A DNA stretch of 64,000 nt, taken from the NCBI GenBank assembly GCA_024704765.1, contig JAKMXF010000055.1, forward strand, positions 823,264 to 887,263. Direction: 5' to 3'. This stretch comes from Oopsacas minuta. Taxonomy: Eukaryota; Animalia; Porifera. The notes beneath the pieces are model-generated. The model saw only the letters and a list, made by a program, of their open reading frames with translations. It was not told the origin of the DNA and did not search any database. The position numbers and the translations under genes are program-made. Each line of letters opens with the position of its first letter. Within the stretch, counting starts at the first letter, position 1. Shown here piece by piece: positions 1 to 64,000 of this stretch.

Positions 1-1959
1 TGGATATGTATTTCCCCTTAGTTTGTGAGTAGTTGATACATGCATGAATGTGAATAATTATATGTAAGAGCTAGGATAATAACTGATATTATCTTGACAT
101 TAATCTAAAACATCGAAACGTTGATGTATTTCAGATGGCTATCATGTAAGAAGACAAAAAGACAGCCACTACCATAAATTAACAGGAAAAATTTAGGAAA
201 TACATAAAAATTGTTGACTTGTAGATGGAAAAAAACTGGACGTGCTGGAAAAATCTGAAAGCAGATTTGAATTCAGCGTAGAAAACTAGCTTAGAAAATG
301 TCAATCTAATACTTGATGAGAAAATGAAGTTAAATTTTGTTGACCTGTGTAATCAAAGTTTATATGTCTAGTAGAAATGAATAATTCGAAATTATTTGCT
401 AAATTTCAATGATTTAATCAACTAATGTTAGATGTACTATGAAATCATTCTAATAATATGCATATTCACATGATAACTTCCCCATTTGAAATTCAAAACA
501 CTGTTGCTGAAGTGTAAACCTCTTGAAATTTTCTTTTTTGTATTTTTATCAATATTATCTTATATTTCATCCATTCATTAATAGACACTTTTATTTTTAT
601 CACTTTCATCAAAAAATCTTTCACGATTCTACAATTCCAAACACTAATACAAGTCTTATTGATTTACGTTTGTTGTCTATTTCAATATACAGCTTTCTCG
701 AATAGTACTCCAGGACTATTATACATTTCGAGGTTCATTCAGGGGGGGCGATTATTCGAAGAAGGGCTACCTACTATTCGAGGAAAAAGGTATCGAAATT
801 TTTCCCTATATCACAGATTGTATTATTTTCTCCACATTTAGAATCATACTTTCGTTTTGACCGTCCCTCAATGGAACCAAATAGTTTCATTACTTCAAGT
901 GGAATTAATATTTCAAAATGTATCTTCCTTTCTTCCTATTTAAATTATTTCCGTCTCATCGGAACACGTACTTGATGTGTAATAATCAATTGCTATAACA
1001 GAAGTTAGATTTATCTTAGCACGTTTTCTGGTGAGTACGACGCATATAGTATTTTTATGTTCCCTTTTTAGTTCCACCAGACCTTCAGCTGTTACTTTTG
1101 TATATCGAATCCACTTTCAATTCATACAAAGAGGTTGCGAGTTCACTTTCTGTTGGTGCTAGCGTTAGTGATTCTATTTGGGGCATTATTTGTAAAAAAA
1201 ACTACATGGCCGCAATAATCCGGCTCAACGAAAATCTATTCATTTGAAATGGAAAAATAATTCACACAATATACGTGTGTTATTCGAGCGAATAATCGAT
1301 CTATCAGTCTCGCCTCAGCCATCTATAGATTTCATACAGTGTAAATCGCTTTCTCTATGTCCACCACCTCCACAAAGTACAACCAAATCGTTGATTGTGA
1401 GTTATAGTCTCGACTCTTTTCAATAGTGAATTTGCTATCTCTTCAAACTGCCACAATTTATCGAGATATTGTCCATTGCCTGGAATCTGCGTCTTCTTTT
1501 CATGATAATCATGAAGGAATATGTTGGGAGCCAATTGAACAGGATTTGTTAGATGATAGGCTAATGGTAATTTGGTCTTCAGCTGCATCAGACCCATCTC
1601 ATTACTATGATTTGAGAGATGAGCAATACAGTATCGACCTTTGCGGATGTAATGATAGTAGTAGTTTAGTCGAATATTATTATTACAACAATCACCAGGC
1701 TCAGTTGTGGATTGATGGTAGTAACTTTTACCGTTATCGGAGTCCAAATTCATACGAATGTTTTTGGGAATTTGAAAGCATTGAATTTGTAGTGTAGTTC
1801 ATTCGTAAATAATTTTCCAAAAAGTCAGCATGAAAATCAAGACATTGAGCAGACAGCCATGTTGCTAATGTGGATAGTTCTACATAAATTGATTGTAAAT
1901 CAATTATTTTGTTTGAGAATAAGTACTTGCTCCTGACCAAAGATCAGATAAGTTTATTT

Positions 1960-4009
1960 ATTCATTGGGTAGTCAAATTGAGAGACCAGTTTTCTTGTAT
2001 TGGTATTGAGGCATTTAAAGCTCTCCATGCTAATTGCACTAATGCTATAGGATATGCGGAATAGAAATTTCCCCGGATTGTCACCAACCCCTGGCTGTGA
2101 AAAATACTCCTCATCTTCGTGTTGATGAGGATTTTGAAATTTAAGATTCCATCAAAATGCAACAATATTATCTCAAATACAGTTAATGACCAAATAGTCC
2201 CGTTATCTGACAAATTTGATGTATTTCTTATGACACCAGAGTCAAACGTCTATGGAGAATTTCTTCTTGAGATTGGTGAATGGGATCGTATTCATTTTAT
2301 CGATTTACAAGGTAGAGATATGTTGAATAGAGATTGGACAGCTGTGTTTAGCAATAAAATATCTAAAATATATCCAGCATGTGTTCTTAAATTTAACAAT
2401 TATTAGTTTAAAAAGTCTTCCAGCCGAAAAATAAATGCGCCCTACTTTCGAGCATCTGCTGAATGCAAGTTTTATAATTGTTACAAATTTGAGTTTTGTG
2501 TTGACGAGCTTGTAACTACGAAACAATCACAATACAATATGTAGTAAGTGGTTCACTCTCCTTGCAACATTCTGATGGAGAGACTGTACATGCACGTCAT
2601 ATATCTGGTAGTTTGCGAAAATTTATGGAGAAAGTCTTCAGCACACATCTGTCACAAATATTTTTCATAACAGTTCAACTGTCAAAGTAGCTCAATGGAA
2701 TATTGTAGAGGTAATTTTCCGAACTTGAGGTCTCAAGAATACTTAAGACAGATAAAAACTGAAGTTATATCATCTAATAGATTTTCTAATGATCTAATTA
2801 CAGCATTCAAGAATATTATCGTAACTTATTGAGTGAAAAGCCAATACCTGGTTACATTCAATATTTTGTTAAGGAACCCTTCATTATGCATCTATATATG
2901 AAGAGGCAGAGAGAGGTGTTGAAATATTTGACTAAAGATACAGTTTTGCATTTGGATGCTACAGGTTCCATTATACGTTAGCCCCAGTTTTGCACCAAAT
3001 CTATTTATTATTATGCTTTAAGTCTACAACATCCCGACTACCACATTACACCTATCCCTGTAGCAGAAATGATAAGTTCGGACCAAGGAACTGGTGAGTT
3101 AACCCACTTCCTTAACAAATGGTACTTGAATTCAAAGTTAATTCTACACAAAGAAATATTCATAACAAGAGTGGAAATAGATTACAGTTGGGCATTGATT
3201 CATAGCACATGTATCGCATTTAATAAAATAAATATTTTAGGGTATTCAGAGAGTTGTTGGAGAAATGTAAATTCAGACGAAAGATCGGTTGATGTGGATG
3301 TCTTCACTGTAATTCATTTATGTTCTGCTCACGTAATTCATAAGTTGAGTCAGAACTTGCAAAAACATTCAAAATCGATAAAACTCTCAAACAACTAATC
3401 CTGCATGTCTTTGGTGCAATTTTTAGAAGTATTACAATGAGAGAAATAAAACGACTTTTCATATTACTGTGTAATGTTTTATCTGTTGAGCATTCAACCG
3501 AAATTGTCAGTTCAAGTTTAGTAGAGGTAAACGATTTAGTGAAGGGTAAAATAGAATTGCAGTTAGAAAACGAAGGAAAATTTGAACCTGATACTGATAC
3601 GAAAGAGAATCCTACCACTTATCGTTGTAAATCACCATTTGGTAGACATTTCGATACTCTAAGAAAAAATAATTGCACAGATCATGTAATTCACAAAGGC
3701 AATCGATCAAATCCATGTTATTCTCTGGAAGTTTTAGAATATCTGCTGACATATTATATGCCAATTGTACCTCTTTGGACTGGAATTATACTGTCTAGGA
3801 GCAATGAAAACCTGTGTAAGGCTAGTAAAGCAAATGCAGAAATTTGGTTCAGAATAGTCAAACATCCAATTTTAGAAACGAAGGTAAACCTAAGAGCTAG
3901 CGATTTTATACGTACAATGTATGAATATGTGAATGACAGAATTGATGCATTTAATTTTAGATTTCATCCTTTGGCTACCAACATATCTAAAAGTAGGAAA
4001 GGAAATTAG
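1960..4009 (+). pseudogene. Decayed Mutator-superfamily (NOF/FB-NOF-like) DDE transposase
   Basis: Broken frames (track ORFs 2119-2406, 3069-3398, 3437-4009) join into ordered MULE/NOF-type motifs: CVLKFNNY*FKKSSSRKINAPYFRASAECKF; LHLDATGSII (~2946, D1); YYYAL..PIPVAEMISS; VEIDYSWALIHSTCIAFN (D2); HLCSAH (CxxH); ANAEIWFRIVKHPIL (E). Several stops and frameshifts. No TIRs located. Confidence 0.75.
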
Positions 4010-4408
4010 AAATACAAAATGAAGAAAATTCCAAAGAAAAATGGTGTCGCAGAAGTAAATGCCAACAGAGTTACATCAATCCTAATCTAAGTAGGGAGAT
4101 ATAGTTTTTGAAGCAATAAATGTACATAAAACGGGAGGGAAAGCTAATAATAAGAGAAAAAATTCTGCATTTGTAATTCCACACAAAAAAGGAATATTGA
4201 CAAAGATTCTGTAAGAAACACGAGCCCAGATGTTGTCCTCTCAGTTAATAACGTTGAAATTATAACAGATTTGGATCTAATAGAATTGTGCACTTTAAAT
4301 TATGATCTTCCAAGTTATAATCCCATCCCCCAAACAGGAAAGTTAGATATTTATAACACGTTACTTAATGTCAGGGTAAGTCTAGGAATAAATAATATTA
4401 ATAGTTAA

Positions 4409-4870
4409 ATGAACAGGCCGTTGAATTATTATATACCTAGCAGAGCTCAGTATATTCCTGGAGATGGGGACTGCATAATTTCTTCCTTAGCATATTCTGT
4501 GTCAGGTTCGCCAGATAATTCTCATATAATACGTATATGCATTGTAGACAGTATGTCAAATTCGCTAAAAGAAAATGTGGAGAAATTATTACTAACAAAT
4601 ACCCAAATACTTATAGGAACACAATAGATTATATAAATTAAAACAAACATCAAAGGGAATGGAGTATGAGGTGGAAATTTGGAACTATTTACAGCAGCGC
4701 TTCTATTTAAGACTGACATATGGGTGTTTATGAAAGAGACTGAAAATAGTTGGAATGTATTCTCCGGCAAAGGTTCTTCATTTGATGAGGTATTGAATTC
4801 GCCTCACGCTAATGCTAATGGATCAATATATTATACATACAGGTAATCACTCTGAACCTGTTAGAAATTT
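4409..4870 (+). pseudogene. OTU-like cysteine protease domain downstream of, and probably fused to, the NOF-like transposase
   Basis: IPGDGDCIISSLAYSVSG..HIIR..IVDSM (catalytic D/C loop); then V*GGNLELFTAALLFKTDIWVF (WGG motif with TGG>TGA); then, after a frameshift, IHTGNHSEPV (His at 4848-4850). Confidence 0.75.
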
Positions 4871-6638
4871 TGGACAAGATTATAGTATAGGTACAACAAT
4901 AGAGGTCTAGTAATATTTGATTCCTTAAATATAGCTTAGCTATAACACAGTTTTTTCGTAATAATATAAAAACCCCATGTCAACAGAATAACGATGAAAT
5001 TTGTAAATTGTTGAAAAGTAAATTGGAGGGCGCTCCTTTAATGCAATACAGCGTATCTCTGAAGAATAATGTTACGCCCTACGAGCAATGAACATTAAAA
5101 GGGACAAGTAAGAACGAAAGAAATAGAAATTGATGCCAGTAAAGTGAAGGTAATATGATCTAACCTAGAATATATATGTGAGTCATTAAAGCTTCAAAGT
5201 TTTTGCTACCTACTTGAGAGGTACACAACTAAATACATCAGCTCAACTCGTACACAACAAATCAAGACTACGCAAGGATCATATAATCTTATAATCTGAT
5301 GCATTCTGTGAATTTGACCAAAGTTTTCGTATTTATTGAACTGAATATCAATTCACCAATAAATAAAACTATTTTTAGATTCACAAATCATTTCGTATTA
5401 CATCAAACAGTTGATATTGCAGTAATCTACATGCGTTACTATAGTTCGAATGGATTAGAATGTTTCATTAAATTTGTGTGCTTAGTACAAATCTAATAAA
5501 GACTCAATTCTAACAAGCCAGATTTCAAATGTAAATATCTCAAAAAGTTTTGCTTATTTTGCCATAATATTTTAAACACATAAACGTCCATATAGCAGGA
5601 ATACATGCCCATGATTTCAGGAAAAAATAATTTATTTAAGTATACTAAATTCATATGTGAACTACTGCTGGTTAGATGCACAAATTTCTATTAGAAATAA
5701 TTAAAGTTTATAAAATATAAATTTATTTTCAGAAATGTCCGTATCTCTTCTTTCGAATGGCCTAAAAATATTGACATTCTGACAATGGGAAGTTGGGCAT
5801 ATTAATGGTTGAAGTACTGCTGGTCGAATATTCAGCCAACTTCACACTAGTATTCAGGATAGCAAATATTTAGTAAACTCCCGACTTCCCATAACACAAA
5901 TTGATATATCTCTTACCAATAAGACGTAACCTTGAAGAGGCCAAATATGGTAATTTATGTGGTTGCTCAATAATCTTTGTGAATATAATATCAAAACATA
6001 TTACAAGGGTATGAGAAATTGAGTGTATACTATAAATGACCTTCCTGATTTGTCCATAATTTATGCGATTATCGAGGATATTAACAAAACATGTGCAATA
6101 CATGGTCTGTGCGAAACTCAAAATGTTGGAACTTTCTCATGACAATTTTTTATATTTTGTAAGGAAACAATGTTAGATCATTTGGTATTTCAACATTTAA
6201 TAATAGTTTAATTATTGACGTTCTACATGATTTCAAAGATTGAGCATTTTTAATACATACTTGCTATTTACGCTAACAGATGACTTCATTTCGCTCTGAA
6301 AATTGTGGCTTTCGTGCATTCTTACATATCAGCAATACATTTATTCGGTGAAAAGATAGTAATTTCATAATAGTGGCGATCAAAGAATTACCCATCAATA
6401 TATCTACTTTCTTTATATCTATGGAAAAAGTAGCGATCTTATCTGTATCAGCCTATTTATAGTTAAATAAGTTCTAATATCCAAAGAAACATAAAGTGTT
6501 CAAGTAATTATCATTCATTCCAGGTCTAGTTCTAAACTTATTACATAGGCATGAATAAACAGTGATGCCAGAAGATTTCCTTCAATCGCGGATGAGACTT
6601 TCTTGAAATTGTTGAAGCAATTGCATTAAAGGTTCGCC

Positions 6639-6696
6639 CAGTAGCGGATTTGTGGTATGTGTGGGTAAGATTCTTACAAGGCTTGCTACGCCACTG
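6639..6696. repeat. 58-bp mini element with hAT-like termini
   Basis: CAGTAGCGGA...TACGCCACTG, 8/10 inverted match resembling CAGTGGCGTA-type hAT ends. Confidence 0.35.
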
Positions 6697-7299
6697 TATT
6701 GTCCTCATGTTATTTACACTTACAAGAGAAAAAACTAAGTTACATAAGTTTGGGATCCCGAGATTGCTAGCTGTAAGTGGATCTTATCGACATCTTCTGA
6801 TATATTCTTGAAAGATAACTCATTAGCATTCGAATAAACGATATTCTATACAGTAGAAATCGGTTTATTGTCTAAAACGAGCACAAGTATGGTCTGAGAC
6901 AATCTACAGACTTCATATTGTATGAATATCGGTTATTCCAATGTAAATGAGTTAGCCTTCAAGAATATATCCATGTCGATAAGATACACTATACAAATTG
7001 AAAATTTCCTCGGGGAAATAAGGACAAATATCTGGACCAGTTACGGAGTTCGGCACAATATGGCATATGAATCAATATAAACTAAGTAGTCATAACAAAA
7101 CAAACGGTAACATCATGGTTTCATGTGATTAATGTAAGAAATATGAAAAATTGGGGAACTAGCAGGTGATTCAGTAAATCATATTAAATATTTATAGAGA
7201 GCTTGGATATGTACATAACTAGACTTAACTAGACTAGCGGCGTCGAACAAGGGGCCACTCTCGGTGTAGGACAAATTTTGAGAATGAAAGGTTGCCACA

Positions 7300-7900
7300 T
7301 TCCTGAAACATTATTGCGTTGCTAGGGAAAACAAATCCCGAACAATTTCAAATGACCATTCAGATAAAACCATTTGATTCAAACTGTCTGAGTAATATGC
7401 ATTCAAACACCTTCGAAATGTGTCCAAAGTGGCAGATAAAACTGAGCGTGCATATCCGTAGGTTCAACAGTCTTTCTTTCGAGCTAGAGCATATAGTAAA
7501 TTCCCTAATTTTAGATGATGTATTTATGTTGTGCGCGAAATATGTCAAACATCGACTTTATTCAAGTGTATCCTTTAACTCATCAATAAGCAATCAGATA
7601 GTAAGAGTGCTAATATCCGTAATTCTAGTGGGTGCAGAATTAGAGACAATTAGTTTTATTATTTTTCTGTGGGCAAAGTATTCAATACGCAAATTCATGA
7701 TTCTAACATTCAGGAACATTTAGTTATTGTTCAGAGCTGTTAGCATCGAATTTGACAACTATCGAAACAAATCGGATAGAAGCACAAAGTTTGGGACAGA
7801 GTTGCACTAAGATGGGCATAAACCTTCTAGAAAGGGAGCCAATTCTTCGAAGTTCAGGGTGTGATGCCCACATTTTTAATCCGATAATAATCAATCTTCA
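7300..7900 (-). mobile_element. Possible LINE reverse-transcriptase remnant
   Basis: Only one motif: HISKVFECILLRQF, resembling the RT ISKVFEKII motif. Many stops. Confidence 0.3.
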
Positions 7901-10149
7901 AAACTTCGCACAATGAATTTAGAGGATAGTGCATTCTCTTAATTATTGACTAATGACATCCTATGGTGCAATTCGGTAATTCACATAATATCCTATTCTG
8001 TGATTCCCAGATCAAATTATCCAGTTTGACCAATTTCAATTTCATCTTCCACTTTTTCAGTTTTCAAATTCACTTAGGAATTCGAATCTGGGGGAGGGGA
8101 CCAAGTTACTTAACTAAAATATCAAGGACAATGTATGCAGCCCAGAGGTAATCTCCCACCTTAATATTATATTTAACAAACATTTGTTAAACAAAACTTT
8201 GACTAAGTACATCACAACAAAGGTTACGCTATCAGCAGCAGTGATGATGTTAATAAAATGGTAACATAAGAGATATTTCAAGCATCAGATAACTTACAAT
8301 ACTTGTGCATCTACCCACAACTGAGCTCGTTATATTGAAGAAATCAAATCAAATTTCTACAGAGTCTTCAATATCAATACAATTACAGAAATCACACTTT
8401 AGAGTGTTATACACAAATAATTAAGAGGTAGATGTTGCACACAATAAAAAGACATAATCTCTTAATTTGGATAAAATTGTCAATAATCAAGATTACCAAA
8501 TAATTAAAAACATGAATTTGATATTGAACGCTCAACTCATTAGATATAACAATGTTGTTCTGCTAAAACTCACTTTAACCTATTCAAATGAGCAAGAGGA
8601 CTAACTGGACATCCAAATTGGGAATATTGCGAATCGAATTATTGCCAATTATTGCGAAGTCGAAATAATTGGTGAGTAAAACGATATTCTAGCAAATGCG
8701 GAGGATACAGTTAGAGAGTCATGAGAAAAGTTTGCCACTAAACACATACTACACTTCACCAATTGCAAAAAGTCTACTTTCTCGATTGGGGAGAAGATAT
8801 TATACTAGCAATTGGAATGGTATTCATAAAGCAAAAATGGTACAATTATGCCGAAGTAAATGTATTCGAGATACGTGGAATATCATGCTCATAAACCATT
8901 AAAGCAAGAAGAATTTCAAAGTAAGATTTGATAGGAAAAATGGCTCAATCTTTGATGAAATGTAAAACGATAAATATCGAATCGATGATTAAAAGTTAGT
9001 ATGCGACATGATCAATACTCGTTCAGGCATTTGTAAAGCAATTCAAATATAGTTGGCCACTCTTGAGATACATTAGTGACCATGGATGGCAAATTTTATC
9101 CATATACATTTATTTGTCGAAAAATCTTAATGCCATGACAAAACTCATTATTGCCAATTGTTGGTAGATTAACCGACGTCGATACCAATATAAAACAATA
9201 AATAAATTTAGATTATATATCTCCTACCACTGTAACAAAACTGAGCATTACCATGTATGGCATTATCGCAGAATGTGTAAGCATCCTTGTAGATAAATAA
9301 CGTTCTACATGTCATCAAAGATCAAACAATATTTTGCAAATATGGCTTACTAAGCAGAGAAATTGACAAGTTAAGAAATTTTTTATTTTCCTGGTTTGGA
9401 GACATGATGATCTAAATATATCTAATAGTTTTAGTAGGGATAAGTTAGTTTTTGGGTCATATGAAAATCATTAAGTATACAAATATAATATTTACCGTTC
9501 GTTTATTAGTATATCCTTATTCTAAAGATTCTAGGATGATAGTAGGTCTAAAATAGAGTAGGCCGTACAAACCCTTAATACGATTTTGCTTCTAGTATTA
9601 CAATATTAATCAAAAACCTAATACAATTCCTATGAGAAAATAATTAAACGGCAAGATTTAAATCATGACCTTCAGTTAAGGCTGCGCGTTTATTAATACA
9701 TAAAATAGTCCAAGGAAGGGGGAAGGTGTTAAGTGGCGGTCAGGCAATGACTTGATCTAGTGTAAAATGGTCAGGCCATGGCCTGACTGGTCTCACAAAT
9801 TTCGTAGCCCACACGATCAGTACGGGTACTGACTGTTTCGGGTATAATTTGCAACATATACATTGGATTAGGCAGCAAGAATATCAGAATAATATTGGAT
9901 ACTAAAAATGTCGTAAGCATAGAGAGACGTAATATAAAAATTGAACTCAATAACTGTGAATTATACTGGTGAGAGAGCATTGAATAGGAATGAATTTCAA
10001 GGAAATTAATGGGATCCAGAACAATTCATGGATATGCAGATCAAACAGTGATTTCACAAGGATCAAAAGATTGTAAGTAATTAAACCACACTTACAAACA
10101 TAAATGTTGCTGGTAAATACAAAAATATACACAGTACATTAATATAAAA

Positions 10150-11900
10150 AAGATAACAGAGATAGATTTTTAGAGAAACATTAAGACAATATAGTGTTAC
10201 TTACAAGCAAAATTTGTATTAGAACGTTGCAGATTGTGATCCATAAAAGAAGCATTTACTAAACAAATAGAGTTAAGTATTGGCAGGAATAATGAATTTA
10301 GATTACCATGCATAAACCAATAAACAAGTTGTGGGTTAGCTGAATTAAGTATCGCAGCTAATGTATCAAGAGAAGCATTTACAACATTGTGATTAGGATG
10401 TGTAGTGGTATGAAAGACAAACACAGTGGCCTAGATAGAAAAAGAAGATTATAAACCTTGAGAATAAATTTTCAGACAATATCTAAACTCGATCGGGGAT
10501 GGGCGACAGTTTCAAATACTTGCGAAATTTCGTAACACCCAAGCTAAACTTAGTGGTCACCTATATTGGCACCAGTAAATAGGCTACAAACATGCAAATT
10601 CCACTGTAATTCATATTTAATGAAGTGCACTAGAAAGATCTAAACTAAATTTGAAATTGTGACATTTATCAGTGGACCTGTGATAAGACAAATCAATGCA
10701 GAAGCAAAGTAAGACTCAACGCTGATAGCCATAGGCGCCAGGTTTGAGGTCAGACCACTCAGGTTTAGTGATAAAGACTGTATTTTTTGTGATATTTACA
10801 TATAGGTAGCAGCAATTTCGCAAGGTGGATCCCAGGCATGATTCTATTCCCATAAACTCAGGGCCAATACTGAAAGTAATATACACATTTCACTCAGATA
10901 ATTGATAGTGAATTCATATTCAGTTACTTGGGATCGAGATACTCAAGGTACTTGGACAATTTAATCAAAATTGTTGATGTAGAATGTGAACCAGATGGAA
11001 TAGTGACCAGAAGAGCTAATGGTAGGTCTAAATTAATCAAGAAAGCAGATTAGTTAGAGCGATTTACACAGGATATCAAATGATAATTGCCAACACAGAA
11101 AAGTCTGTAATGAATCATCCTCGACAATATCTGGACTCGATCGGTAAATGTTTGAATAATCTGTGAAGGACTGCTAATTAAAATTCTTTCCAACAAGAGA
11201 ATGGTGAACTAAAAACTGAGAGATCAATAATAGAATTAACGTCCACAGAGACATAGTGTTGAGAGGATGGAAATCTCAGAATGTAATAGCGAAGTGTTTC
11301 TCTACGGTTGTCAACTTTGGCACACTTTCTTCATGTCTAGAATATCAAGCCAAACATTTCAAGCCAGGATTCAATTTTAGTTCAACCAGGGTGTCGATAT
11401 GCGTATAGATATATGTATGATCTAGATGCAAGGATTGGTGTTAAAGATCTGTTCTTCCTGATCTTTATTAATTTCTTATGAGGAGGTAGAGGAATTAAGC
11501 ACATGCAAGGGTGACAAAGTGATTTGTTTTATGCAATTGGCACTTTGGTGGCACAGATAAGAATGTTCTGAGGCACACAAGTTTGCAAGGCCACATCGGA
11601 TGAGAACCTCTATGATAGAGAATTGTCTTCAGAGAGCATCAAATTTCGAGGATTATAACACTGGTTAATGAATAACTTCCTTCTTGAATGAAGGTGATAT
11701 ATTTTGGAACAAATTTGTTCTGATTCTAAATATGCCATCAATATTCCTTATACAACTAATTTTTGAATTTCAATGCTTTTAGATAGACGGGATTTCAATT
11801 AATATAAATACTATTGTTAAATTTGATATTTTCTAGGTCGTTAAAACTCTTTAATTAATACTAAATATTCAATGCAACCCTGATTATATGTTGTAAATCA
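10150..11900 (-). mobile_element. Heavily decayed CR1-like LINE (RT and C-terminus)
   Basis: Ordered degenerate RT motifs on the minus strand: INKDQEEQIFNTNPC (QHGF..SC-like), DILDMKK (LDFxKA-like), SQHYVSVD, NIYRSSPDIVEDDSLQTFLCWQLSF (DxxxLQxDL..WQLxF-like), KYLEYLDPK (KYLGV-like), NLNSLFLPILNS (WNSLP-like). Confidence 0.6.
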
Positions 11901-14900
11901 AATGCTAAATCATTTTGTATGCATTGATATCAAAGTTGTGGATTTGATTGATATTTCATCAAATCCAAATCAAGTCAAATCCACAACTCTGAAGTGGTAC
12001 AAATAAACGAGGCCTGCCCTGATATACGTAATACGAATGTCCACTGCAAGTATTGTATGATAATAATAACTACAGGGTGTGGTACACGAATTAATTTCTG
12101 GGTAACCCTGTTCCCATGACAACCATGTGACAGCGCGTGATAATAGATTACAGTTTCAAAAGATCATGCGACAGTGTGTTAGATTTTATAGACAGATCCT
12201 GGCAATGAATAAAATATATCCATATGCGCACTAAAAGCTAATTTGAACTTAAAAAGGATTTGACTCTGACATTTAATCAAATTCGAATAAAACAATTCAT
12301 TTCCACTTATAATGCATCAAATCCATCCAAATCAAATAAAATTCACAATTCTAACTGATATTCATATGTTAGCTATTATTTATATGCATATTCTTCCATC
12401 AAAACATTGGAAATGTGAAAACATCATATCTGTTGTTACTTAAATCCCACCTATTATGCATTATGTGGCTACCAGATAGTCGTTATATATGTGATATCTA
12501 CAAAATGGATAATAGGCTTAAGTAAATAACCTATATATTAATGGAACTATGAAATAATAAACATGGATAATAGCATTGAAAGAGTAAATTGAAATATAAG
12601 TATGAAGAAGACTTTGGAGATGACATATATTATACAAGGTTTTGTACATGAATAAAGTAACGGAATACCTATCCTAAATTATGTTGTTAATAATAGTATG
12701 AAGAAAATGTTTAAAGAACGCTTAATCTGAACAGCTCCTTTTTATGGAAATTTAGATAATATTAGACTAATATATATTACATCAAACTATTTCTTTAGGA
12801 ATCAATAATGGGTCAATGACCGTATAATTTTGGAATCAGACGAGATTACAATCCATAGAAATATTGAATTAACATAATTTCATCAAACAATAATTTGAGG
12901 AAGAATTACCTAGAAGCTTACAACAACATAAAAGTTACAATAACAACGAAATTCAGTAAAAGTAGGAGAACTTTCACCACAAAATTTACCTATGAAAACA
13001 TTAATTATTGGTAATCCAACAATAAATACATTTTGTAAAGATTGTAAATATAAGTCTAAAAACTAATTTAATGATCTTGCATATTGCTTAAAAAAACTAG
13101 CTTTGATTAATTGAATGAATAAATTTTAACAAGGGAATTCTGGAGAGAGAATTCACGATTACATTGTCTTAAATTTTAAGTAATCTTAGAGGGCAATTTA
13201 AATAAAGTTACACATACAATATTTCTCCCAATATCAATCAAAAATCGCCCTAAGCTTTATTACATAAGCAAATAGCAGAATAGTACTGTCTATTAGTATA
13301 ACAATTGCCATTTCTAAAAAACTCAAATTTAATGAAATAAACTTCCCATACCGATAATATATTTTGATATGATATCTTGTTTCATAGTGACGCAATCCTG
13401 AATATGCCCGATTATGGTCATTATAAGATTCCGGAATAGACTTCAGAGATATCAAATCAAAGTGTAATATCAGGGTTTGGGCAATTCGGTATGTATCATA
13501 ATGTGGCTATCTTGATAACACTATAACTGTAACAATTATGGAATTGAAAAGAAGCGAAATCCATAGTTTCAGCTGTAACTTAAGAACTAGCCAACTTTAT
13601 CATAACATTTTTTAGAAATTTTGCACAAAAATATATTTCTCCTAATTAATATTTGAAATTCGAAATCCTAGATCAATATCATTCGTTTTATAGCGTTAGC
13701 ATTATTCCAACATATCAACCTATATGGCGATAACCTGACTTCTTTTTCGACCTGAAAAGTTTTCTAGATGCCAAATGTGTGATTTATCACATTATATTAG
13801 TTAATCTTGTTGACAGCTTCAAAATATTGGTTAATATCATAAGTTATTGCCTTCTAATCAACTACAATGCACTTTATATTCATCACTTGCCCAGAAAAAT
13901 AATTGTAGTGTACAGAACTACCGATATAAAGTAATTCAGCACCAAGGTATTATTAGGTACTACATGTTATACTATAATGAAATTATGAAAATAATGAACA
14001 AGCACTCAGCAAAACTGCTACTATCAATAGATAATTATAAGTCAGATGATATTTTAGCAAAAATCATCTGACTGATATTTATCTTAGAAATAGTAGTGAA
14101 TTAGTTTGAAAAATATTTTAGTAGAGAGACATTGTTGGATGCTTGCTATGAAATATCCTACTACTACTCTGTATGTATAACGATATTTCCCTTATCTCAA
14201 ATTGTAGGTATAGTAGATTTATAGAAGTAAATATAATCCATATATACAGCATAATTTGGCAAATGGGAACAGAAAAGTTACAATTGAAAAACAATTGTTT
14301 GATTAGTGAAAAAGATTGAAGCAATACCATAGGTTGTAGAAAGATAATTTTAAATCATAAGAATATTTTTGCGAAATATACTTCAGAACTATAAATTGAT
14401 GAAACCAGTATAATAGATTCATCAATTTTTGAATTGATTTTAAGTCCAATGTACTAAATTCATACTTGATAAACGAGTAAATTAGTAATATGCATGCTAT
14501 TATGGAATATATATTTTCCAAAAATAAATTCCAACAAATCGATGTAGCCCTTCCATACGATGTTAAGAAAATATATCTGAGCGCCCGCTGGGGGTCTGAA
14601 AAATTGTGTAATACTTCATAAATGCTAGTACTTTAAGCATGATAATTCTAATGTCGGTAATAAGACAATTTTATGATTACATTATAACTTGAAACCATAT
14701 ATATTTATTCATGAATGGTTGCTATATGGTCTGTAGGTATTCGTTGTAAAATATTTATGATAAGAAATTCTAAAATTTATCTACTTTACATTGCTGTAAT
14801 CCAAATTCCTTTGGGAAATATAGGATATATAATTTATTTCCGATTAAATAGACAATGAAGAATCATAAAGTATTATTAAAATTTGTATTCGTTTTTGACT

Positions 14901-15589
14901 AATACCGCATATTGTCACTCCACTGAAATACAAATTCCAAATACTATAAAAATTAGTGAACGACAGAAACTGATTTCGGTTACAACCGAATTTCTGCATC
15001 GGTGGCCCCACCGAAATTATACTAATGTTGTAACAGTTCTCAGACAATACCAAAGAAAACTTATCAAGAGTGATAGTTAATATTCAACGCACACAATCTA
15101 CATTATCTTTCAAGTGTTAAATCATAGAATTAACTAATTGAAAAGTAGAATGATTCAGATACAACTATATAAATCAAATTACAATGCATTTAGTGTCTAA
15201 CAATTAGTAAACGAAATTCAGTTTCGGTATTTCGGCCGTTTCAGGTACATTAGAAGAGGTTAAATTCATCTGCCTCAGAACATCTGCATGGATAGTTAAT
15301 GATTCATCCGAATTGCTGAGATAGACGGCTGTACGCTCCCTCCTCCCATGGAACTCCGACTTAAGCTAGCTAATAGTTGACTTGAGAGCCGCGATTTCAT
15401 CAATTAGCCTTCGTGTTTCAAACGTAATTAACCATCAGACACTAGCATTCCTGGAACCATCTAGGGATCCTGGGACAGTCCAGGGATTTCCCCCAGGTAT
15501 TTAGGGTGAGCAAGCTATTTAGCAGTATCATAATGTTGGATGACATATATAAAAATCGTTTGTTGATATATTGCGAACAAAACAATATA

Positions 15590-15800
15590 TACAGTATATG
15601 CTCGATAATGAACTGCGGTTATAAGAACATGTCAGCTTTAAGAATTTAAATGGAATACGGAAATTATTGTATTCATACTGCATTGAATTTTTACCGGTTA
15701 TAAGAACATTACACTGGAAACAGTTACCACATAAACCTACATAAATTAAGTAGGTTATAAGAAAACACTTAGTGTGGTAGGATTATTGGTTCTCATTACA
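15590..15800. repeat. pogo/Tigger-like MITE remnant
   Basis: TACAGTATATGCTCGATAA start and three subterminal GGTTATAAGAA motifs; right end GTTCTCATTACAAG is degenerate. Confidence 0.3.
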
Positions 15801-16023
15801 AGTATGTTGTCAAAATGTGTAACATATTTACACTATAAAATTTTCAAATATTAGGTGCACAACTAGATGTTACTAAGATGATAAATGCCAAATCTTGTAC
15901 CTTAATCTATAAAGGTGTGAACAACAATGCGATAGGAGAGAAATACTGCCATTATTGTTCTGAAAATACCAATAATAGCAAACATTTATCCAGTATTACT
16001 TTCCTACATTATTCTGAACAAGG

Positions 16024-16080
16024 TCAGAAATTCGAACCAGGACTTTGCTGTTGTGCGCCACACCACCTCGCAACACCTTT
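16024..16080 (-). repeat. Possible tRNA-derived SINE head
   Basis: Minus strand reads ...CACAACAGCAAAGTCCTGGTTCGAATTTC, a B-box-like motif in a context resembling tRNA-SINE heads. No cloverleaf found. Confidence 0.25.
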
Positions 16081-17329
16081 GCAAAGTCTGCAAACATAGT
16101 ATAAGGGTGCGTCAAATGAAATATACGTGTATACAAACAGGATGCACTGGTACGTAAAGCTAGGTGAAGCCTGGATAAACATCAATATAACGGAAAAAGG
16201 ACTTACCTCCTCAACAATAAAATCAAATCATTTAATATATTTCCTAACTCAAATAGTTCTCAAGATTATCAAGTACATTAGTCAAATGGTCTATTGTCCA
16301 CAAAATCTAAGAACATGGATAACAGAAAGTTCCATAGATAATGTGTAGAATTATTTCACCAACCCCTTAGACTCAACGGACAAAATGAGAAAAAATGAAT
16401 AGATTATAAAAATTTAAAGAAAAAGATTGAGAAAATGATAAGACCATCATGCACGGTATGAGGATAGATCAATTAAGATTTGTGGATTGGATGCAGAATT
16501 CGATTCAAATCGAATCTTACAAATTTTAGAAGCACCAAATCCCGAAAGTCATTCAATATCATTTAAATCCTTATCAAATTCTTGCAAATCCCATCATATC
16601 CAGGACCAGTGAAATCGTTGGTGTCCGGAAATACATTGTCGCGAAAGAATTTTGTCCGGATACCGACACCCAATTGGTGTAACTGGTGTTGCAGGTTATG
16701 AGATCCCTTCAAATTACATCGAATCCAAATCAAATCCTTTGAATTCTAATTTTTATTTAATCAAATCAAATGAAAATGATATGACCAAACCACATGTCTG
16801 TCTCGAATATCGTATTTGAAGAAATATTACACGAAAAACAAATGAAAAATCCAATTTTGAATAAAAATATTTGTATTATACAAGTCGAAGATATTGATCA
16901 ATGAATGGAATGTTTTGAAGCAGTATAGCGTCGTGTGGCTTTGAAATCTGGGGGATATAAATTCAATCTAATTGCAAACGTTCTGGATGAGGGTCTATGG
17001 GTGCTGTGAACAATCAGAAAGGCCCAGGAGCGAAACCCAACGCAAGAAATAACAAATGACTTGCAATTAGCACAGAAAGTTGACATTTTTCTGGTCCCTG
17101 GGAGTAATGATGTGGGAGTTTGGAGGATATTAAGGGCCCCGTCCCCCCATGCACATATAGTACGACGCCACCTGCCAGTTGTGGAACCAAATGGTAACTT
17201 CGAAAGAAATTTCAAATAAATAATGTAATTTTAAATAAACCTTCGATCAATAAAGTAAAAATAAATATGAAATTAAAAAAACAAATATAAACAAATCACA
17301 ACTCACTTATCAGGAACACTTGTCACAAG

Positions 17330-17800
17330 GCAAAAGGGCAGCAGAGATGGTCATGTAAACTACATTGGCACATTGGTAATTAAGCCAATCAGAAACTTTA
17401 GACGTTCTGAAAGATTCTTTTTTTCCAATTCTCATCTGGATATTGGTTTTGGCTCTCTACAGATCTTCTGTTCGCGGCTGAAAATTAGCCTTCGTTTGGT
17501 TACAGCGGGAATAATCTCACCAATGTTCTCTTTTAAGTATTGAATTTATTCCTCCCCCAGATCGAGCAGTGCCGAGTTCAGCCAGGATTCCAAATTGACA
17601 GTTCCCTCATTGAATGTTAGCACAGCGATAACAATGTCAATCCTTATTGAGGTGATACATACTTGCTTTGAGGATAGAGACTCCGTATAATGTTGCGTTG
17701 GGAGTCATTAGCACTCTGAGTCAATCGTAATGTTAGAGGACTACAGAGTATTTCTGTCGCATAAGTGCAGGGTGACCCATAAATACTGTTACTAATTGTT
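17330..17800 (-). pseudogene. C-terminal fragment of a Mutator-like transposase (TQNxNES...AVxxFNxG type)
   Basis: LTQSANDSQRNIIRSLYPQSKYVSPQ*, then after a frameshift IDIVIAVLTFNEG. The 5' part is replaced by the maT copy at 17890. Confidence 0.45.
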
Positions 17801-17889
17801 GTATGGATAAAATATATAATATTGAAGCTGTTGACACGAAATTTCCACCAATTGCCAAAATCTCTACATATAAAATAAATTTCGAATAT

Positions 17890-18800
17890 AATTCGAATAT
17901 ACCGCCTCGACATTCACCTAACAATACGAGTAGGGAAGGAGTCCACGCTAGAACGAATGTCCCAGTCTGGAATATTCTTCCATTCTCGAGACAAGATTCA
18001 TTTAGCTCGTCAATACTATGATGATTTTAAGGATTGACCTTGCTCTCGAAAATGGACCATACTGAATAATCGAGAGGGTTAATGTCAGGGTAGCAAGGAG
18101 GCCACTCTTCGGCAGAAATTAGCCTTGGAAATTCTCTTTGCACCACTGTTGTGTCGCTTTCGCTTTATGAGCAGGTGCTGAGTCTTGTTGGAATACCCAT
18201 TTTCTACTTTGATAATGTTTTTTGGCACGAGGTTTGACAACCTTCTTCATTATCAAGTCATGGTATACTGTGTGATTGATTTTTAGACCCTGGGGGATGA
18301 AAACGAGGGGTGTTTGACCATCAAATGTGATACCTCCCCAACACCATTACTGAAGCTGGCTTTTGGCTCTAGAGACCTGGAAAGTGGATTTAGGGAGAAT
18401 ATTTCCCGCAGTACAAGGATTCTATCGTTTGGGGGGTTTAACACTTGTTCTACAGTGAAAATTTTCTCATCTGAGGAGAGGATATTTCTATGGGCGTGGT
18501 TTGTGAAACGCGAAACTAATTCTTTACATCTTTGTAATCGCTTGTTCTTAATTTGCTCGCTAAGAAGCTGGCACTTATTCAATTCATAGGCTTTCATCTG
18601 TAGGTCATTTAATACAATTCTTCTCATTGATTCCCTACTAATTTGTGTCTCCTTGGCCATTCTTCTGATGCTTCTTGAGGGATTTCGGCGGATACTCTGA
18701 GATACACGAGTTATCTTAGAAAAGGTGCCTACAACTCACGGACGACCAGGTCTATGTCTGTCAGTCATCAATTCAGTATCATTGTAATGGGATAATGACC
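17890..18800 (-). pseudogene. maT (DD37D) transposase pseudogene, TIRs not found
   Basis: RPGRP...RRNPSRSIRRMAKE; SSDEKIFTVEQ..N..NDRI; FQQDSAPAH; WPPCYPDINPLDYSVWS. 37 residues between D2 and D3 after correcting one frameshift. Confidence 0.85.
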
Positions 18801-19149
18801 GGTTCATGAACATCTTATTCGTTTTCAGTAGTTGAGCGATTTCAACCTAGGAATTTCCCGCCTTACTGAGCTGTATACAGTACTGTATAGGAAAATTCTT
18901 TCACCTCTTCGATATTTTAATTGATGTGAGGTTGCTAAAGTAATAGGTACTGAAGAGTTAGAGGGTTTCTCCATCAACACATGATTAACTTCAGGTAGGA
19001 CGCCAAAATGATCCCCTATCACATGATCAAATAGTATATGGAGACTTGAACACAGCTTGGTTGATGTTGAAATAGAATGATGGTATATAACAGTAGGTAC
19101 TTAGAAGCGATATAGTCAAGCATTCCATTAAGATAGCATGTGTGTACAA

Positions 19150-20500
19150 AAGTTGATTCTCCTATATTTAGTGAGGTTCAAATGAATTTTTGTGATTCCA
19201 TTATAGATGCAGTATGAATATGCATTGCACTTGTTCAAATATAAAGTTAAAGAACAAACGTATTCGACGACTTACCGCATTTAACACTAAGTGTATTCAA
19301 CTAAAATCGATTTACTCTGATGTATAAAATAATCATTAGTTACAAAGCAGAGAATAGGCGTGAACAAGATTCATTTATATAGATTGACGGATATCGATGT
19401 ACAAGAATATCCTAGTTACATGACGAATAAGAATATAACAAAATATTTGCAATTCTGAAATGGTCGAATACCTTTGTCCTTTAACTGTATATATAGGATA
19501 GTAACATAGTGGTTCATATCTAGTTCCGGCTGGATAGAGCCGGATAGCAAATTAGAACCCAATATTCGGTAGAACTCTAATCAGAATGTGGTTATATACT
19601 TCGTTTTAAAGTTCTCACAAAATGGAAACCATCCAAACTAAACCCATTAATCGATATTTTGATAATTGTCAATCCATGTTTGGCCACTAATATTCTAATA
19701 TAGACTTGTATCTATTCAATCGAAGAATTTAAGTATTGACATGAATTTTGTATTCAGGTTTATACGATTTCTTAATATACATAATCCAAGCAAATATCCA
19801 ATCAACAATCCAAAATTGTTCAATTGGTTTGGAATGGCAAACCTGGTAATAGTTATTAAGGTAGAATGTACTATAGTTGGGTATGATGCATATTTCTTGC
19901 ATAGCATTTAATACATATTTTATACTTTTGTTATTTGAAAGTCCCCGAATTGAGATAATCGAGTAAAATAAATTTCAAAATTAGCATCAGCAGCACTGCA
20001 AGCATACACAATGTTAGATAAAACAAAAGCATAAATAAAAATAATAATTTGCGAGCTGTGTGAAGTGGAGAATTTAGTGGAAGTAGAAAGGTGTGTCAAA
20101 GGGGATATATAATTGTTGTGAGCTACCTAAGGATTTGAAAACGATTATATTCTTCAGGTAATGCAATAGCTTAGAAAGTTGTCGTTCGGCATACAATTTG
20201 CACAAATTTTCCAAAATTGATCATCTAGCATCAAACAAACACAAAAAGATTACGATACAAAAGAAAAAATATTTGATTATATCCTGAAATGATACATTTT
20301 ATGTAAAATAATTACATGCCATTGCTGAGTTATGGAGCGTAATGATTTCGATTACAGTTCATCCAGTTTGTAGAATAAGTACATACAGAAACTCCAGTAT
20401 GGAGAATTGGTTTCGGATAGTGAAACACAGTACATTAAATCAGGGATATACTCATACACAGAAGTTACTTATATTACGAGAAATTCATATAGACTCCATT
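19150..20500 (+). pseudogene. Second, more decayed NOF-like Mutator transposase
   Basis: YSW.MMHISCIAFN (~19870-19915), KLSFGIQF, NYMPL.ELWSV and NSSMENWFRIVKHSTL (~20390-20440) align in order with motifs of the 1960-4009 copy (YSWALIHSTCIAFN, KSPFGRHF, YYMPIVPLWTG, ANAEIWFRIVKHPIL). Confidence 0.55.
19461..19487. repeat. Solo terminus of the long-TIR MITE family (another at 52521-52537)
   Basis: GGTCGAATACCTTTGTCCTTTAACTG+TA matches the MITE right ends at 29762 and 58659. Confidence 0.65.
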
Positions 20501-23399
20501 GATCTACCATAACTTCTGTTTTTCTTGGATTCTTCATACATTTTGTGCCGAAATACAAAGAAATCTTTAGAAAATGTATTAATGTGGGATTTTATCATAA
20601 CACAGGAACAGAAACTAGGTCATTCTCATGTATAAGCGTGGATAGCATAGATTTCGCATAGAGTGACTGGATTATAGTGCTGAGGTGCAGATAAGGCGGG
20701 AAACTGTTAGAAATAATTTGATAACGAAAGCCATACTATCTGGATTTATAAATGAAATTAGCTACTTATGAGTCAATTATGACGAAAGTCCACAAATAAA
20801 TACATTTTTTAAATGGATTTGCATCCAACTTGCAAGAAAAGTAAAAAAATAACAAGTAATACAGAGGTCATTCCAGATCAAATTAGGGCTATACAAATTT
20901 TCCGTGACATAAGAGCGTCACTTCAGTGTACATTAACCAACCATAAGTATTTCTACACCACTAATATGTGCTAATATATCAGGACAATACGGCGAAGATT
21001 TGAATATGTATACGATAACATACTTGAAAGAAATATATGAGTGAAAGTGAACATTATCCTGATTAAATCGGGAAAACATTTATAATTAGGTATTTTCTAG
21101 GCAAACCGTGCTCATTAAAGGCATAATGAGAGAGAATAATTCTGATTGCATAACTGAATCCTACGGATCTGTATTACACCAGTAATATAAGTATCAAACA
21201 TTTTGATCAAATTTTGTTGACGTATTAGCAATATAATATTTGTGACACATATGGCAGAAATAGCACATCTCTAGAACATTGGCACTAGAATAGAACATCG
21301 TATGAAATGATTTGAGATTCTCTAATCTGGCTTAAAAACAGACGCATAGTTGTAAATAAGTCGTCTTTTGTTACATTTGAATTCACACACGATGTGCTGA
21401 CACATATTAGATGTGTAGCGGAAGTGACACATGTCGCACAAAAATGAAAATGCTAATTCATCAGATAAATTTGCTGTAAACCTTTCGAAATAGTCATAAT
21501 GGGGATATATACACAGACCGTGGAATTCAAATATGATAACAGAAATGTTCAATCTCACTGGAATTTTGTCAATTTGCAATTGTAGTATTATAATAGCAAA
21601 GTAAGTTGTGTTGAAACTTAAAATATCAGGAAGTGTATATAGGGCTACGTGATAAAATTCAGAGAATATGACAAGAGTAGCAGTTTTCATTAGATCAATT
21701 TTCGAATAATATAGATGGTAGAATAGATACATTAAAATTCGATCGCATACCTTTAGCCAACAAAGTGTTTTAGAACGAAAAAAGAAGATGTATCCAGTAG
21801 AACCTCAATAGGTGGAGTAGATCGAGCCTGCGAGTTTCCTGGAACCCCCAATCCCCATTAATAATTTCAGATGTAAATGTTATTGAACGAGAGATATTCG
21901 CGTCAATATGTATAGTTACATCCATCAACGACTGATATTTCAACAATAATTGAATAATATATTATACAATAAGGTGGTTGGTCGTATATACAAATTGGTA
22001 AGAGTTTTCTCGTGACAAATCCAAAAAATTTTATTCTTCATAGCATAAATCGATTTTTCAAATTGTGGACAAAATATTGATTATTCAAGAAAGGTCTGGT
22101 AGAATTCTAACATATGGAGGTTAATTTCGATGGTATGAAATATAGTTTCCTCTAAAGCATCAGTTCCCAACATAGGTCCATGGAACCCTCGGTGGTCCAC
22201 AGGATCGATTGCAGTCGATGGGAGGGTCCATAGAATGTGTTAAAATAGGAATCGGAAGTCCATGGGTGAAAAAGGTTGGGAGAACTAAAGTATGCCTCAT
22301 TCCACACCCCGCTTGTAAAGATTCATTTCTATGGAAAGCAATCATGGTGGATCAAAATTGCACCGCTTTAAAGGTTGCACTTTAGTAGAAAATGAGATAA
22401 TTGTAAGGAAGAATGGTAAAGAGGAAAATAGTAAATTATGATACATTTACACTACCATGAGCAATATATGTAGAGCATTAGGACTGGCCCACCTTAACCA
22501 GCACCTGACCAGCACTGACCCGTACCTGAACCGGGTTATAACGCGGGGCATGGGGAGACAAGAAGTTCGATGTTGGTGGGGGAGGCTAAACATCCTGATC
22601 CGTGCAGAGGTGGAATAGATACATGAGCTAAGATGATACATTCATTTATTATCTATTGGACTTTAGTGAACTCCTAAAAACAATATATTGTATATCAAAA
22701 ATGTTTAGAAGTACTCAGAAACTGGTGATAACAATATGTATATATTTAAGCATCCTAGGTAGGTTACTTACAGTTAATAGTTAAGTTCGAACTAAAGTTA
22801 GAAGGAATATTTTAGAGTAACCACTAAAAATTCGAACTTAGGAGCTAGGTCGGCAATTACTAAGAATTTTCAGCTGAGGCCATAGCCCCTATACTGAAAA
22901 GAAACATAATTCACAAATCCAATTTATAGGGTCAAATCTGTGTTAAGGTCCTTAAACAAAATGAATTTAAGTTGCCTTAAGCAAAGAACATTAGGTGCAA
23001 ACAACAAAAATTTACTAAGATGAATTACGACGGTATCCATATATCTCGATATTTTGACTCAGGGTATTTCGATAATCTTTGGGTGTATTATACCCTCAAA
23101 TACGTATATACTATAGAATATAAGTTAGCTGCAAATATCTTCGGATCAAAGTGTTATATAGGCTTTCGGAGCAGCTCCCAGCACTTCTGCTATCGTTTTG
23201 TACGCCAAATGGGTGAATCAGAGTAATGGAACAGGGAAAGATCCCAAGTTTACACGATATCAAATATACTTTTGCTAAAGATCATACGTCTAGAGGAGCT
23301 TTCGTTGTTCAACTGTATCCACATCATAATTTCAAGGTCAATTAATATATTTTTATAATGTCCATCTAAAAACTATGCAAATTGTCTTGAGTATATACT

Positions 23400-24200
23400 A
23401 AACAATTAGGTCTAGACACTATTAGATTCGAATTCAACGTAGGTACCAACATTTTAGCAAAGGTTTGGTTATTTGGTTAGTTATACAGTAGTTAGAATCA
23501 TATATTTGTCAATTCATATGGAACTGTATATCAGAGAAACAGAAAATAACCTCGCTATCGGCTACCACTGAAATTTTGAGATAGGGAATATTGAGTTAAT
23601 CATTAACGAAAATAATAAAACTAACCTGTAATATGTATTTGAAATCAATTTCATCATCAATTACACTTGTATAGTGAGATGCATCAAACTCAGATTTAAC
23701 ACGTGCCTCGGGAAATTTAGAGTTAGGAAAAGGGCACAAAAACCTCAAACAGTTAATAACACCAAGAAGTGTAGAAACATTCCCTTGTCCTTCAGGAACT
23801 AAGCCTAAAAAATTATTTAATAATTTCTGAGCAGTGTGCATAATAAACGGAGCATTTTTGCCCGAATATGTGTATTGTAGAATAAATTATTATTAAGAAT
23901 TACATGATAAAATATTTCGAGAATTTGACAAGAGTCTACTAAGTAATTCTTTGGTAAAATCGGGATGCTTGAGGACTTGATGAAGGTTGACTATCATAAC
24001 TTTCATAATAAAGTGATTATATGAAAGGAACTATCGACAACTTTCAGGACAATGGAACCCAATTAAGACAACCCAGCCATAGTCGGACTGGTTTTCAATA
24101 AGAAAACCAAACTAATAAGTGCAAAATCAATATCATTTAGGATGTTGGTGTTTTGGTACATGTTACAGCTAACTTGAAAAGGTTTGTATATACAAAATCT
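23400..24200 (-). pseudogene. HTT: Decayed multi-exon fragment resembling huntingtin N-terminal HEAT exons
   Basis: Clean 179-bp exon 23804-23626 bounded by TTTTTTAG| and CAG|GTTAGT, encoding CLVPEGQGNVSTLLGVINCLRFLCPF...KYILQ (cf. recalled human [28 protein letters not shown]...EQLVQ). Flanking remnants in the expected order: VYTNLFKLAVTCTKTP, FIMKVMIVNL, IFYHVILNN and YELT (23518-23507). Neighbouring exons carry stops and frameshifts. Match is from memory, not searched. Confidence 0.5.
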
Positions 24201-24402
24201 AGGTAATAATTACAGACCCTTACTTTCTCAAAATTATGTCAATAAATAATATGATGATAAAAGCAATCAAATAAAAGGTCCCAATGAATAGCCAAATTTG
24301 ATTAATCATTAACAAAATTGTCAAGTTCCTATATACAGATTGAACTACTAGATTATTGGTGAAATCAATATATTAAAATGGGATTATTAGTGGGATTTGA
24401 AC

Positions 24403-25990
24403 CATACGCGCCGATGTAGGGGTTCTGGGGGCCCAGGACCCCCAGATCGGAAACCTGGGGTCCACTGAGGAGCTTACTGGGGATCTCTGGCAGATAATTC
24501 GTTCCACTGGGTTACAGAGCGTTCAGCAGAGTTTGTAGTAGGCTTTCCCTTTCTCACACGAAGCCCGAAATGAATAAGGAGTCTAGCGCTCCTCATACTC
24601 TATTAATAAGCCTTAGGCCATCTGTCACCACCACCACCACCATTAAGCATTCACAGATATTGAGGCAAAGAGGCCGCAAAGCGATTATTGTACTTTCTAA
24701 TACTGTTCGCACCCTATCAAGACAAGGAAATTCATTCCGAGGTCACGAAGCAAACGAACGCGGTTATAAACATATTTTATATATTGTTAAACGAAGTGAC
24801 TGTGAGGTTCTCCGAGTGGCTAATTCGCAAGGCGAATGAACATCGGCAGAGCACCAAAACATAATAATCGATACTTTCTACCGAATGACGATAACCAAAG
24901 TGCTAGAAAGAATCAGGAATTGCCCCGAATTCTGAATTTCAGTTAACGAAACAAGCGACATCACTACAACGAGCAGATGTCTATTTTTATCCGCATAGTT
25001 CCAAACGACTTCATACTTGTTGAGCATATTTAGGACTTCATTCAGGTTGACAAGACATGTGGTGATGCACTGTATGGAGCTGTGAAGAATGCTCTCATAA
25101 GAATGAATCTCAAGCCTAGATTAGTGCAGAGGCTAAGGGTTTAATGAAGCTGAAAACATGTTCAAAGGTTTGGTGACACTCATCAAGAGACTTTCTTCTA
25201 GTTGTTTACCCTTACAACACCTGTCATTGCATAAATCCTATTCACCAAGAAGCATGGAAGCCTACATTCGCTCAGCAAGGGATTGATATAGTCAAGGCTA
25301 TCACAGACTACGTGAAAAACTCTCCCAAACTGGAAGCCCAGTTCGAGTCCTATGTCAGTGCGAGGAAATCAACAACTCAACCATGCGTCCTCTGTATATG
25401 ACGCGAAGGGTGTTCTGAAAGGTACCGCTGGAGTTCCTACAAAACTACGAAGGTCTTTTGACATGGTTTGCCTTCCCAGCGACGGAACACAAGGGGGCAA
25501 ACAAAGATCGTTCTGCCAGTGTCACTTTCATTGCGATGTTGAGCAAGGTCTCCAACAATTTTGCTGTTCACTTGATCCAGAAATTGTTTCATTTAGCGCA
25601 CTTCAGAACCCTTCGCTCTCAATTACCGAAATATCTGATAAGATGAATATGCTTCTGTCGACGTTGACTGCCGCAAGATCAGACGAATCTTCGAGAGAAA
25701 TCTCTCGCAGATAATTGCATGGCCAGCGTTCGTTCGAGGACGGTGGTCCAAGGCTGGAGTTACAGGCTGTCCCAAGAGGGTGGAAGCGAGCAAAGCGCCA
25801 CGAATCAGCTTGATAGCTCCGCAAGCGAATCGTTGGAGTGACCGGAGACTCGGATGTGGAACGCATATTCATTTTCAAACAAACAAACTAATATCCGAAT
25901 ATTCGATATATTCGTTTCTTCTCTAGACTTTTTACCAAAAATATTGGCCCCCAAGACAGAAGTTGGTTCATGCAAAGATTGGCACCTATG
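24403..25990 (+). mobile_element. Decayed, probably internally deleted hAT element (DUF4371/ZMYM1-like transposase)
   Basis: Ends CATACGCGCCGAT...ATTGGCACCTATG with a GC-rich subterminal region. Internal TSAEHQNIII, ISVNETSDIT.NEQMSIFIRIV, VEHILGL and GxGFNEAENM motifs. No convincing 8-bp TSD. Confidence 0.8.
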
Positions 25991-26090
25991 GTTACAATTA
26001 TGCATAGGAGTAATAATTTCTTAATGATTTTGTTCTTGGCAAACCCACTCAATTGACTCCAGAATTCGACATTAATTGAGTCAATATGTA

Positions 26091-27395
26091 CGAAGGGCAC
26101 TCGAAAAGTTTTGTCGTTTGTTATTAAACCATAAGTATTATCTAATAAAATTATTCTATATATATTAGACTCTTATTAGTTATCTACACAACAAATTTCT
26201 CCAGTTTATCTTTTGTACTTTCCGAATTGCTTGATTTCTAAAGCTATGGCTGTATGTTTCTTCAACCAGAATCTGACCTCACAAAACGCGATTTTAGAGC
26301 GATGATTTTAATTTTGTTCAAATTTGAGAAGAGCCGTTTGGAAATACATGAAACTTTGCAGAAGCACTTCCCAAATATAGTTCCTTGTTTGAGAACAGTA
26401 GAGCGATGGCACTCAGAGTTTATTCATGGAAAATTTATTCTTGAAGATGGTCCCCGTCCTGGTAGGCCCAGTATTACACACACGGTCGAAAATGTAGAGC
26501 TGGTGTTGGACGAAGTAACAAAAGACCCTCATGTTACTTACGCTCAGTTAGAACATGAAACTAAATTGTCATCGGGGAGTATAAACGTCATCTTATATAA
26601 AGAGCTCGGTCTTAGAAAATTATGTGCACGTTGGATCCCGCATTCTTTGTCGTCCGATCAGAAAAAGTGCCGAGTGGACTTTTGCAAAATTATGCTCAAA
26701 AGATTTGTTAATTCAACTTCTAGAGCTGTTTCTGAAATACTCACAGGCGATGAGACATGGATATACCACTATGATCCAGAAACGAAGAGACAATTTAAGG
26801 AGTGGATCGAAGAAGGTGGTTTACCTCCAACAAAGGTCCGAAGAATTAGATCAGTCGGAAAGTAGATGTGAGCGATTTTCTTTAGAGGCAGTGGATTTGT
26901 TGAAGGAATTACACTTGAGGATAAGAAGACAGTCACCGCTGATTGGTGTACCGCAATATGTCTTCCGAAAGTATTCAGTGCTATCGAAAACAACGTGAGA
27001 AGTCAGGTGTCCGAGGAATCCTGCTTCACCACGATAATGCTTCATCAAATACAGCACTAAGAACTCGTGAGTTTTTAGAGAATTATAGGATCGGAAAGCT
27101 ACCTCACCTACCCTACAGTCCAGATCTAGCCTCTTGCGATTTTTAGTTATTCCCAAAGCTGAAAGATCAACTTCGTGTAAGGAGATTTTTCAACAATGAA
27201 GAGTTGGCCGGGGTACTTTCTTAGCAATTGAGGAGATACCCAAAGAAGAATGGAAAATGTGCTTTTATACCTGGTTTAAACGCATAAAAAAGTGTATAGA
27301 GTGTCAGGGCGAGTATTTTGAAAAAATGTGACCATATAATATGTAATACCTACTATATAAGTATATAAACGACAAAACTTTTCGAGTGCCCCTCG
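26091..27395 (+). mobile_element. Full-length mariner (DD34D) element, 1305 bp
   Basis: 29-bp TIRs (CGAAGGGCACTCGAAAAGTTTTGTCGTTT / ...GAGTGCCCCTCG, 1 mismatch) flanked by TA on both sides. Confidence 0.97.
26254..27331 (+). pseudogene. mariner transposase with stops and frameshift
   Basis: PRPGRP, WIPHSL, TGDETW, HHDNAS, PYSPDLASCDF, GEYFEKM*; premature stop at 26863-26865. Confidence 0.95.
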
Positions 27396-28390
27396 TATAT
27401 ATAAATCAAATTGAATTTATCATTCTACAATATTATTGAATACAAGTAAGCTTTGCTTACTTGCGCTGCGCGATACGCGGACACTTAGTATACAAGTGTG
27501 GAGCACTTCGGGTGCATATTGTAATCATATTGACGTACTATTGGTTAAATTCTTATATACATGAATATCAAGCATTGAAAAGAGTTGGAAATTCGGAATA
27601 GCTGCTATGATGACCATACGCAGTCAAGGGACAAAATGATTCTACCGCATAAATATATTGTCATAAATTGTATACTCTTTCCCGCTCCTATATATTATGT
27701 AGTCCATATTCGTAGATGCAATCTAGTAATTTGCATAGAATAACACATGTTTTTCAAGAATTTCAAAAAAATATTTTCGATTTACACTCTTTGAAGGTAG
27801 TGATTATTAATAATGAAAGTATGTAGTAACTCAAACCTATTAAGAATCTAAAATTTCTTACTTGATACTTGAATTCTACTTAGGGGAGTTACCTCAGATT
27901 GAAATTTACAATGGGATTGAACAATTTTGCCAAAGTTATAGAAAAATTTCAATTTATGCCACTTTGTGCAAAAGGTGCACAGGTGGCAGGAAAGAACGCC
28001 ACTACAAGGAAATCAACTAGGGTTATGAGGAATAAGTCAAAGGAATATTTTCGAATGATATGACTAGCTAACCCTTGATTTCCAAAATAACCCCTTGGTA
28101 GCGCCACTTATGCCACCTCGGGCAAATTTGGCACAAATTGTTCAATCCCATTAAAAATTCTAATTGGGAGTAACTCGCCTACGTAGAATTCAAATATCAA
28201 GTCTGAAATTTTAGATTCTTAATAGTTTTTGAATTACCATATGTTTTGATTATCAATAAATATCTAATAATTATTAATGATTAACAACTTCAAAAAGTGT
28301 AAATCGAAAATATTTTAGAAATTCTTGAAAACATATGTTATTCTATACAAATTATTAGATTGCAGCTACGAATATAGACTACACAATATA

Positions 28391-29690
28391 CTGAGTGCTC
28401 AATAAGTTCGAGTAAACTATACAAAGCACTTACAGTAGAGCTAATTTAACGTAACCACATACATACCTAGTGAATCCATACTTCCTAACCAAATTTCAGG
28501 ATTATAAGTACTATACTCGATCTTTTGCAGCCAATTTTATAGTCTTCACTTTCTATATTTTAATATTATGGAAAATTTGAATAAGAGAGATTTCCGTGCC
28601 ATCATTTTCTACAATTTCAAACGTGGATTAAACGTTGCGGATTGCAGTTGTGAGATGTTTCCTATCTTTGGGGATCAAAGTCCAACTCAATCCAACATCT
28701 ACAATTGGTGTCGTCAATCCCGTTTGGGCCACACATCCCTTGACGATGAGTTACGTTCAGGACGTCCAATTACCGCGGTCACCAAGGAGAATATCGACAA
28801 AGTATCGAAGTTAGTAACTGAGGATAGGCAAATCACTGTCAGACAGTTAGCTTTCGAGGTTTCGGTCTCATCGGGGACAATAGAAACCATCTTACGCCAA
28901 CACCTTGAGCTAAAGAGGGTTTGTCTAAGTTGGTCCCCCATTTATTAAATTTTGAGCACAAAAATCGTCAATTAGAATTTTGTCGTTGTATGCTGCTAAA
29001 GTATTCCAAAAAAGATTCGCGACGCTGGTCAGAAGTCATAACTGGTGACGAGACATGGATCTATTATTACGACATTCAATCAAAGCAGCAGAGCTCAAAA
29101 TGGATCTTTGAAGACGAGAAACCAGACACAATTACTAAGCAAACCAGGGCGGTCGGCAGCGAATGTTTGCTGTTTTCTTCTCTACAAGAGGAATAATAGA
29201 ATATGTGATGCTTCCTGAGAAGCACACTATTACTGCAACTTGGTACACTGAAATTGTCTTCCGCAAGTGTTCCAAGCTGTCGAGAAGTTGCGTCCAAAGA
29301 CTAGTCTTCGCGGAATGAAATTCCACCATGACAATGCTCCAGCTCACACTGCACGAAAAACTAAGGACTATATCAAACAATTGGGGCTAGAATTGATCGA
29401 TCATCCACCCTATAGCCCAGATCTAACCCCCTGTGACTTCTGGTTGTTTCCTACTACAAAACGCCATATAAAGGGTAGACGTTTTGATTCGGAAACAGAG
29501 CTGAGCGCCGCATTTTTGGATGCAATTGACCTCATACCAGAAAGTCGCTACTCAAGACTATTTGGCATGTGGTTAAAATGGTGTCAAAGGTGTATTGATG
29601 CTAATGGGGAGTATTTCGAACATTTGAAATAGTATTTTTATTCTATCTGTACTGTAAGCATACTTTTACTCGAACTTATAGAAGACTCGA
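28391..29690 (+). mobile_element. Full-length mariner (DD34D) element, 1300 bp, inserted in the MITE right arm
   Basis: 26-bp TIRs sharing ATAAGTTCGAGTAAA. TA duplication confirmed against the empty site ACACAATATATAGGAGC in the 58.6-kb MITE copy. Confidence 0.96.
28568..29632 (+). pseudogene. mariner transposase with frameshifts
   Basis: RSGRP, LVPHLL, TGDETW, HHDNAPAH, PYSPDLTPCDF, GEYFEHLK*; split across track ORFs 28568, 28921 and 29267. Confidence 0.95.
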
Positions 29691-30141
29691 TATAGGAGCG
29701 GGAAGGAGCATACAATTTATGACAATAAATTTGTGTCGTTGAATACTTTTGTCCCTTAACTGTACGTTTCGCGTGAATCATAAATTCTATTTAATTTATG
29801 AAGTACAATTTTGTAAAAATGGTCAGAAATAACCTGTATTTCTTTGCACAACGCCTTGGTGCATTTTTATGTTGTGTAAAATGTGAATATTTATAAATGA
29901 ATAGTTTATGAAATTATAATTCACTGTATAATTATTGAGGAAACAATAATTTGGTAACGTGAAAATGTAATGATCAATTTATTACAACAAAAATCAGTTA
30001 AATTTAACCACGTGACATCTGAATAATATCCTACTATACAGCAGTTACATAGGCCAATTATTGCAGAAAATTCAATTAACAAACATAGTTATAGAATTAA
30101 GAAATTGGGATCGAAAGAATTTGCTAAATTTGAAATATTTA

Positions 30142-31508
30142 CCGGGTGGCACAAAAAATACGGGGCCGTAAACTTTCAACTCCAATCACCAATTATGTAT
30201 CCTAGACTAACCCAAATATTTATGTTCCCTTGTTGCATGATACTTTAGCTTTCCAAAAAATGAAACAATGGAGTGAGATTCAAAGATCTTGGTGTGTCCA
30301 GCATTATTTCCAAACTCGATCTTTCAAGAAGATACGAGAAGAATTTGTGCATAGATTCAATGTCCAAAAAGCACCTTGTAAATCTAGAATACAGGATTGG
30401 GTAAAAAATTCCAGACTGAAGGAATTGTTAATAACCTAAATAGTAAGTCTGATATTCGGGAAAGTCATTCTAGAAGAAAGACTCTACGTAATCAAACCGT
30501 TATCTCTAATGTACGTGATTCTGTTTCCCAATCTCCAAAAAGATCAACGAGAAAGAGAGCTCAATGTTTAGGTTTATCTAGGACTACCCTTCAAAGGGAA
30601 CTTAAATATGATCTTAATCGTTTCCATAGAAGATTCAGACACACCAAATGCTCAAACATGCTGATGAATTAAGGAGAAAAGAGATGACTACTGTTTTGAT
30701 GGAGAAAATTGAGAGCACCAAATCCTTTTTGTCCCATCTCTGGACAACTGACGAAGCCCATTTCCACCTAGATGGTCAGGTGAATTCCAAAAACAACATC
30801 TTTTGGGGCTCTTCACGACCTGATGAAGTTAATGAAACGCCCTTGCACTCACAAAAAGTCACAATGTGGTGTGCTCTCTCAATGAAAGGGATTATCGGAC
30901 CGCTGTTTTTCGAGGAAAGTGGACAAACAGTAACAGTCACGAAGGAACGGTATGTTGATGTGCTGAATAAATTCTGGAATGAATTGGAAACAAGGTATCA
31001 CACATATATACCCAAATCTTGGTTCTAGCAAGATGGTGCTACACCTCATACAGCCAATATCACAATCAGTTGGCTCAAGGAACACTTCAAACACCGTGTT
31101 GTCAGCAAGCGTTGCGAGATTGGTTGGCTTCTTTACTCCCCTGATCTTAGTCCCCCAGATTTTTCTATGGGGCTATTTAAAAGATAGGGTATACAAGGGT
31201 AGACCAAAAACTTTCACAAATTTAAAGCAGAAGATTAAAGATGAGGTAAAGGAGATCAAACGATCAGTCTTGAAGTGGATGATGGAAAATTTTGCTCTGA
31301 GGATGCTAAAATGCAAAAATCAAAGTGGTGGTCACCTAGAACATCTCCTCTGAACTTAGAATATATTTAAGCTTGAAAGCAATTATATTTTGCACATCAC
31401 TTATATACTTACTAAGATTATTGACAGTGAACATCATTAGTCTATAAATAAATATTATGTACAATTGCGGTAAAAATGTCATGTAGCCTGTTTTTTTGGG
31501 CCACCCGG
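30142..31508 (+). mobile_element. Full-length DD41D (rosa/Visitor-type) ITm element, 1367 bp; transposase pseudogene 30260-31353
   Basis: TIRs CCGGGTGGC(A/C)CAAAAAA with flanking TA. Motifs TDEAHFHLDG, QDGATPH and YSPDLSPPDF, with 41 residues counted between D2 and D3. Frameshifts and a stop present. Confidence 0.95.
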
Positions 31509-32589
31509 TAGTAAGTTTTGCTTCCTAAAATATTTCGTTACAAATGGATCTGAATATTTTGTGAGATTTCATCAAAATATGTAAATTGATCGTGATAAAT
31601 TTGAGAAGATCACATGTATTAGCACATACTTATAGTTATCGTCAGTCGGATGTTATGGAATAATCGTGATTTTACTTTAAATTAGATCATCTTAAAGATG
31701 GAGTAAATTACGCCGAATTTGGAAATTTCTCACAACACCCATATTCTACAGCTAGGAACATGGCCTAAACGGCAGGAATGGCTCTATAGCTATATTGAAG
31801 CAAAGTTCTGGGAGAATAAGTCAAAGTTATTAATGAAAATGAAATCTATATTCTTATCCCTACAATAATCTAAATTATATCTCTAAATCTCTCTTAAAAA
31901 CTTATATTATCCACATCAAGAAAAATTTGAATCAGATAAAAGTTATTATCTATATTTGGAGCCTTCATTTGGAGAGCAATCCTATAGTTAATGTATTCAC
32001 TCTCGTTCTCTTACCATATTGGTATTTAAAAATACAAATTGAAGTGTTGACCGTCTCTTCAAATCTTATATGATCAAGACAGTTGTTACCATAGGCGCCA
32101 GAACTCAATTAGGTAATGAGAGTTAAACACATGCAAACTCCAAATATTTATTCATCGAATTTTGGATACAATTTATTGTGTTTACTAACAAATCTAATCT
32201 ATAATATAAATGATACCAACAAGTCTTAATTTTTTGCAAGAAGTTTTCCATATTTCTGGAACTGGGAAAAGTTAATTTCTTCTGCACAATAGAATTTCTA
32301 ATAGAATTTCAAACCTGAGACGAAACTTATTACAACTAAGAATAACTACCTCCAAGAATAAATATAAATGTTCAAAGAAATCAATGTAAGTGCTCTAGTT
32401 AAATTCGAGCACACTTGCCACATCACCTCAATATATAATACTAATTAGAATTAGAACATGTAAATTTAGAAAACACATGTCTGGGGATAAATTCAAGTAA
32501 GGTAAGTGAAAATTGACAACCAATATCTATCTCGGCAATGAACAAATCAGAGTTGGTAAAACCACCTTAAAGGATATCAAGTGTGGGTC

Positions 32590-34110
32590 AAAAGCAATGG
32601 AGAACAAAACGTATTTACGATGCGTAATTTATGAATCACTGTGAAGGGAGAGTGAATTGAACAACGAATCGAACCTAGTCACTCCTAAATCACCCCATAA
32701 TGCGGTCAAAGAATGCAATTCAGAGGTGTATGAATTGAAAGCAAAATGCAAGAATATGACCCAAGGCATGGATGAAAGCTTAAGGGAAATATTTGACGGT
32801 ACAACTAGGACTAGTTTGGCTGCATCTGAAATGTCATTTTAGGAAGTTGAATCTTCCATGTATCGTGCTAGAAGGAAAATGCAGACTAAGATATGTCTGA
32901 GAGTAGAGGAGTTCTCTCAAGTACTACCAGATTCTAGTTTTGATCAACATCCTATATTCACTGTTCTAATAGATAATGCCACAGCTGTCGTTATTACGTC
33001 ACAAAAATAGTGAATTTCTTGTCTGAAGTTATTCATATCCAATTTAATGGGACTTTCTACACTGTTCCATTCCAATATTATCAATTGTGGACAATATTTA
33101 TCACTGTTGGAACAAATCCTTTCCAGGAATCGATTGTCAGATGAACTCAGAAGAGGAGAGGCTATAAAAATCGATTTTAGATTGTATATGTTCTAAAATT
33201 CCTCACTTTCGAACTAAAATGGCAATATCTGATTGGGAAATAGCAGCACGCAAAGTTTGTAAAAGCAATTACCCTGAAATAAAATATGTGAGTATTGGTT
33301 TCATTTAACACAAAGGATTTGGGCCAAAATTTAAAAAACAGGCTCAACACAAGGTTTCTAATGTAATGTTGGAATCCCAATATACAAGAGCATTAATGTC
33401 GATACCTTATCTTCCTGCATAACTTATCCACTCTACATTTGATATTTTGCAATAACCTGTTGTTTTACAACTTGAAAGGCCAAAACTTGAAATGTTATCT
33501 AAGTATTCAAAAAAAGATGGATACTGCAAATTGATCCGAAAGAACTTTTTGTTTTGATACTCAAGATACGACAAAAAACACTGCTGAAAGCTACCACGAA
33601 TGCTGAAGGCAATAGTGGAGACTTCTCATCCAAGAATTTTGAACTTCCTTTCTATATTGAAAAATATAATCGAAGACACAGTAAATGATATAGACTGATT
33701 AAGACTTGGAAAATTATACTCAGGCCTACAAAGAGAAAAATATACTAAAATCAAAGCAGCGAGGGGATTATAAGCAAAGACTTCAAGATGGCATATTTAC
33801 ACCTCTACAATATCTAGCAGCAATCAGTAAAAGTAATGGAGCTAGTAACATAGTTGCTCTTGAGACACAGCTGTCGGATACTTCAGATGATGTGGAAGAT
33901 TATAATCGTGGTGGTGATGAAATGGCGGCAATTCCAGGAATTTGTACAATATGCTGAAACCGCGCACAGAAACGTGGGCATTCCTGCCATTCAGACACAC
34001 AATCAGTTGCATAAGCTGTAGTAATACGATAGGGCGATTAGACCAATCCTGTCCAGTGATTAGTTGCAAAATTGAAAGTATATTCCAAATCAATATTCAA
34101 AAAGATTTAC
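32590..34110 (+). pseudogene. Mutator (MULE) transposase remnant with FLYWCH/WRKY-like N-terminus and C-terminal RING finger
   Basis: YLRC..CEGR...PH (N-terminal zinc motif); QFNGTFYTVPFQYYQLWTI (~33040); ISDWEIAA...YPE...WFHLTQRIW; TKNTAESYH (~33570); CTIC..PRTETWAFLP(F)RH..CISC...CPV (33940-34100, degenerate C3HC4-type). Confidence 0.8.
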
Positions 34111-34279
34111 TAGTTCAATATCTATCCTCTTCATTCAATATTATGAATTTCCTTCTATTCCCCATCTCTTCATTGATTATTAGGTACTTCAAAATATTAC
34201 TTTAGTATTCAATCAGTAAATTCGATCTTTCGCTAAAAAAGCTAAATAAAGTCGATCTATGGACAATATAGCTTAAATA

Positions 34280-35626
34280 CAGGGTGTTAAGAAATTGAGG
34301 CCCTCCCTATCTCTCGAGATCTAATGCTACCATAGTATTTTTACATTGTTAAATATATAGCTTTTCACTTGATTTGTACTTTAATATACCAGGAGTTATA
34401 TTTAGTAGGTAGCTTTTTCTAGTTCATTAACTTTTTGTGCATATTTTGACCCAATCTTCTATTGTCTTCACAATTAGTTAATACCATGGTCAAAGAAGCT
34501 AGTCTAGCAGTGCGTAATCAAGCAATAGGCATGTTAAAAGCCGGGCAGACGCAGAAAAGTGTCGCAATACATTTTGGCACAAATGTACGTACCGTTTGTC
34601 GGTGGTGGTTGAGGGCATATTGTGGAAACAGCCTCGAGAATAGGCAAGGCCGAGGAAGAAAACCGGCGATAGGAAAAGTACCGAAAATAGTTATTGCTAA
34701 AACATTAGGGAAAAAGATGAAATCAACTCGCAAAATATCCCAGCTCTTAAAGTCTAAGGGTTTTCAACTTTCCCATGTAACTGTGCATACATATTTGCGG
34801 AAAAATCTAGGTGTAAAGCCGTATAAGCCACAGTTACAGCCCAAATTGACCGAAAAACAGAAATTCGCTCGATTAACCTTCTGTTTGGCACGAAAAAATT
34901 GGTCAATTAATGATTGGCGCAATGTACTTTTCTCTGATGAATCTCCATTTGAGTTGTACCATTCACCGAATCGGCAGAACGACAGAGTTTGGTTAGCAGA
35001 CAGAGAAAAAGTTGTACCTACGGAAAAAGTGAAGTTTCCTGGAAAATTGCAGGTTTGGGCATGATGTCCTATAATGGCCTATCAAACCTTCACATAATCC
35101 CTAGTGGGCAGACAGTAACAACAATATACTATCTAGAAGAGGTTCTGAAGAAGACGATGATGTCTGCAATGCATCGAGATAGAGATACAGGTGGAGTAAC
35201 TGAGAGGAAATTATTGTCGGACATATCGGCTGCCATTTTTCAACAGGATGGTGCCCCGGCACACACGTCCAAAAAACACAGGAATGGCTAGGAGAGAACT
35301 TTCAAAACTTCTGGCCCAAAGGTATTTGGCCTGCCAACTCCCCTGACCTGAGTCCTATAGAGAATCTATGGTCAATAATCCAAACCGCCATCAATTCTTT
35401 TCAGCCGGTAACTAATCTAAAAACGCTCGAAAAACAACTAATTTCAGCTTGGAGACATATTTCACCTGAAGTTTTGGACAAATTGATAGCCAGTATGCCA
35501 GATCGGATAAGTAAATGTATACAACTAAAGGGTGGATATATTGGGAAATAAATGTATGTGTTTAGAGATTATTTATAGACTAATCATTGAGTTAGTATTA
35601 GAGGGCATCAATTTCTTAACACCCTG
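34280..35626 (+). mobile_element. Full-length Tc1-like DD37E element, 1347 bp; transposase pseudogene 34486-35551
   Basis: 26-bp TIRs CAGGGTGTTAAGAAATTGA(G/T)GCCCTC with TA on both sides. Motifs FSDESPF, QQDGAPAH and NSPDLSPIENLW; 37 residues D2-E after restoring one A in an A-run. Two single-base frameshifts. Confidence 0.95.
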
Positions 35627-35849
35627 TAGAATTCGATCTATCGAAAACATCAAAATTTGACCTAATGAAGCCTCCCGCCAATTCACAATCAGGCCAGCAT
35701 TTCAAAAAATATACATTCTTTATGACAAATATGCAGCTTGGATTACCAGACAAATAAATTTGACTTTTAATTCAATCTCCCTAGATGATATAACACTGAC
35801 GCAATTGGGCTCGAATAGTTGTAATATTGATAGTAAATAATTCACACAA

Positions 35850-36370
35850 GTCATGTCATCCAATTATCTCCAGTTTGAAATAGCGTCATCTGTCTGGTAA
35901 AATGAGAATATGTTGTTACAAATATCCCCATGTTTAGTGATCTGATAAACGATCACTAATGCGCCTTCGATCCCAGAGTAAATATCAAGTGAACAAAGGA
36001 TGGATATATATAATATCTAAAATTCTTCGTGATCATAAATCTACCACGTTACTGAATCATATTAGGTACCATGGATGGAACATGTTTTGGCAATATCAGC
36101 CCTAACTCGAAAGCTATGGCCAAATCACTCCAGCAAATGAGTCTATACTATTTAAGATAACTCAGTAACGTGAAAACTTCCTAATCACAAAAATGTCATA
36201 AATTATATGGAATATCCTTAGATCACTTGCTAAAAATATGAGAATTGAAGACAAACAAGTGATCATTTATCAGAGCAAAAAATAGGTCAGTTTTAACAGC
36301 ATATTGAAAATTAAGGAAACAAATTAAGTCATTTCAAATTAGCAATAGTTTGAATATGGCTTCAGAAGAT
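35850..36370. repeat. Degenerate long-TIR MITE-like family (second copy 44370-45120)
   Basis: Inverted TCTGATAAA(C/T)GATCACT motifs at the two ends. Core TTAGGTACCATGGATGG...ATGGCCAAATCACTCCAGC...CTCAGTAACGTG is shared with the 44.4-45.1 kb copy. CCATGGATG core also at ~9080 and ~42248. Confidence 0.55.
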
Positions 36371-36859
36371 TACGAACAATCAATATATATATTCGAACCA
36401 AATGCACCGATTATGTATTATCGATAAAAATGAAGTCAAATGAAATAGGTAATCCAGGGATAAATACTGTGAATAGGCTTTATTTTCGTAGGCTGTGAGA
36501 TATACGCAATGCACCGAGTGAGATGTTTTTACAAAGGCCAAATAAGTAAACACCACTGAAATGCAAAATCATGAACGTATACTATTACAAATACATATAC
36601 TTGGTTTGGGTTACAACTAGACATAAGTATTTTCTACCCCAATAATTATGGATCAAATAATACATCTTTATGCGACCTCATAAGAATTATGTGGCGGCCC
36701 CACTTTGGGTTGTGACACACCCTTCACAACTGCTGCTAAATGTAACATAAAAAAATAAATTTATCAGGCCAATTTTGGAAGCACATTATAGATGGATAGT
36801 GGGGTCTACTCCATTAATTTGTGGGAAAACAAAGAATTTCCAAATTTTGAAGTGCTACA

Positions 36860-38169
36860 CAGGCTGGCCAATAAGTTCTGGTACATAACTCTATATCGTA
36901 CAAAAATCTTTCATTATTTAGATTGATTGACGTTACTGATATGTATTTATTCTGTTATCTCTCGCAATACAATATTCATTGAAAATACACTATTTGAAAA
37001 CCAGGAACAAATTATCAGCTATGGAGAAAGAACGGTCGGCGATTGTTGAATTATTTCAAAAAGGAAAAAAACAAAAAAGAAATAATGAAACTTTTAAAAA
37101 TTCCACAGACACGTCGAACTTCGTAATCCGTACGATAAAACGCTTCAATAAGACTGGTGGCGTGATGGACAGAACCAGAACTGGTCGCCCGGTCTCCATC
37201 ACGACCGTAGAGATGCGAAAGGTAGTGCGGAGTCGAGTGTGGCGAAATCCTCAGCGATCGATCAGAAAAATGGCTAAAGAACTGAATATATCCCGTGGAT
37301 CACTTCAAACAATTGTCAAGAGAGACTTAGGGCTATGTTCGTTTAAGAAAAGGAAAGTCCATTTCCTTCAGACAAAATAAAGACAAAGAGGCTCTCAAGA
37401 AGCAAAGTCCTCCATACACGATTCGCAGCCCAGGGACTGGATCAAGTCCTTTTCTCCGATGAAAAACTTTTCACCGTTGAACAAGCATTCAATCGTCAAA
37501 ACGATAGAATATTATCTAAAAGCACTTCTACTATCCCTGATGAGTACAGGTACGTCAAAAGAGTCCAGAAACCACTCTCGTTGATGGTTTGGGGCGGAGT
37601 ATCTTCTGTTTGCCGGACACCACTGGTTTTCGTCCCTGCGGGGGTCAAATAAATGCTACAAACGTATATGGAGCACATTTTACAGCCCATTGTGAAAGAT
37701 CTTGGTGAGATGATGTTTGAAAACCAGCCGTTCATATTCCAACAAGACGGTGCTCCTGCCCATACAGCAAACAGTACTCAGGAATGGCTTCAAACAAATA
37801 TTTCTGACTTTATCTCAAAGGTAGAATGGCCGCCGTCTAGCCCAGACCTTAACACTCTAGATTTCTCAGTGTGGTCCATTTTAGAGTCAAGTGCTTGCTC
37901 GAAGTCCCATAACAGTATTGAGTCTCTAAAGCAATCTCTGACGTGAGAATGGGAAAAAATCCCACAGGAGATGCTGCGTACCGCAGTGTGGGCAGTCCCC
38001 GGGCGTCTGAAGGCTACTATCAAAAAGAAAGGCGGATACATAGAATAGAGATTGTGCACAATAAAACTCATAATGCCAAACTACTTATGCTAAAATATCA
38101 ACTCAATATAATGAATATTGGTTAAATTATAGTAGTTTTTCTATGTTCCAGAACTTATTGGCCACCCTA
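36860..38169 (+). mobile_element. Full-length maT (DD37D) element, 1310 bp; transposase pseudogene 37021-38048
   Basis: TIRs CAGGCTGGCCAATAAGTTCTGG / CCAGAACTTATTGGCCACCCT. Motifs FSDEKLFTVEQ, QQDGAPAH and WPPSSPDLNTLDF, with 37 residues D2-D3. Confidence 0.95.
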
Positions 38170-40373
38170 TAAACAGAAGAATTTCTTTGTGAATCTTAAG
38201 AATATAATTTGGTCAAGAAATTATGGAGAAATTTTTTCTAGTGGTATATGGCCAAAAGTGAGATAATTGTGTCTTCATGTGATGAAGATAATTTTCACCT
38301 AATTTTAGAGTCAGTAGATTATCTGTAATTTTGAGCATAAGTTTGGGCTCTGAACACAAATGGTGTAGTCAGGGGAGCGTACATATTATAAAACAAACAG
38401 AACCGCACATTTCAGTGCTGGGCACTATACAATAACATAGTCGGTCCAATAAAACGAACAGGAAATTCTAGTAAACTTCAACATAAGGCCATTCCGAGCA
38501 TAGTGAAACACTTCCAAAATATATATTCTTTGTCAAGAGGATTGTAAGAGTCTTAAGAAGAATTCAGAGTGAATACTTGGTAAATGAAATTGTACGCTCG
38601 GGAAAAATGCAAGCGTCATAAGAAAATCAATGAATTCATGAAGCTAACAAATATAGGAACAAAATAAAATGAACCAATAGAAGAAAGAATAATGAAGCAA
38701 ACATACCTAATACAAGCTGAAGAAGCAGAGATGTATAATGAATAGAACTTTTACAATTGCCTACAAGAGAAGTAAGAAGACTGGCCCCAACTCGACGCTT
38801 AATGGTAGAAGAATTAGTGAGGAAGTGTAACCAATTTTGTATAAGAACCTAGGAAAAAGAAAATAAAATGTTTGATAGAATTGATGAGTTGGAAAATCAA
38901 GCAACAAAGATAACATATAAACCATACAAACTACACACATCGGGCATAGTTAAATCCAAGCACAATACAACACATTTCTGACACTAATAAGTATAGAAAT
39001 TTGATCTGGAACAGGCACAAAAGATAATAGAACCTCATTATTGAGTAGCGAGCGAACTTTTGATATGGGTACTTCTTATTTGCTAATCAACAAAGGGCCA
39101 AAAGCTTAATATAATCTATGCAAAATGATCGAAATATACACATGACAAATAAATATCCACTATTATTGCAGATAAATATCTAGTTGTATATTTCTCGTTG
39201 GCAGTACTTAAATCTATTGTAAACTTCGAAAAAATGGGCTAATAGATCCTACAGTATTCTTTCATTGCATTTCGCTATTCTGAACAAATTCAATAATCCG
39301 AGGAAATTATTTACAATTGGAACAATACTGAGCGGATTAGCGAGGGTCTACTGTAATGAGTCAATTAGGTAGTTAATGAATGAGAGTGCCCAAACAAAGA
39401 GAATTGGAGAAACCAGATATACAATTTGAGAAATATTGCCTACAATTCCTCAAATATTGAATTCTGAAACATTCGGGGTATCTTATGTGGATGTATAAAC
39501 TTAAAGTACATTCATTATCCATATCAGCTTAGAAGCGCATTTGAACTATAAAACGGAAAACGTGCACCACACTATTCTGACATGAAAATAATAAGAATTC
39601 GCAAATTATAGGATCATGCAAGTTTCTGTATATTAAAAATTACGCTGAATACATACAATTTATGATAAAAATTGAATACATTTCAATGAGTATCATTGTA
39701 AAGATTAAGATACAGGCACATCGCAAGAAACACGACTGAGGGGGTGCAAAATAGAAACCACGGACGAAAAGTACGTTTGTAAATAAATTTTGGAAAATCA
39801 ACAGTAAGAAAATAGATATGAATTACAAACCAACATTTCAACCAGAAAAAAGCAAATAGAAATTGTTCCATATGTATCAAAATTGAAATTTCCTGTCACT
39901 ATTCAGATTTTACCACTGTTTCTTAGACGAAAATTCATACCAATGACGAAAGTATCATGTCATTGTCACCTTCTTGGACTTTCGAAAATTTGAGCAATAT
40001 GCAATGAAAAACATAGCTACATGTTTAACAAATGGAAAATTTTTGAGCTATTGGAACTATAGATAAATATATGATTCTAGTTAACATGTGTATTTTAATT
40101 TGTAAACCCTAAATTTGAAGATGTCTATAATTTTGACACGTATATCAAAGACTTTTTGAGAATCGCTTAGATCTTAGAACATTGGTTCCAGGGGTGTACC
40201 TAGGTACTTGATGGCCACCTAAAAGTGTTATTTCAGCATTCCTGAAGGAAACAAATTGGCGAAAATCAGAATCAAATTAGTACAGGATCAATATGTTACC
40301 ACCCAAAAAAGTGCGATCCATAGAAAGCCACTGCAAAAAAGGTGCCGGCCCAGAATTCCTGTATAAACTCCCG

Positions 40374-40484
40374 ATTAGTTCTCAACCTTTTTTCTCCCGT
40401 GGAACCTTTTGGTCTATTTCAAGGGCTGCCAATAAACATAACGACAACATTTCTGGGCCACGGACCTCAGATTAAGAATCACTG
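40374..40484. repeat. Short hAT-type MITE (similar small elements at 22161-22286 and 61575-61652)
   Basis: GTTCTCAACCTT...TTAAGAATCACTG termini resembling CAGTGGTTCTCAAC-type hAT MITE ends. TSDs not evident. Confidence 0.45.
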
Positions 40485-40849
40485 TTTTCAAACTTGTCCC
40501 TATATGTATCCCATCCCACACACATGCCAAATATCATGTCTATAGCTATTATAAGTCCCTCAATAAATTCCGGACTATTAAATAAAACAATGCCCGACAA
40601 ATTGTATATTAGATATAGACAAAACTTTGCAAACAATAATCAACTTCTGATCACCCATTCTAAATGTCCTCAAGTTTACAAATTATTCCAAAGACTTGTT
40701 CCTAATTAGATTTCAAAAATGATGTACGCTGGGATACGCCAAGGCAATTCACAATTGTGGAAGCAGTACAGAGAGCTAATGGGTACAAGGAATAATGGAG
40801 GATAGCCAAGGAAATTAGTAAATATATGTAATAAGGACCAATTGTATCT

Positions 40850-41560
40850 CCAAAACTGATTAAAGAGATAGGTCTTCAAACGAGTTGTGAAACATCGCAT
40901 ATTTGACTAAAATGATATATCCTAATATAGAAAGGAGGCGCTACATAATGACATAGATATTTGAAGCAGTAGAATTGATCCAGATCGCAGTGTAAGTTTT
41001 GGAACATAAGGTTGACTTGAGTTGATTATGATTACTAGTGTCAGCCAATACAGAATTATAAATACCAGCAGAAGCATTTTAAAAATATTTGTTAACGAAT
41101 TTGTCACTAGTGGAGGGTACACTAAATTAGTTTGATACTATCCTACTTCCGGGCATCAGTAACCATACGAGAAGCTGATCCATTAACACGCTAGATTATC
41201 TGATTTCAGCGACTGGCAAACCATAGAGGAAGAAGCTATTACAAAAGTATAAGAGAAAAAGTAAAAAGCATCCACTAGTCCTTGAGTTGTAGCACGGACC
41301 AGGAAATATACTTACTTCCTGTTGCGTGCCTGAGCTTCTAAAAGGCAATGTATTCACGTGAGCCTTCATTTTGAGATGGTTGTCATATAATACATTACAA
41401 GTCAACGTACTAATGGCAATGGATTCCAAAACACAGGTTAACAAGAAAAGGAGGGAGTGACTTACCTTAGTCGCCCGTGTTAAAATTAGTAGATATATCG
41501 AATAATAGAATGACCACCTCCTGGTAATAATCAGATTCGCGGGATTAATTCTCTGCACTG
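40850..41560 (-). mobile_element. 3' fragment of an L2-like LINE
   Basis: Ordered motifs NVLYDNHLKMKAHVN, YFCNSFFLYGLP, YVPKLTLRSGSILL and FTTRLKTYLF. Confidence 0.7.
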
Positions 41561-44500
41561 GTATAAGCGCTGTTTCTATATTCAGCCGTGTATTTCATAG
41601 GTAGATTGATTTTAGTAACAATATTTTACCTAAGGTATGGATGAAGTTGAGATGACACTAAACATTGAATCATCTTACTCAAGAACGTAATTTGATAAAA
41701 GTCTAAAAGCCTGAAGGATTTTTAGGTCCTAGATCGAGCATTTTCAGTACAGGAGTGATATGTACCAAGGTGTATGAGGGTGAATAGAGCCACACTTTTA
41801 AAGTTAGGAACATGTTGATCCAGAATCCTAAACAAGATGCTATAATATTGGTTGCTCAGATACTAAAGACTATCCAAAGGATCTAGAAGTAGTGGAGAAC
41901 CTATGATGTCGCCAATAAATTCACTTACATTGATATGTAGTAAATGCCCAGATTTGATAGAAAAACTAGAGTATAATGGATTAACATCTTAATCTCCATA
42001 ATGATTGCAGAATTATCAGAAGGTATAATATTACAGATTTGATAAGGCAAACAAAAATATTTACATTGCGCACGAAAAGAGAAGAGTTGGTAATATCATA
42101 TTCTAAATATAATCAAAAACAATACGATATTTATTCAAAACGGATCTTTCTGATACAAATCACACATCTCATCATATCTAGGATAAGTAATTCAACATAA
42201 AATTTTGGTAGTTATATGGTTGTTAGGTTAGTGAGTTATATTTGATACCATGGATGACACATATTCAACCAATATATTTTATAACTCGTCGATAGAGTTT
42301 TCTATCTTATAGCCGGCAATAATATGCTGGTAGAAAAACTTGAATAGTCGAGGATTCAAATTAGTGAATCGCGTACAGGAAACAAGATCGAGTACATGAG
42401 GCAATGAATGAGTTGCAACAGAAAACAAAAATAAATATTCTGCGAATAGTCTGAAAATTGTAGAAGTATACTCGCCGGATTAATAAGGGTTACAAGTAGG
42501 TTGAATACGAACTTCTCAGTTGGATTTAATGCCATAATAAACCAAATTGAATAAAAATTACCCAAATGCACTAATTGGAAGCATAAAGTAAATGCTTGGT
42601 GGAAAGAGGTAAATTTACAGTGAAGAAATGGATAAATAGCTAGATAGAGAATACAAGAAATAAAAGAAATAAAAGAAACAAAAGTTTTACATTTATGTCG
42701 TACTATGTAGTAATGCATATTCACTAGTTCATTAGTATAAGGGGATGATAATAAGATATTTCACAGAAAGAGGAATTCCAAAGAAAACATGGCGTAGATA
42801 TGATATGTTCCTCCGAACATGCGATCATGCCAAATCATGGCTATATTTTTGGAGTTCTTTGATAGAACTATTGAGAAAGAACAGCCCTTTTACTTCCAAT
42901 TGAAGCCTAAGGACAGAGATTTAAAAATGAAAGATAAATGGTATTTAACTAACCTGTATATTGCACGGCAAAAAGAATGAAGAGATGTAAGGGCTCATTA
43001 TCAAAAAAGAATCCTTGAAATCTTCCTAAAGAAAAGAAATTGATGTAACAACAATTAGATAAAATTCATGAAGAGATAATCAGATTAAATCGAAATTCTT
43101 ATCTAAAAAGTGGCTCAGAACCAGTGTTGTCCTACCGGAATAATTTAGGATAGATCTGGATAATAAGAGATTGCCTAGCATAATTCTGGCATAATTCTAA
43201 CACAATGAGTACGAAATTCCGGTATAAACTAGCCCAATTTCTTTGTTACCTTGGCATAAATTGATCAGGGGCGGGGTTAGAGAGGAAAAAGATACATACC
43301 ATGAAAGTAGAAGATCAGGTGAAGATAAATGAGCCATAATATTAACTATTGTTAATTACGACAAGATTTTGACGATAATTTAGGGTGGTTCTGTGAGGTC
43401 ATCATTCACTTTCACAGCGTCGAAATTGACCAATATAACTGAGGATACCAAGATAAATTTTCTGAAATAATCATATTTTATGCTAAATTTGGATAAAGGC
43501 ACATTAATCGCTCTGAAGAATATAAATCTTCGTGTTTTAAGTAGAACATGTCCTAAAAAATTGTATATTTAACAAATACTTGGGGAATAACCTAATAATC
43601 ACTTATCAAGCAAAATATTCATTCAAAGAAGTGGTTATATATACCCATTAAAATTTCTTAGTTAATAGACATTTACTTCGGTTGGATAAAGGATGATGAG
43701 TGGGTATAAGGAGATTCGCCGAAGCGACTTCCCTCACTTTTAGAGGTTCTACTGTGCTGTGTAAGCAATATGGTGGATTAAAATGGTTAACGATAGTCAA
43801 AATAATTCTTTACAACCAAATCGTTTACCTGCATTAATTTGCAAGTAAATAATATATATGATTGGGTTCTAACGAAAGCTTTTTGGCCTTTTTCGTGGGG
43901 TATTTCCCGTGGAAAATAACGTTTTGGCCATCCAAAATTGTAGCCCAAGGGAAGGCATTAGGCTTATCAGCGGCTGAGGATGCGGGCCGGGACCGCACCG
44001 CATTGAACATCGTTTGACACGCATTACCCCTCACCGAACCATAGTGCGGGTCAATTGCAGGTTAACGCGGGCCAAGTGCATGCGAATTAGCAATTAGCAT
44101 GGTTTAGGACACTGGGGGAGATTGATGTAGCAAAATTTTCGAGAATATCCAGTCCAAAATAAGTAGGACGATTAGTATAAACAATAAAGTGGCAAAATGG
44201 ATGAAAACACAGCCTACGAAACTGCAGCCTGTCCACAGGCTGGGATTTTCTGAACAATGGGTTACTTTAAGTGGAGTAAATTCAAGTTGCACTATTAAAT
44301 TCTGGATAATATAAATTGGTGCATTTTGGTCGAATAATTGTATTATTATTATTCAAAAATTTACACAAACCCTGTCATCCAAATATTACCATTTAGAAAG
44401 GACGTCATTTGTTTTGTGAAACAGGCAATAAGTTGTTAACAATACCCCCCAATTTGAAGCTTTAATAACGATCACTAGTCCGTCTTGGATTCCAGAAGAA

Positions 44501-45129
44501 ATATCAATTGATCCAAGGATGTGCATATATAAATTCAAAATTTTTGTAATTATAAAGTTGTCAAGTTACTGAGTTGCGTTAGGTACCATGGATGGCAACT
44601 ATTTTAGCAATCTAAACCTATAACCCGATAGTTACTAAAGTAATGGCCAAATCACTCCAGCTAATATGTACTATACACCCAAATTCCTATATCCTAGCAA
44701 TGTATTTTCATACGACATATTGAGGAACTATTGCGCGATCTTGATAATGACCAAAATGGACATTTTCACGATTACGTCACACATTTTTGAGATATCGTAT
44801 CAAAATATCTTACAAAGGTATGGAATGTACATAATATTGGTTGGAATTATTCGAAAATAACTCGTTATTAGGGGATTTTAGCAAATAAGTCCTATACGTG
44901 GTATCTATATACCTCAGTAACGTGTCAACTTTATAAATACAAATGTAATCTTAAAGGTATAAACATCTTAAGATCACTTGAAAATATTTCTGATTAGAAG
45001 ACGCTACAGTGATCCCCCATCAGAGATTGAAAAACAGTGTATTTTAACAACCTTTTGCCCTTTTAGCCAATAGACGAAGTAATTTCAAACTGATAATAGT
45101 TGGAAGATTACGGCTTCTATAGTAACGAT

Positions 45130-46050
45130 GAATAATACATTAATTCGAGGTACTATCGGAGTTAAAGTATTCCGCACTATGTTCGATGGGGAAATGTCGG
45201 GATTCTTACAGATGCAGCAGGTGCAAAATGTCAACTGTGTACTGGTACCTACGATCAAATACATGATCTAGAATTGATTAAATCTGGCTTTCCATCAACT
45301 GAACTATTTCTGCTGCTAAAGAGATACTTATTCAAGTTAACAAAAGTAATACATATTACTTACACATTCACAAAGATTTGGCTGAATCCCTTGAGCCCAT
45401 ATCCAATTTAGACGCTATTTGTGCTTCTCCACTTCACTCTTACGCATGTGGTTTCCGCTGGTTCATGTTAATTGTATATCATCTACATTTAGGATCGAAA
45501 AATTGTCACCAAAGTGTGCTAAAGTGAAAGATTCCTCAAAATTTGTACAAGTTGTTTGTAAGAGAAAATAATTTGAAAATAGATCAACCGTCAAGTTCAG
45601 GCGAACCATTTCCACCGTTAATATAGCGCGAAGTTGCTTTGGAGATAAAGGAAAAAGGTTTTACTTACTGGATTACATCTTTAGCCCTGTTCTATGAGCA
45701 TTTACTTACCATGACGGTTTACTTACCTTCTCTATTATTTCTATCCACTATGGCTTCACGATTTATACTTCGTACTACACATCTACTTATTCGGTTTACA
45801 TTATATTTATACACGTAAGCAACTATTTCAAAGTTATTGTGATTTCTAAATCAAACCATCTATTCTAAAGCAATAGTATCACTAAAAGTATACGAATTAT
45901 CGAAGGAAAGATACGTTATGAATTAGATCAATAACAGGTTCATAGTGTTTAGATGCTTATAAATACAGAGCAGGATTGCTGAAATTGTGGTGGTTTGAGC
46001 AATATCTACAAGGTGTTTTAAAATTGAAGTCGTATTTTCTAAATTTGTTT
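45130..46050 (+). pseudogene. RAG1/Transib/Chapaev-like transposase remnant
   Basis: RTMFDGEM, then (frameshift) GILTDAAGAKCQLC..DLELIKSGF; EPISNLDAICASPLHSYACGFRWFMLIVYHLHLG; IDQPSSSG..STVNIARSCF; QVHSV...GGLS. Same order as recalled RAG1 motifs (YDEK, CTLC, DALH, GNFARK, NYFHK). Confidence 0.65.
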
Positions 46051-46106
46051 ATTCTGCACCCATGCAATAATATGTGTATTTAAACTCACAATGGTAATTT
46101 ATCTTA

Positions 46107-49100
46107 CAGGGTTCTATTGAGTAATTATATCATTCATTAATCGAAACATTTCATAGCTTCTAGTTCCATATCCAATTTAGCTAAATCTTTGCATAATGTA
46201 ATGGTGAAAGAATAGAGTATTATGATTCGCTAACAGCTGTTGAGATACTACAAGCTGGCTCTTATCAAAAGTTTGTGTCTCTCAAACTTGGAGTTAATAT
46301 CCGTACAGTTCAGCGTTGGTGGCGACTTTTCAGGAATGGTTTGTCATTAGAAAAGAAAGTGGGATGTGGCCGTAAATAGTCCATATCGAAAGTTGCCAAG
46401 ATTGTAATTACTAAATTAATTGGCAAAAAACGACAGTCTGTACGTGGTCTATCCAACAAACTGAAGTTGAAAGGCCATTCCGGATCTCAGAGTACAATGT
46501 ACCCAGGGGCGGACTGGCCTACGGGGAGACCGGGAGATTTCCCGGTGGGCCGATAGGTAGATGGGCCGGTGAGCTTCTGACACCCCCTACGCAAAACCTT
46601 CCAAACACAATATCAGAACTGGGTCCACACCTGTACCATGTAAATACTGTTGAGCGATCGAAAATATGGAGATTTTTAGTGTCAGCCCTTAACATTAGAT
46701 TTCAATTTAATTATACTATTCAGTTCTCAATTCTTAGATTATTTAATATTTTTACTAAAATAACGTTATGATAGATGGATATAACAAGCAGAAAAGGAAA
46801 GGAGGAGCTGAAAAAATTCGGGATAAAAAGAGGTTACAGCTCAAAGATGCTGCTAATCGACCTGGACAGCAGAGAATTGGATCGAGAACTTCATCTGAAT
46901 CCACTATACCTGTGCAAATCGGGGTATGTATTGCTGTAGTTGAGTCCTCAATTACCAAAACAGGTAGTGAACAAATTCAAAAATGTAGTATAGAATGTCA
47001 AGGATCTGATACTGATTCCAGTGGAGAACAGATGGATGACTACACTTAAGAAGCTCATGTTGTTGTCCCGACCAATGTACTCAGAGCTGAAATCGGGACA
47101 ACATTATATGAAGATGAATTGACTATGGAACAATCCCAGAATATAGGGAAGAAGCACATAATGTTGGCTTACCAGAATGTGTAGATGCATATTTCACCAA
47201 ACCTACAGAAATGACAGAAATTCCTTTTTCCATTACCACCCACAACAACCACTTACTAAGATTCCATTCAATCCAGAAAAAGCATATAAGAGGGGTGGTT
47301 TTTCACGTCATTGGTAAACATTTTCTGAATCTAAAAAGGCTTTATTTTGTTCTGTCTGTCTGGCATTTAGCAAACCGTCTGAGTCCAACAAATTTACTCT
47401 TGGAATGAGTACTTGGAAGCATGTTTATCAAAGAATTGAAGAACATAAAGTTCTCAATATCACAAGCAAAATACAGATGCTTTCTTAATTTAATACACTC
47501 TTCTGAATGTGATATTTCCTTTCTTTTGGTAAGAGACGCTACAAATATACGCAAATCACAGGTTATTCAAAACGCAAAGTTATGGAACGAATTATTGATA
47601 AACTCATGTTCATAGGAAAACGTGGTCTGAGTTACAGAGGTAATAAGGCTGAAAGTGCCTTTCTTTTAGATGATCCGTTAATTGATCATGGTAATTTTTT
47701 AGAACTTTTATTGTTACTGTCAAAATACGATGAAATACTAAGAGTTAATCTTGACAAAGTCATATGTGAGAGCAAGAAGCGACACAGTTCGCTTTGTGAA
47801 GGCCAAAAGGCCGTAGATCTCTCCTCACCCTTATTTCCAAAACTATGTTAAACTACATTCTTGAGGCAATCCATCAGCCACAGCTTGATTTAATAGTTCA
47901 AGAAGTGAAAAAACCCGGGATCGATTCCATTCAGATCGATGCAACTCAAGATATCACAACTACAGATCAGTGTTCAGTAATTATTCGTTATGTAACTGAT
48001 CAAGTACATGAACGTCTTCTTGCTTTCGTAGCCAGTTACTCAGGTAAGGGGTCAAGGTTATTCGAAATGCTTCACACTATTTCGAAAACCAATAATTTGA
48101 AGATTTCTCATTGCATTTCTGACAGTACTGATGGTGCAGCCAACATGGCTGGGCAATATAATGGCCTCATGGATAAAACAAGCATCGCTTAATCATAATC
48201 ATGTATGGTGTTATGCACATGTATTAAATCTGGTCATCACAGAAGCCACATCCTCAAATTCAGCTTCTATTTCTCTTTAGGGATTACTGAACTCCTGCGC
48301 TACTCTTTCTCTAATTCCTACTTGAGAATGAACGCCTGGAAAGGCAATCTCAGTGAATCAAAAGGATCACATAAGCTGAAACATCTTCAGGCAATAGGAA
48401 CTACTCGTTGGTGGTCAAAAGACAGAGCACTAAAAATATTTTGGGAATTGGAAGGATCCTTTCAATGCATTATTTGTAAATCTTATTGAGGTTTGGATTC
48501 AATCTCCAAAGCAGCTGAAATGAACGCAAAGGCAAGGTTGATGCTCAGGCATTACTGAGTGGCCTAATAAAATATGAAACAATTTTGGTTGCACATATTT
48601 ACCCTAGATTATTTCAAGTGACTACTCCACTATCTGAATACCTTCAAACTTCTGGTCTCGACTTTATACAAGCTCAAGGAATGACTGTAACAACTATGGA
48701 ACCCCTTAGGAGAATGAAAGATGAATTTGAGTCCATTATACTAACTGCTGACAAAATCATTGAATCTCAAAATGAAAAGCTAGAATTATTATACTGTGAT
48801 ATTTTTCTTGATAATTCACTTCCTCTTAGAAGATACAGAAAGAAAATATAATGCCAGGTGACGAAGCACCAGATGAGTCACCAACTGATGCACTGGAAAG
48901 ATTTAACATTGAAACTTTTAATGTAATATAGATACAACTATACAAAGTATAGAAAGAAGGTTTCGAATACATGAAGATCTCTATGTTTCAATTTCTTAAT
49001 TTGATCCTCGCAATTTTGACAAGATAAAGTTACAAAATACCTTGCCGGATTCCGCAATAGAAAAGGTGTCTACTTTACTTAAACAACATTTTCCAGAAAT

Positions 49101-50400
49101 CAAAGTGGATGATTTAAGAGATGAACTCATTTTGCTTGCTAATAATTGGTCAGCATTCCAGAAAGTTCTGCCTGAAAACTATCAAACACTAGTTGAAAAT
49201 GAAAGTGATGATCTGGAAACGGGACACGAAAAGAGCTGCAAGAACTGTATGACATGTGTTTATACGTGTCTATTAAGATACAATATGTATGTTAGATCAT
49301 ACCCTACACTTTTTGCAGCTTACAAGTTTCCATTGACAATATCAGTTACACAAGTTGCATGTGAACGATCGTTCTCTAAATTGAAGCACATCAAAACAAA
49401 ATATCGCAATCTTCTAACACAAGAACATCTGGAGGGATTCATGATGATGTGCGTAGAAAAGGACATTTTAGCCCAAGTGGACACCGAGAAAATAATCAAT
49501 CATGTTGCGAATAAAAGTCAGGAATTGTCAAAGCTTTTACAGTTTTAGGTTTGAAAACACCATATAGAATTTTGTATAAAAAATAAATCTGTTTTTAATA
49601 AAGTGGGCCGGTTTAATAATATTTTCCCGGGCCGAATATTTGAGCCAGTCCGTCCCTGCAGTGTACCTTTATTCGACAAAAGAAAAGGGCATAAAATATC
49701 ACAAACGCCAGCGGCAGCCGTTAACAACAGAGAAAACACATGGCTGCTAGGTTAAAATTTTGTAAATAACGTATCACTTGGACAGCAAATGATTGGAAAA
49801 CATATTATTAATAGATGAACCACCGTTTGAGTTAAATCATCCTCTAAACAATAAAAATGATTGTATTTGGGCGAGAAACACATTGGATGTCGAGCCCGTT
49901 CAGACAGTGAAATTTCCAAAGAAAATTCAAGGATGGGATATGATGTCACATCGTGCACTGCCGGAATTACTCTTCATTCCCGTTGGGCAAACTGTATCTG
50001 CAGAATACTATGTTAGTGAGATACTGGATAAAACTTTAATGTCTACAATGAATAGAAAGCAAGAAAGAGGCACAAGGCAAACATGATACAAAATTGATTG
50101 AGAAGTAACCTAAATGTCCAGATTTGAGTTCTATTAAGAACATATGGTCGATTTTGAAAGATGAGCTAGATTCAATAAGTGAGTCAAAAGACACAAAAAT
50201 ATTGGATAATCGACTAAAAACAGCATGGTCCAATATTTCATCAGAGGTTTTGGGCAAATTGATGGATGGGTTACCAAAACGAATCCATAAGTGTATTGAA
50301 CTCAGTGGTGAATATATTGGCAAATAATTGTAGTAATATTTCTATTATTCTATTAATTATGTAATATTGTATAACACGAAATCAATTGTGGAACACCCTG
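46107..50400 (+). mobile_element. Tc1-like element of the same family as 34280-35626, interrupted by a hAT and internally deleted
   Basis: Right TIR GAACACCCTG+TA; left TA+CAGGGTTC is degenerate. Sequence GVNIRTVQRWW...KVAKIVITK...(hAT)...KRQRQPLTTEK...VKFPKKIQGWDMMSH...GEYIGK* parallels the 34.3-kb transposase. The QQDGAPAH segment is missing. Confidence 0.85.
46504..49658 (+). mobile_element. Full-length hAT element (TTF zinc finger/DUF4371/hATC), 3155 bp; transposase pseudogene ~46769-49548
   Basis: TIRs CAGGG(G/A)CGGACTGG with GGGCCG subterminal motifs. Flanks CAATGTACC / CAGTGTACC. Motifs LSYRG..GNFLELL, IQIDATQDIT.DQCSVIIRYV, TDGAANMAG, TTRWWS and VACERSFSKLK. Confidence 0.97.
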
Positions 50401-53129
50401 TATATATAAATACAACTTAGAATGACATTCGTTTTCTTGGTATTAGAACAGTGCTGCTAAGTGAATTCAGAAAAATTATAGAGATTGACTAAAATATACG
50501 TAGAAACCAAATTTTTAAGGGAACATATAAAATCCCTTAATGACCTTCAACAGGCATAATTTGATTTTACAAATGTTATTAGCTAACAACTTTATATGAA
50601 TAATCATTAATACATGCAGATATATGGACGCTTTCTCCTTTCTAAACAATAAGCTATAATCACTATCAGATGTAACAAACTATCAAAGTACTACTTTATA
50701 TGGTCGTACATACTTTGAGAAAATCACTCGTACATTTCCGAAGTATGTACAAACGTTGAGAAATTCTGAATAATGACCTTCATCGTTAATAAAAAGTACT
50801 ACACTTCCATGTAATTTGCTAGAAATATGTAGAAATAAGTCTTCATAAGTAGATACGTAGAGAACAGTCAAATTTAGTCTACGTAAGATTACGTAGACTT
50901 GGCAGCACTGTATCAGAGTGTCAATTTTTAAACGAATATGTCAACATCCAGCATTTTTGGAAAAAGCAATTATTTGAACTTCTGACAATACCAGCTGCTA
51001 TTAGCATCTATCAAAGATTTCTTAAATATATTTTAGGAATGTTAAATTCAAATTTCGTCTCACGGTATCATGAAATATAGCTTTCTCCCTCTGTAACAAT
51101 AAAGCGAGAAATTACCCCTCGATGAGCATTAACACAGCCTCTTTGAAAGGCTCTTCCAATAATGGTTACCAAACCTTTCCAGGTGAAAATGATCCCCACT
51201 TTGCTCACCTGTGAGTTTAGTGAACTTTCTAGTAACTGTAAATGATGCTCTTTAGCGTTTCCTTGAGTAATTTTAGGAATTTAGTGACTATAGCTTCATT
51301 TGAAACAAGAACTGTTTTATATATATTAAATGTGTCACTGGATCGTAAGATATCCCAATAAACATGCCGAATTTGGAATTCCATCCTAAACTAATGTTTC
51401 TGAATTCGTTGAAGTGATGTCTCGAATAATACCACTTTGATTGAGATGTTATTAGATGTTTATTAACTATCATATGTCAACAAACTAGATTTAAGTTAGT
51501 CATCGAGTTGGAACCGAATAGAAGGCCCTCAAAGAGAGTACATCATTCCAAATATCAAATTCTCTGGTGTTAATCCACATTACTAAATCTCAATTGTCTG
51601 TTATCAAGGACAAATAAACAGAATGAAATATTGAATCTGTGTATAATTCTCAAATAATAATAAATAAAAAGCTACTAAATAATTCGCGAATAGAAATAAA
51701 TTACTTTAAAATTGTTGCATACTTGAATGCATAGAATTAAAATCGAATAAGTAGATGTGTAATTGGAAGTATAAATTGTGAAACCATAGTGGATAGAAAT
51801 AATGGAGAAAGGTAAGTAAACCGTCAGGGTAAGTAAATAGTCATACAACGCCCCATATCTATATCGAGATTCTTTGGAAAAGATACAAATCAATCTCCTG
51901 TAATTTTGCGTATCTTTGGCTCTGGCAGATAAATAGAACAGAACACCTTGACTTTGTTTGCCGTGAAACGTATGTGCTCATATTAACGCAGTTTCCGTCG
52001 GTTAACAATAGTCCATCTTTAAATAAAATGTTAACTCATGGCAACGAATTGATCAAAGAATGTGACAACAGCTGCGGTTTGAAAAGCATTTCCGAAAAGG
52101 GACATAGAAAACATTGATCTAGCGACATAATTCGTGGAATACAATATCTTGCCAAATCTATGAATTTTAGTAAATTGAAGCCAATGGCACTTCGTATTTT
52201 GAGTTGGTATTTTGACAAACTATTACTCTACGATTGATTATTACGGTGTAATCCTAAATATTTTGGCTTGTTTTTGATTCCAGGCAACATTGTAATCTAT
52301 AAAACCACAAATCACATTGTTGTCTATAATACAATGGAATTCACTCCTGAAGAATACAAACGAAGTCTTTACAATTCATGATGGTCATAATTACATTGAG
52401 TCAAAACCAACCGGAACCCTAAACATGCTATCTATAGGACAAGATGCAAGGGACTAGTAAGATTAATCGTGAAACAAAATTAATCACCCCTTTGAAAGAA
52501 CACAATCACAAAACAATTAGATTTTGTCCTTTAACTGCATCTTGATAATTATCCTATATACTACCGGGTGGACAAATAAATGGGGTACCTCCACTTTTCG
52601 ATTCCTTTGACTGACATAATGTATATTATTTCCAATTTATATAGTAGACAATATCTAATAGCTCACAAGTTAATTAGGTACTTAAACGAAGCGACTAGTT
52701 GGAAACAAATGTCACACTGTAGTCTCCTAAACAGGAAGGATTCAGGAACCAGATAGAAGCGAATACAAAAATCGATGATACAGATATACTGAACAACTTG
52801 TAGTGGATGAAGGTGTGCTCGAGATTAACTTCACTACTGATGAGATGATACATGTTATATTTTCGTTTACTTTGCAAAACACTTAATGTTGAATTTGTCC
52901 GAAAAGGTATTAATTCAAGATAATGAATACATAATCGTGGTGCCAACACAAAATTGAATATATATTTCAGTATATAAGAAAACAGAATGGTATTTCCCTC
53001 AAAACATTGATTGAAAGAAAGAAAGACATATCCAACCACATATACTGTCAGCGACTCTACCTGATTGCCATAAACGAAAACCAAACTGTTCCAGGCAACG
53101 TGATGTATTAAACACCCATGGATCACTTA

Positions 53130-54830
53130 CAGAGAATCCCAAGACAAAGCGTACTGTTTTCCATATATAGATTTCAACTTCACAATATTACAGGACAAGT
53201 TTACAAAATGGGATTTTGAATAATTGAAAGTTTGAGGTGAAGACAAAGCAAGGGCTGAGCAAACATGTTACAACTGAAGTGCACATTATGGCAATGATGA
53301 AATGGGAACAGTATAAGTCTCAACCTGCTAAGATTCAGGAAAGACTTAACCGTCGCATGCTGGTGGATACAATAGAAGCTATTTCTGTAACTTGTTATGT
53401 ATATCAAGTTGTTTCGTCTTCCAGAAGTTGCATTTCGAGGTTAGGAGGAGACCATGCCGGTTCAGTCAGTAGAGGAAACTTCAGGGACCTCCTTGCATAA
53501 GATTTCGAGATGCATTCCAAAGTCCTAGCGAAAAAGAAGACTGTTATGGAGCAGTATTCAATTATCCTGATTTCATCAGTAGGACAGTCTACACAGAATT
53601 TATCTCAACCATGGCTAGCTAGATTAGGAAAAATTGCAAGAGAGATTGCTCAACAATATTCAACACATTAGTCATTGAAGGAACTAGGATGAAAGTGGAA
53701 ATTAGCAACTCAGTTTATGTGTACGATATTACTCAAGACCTGTTCAAAATGAATAATTAATTGGCTCAGAAGTGCTATAGTCCGTGAAGCTAAAGATATC
53801 ATCCAAATGCTTTCTGGTATTGCGTGACACTTGTTGGGTTAGCAGCTGATGGTTCTGTTGTACCATGGGATTACCAAGTGTGCAAGCAGTACTTAAAGAG
53901 GACATCAGTTGCATATCTACGTGCACTGTGATGCTCATAGGCCAGCATAGGTATAATTTAGTTTTAGTAAAGGCTCTCAAAAATGTGTGTCCAAATATGA
54001 CCAATATAGTGGACAAGATCCACTGGCCATTCAATTCGGTTAAAAGGAATGATAGATTTTAAGCTGAACAACATACCCTAATTCTCAATGTATTAGCTAA
54101 AGATTCCATTAGAATCAAAAACAAGGTGGCCCTCCATGTTATAAGTTATACATCTTATATTACTCTCGCAATAAACCGATAAGTTGATTCCAATTAAAGT
54201 ACAGAGGATGACAACAATGCAGTTCTAACTGCTTACGATCCTTACCATAAGATTGCATTTGGGAATTTCATAATTAATTGCGTTGTAGCTGAGGAATGTC
54301 CTTACATTTATTCATAGCTTGAGTGAATATTTACAGAGAGCATCAATTGAGTTTCATCATGCTACGCAGGTTATTAGAACCTATAAAGAAATGATTAGTG
54401 AGTTGGGAAACGAAACGAATGTCACTGAAATGTTGGAACAGGAAGAACAAATCGGCAATAATTGATGTATTCACTTAAAATGAGAGTTCACCAGTTAACA
54501 TGACCTGAAGTTCAACAGAACATGTTGATTACTTGAGTTATATACAATCATTTCAACAATGGATAGCCAAAATGTCTTGGTTGAATTAGAATGCGATTTG
54601 CCGATACTGGAATGGCGCTACAAAAGCCATGTATAGTCTAAATGTAGAAACATACACTATAACTGAAATGTGTCATCTGGGAACAGAGAGAAGAATACAA
54701 CGTATCCTAATGAAAGAGTAAGGTTAGAAAATCTGGCTCTTGGTAAGTGAGGATAAAGTAATAAGATTATAGATTTCAGTCAAACAAAATAAAATTTTTG
54801 CACATTGTAGCCTAATCACAATCCTGATAA
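53130..54830 (+). pseudogene. Decayed hAT (DUF4371/ZMYM1-like) transposase
   Basis: KHVTTEVHIMAMMKW, GDHAGSVSRGNFRDLL, VQAVLKE, YVHCDAHR, KTRWPS, RLENLAL in order; many frameshifts. Confidence 0.75.
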
Positions 54831-55661
54831 AAATATACTACTTTTACAAAGTTCAAGTACATCTGTCATTCAAAACCTCATGCCAAATTTAGATAAGCCT
54901 CATAAATGTACTCTTAACATGTATTAACCCGACAGTATAAATTTCATAGATATCAAGTTCGCCTGCATATCTGGAAATGTACATGACGCAATCACAGGCC
55001 ATTCGTATCAAATATTTATGGGTCAATTAACTATTTAAAAGGTCAATAAGATAATCTACATGATATTCATAGAATCTGTGATATTATGAATATATGTTAT
55101 ATACAGTGCACTCCATTAAACTATAGTAATAAACAAAGCTTGAAAATTTGACTCCATTATCGCATATACAATCTACCGAAAATATGTATTTTATCTGATT
55201 TGAACCAACTCCTTAAATATGATGAAAAGACATAAGTGTAGGCCTCCGTGCTGGTCTGAAATCTCATTAAATACTTCACAAATATACTAATAAAATGGTG
55301 AAAACTTTCAAGCAATAGATCTGCAGTGTACCAAACAATCGTGGCGTAACAGGATAAATACTTCCAATGAAGAGTTCAATTAACGGAATGCAAGTGGATA
55401 ATCATAGAAAGCCAGCGAGCAACACAAATTAACATTTTCCAAATAGACAAGTGGAAGAGAAGATATCGAGGTAGCTAATCATTGGGAGATGGAAACAGAT
55501 AATTATTCAAGAAGAATAGTGAAAAAACACAATAAAAACTGATGTTACATAGGTGTAATAAGATCGCTAAGAGTGGAAGGAATGTATTGAGAACAACGAA
55601 ACAAGACACAAAATATCATCAGCCATTTGTCGAAACAGCAAATAATGAGGCCCACTGGACA

Positions 55662-58600
55662 TCATTCAACTACATTACCCAAGAGCACATGATTAAAAAC
55701 CGCAATCAATTTTGGCAATAAATTTAATTTATATTTTAGATCAGGGGTCAGCAATATCTGAGTCTGCGGAGCAAATTGAGTCACTTAGCCTATTACCTAA
55801 ACAGCGGCGCTCGCAATTATCTGTCGACCAGGGGCAGGCTAGGGCGAGATCAAATTATATAATAGACAGTGCTGGTTCGAGTATCTGGCATCCTCTGTAC
55901 TGGACGGGGCCAGCATTTCCAATTCTGGGGCAAATGGCCCTTTCCTCACCCTGAGACAGCCATGTACCCGGTCCGAACGATAGATATTATTGAGCTAAAT
56001 ATGTCAATTAGATTTATTTCCTAAGATTAAGCAATCTTCGATTCCCAATGATTTGTCCACTGTGCTAGCGGGTCGAACTAAATATTACTGATTAATTTCC
56101 TATAAGAAAAACGAGAAAGAAGCTAGCAGCCAATTCAAATGAAAAATCGAGTTCACTTCAATCGTTTATCTGACCGACTTACAGTATAGCTAAAGAAATA
56201 ATTAGTTATTGGTCGAAGTAGAGCGTTGGTGGAGTAAGAAAATGTCATCCGAATTGTAACATAGCATTGAGAGTTTGAAAACTTTCCATTCGTGTCAACT
56301 TTAATGTGTTATTTGACCGGCTTCTCATTACTATTTTGATATAAGTTTCCTCTACATACTATTGACGGCTGGTGGATTATGTGCTGAAGATTACTTTTTA
56401 AAATACTTATTACTTTTTGAAATATTGTATTTTGAAAAATTCAACGAAGAAGTTAGACTAGGGTCACTTAAGTCACTAATTTGACTCACTTATACTCGTC
56501 AGATTTAAACGAAATTAGCATCATTGGAAAGAGGAGAGTTGAACGTTTTAAGCAATATGTTTGATTTTGCAAACTTTTTGTGCTTAAAAATTTTTGTGTA
56601 ACGGCTCCCTTGAATTCACATACCTAAGAGTCAGAATTCGATTCTGAAATTATATATGGATACTTTGGTGGTATGGACGTTTATGAAAATTAACTTTCAT
56701 TAAAAATATTAACAACTCGCGGAGCTAGAGGTAATCAATTTTTAAGGCAGGAGCGAGAGTGGTAGGGCATGAATCATATTGTACATACAGTAGTGTCGTT
56801 TCATTCTCCTGTTTCTTACCCTAAATCCGACTTAATTTTCAATTATTTTATGCTAATCGATAGTTAAGACATAGAAGTTTATAACAATATCAATATTTTA
56901 CAAATTATCACCACAACGGCTTGCAAAAATTGATAATTTCTGAGGCTTTCGTGTATTACGAAATATAACTTATTTCTCTTCGGAGCCCCTTCAAAATTTA
57001 TACATACCTTCGTTCGTACCTTATAATTCAATTTACTTAAAAAGGAGGTCGTTAGTCATTTTTAAATATTTGTATATTTGTAATTATTTTGTTTACTCCA
57101 TTTTTCTCAGTTGCTTGACTATAAATGATTGCGTTGTATGATGGGAATTATTGCATAGACTATAATCGTAGAACTATACAACACTTGCTTAGATCATTAG
57201 TACGTATAGGACGTCATTCCGTCATCTTGTTATAGTTCTCATTTGCAAATTGTTTCAAACATTTAAGGACTTCTTTGTAGTTAACCTACATACAAAAAGA
57301 ATTGATATACGTTACTTATGTAATAACACAGATAATTAACATTTTAGCATACACCCTTAAATTATTGAATTTGTTCTTCAAGATGGTTCAAAGAGATAAA
57401 TTTAGAGAGTAATCAAAGCTATTTTATCATTTATAACTTAAGCAATATACAAATATCAGCATACGTTCTGCAATGAATGACTCGTCGTGTCTGAAAATAT
57501 TCCAAAATCAGAAACATATTTTACTCTGTATGATTCTTACTATTTATTGTCTAAACACCTGAATGTCATACATATATTGCACACACTACTTGTAATTTGG
57601 CATAGGGGAACCAAGAACCAGTGCATAAATAGAGAATATTACATTTTCTGTTTATGCATGTCCTGCACTTGATACAAGATACCTGATTTGTACATATATG
57701 AAATTATTTACAGTAACTGAACTATTAAATTATGGGATAAGAAATAGATTCGCCAATGTACAGTCTCAGGACAAAAGTATTCGACTACACAAATATATTG
57801 TTATAAATTGTATACTCTTTCCAGCTCCTATATATTGTGTAGTCTATATTCGTAGCTGTAATCTAGTACCTTGTATAGGATAACCTATGTTTTTCAAGAA
57901 TTTCAATAAAAATTTTTGACTTACACTCTTTGAAGGTGTTGATTATTATTAATTATTGGATAATTATTGATAATCAAAATATGTGGTGATCCAAAACCTA
58001 CTAAGAATCTATAATTTACGACTTGATATTTGAATTCTAGTAGGCGAGTTACCCCAGTTTAAAATTTTCAATGGGATTGAACTATTTTTGCCAAAGTATT
58101 GAAGAGTTTCAATTTGTGCCATTTGTGTAACCTTTTGCGAAGGTGGCACAAGTGGCCGTTACCAAGACGTTATTTATAATTCAAGGATTAGCATAGTCAT
58201 ATCATTCGAAATATTACTTTGACATATTCCTCCTAACCCTGGTTGATTTCCTTGTAGTGGCGCTTATTCCTGCCACCTGTGCCACTTTTTGAAAAAGCTG
58301 CACAAATTGAAACTCTTCAATAACTTTGGCAAAAATAGTTCAATCCCATTGAAAATTTTAAACTGGGGTAACTCGCCTACTAGAATTCAAATATCAAGTC
58401 GTAAATTATAGATTCTTAGTAGGTTTTGGATCACCACATATTTTGATTATCAATAATTATCCAATAATTAATAATAATCAACACCTACAAAGAGTGTAAG
58501 TCAAAAATTTTTATTGAAATTCTTGAAAAACATAGGTTATCCTATACAAGGTACTAGATTACAGCTACGAATATAGACTACACAATATATAGGAGCTGGA

Positions 58601-60755
58601 AAGAGTATACAATTTATGACAATATATTTGTGTGGTCGAATACTTTTGTCCTGAGACTGTGCATTGGCGAATCTATTTCTTATCCCATAATTTAATAGTT
58701 CAGTTGCTGTAAATAATTTCATATATGTACAAATCAGGTATCTTGTATCAAGTGCAGGACATGCATAAACAGAAAATGTAATATTCTCTATTTATGCACT
58801 GGTTCTTGGTTCCCCTATGCCAAATTACAAGTAGTGTGTGCAATATATGTATGACATTCAGGCGTTTAGACAATAAATAGTAAGAATCATACAGAGTAAA
58901 ATATGTTTCTGATTTTGGAATATTTTCAGACACGACGAGTCATTCATTGCAGAACGTATACTGATATTTGTATATTGCTTAAGTTATAAATGATAAAATA
59001 GCTTTGATTACTCTCTAAATTTATCTCTTTGAACCATCTTGAAGAACAAATTCAATAATTTAAGGGTGTATGCTAAAATGTTAATTATCTGTGTTATTAC
59101 ATAAGTAACGTATATCAATTCTTTTTGTATGTAGGTTAACTACAAAGAAGTCCCTGAATGTTTGAAACAATTTGCAAATGAGAACTATAACAAGATGACG
59201 GAATGACATCCTATATGTACTAATGATCTAAGCAAGTGTTGTATAGTTCTACGATTATAGTCTATGCAATAATTCCCATCATACAACGCAATCATTTATA
59301 GTCAAGCAACTGAGAAAAATGGAGTAAACAAAATAATTACAAATATACAAATATTTAAAAATGACTAACGACCTCCTGTTTAAGTAAATTGAATTATAAG
59401 GTACGAACGAAGGTATGTATAAATTTTGAAGGGGCTCCGAAGAGAAATAAGTTATATTTCGTAATACACGAAAGCCTCAGAAATTATCAATTTTTGCAAG
59501 CCGTTGTGGTGATAATTTGTAAAATATTGATATTGTTATAAACTTCTATGTCTTAACTATCGATTAGCATAAAATAATTGAAAATTAAGTCGGATTTAGG
59601 GTAAGAAACAGGAGAATGAAACGACACTACTGTATGTACAATATGATTCATGCCCTACCACTCTCGCTCCTGCCTTAAAAATTGATTACCTCTAGCTCCG
59701 CGAGTTGTTAATATTTTTAATGAAAGTTAATTTTCATAAACTCCATACCACCAAAGTATCCATATATAATTTCAGAATCGAATTCTGACTCTTAGGTATG
59801 TGAATTCAAGGGAGCCGTTACACAAAAATTTTTAAGCACAAAAAGTTTGCAAAATCAAACATATTGCTTAAAACGTTCAACTCTCCTCTTTCCAATGATG
59901 CTAATTTCGTTTAAATCTGACGAGTATAAGTGAGTCAAATTAGTGACTTAAGTGACCCTAGTCTAACTTCGTTGAATTTTTCAAAATACAATATTTCAAA
60001 AAGTAATAAATATTTTAAAAAGTAATCTTCAGCACATAATCCACCAGCCGTCAATAGTATGTAGAGGAAACTTATATCAAAATAGTAATGAGAAGCCGGT
60101 CAAATAACACATTAAAGTTGACACGAATGGGAAAGTTTTCAAACTCTCAATGCTATGTTACAATTCGGATGACATTTTCTTACTCCACCAACGCTCTACT
60201 TCGACCAATAACAAATTATTTCTTTAGCTATACTGTAAGTCGGTCAGATAAACGATTGAAGTGAACTCGATTTTTCATTTGAATTGGCTGCTAGCTTCTT
60301 TCTCGTTTTTCTTATAGGAAATTAATCAGTAATATTTAGTTCGACCCGCTAGCACAGTGGACAAATCATTGGGAATCGAAGATTGCTTAATCTTAGGAAA
60401 TAAATCTAATTGACATATTTAGCTCAATAATATCTATCGTTCGGACCGGGTACATGGCTGTCTCAGGGCGAGGAAAGGGCCATTTGCCCCAGAATTGGAA
60501 ATGCTGGCCCTGTCCAGTACAGAGGATGCCAGATACTCGAACCAGCACTGTCTATTATATAATTTGATCTCGCCCTAGCCTGCCCCTGGTCGACAGATAA
60601 TTGCGAGCGCCGCTGTTTAGGTAATAGGCTAAGTGACTCAATTTGCTCCGCAGACTCAGATATTGCTGACCCCTGATCTAAAATATAAATTAAATTTATT
60701 GCCAAAATTGATTGCGGTTTTTAATTATGTGCTCTTGAGTAATGCAATTGAATGA
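55662..60755. repeat. 5.1-kb near-perfect palindrome (arms 55662-58156 and 58272-60755, 115-bp spacer)
   Basis: Mirror ORF pairs in the track (55712/60705, 57487/58933, 57698/58722; coordinate sums 116417-116420). By-eye comparison shows about 16 substitutions and 4 small indels outside the innermost ~40 bp. Confidence 0.98.
57761..58659. mobile_element. Long-TIR MITE, copy B (899 bp), at the centre of the palindrome, opposite orientation to copy A
   Basis: TA+CAGTCTCAGGACAAAAGTATTCGAC...GTCGAATACTTTTGTCCTGAGACTG; arms and spacer homologous to 27621-29762. Confidence 0.93.
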
Positions 60756-62956
60756 ACGATTGAAGTGAATACTTTTCATTGAATTGGCCGCCAAATCCCA
60801 AACTGGAAAAATCAACAAGATTACCAAATTTATATTCAAACAATTCACAATAAATCCTCTGTTCAATACCCAAGAATGCTATCTTGGTTCGAAAGTTGGT
60901 GCCGGACACTTTGCGTGCGTAATTATAATCTTGAGCACGACAATCAGAAAATGGAACATCCAGGCTTTGTAATATAGTCTCCGCAATTTGTAGTCCTGTT
61001 TTTTTTTATCGCCTATTTATTTAAAAGCATATCATTCATGGGATAACGTTGACGTTAGTCACTGGTGAGATACTCCAACTCAAAGTTGTTTGTTCCATAA
61101 TAGCAGAATCGGGTCTTCTATCAACTATCACAGAAAATATACCTCACTTTCATTTCAAATAAGGCAACACTAATTAGGTGTATGAAGATTCGGGATGAAG
61201 ATCGCTGGGAGAGTGTTCGATAAACCATTTATTTCCTCAAATTCCTATTAAGTATCCTGATGGTGCCATCAATTGATATTTTAGGGTATTTTGGCATATT
61301 CAATTTCTAACATTCATAATACTCATAATACTCAATACATTAAGAGCAAGATCAATACTGTGTTTGCCAGGTTCACTGCCCTGACCTTTGGTGTTAGGGT
61401 AGTGAACCAGAACTGAAGATACAAAATGCACGACAACCATGGGATACAAACATATCTACCAATTGGGTTGCTAAAGGGGATACTGACAATCGCCCTGGCT
61501 TTGCCAGCAAGCTCTAACTACTCATATGTAACGAAGGAATTTCTTTCATTTTCTATATATTTGATCCATTAGGATAGTGGTTCTCAACTTTGTTTTATCG
61601 GACCCAATATAATTGATCAAAGGAGTGGTCGGGAGAAAGTTAAGAACCAATGCTGCCGAAGATTACATGTGGATCAGTGAAAACAATTGTGTAATCAGGA
61701 TAAGTTAAATAAAGGGAATCATTATAAATTCCAAAAGACGAATACATTTTCTCCAACGTATTGTAGGGCAATTATAAAATTAATAAGTGTGAATCAACTG
61801 AACATAGTTGTTATCTAGGGCACAAGAGTAAATCTAGTTCCTTGGGGTGTCAGTTAGGGAGTCATAAAAGAGTAAAGTCCCGACTGTGAGATTCAAATTC
61901 GTATAGGCTCAATATGTCCTAACAGAGTCTCTGCGAGAAGTGCAAATACATATTATTCGTAATATTTAGAGAGATGTATCAAACAAACTAGATATCTAGC
62001 ATAATGTCAAAAGCATAAATTAAACATAACCGAACAAAGTCATTTCACCATAAATGGCTAGCAAGGGGGCAATGCAGGGGAAATAAAATATTGAATTATG
62101 AATAAAATGGACTAACTTATACTCACCAAGAGAAATTCTTCTTCCCTGTTCGAAATATCTAGGAGAAGAGGTACAAAGTCTTGGATGAAGGACCTAGAAG
62201 GATAAAGGCGAAAATGGGAAGAGCTGAAGGAGATATACTTCCATAAGAATAATTACATACCAAAATAAGTTAATATTAGGAAAGTCGCCGACAGAGTGCG
62301 ATAGCCATGGTAGTTCACATACACATCACATGTGCAACCATGAAGCAAACAAATTTGTGTCGTCAGTGCATAAAGCAATCGCGCTTTACTTATTAGCTCT
62401 GTGCAGACTGGATGTACACATTGGGCTGGGCAATTAGTTTGTCGAATTAAGCAAGAGTATGGAATCAAAAATTACAATCTGGCACTTGGGAGCCGTAAGG
62501 ACTAGTAGCAGCATAAGATATATATATAATCAGCACCGCACCATCACATTACGAAATTAATAAAAATGTTAACCAATAATCAGTGGATATTATTAGTCAA
62601 TCTTTAAAACTGTAAATTGACGAATGTTAGCCAGTTCATTGCAATGTCGCACATTGTTCGGTCACGAATTGTTACTCAGTAATCATAGGATATTATTAAT
62701 AATCCTTGAAAATCAATTGGAGAATTTAACCGTTTAATGAAATGTCAAAATAATTAATCAGTAATCATCGGGAATAGTGAGTTGATACTTAATTCTTTAC
62801 AAAAGATTAATTGGAAAATATTCACTATTGATTCTAATGTTGCCCATTGTTTGGTCACGAAATATTAATCAGTGATCATCGAATGTCATTAGTGAATTGA
62901 CTGAAATCATCGAAAATCTAAATTGAAAGCTTGACGATGTTTTAATGTCGGACATA

Positions 62957-63650
62957 CTAGGGCGTTCAATAAGTCTTGCGGGGGATATCATAGAATATGA
63001 TACAAACACTACACACACTAATTCACTATATTATTTATTCAAAAGTAATCCCCTCCTGCAGATTCACAAAGTTTTAACCTTTCCACCCACTTGTAAACAC
63101 ATTTCTGTACTCTTCTTCGGGGATGGATTTGAAGTACTGGTACAGGCCCGTTCCGAGTGCTTGTAATGTGTTAAAATCTTTGCCTTGAAGGTAGATTTTA
63201 AGTTTGAGGAATATCCAAAACAACACGGAGTTAGGTCTGGTGAGTATGATGGATGGGGAAGTAATTCTAACCCTTCTACATCCCAGAAATTTTTGATAAG
63301 CTTAGCTGTATGGGAACTGGCGTTATCAATTAAAATCTTCATTCCTCGAGTTCCGGTTTTCGGGCGGTACTTTTCTATATTTTTTATCAAATTTGGAAGC
63401 ACTTGCTCTGTAAAATAAGGAGCAGTAACAGCCTTGCCACTCTCACAAGATAATTGCAAGACAATTCTATGACTACTGAAGAAGATGGTATACATAATCT
63501 TAGGTTTCTGAAGTCGGGTATAGGAATTTTCGCCGGTTGTTCGTCGCCCCTCACCCATGATAGCTTCTTATACTTGCTATATGGCGTTGAATAGGACCGA
63601 CGTCTCGTCACCGGTAATAATCTTTTTTAGGCGTGTTCCGTGAGATTGTA
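62957..63650 (-). mobile_element. 5'-truncated mariner (DD34D)
   Basis: TA+CTAGGGCGTTCAATAAGTCTTGCG TIR. Minus strand reads TGDET..., LIDNASSH, PSYSPDLTPC, GGDYF; sequence upstream of ~63650 is unrelated. Confidence 0.9.
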
Positions 63651-63704
63651 ACTCATCTATATTAAACGACTGTGAATTTGCAGGATATTCGACCAGGACA
63701 ATTT

Positions 63705-64000
63705 CAGTCACTAATTTGACCTACTTGTACTCATCAGATTACTCGAAATTAATATCATTCGGTAGCGGATAGTTGGGCGTTGTATAAAATATAATTTTCT
63801 TAAACATTTTTTGACTTTTACCTATCTATTTTGTCATGACGAGTAGGGTCGCTTCTCTATTAAATCGACGACCTAAAAGTAAGGATACAAATCTGAAATT
63901 TTGTGTCTATATCTGTGACCCATGGACGTTTATGTAAACTAAATTTCATCCAAAAATTCCTAAAACTCGAGGAGATACAAGTATTCAAAGTTGAAGTCAG
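63705..64000. repeat. Dispersed repeat family (also 56470-56715, its mirror near 59.7-59.95 kb, and ~5520-5620 inverted)
   Basis: Shared GTCACTAATTTGAC..ACTT.TACTC.TCAGATT (56472, 63707) and ATGGACGTTTATG (56673, 63922; reverse complement at 5580). Confidence 0.55.

Follow-up and report, generated by a model that had tools for sequence, protein, structure and literature searches.

The stretch of DNA analysed here (the window, 64,000 nt) is part of contig JAKMXF010000055.1 of Oopsacas minuta, a hybrid assembly from several adults. The assembly data comprise Illumina paired-end, Nextera mate-pair and PacBio CLR reads from different adults (PMC10280926); the PacBio CLR reads are filed under BioProject PRJNA761294. 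If window and record share their orientation, the palindrome described below lies at about 878.9–884.0 kb of the contig. Within the window lies a 5.1-kb palindrome, formed by two inverted copies on either side of a single-copy spacer (58120–58299), with a Tc1-like MITE at its centre. Its main parts are as follows.

55662–58119, plus strand: left palindrome arm, 2,458 nt, made up of 2,099 nt of flank and the left MITE TIR (359 nt); its identity to reverse-complemented 58300–60755 is 98.94%.
58120–58299, plus strand: asymmetric MITE core (loop) that forms the spacer of the palindrome, 180 nt, its rims only ~72% self-complementary.
58300–60755, minus strand: right palindrome arm, 2,456 nt (right TIR and mirrored flank).
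57761–58659, plus strand: complete Tc1-like long-TIR MITE, 899 bp, termini CAGTCTCAGG...CCTGAGACTG, flanked by TA at its left end and TG at its right end.

An inverted-repeat search recovered the arms as four collinear blocks (55662–58097 against 58323–60755) with complementarity of 98–100%, and a BLAST comparison of one half with the other, reverse-complemented, gave a single alignment, 55662–58119 against 60755–58300, with 2,460 columns, 98.94% identity, 20 mismatches, four gap openings and E = 0. An earlier note, made from the letters of the window, had described arms of ~2.5 kb, about 99% identical, in which ~2.1 kb of MITE-flanking DNA is mirrored, and no TSD at the outer ends. All three points hold, and a comparison of symmetric positions at the outer ends gave no direct repeat ≥5 nt long. 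Its 115-bp spacer needs correction, since the spacer is 180 nt at the 99% level; to bring it down to 122 nt, one has to include a 64-nt extension that is 72% complementary. Between the arms the TIR differs by three mismatches and one indel in 359 nt and the flank by 17 and three in 2,099 nt, and the two divergences are equal. The differences comprise 17 transitions and three transversions, with five of the 20 at CpG sites, and this mutation spectrum is biological. Residual homology between the two outer flanks, sought as the trace of an eroded longer palindrome, was not found. Likewise, no notable direct, inverted or tandem repeats occur within the arm, its ORFs gave no Pfam match (including an 80-aa ORF at 55712–55954, for which an exact-protein look-up for further copies returned no record), an Rfam search of the arms gave nothing at the gathering threshold or at E ≤ 1, and no tRNAs were found in them.

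The central MITE was compared with a second copy of its family in the window.

27621–29762 (27621–28390 and 29690–29762), minus strand: comparison copy of this MITE family, interrupted by a nested insertion of 1.3 kb, with TIRs only 83–87% complementary and unmirrored flanks.

This copy, lying between unrelated flanks, begins and ends at bases homologous to those of the central MITE, and the CAGT... termini are common to both copies and to a third end fragment. The flanking dinucleotides are TA and TG at the central MITE, TG being one transition from TA, and CG (degenerate) and TA at the comparison copy. Other genomic copies in the reads have a consensus that ends ...CTTGACTG, then TA; they diverge from the window in the final 8 nt of the right TIR, and share this terminus and the TA before entering varied flanks. 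Loose contig ends at the MITE depart from the window sequence at 58651 and run on to the same shared terminus and TA. The termini of the family are CAGTCAAGGGAC.... As the comparison copy and the read copies have the same ends, the bounds of 57761 and 58659 given for the MITE at the outset are correct. The k-mer depth of the MITE (1e4–1e5, against roughly 50–150 in the flanks) indicates hundreds of further copies of the family, and seven to nine MITE contigs with different flanks were present per run. Elsewhere the family has normal, non-mirrored flanks.

The 899-bp MITE contains no ORF and no Pfam match. Its predicted single-stranded hairpin has an energy of −420 kcal/mol (z = −70). A DDE_3 relic lies at 63064–63558, and no TIR match between it and the MITE was found in the window. 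The centre of the palindrome is a bona fide mobile Tc1/mariner-type MITE with a hairpin-forming 359-bp TIR. Complementarity of the TIRs extends to about position 360 in both the central and the comparison copy. The sharp identity boundary at 58119/58300 was considered as a mark of the priming point and rejected as evidence of one; because the family TIRs stop at the same ~360 in the comparison copy too, this boundary is a feature of the MITE family and is uninformative on priming.

Short-read evidence was taken from contigs (Logan) of three libraries, X1, X2 and X3. Both outer junctions are crossed without branching in all three, each junction in separate contigs. The X1 contigs over the junctions (55250–55721 and 60696–61200) show 0 differences, and those of X2 (55326–55702 and 60715–61200) carry a haplotype with ~3% flank difference. 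Further in, X1 contigs match the right arm with 0 differences over 58635–59041, 59218–59797, 59977–60115 and 60086–60725. All contigs stop exactly 30 nt past the last arm-specific base, as is expected where two arms merge in a k = 31 graph. A simple fold-back path or chimeric-read artefact was rejected on three grounds: the two arms are not identical, arm-specific edge alleles are linked to different flanks in three libraries, and the mismatch spectrum is biological. Likewise rejected was a chimera of two inversion alleles (F_L-A-M-F_R and F_L-M'-A'-F_R), since each library has both outer junctions, unbranched. The 5.1-kb palindrome is a real germline inverted duplication in Oopsacas minuta.

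In the interior of the arms, nine substitutions and two indels in X1 are all of the right-arm type, whereas X2 and X3 carry the left-arm type at 14 of 15 sites. This sorting by library is one of the observations that would be expected if the centre had been mis-assembled, that is, if A existed in two inverted copies that each end in a MITE, next to F_L and F_R, with more DNA between them or further apart, SPAdes had threaded them via one high-copy MITE, and the 1% differences were alleles of different adults. The hybrid assembly did mix data types from different adults (PMC10280926), a MITE with hundreds of copies makes for a tangled graph, and no read or contig was seen across both junctions. 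However, both outer junctions are unbranched in X1 and X2 and carry arm-specific edge alleles, an artefactual fold-back path would yield identical arms and no separate right flank, and PacBio reads could thread a 0.9-kb repeat. The locus, moreover, lies more than 90 kb from either end of the 977-kb contig, in a window without N. We consider a mis-assembled centre improbable, and even so the large inverted duplication including the MITE stays real.

The flank that is mirrored with the MITE is composite.

56453–56750, plus strand: passenger fragment, mirrored at about 59670–59966, related to the foldback element at 63688–64000, with k-mer depth 5–20 times that of the flank.

The fragment and the neighbouring foldback element (63688–64000) are 71% alike, k-mer depth varies five- to twenty-fold along the arm, and the loose contig ends change along it too, which agrees with the earlier description of the flank as a patchwork of repeats. 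Contigs over the outer arm have ~1.5–2 times the depth of short flank contigs in X2 and X3 (up to 3× among the ratios) and ~1× in X1, where one contig reaches a mean depth of 595; Logan contig depth is a per-contig mean and unreliable, and with contradictory ratios it was dropped as a copy-number test. The outer arm DNA is about two-copy in two libraries, and so does not look like a dispersed foldback transposon. These data bear on a further explanation, in which the whole 5.1 kb would be a mobile foldback-type or composite element with 2.46-kb TIRs, either of a superfamily without TSD or with a decayed one. Weak Helitron-like hints (the arm begins TC after A, and the 41-mer described below holds a small hairpin-like motif) and the X1 contig of depth 595 favour such an element, but there is no outer TSD, neither terminus has another copy in the 64-kb window, and the outer-arm depth in X2 and X3 is only ~1.5–2 times that of the flank. 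The depth variation along the arm fits a mosaic of unrelated repeats rather than one element, and the tandem subrepeats typical of FB arms are missing. A mobile element of this kind is very unlikely. The palindrome does share long inverted arms and a small centre with foldback transposons (Drosophila FB, Galileo/P-like), from which it differs in having no TSD, no sign of several copies, mosaic arms without tandem subrepeats and an independent Tc1-like MITE as its centre. A Helitron-like nature of the outer 505 bp, suggested by the TC start and the hairpin in the 41-mer, was considered; a CTRR end is lacking, the window contains no additional copies, and we have no explanation for these features.

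The outer edges of the palindrome depart from the rest of the arms.

55662–55691, no strand assigned: outer edge of the left arm, mirrored at 60726–60755, with four of the 20 mismatches within 30 nt.
60755–60792, minus strand: 37-nt sequence outside the right arm, ~85% like the arm-internal 41-mer.
56126–56166, plus strand: arm-internal 41-mer, with a mirror copy at 60251–60291.

The arms are ~13% diverged at this edge. The edge differences reach 55691 in X1 but only 55672 in X2 and X3, and the contigs end at 55721/60696 in X1 versus 55702/60715 in X2 and X3. The 37-nt sequence stops exactly at the edge of the right arm, which it overlaps by 1 nt, and has no counterpart beyond the left arm; we have no explanation for this repeat abutting the right outer junction.

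Changes private to the central MITE are mirrored in both of its TIRs. The tips read CAGTCTCAGG, against CAGTCAAGGG in the family, and a substitution (57823/58597) and a 1-nt indel (58039/58380) are likewise present on both sides. At 20 sites the left and right TIRs of the central copy agree with each other and differ from the state on which both TIRs of the comparison copy agree, with only two to three singletons in the central copy. Because these private changes are mirrored in both TIRs, TIRs and flanks must have been homogenised together as one unit. Furthermore, the sorting of interior alleles by library and not by arm, read from the alleles retained in bubble-popped contigs, which cannot phase the arms, hints at arm-to-arm gene conversion. 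Since the mirrored TIR changes, the concentration of divergence at the edges and the library-sorted alleles all imply homogenisation, the 99% identity of the arms cannot date the duplication. Of the overall reading in the earlier note, the real palindrome, the MITE centre and the lack of an outer TSD stand, whereas nucleation by the MITE, replacement of one original flank and a transcribed hairpin RNA are conjectural.

Homogenisation also enters a reading in which the palindrome came first, as a ~4.2-kb inverted duplication or foldback-type structure whose spacer was tiny or absent; the MITE would then have inserted at the central TA, and conversion would have homogenised TIRs and arms. TA is itself palindromic, so both models predict mirroring right up to the ends of the MITE, and an arm edge ~13% diverged, together with a 37-mer that is ~85% like the copy inside the arm, suggests that the age of the structure may far exceed what a divergence of 1% would imply. 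Such an insertion, however, must strike exactly one TA among many in AT-rich arms, and the equal divergence of TIR and flank becomes a coincidence unless conversion is invoked. Long palindromes without a spacer are, moreover, unstable where tested, and the origin of the palindrome itself is left unaccounted for. We regard this order of events as unlikely.

We give about an even chance to an origin in which the MITE hairpin led to fold-back or template switching and conversion thereafter kept the arms alike. The starting state would have been a resident Tc1-like MITE whose 359-bp TIRs could form a very stable single-stranded hairpin; this candidate stem predates the event in the family, as 359-bp TIRs are also present in an independent MITE copy. 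A nascent or resected 3' end may then have folded back or switched template near the MITE loop, and synthesis would have copied the opposite TIR and ~2.1 kb of adjoining flank in reverse. The new end would have been rejoined to the chromosome without a target-site duplication, the outcome being F_L-A-MITE-A'-F_R; the outer ends have no TSD, and a 1-nt overlap is seen at the right junction. Later, gene conversion between the arms probably keeps the 2.46 kb alike, acting least often in the outermost ~30 nt. Several points weigh against fold-back. The classical model gives whole-arm dicentrics, and a 2.1-kb arm needs a second switch or end-joining, which is postulated. No read or contig runs across both junctions, and no empty or pre-duplication allele was found that would document a replaced flank or the direction of copying. 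The model does not predict a repeat such as the 37-nt one at the right outer junction, the symmetry alone fits equally well a MITE insertion at the central TA of an older palindrome, and the depth in X1 lacks a clear two-fold excess, contig depth being unreliable.

There is good documentation, from yeast, ciliates, cancer cells and human patients, of fold-back duplication nucleated by inverted repeats, which is usually viewed as an unstable or pathological intermediate. Short inverted repeats induce palindromes in Tetrahymena rDNA and in yeast, and hairpin-capped breaks at Alu inverted repeats are a related precedent. Hairpin-mediated foldback-inversion GCRs with a single-copy spacer have been described in yeast (Li, Putnam & Kolodner 2020, PMC7467729); in the human germline, inverted duplications are known whose spacer is disomic (Hermetz et al. 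2014, PMC3907307). Like these, the O. minuta locus has inverted copies, a single-copy spacer bounded by an inverted repeat capable of forming a stem, and no TSD, and its outer end needs a secondary event to resolve. Unlike them, it has a 359-bp transposon TIR as its stem and an arm of only 2.1 kb, and it is interstitial, with no visible terminal deletion, translocation or dicentric. It is also inherited, in at least two haplotypes, and is known from sequence, the forming event being unobserved.

Arm-to-arm gene conversion is known from primate sex-chromosome palindromes. The present locus resembles these in its near-identical arms, in the concentration of divergence at the edges and in variants that apparently sort by haplotype or library rather than by arm; its arms, however, are far smaller, non-coding and made of TE debris, and conversion is deduced here from retained alleles and contig ends. 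With hairpin silencer loci of the Mu killer type in maize it shares a transposon-containing inverted duplication that would give long dsRNA if transcribed, but the duplicated TE part is a non-coding MITE with passenger debris, not a transposase gene.

The locus offers a clean example, found in nature, of a rearrangement whose kind is known, and involves no new mechanism; being one locus in a hybrid assembly of several individuals, it counts for now as a good example and not as a discovery. It repeats the architecture of fold-back duplications in a small, stable, inherited and interstitial form built on the hairpin of a transposon. Should single molecules confirm it and further cases turn up, it would mean that in the germline of animals MITEs are able to give rise to palindromes and inverted duplicates, and it would offer a compact natural system for the study of palindrome tolerance and arm-to-arm conversion. 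That the long-TIR MITEs of O. minuta recurrently seed fold-back duplications of their flanks, and that gene conversion between arms keeps the resulting palindromes near-perfect, is a tentative proposal that we think rather doubtful. The O. minuta genome paper makes no mention of lost hairpin-processing repair genes. Were such recurrent seeding true, MITEs would regularly give rise to palindromes, to inverted copies of genes and to loci with the potential for hairpin RNA, and their host would be an early-branching animal with an unusual tolerance of long palindromes.

The palindrome was defined by a single alignment of 55662–58119 with the reverse complement of 58300–60755, extending over 2,460 columns at 98.94% identity, with 20 mismatches and 4 short indels. 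The arms are collinear over their full extent, and no internal repeats were found inside one arm. The palindrome is real and far above chance expectation, and the alignment confirms an earlier sequence-only note, which had described a large MITE-centred palindrome with arms about 99% alike; the spacer, given there as 115 bp, measures 180 nt (58120–58299), with weak self-complementarity (72%) at the rims of this core only. As also claimed, there is no target-site duplication (TSD) at the outer ends. The arm mismatches comprise 17 transitions and 3 transversions, and 5 of the 20 lie at CpG, which makes up ~5% of arm bases; because of this transition bias and CpG excess, the differences look biological in character. 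The GC-rich outer arms each contain one short open reading frame:

55712–55954 and 60463–60705: 80-aa ORF, one per arm

Two arm differences fall within it (55906 and 55948), each third-position synonymous. With no match in Pfam or Rfam and no called-gene record, the ORF is probably due to chance.

The central MITE (57761–58659) has CAGTCTCAGG at its start and the complement of this sequence at its end, and adjoins TA on the left side and TG on the right. A second copy of the family (copy 2, 27621–28390 + 29690–29762) has termini homologous to those of the central element (copy 1), wholly unrelated flanks, and is divided by a 1.3-kb nested element. The latter (28390–29690) has ~30-nt terminal inverted repeats (TIRs; TATACTGAGTGCTCAATAAGTTCGAGTAAA and complement) and lies at an ATATA/TA site in copy 2. 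The window holds one further trace of the family:

19434–19492: third, isolated end fragment (match near 19461–19488), ...GGTCGAATACCTTTGTCCTTTAACTG, then TA

In public reads, k-mer depth is 1e4–1e5 in the MITE versus roughly 50–150 in the flanks, and in each run 7–9 contigs diverge from the window at 58651, continuing as CTTGACTG and TA into differing flanks. The central element is thus a high-copy, TA-targeting, Tc1-like, non-coding MITE, and the family termini, depth and copy 2 bear out the long-TIR MITE proposed at the palindrome centre. As single-stranded DNA it is predicted to form a hairpin with a stem of ~359 bp (−420 kcal/mol, z = −70). The surroundings of the palindrome consist of transposon debris:

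45728–51809: decayed hAT element, ORF fragments between inverted repeats (relic at ~46.7–49.5 kb)
45728–45838 and 51699–51809: hAT element inverted repeats, 111 nt, 84%
49042–49548: ORF fragment with hAT dimerisation domain, E = 4.8e-9
63064–63558, minus strand: DDE_3 / mariner-type transposase fragment, 164-aa ORF, E = 1.4e-6

The DDE_3 ORF may be the relic of a Tc1/mariner autonomous element close to the palindrome; no TIR match between it and the central MITE was found.

JAKMXF is the whole-genome project of Oopsacas minuta (Santini et al., 2023; PMC10280926), a hybrid SPAdes assembly of Illumina paired-end, Nextera mate-pair and corrected PacBio CLR reads, scaffolded by SSPACE and polished by pilon (PMC10280926). 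An ORF of the window has a verbatim counterpart on contig JAKMXF010000055.1 (976,792 bp; GCA_024704765.1). The window contains no N, and the locus lies >90 kb from both contig ends. Read evidence was taken from three runs of one study (X1, X2 and X3), all as Logan contigs (k = 31). No RNA run was among those containing the locus; the hairpin RNA suggested in the earlier note would form if the locus were transcribed. In the flanks, X1 contigs are identical to the window. X2 and X3 contigs carry Tn5 mosaic-end adaptor remnants and so are consistent with the paper's Nextera mate-pair libraries; at 29 flank sites (~2–4.5% in variable flank stretches) they depart from the window base, the only base seen there in X1, and they therefore represent another haplotype, probably from another adult.

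Both outer junctions are spanned by X1 records (55250–55721 and 60696–61200, no differences) and X2 records (55326–55702 and 60715–61200), and the left one by an X3 record (55250–55702). All junction contigs end exactly 30 nt past the last arm-distinguishing base, the expected behaviour of a de Bruijn graph where arms merge. A fold-back path artefact would leave the arms identical and the right side without a flank of its own, neither of which is seen, and two inversion alleles joined as a chimera would require branches at 55661 and 60756, where the contigs show none. It is unlikely that the assembly wrongly joined the arms through the MITE; in favour of such a mis-threaded centre, every short-read graph is tangled at the MITE, and among the contigs of the three runs no record spans left flank, arm, MITE, mirrored arm and right flank on one molecule. 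Judged by short X2/X3 contigs, arm depth would be ~1.5–2 times that of the flank; X1 does not show this, contig depth being unreliable for copy number. A single low-depth X2 contig joins mirrored arm positions 57091 and 59329 via a 19-nt palindromic insert (AAAATAAGCGGCTTATTTT); candidate explanations are an artefact of the mate-pair library, a shorter fold-back variant present at low frequency, and a further palindromic copy of that repeat.

In copy 2, too, TIR complementarity ends at about position 360, so that the inner boundary at 58119/58300 is the end of the family's TIR rather than a mark of where priming started. When the four TIRs of the two copies were compared, one-sided changes numbered 66 in copy 2 versus 2–3 in copy 1, and at 20 sites both copy-1 TIRs differ jointly from both copy-2 TIRs. 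Most of the family in the reads agrees with copy 2 at the tips (which read CAGTCAAGGG), at 57823/58597 and at the 1-nt indel of 58039/58380; the mirrored changes are therefore private to copy 1. One copy-1 TIR has been copied from the other, at the founding event or by later arm-to-arm conversion; in the former case, a switch near the MITE loop would have been followed by resynthesis of the TIR and then of the flank. Divergence of the TIRs (3 mismatches and 1 indel in 359 nt) equals that of the flanks (17 and 3 in 2,099 nt). TIRs and flanks were homogenised together.

The outermost 30 nt account for four of the 20 mismatches (55670, 55672, 55679 and 55691), versus ~0.2 expected at the interior rate. 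Judged by contig ends, differences between the arms reach 55691 in X1 and only 55672 in X2/X3, and the edge differences are therefore polymorphic. The listed X1 arm contigs are all of right-arm type (9 substitutions and 2 indels), and in those of X2/X3 14 of 15 substitutions show the left-arm state; bubble removal would be expected to choose randomly if every animal had the two versions in equal amounts. This sorting by library hints that each chromosome has near-identical arms, as under concerted evolution, popped contigs being unable to phase, and there is a similar hint that part of the assembled 1% arm difference is polymorphism among the adults pooled in the assembly. Between libraries the arms diverge by ~0.35% and the flanks by ~3%, with variable stretches at 55250–55600 and 60830–61170 and no X2/X3 differences within ~80–100 bp of either outer junction. 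This pattern fits palindrome carriers that share a recent ancestor and whose flanks have recombined, or a lowered diversity of the arms.

Directly outside the right arm, 60755–60792 is ~85% like an arm-internal 41-mer (56126–56166; mirror 60251–60291). This 37–41-nt repeat, with an exact core of 15 nt (TTCACTTCAATCGTT), is found again 464 nt into the arm and terminates exactly at the right arm boundary; no similar repeat lies outside the left arm. Possibly it belonged to the right side from the start as an old, partial tandem unit, with the right arm then the template, or else a homeologous tract used in rejoining the copied strand, in keeping with the closeness of its 85% identity to the 87% of the outermost 30 arm nt.

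The best-supported origin of the palindrome is hairpin-mediated fold-back, or a replication template switch, at the MITE, which would have been followed by rejoining past ~2.1 kb of copied flank and, lastly, by later homogenisation of the arms. The single-copy spacer, at whose edges a strong inverted repeat was already present, the lack of a TSD, the co-homogenised TIRs and the fit with known foldback inversions (PMC7467729, PMC3907307) all argue for it. The MITE-seeded fold-back interpretation of the earlier note is supported in part, the short interstitial arm and the 37-nt repeat being unaccounted for by fold-back alone. Its main biological rival is insertion of the MITE into the TA at the centre of a palindrome that already existed, with which the sequence symmetry is equally compatible. 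That the whole is a mobile foldback element is unlikely, given the missing TSD, an arm that is a mosaic of uneven depth, and further termini not found within the window. The locus is a new natural case of a known class, either an inverted-repeat-nucleated inverted duplication or a conversion-maintained palindrome.
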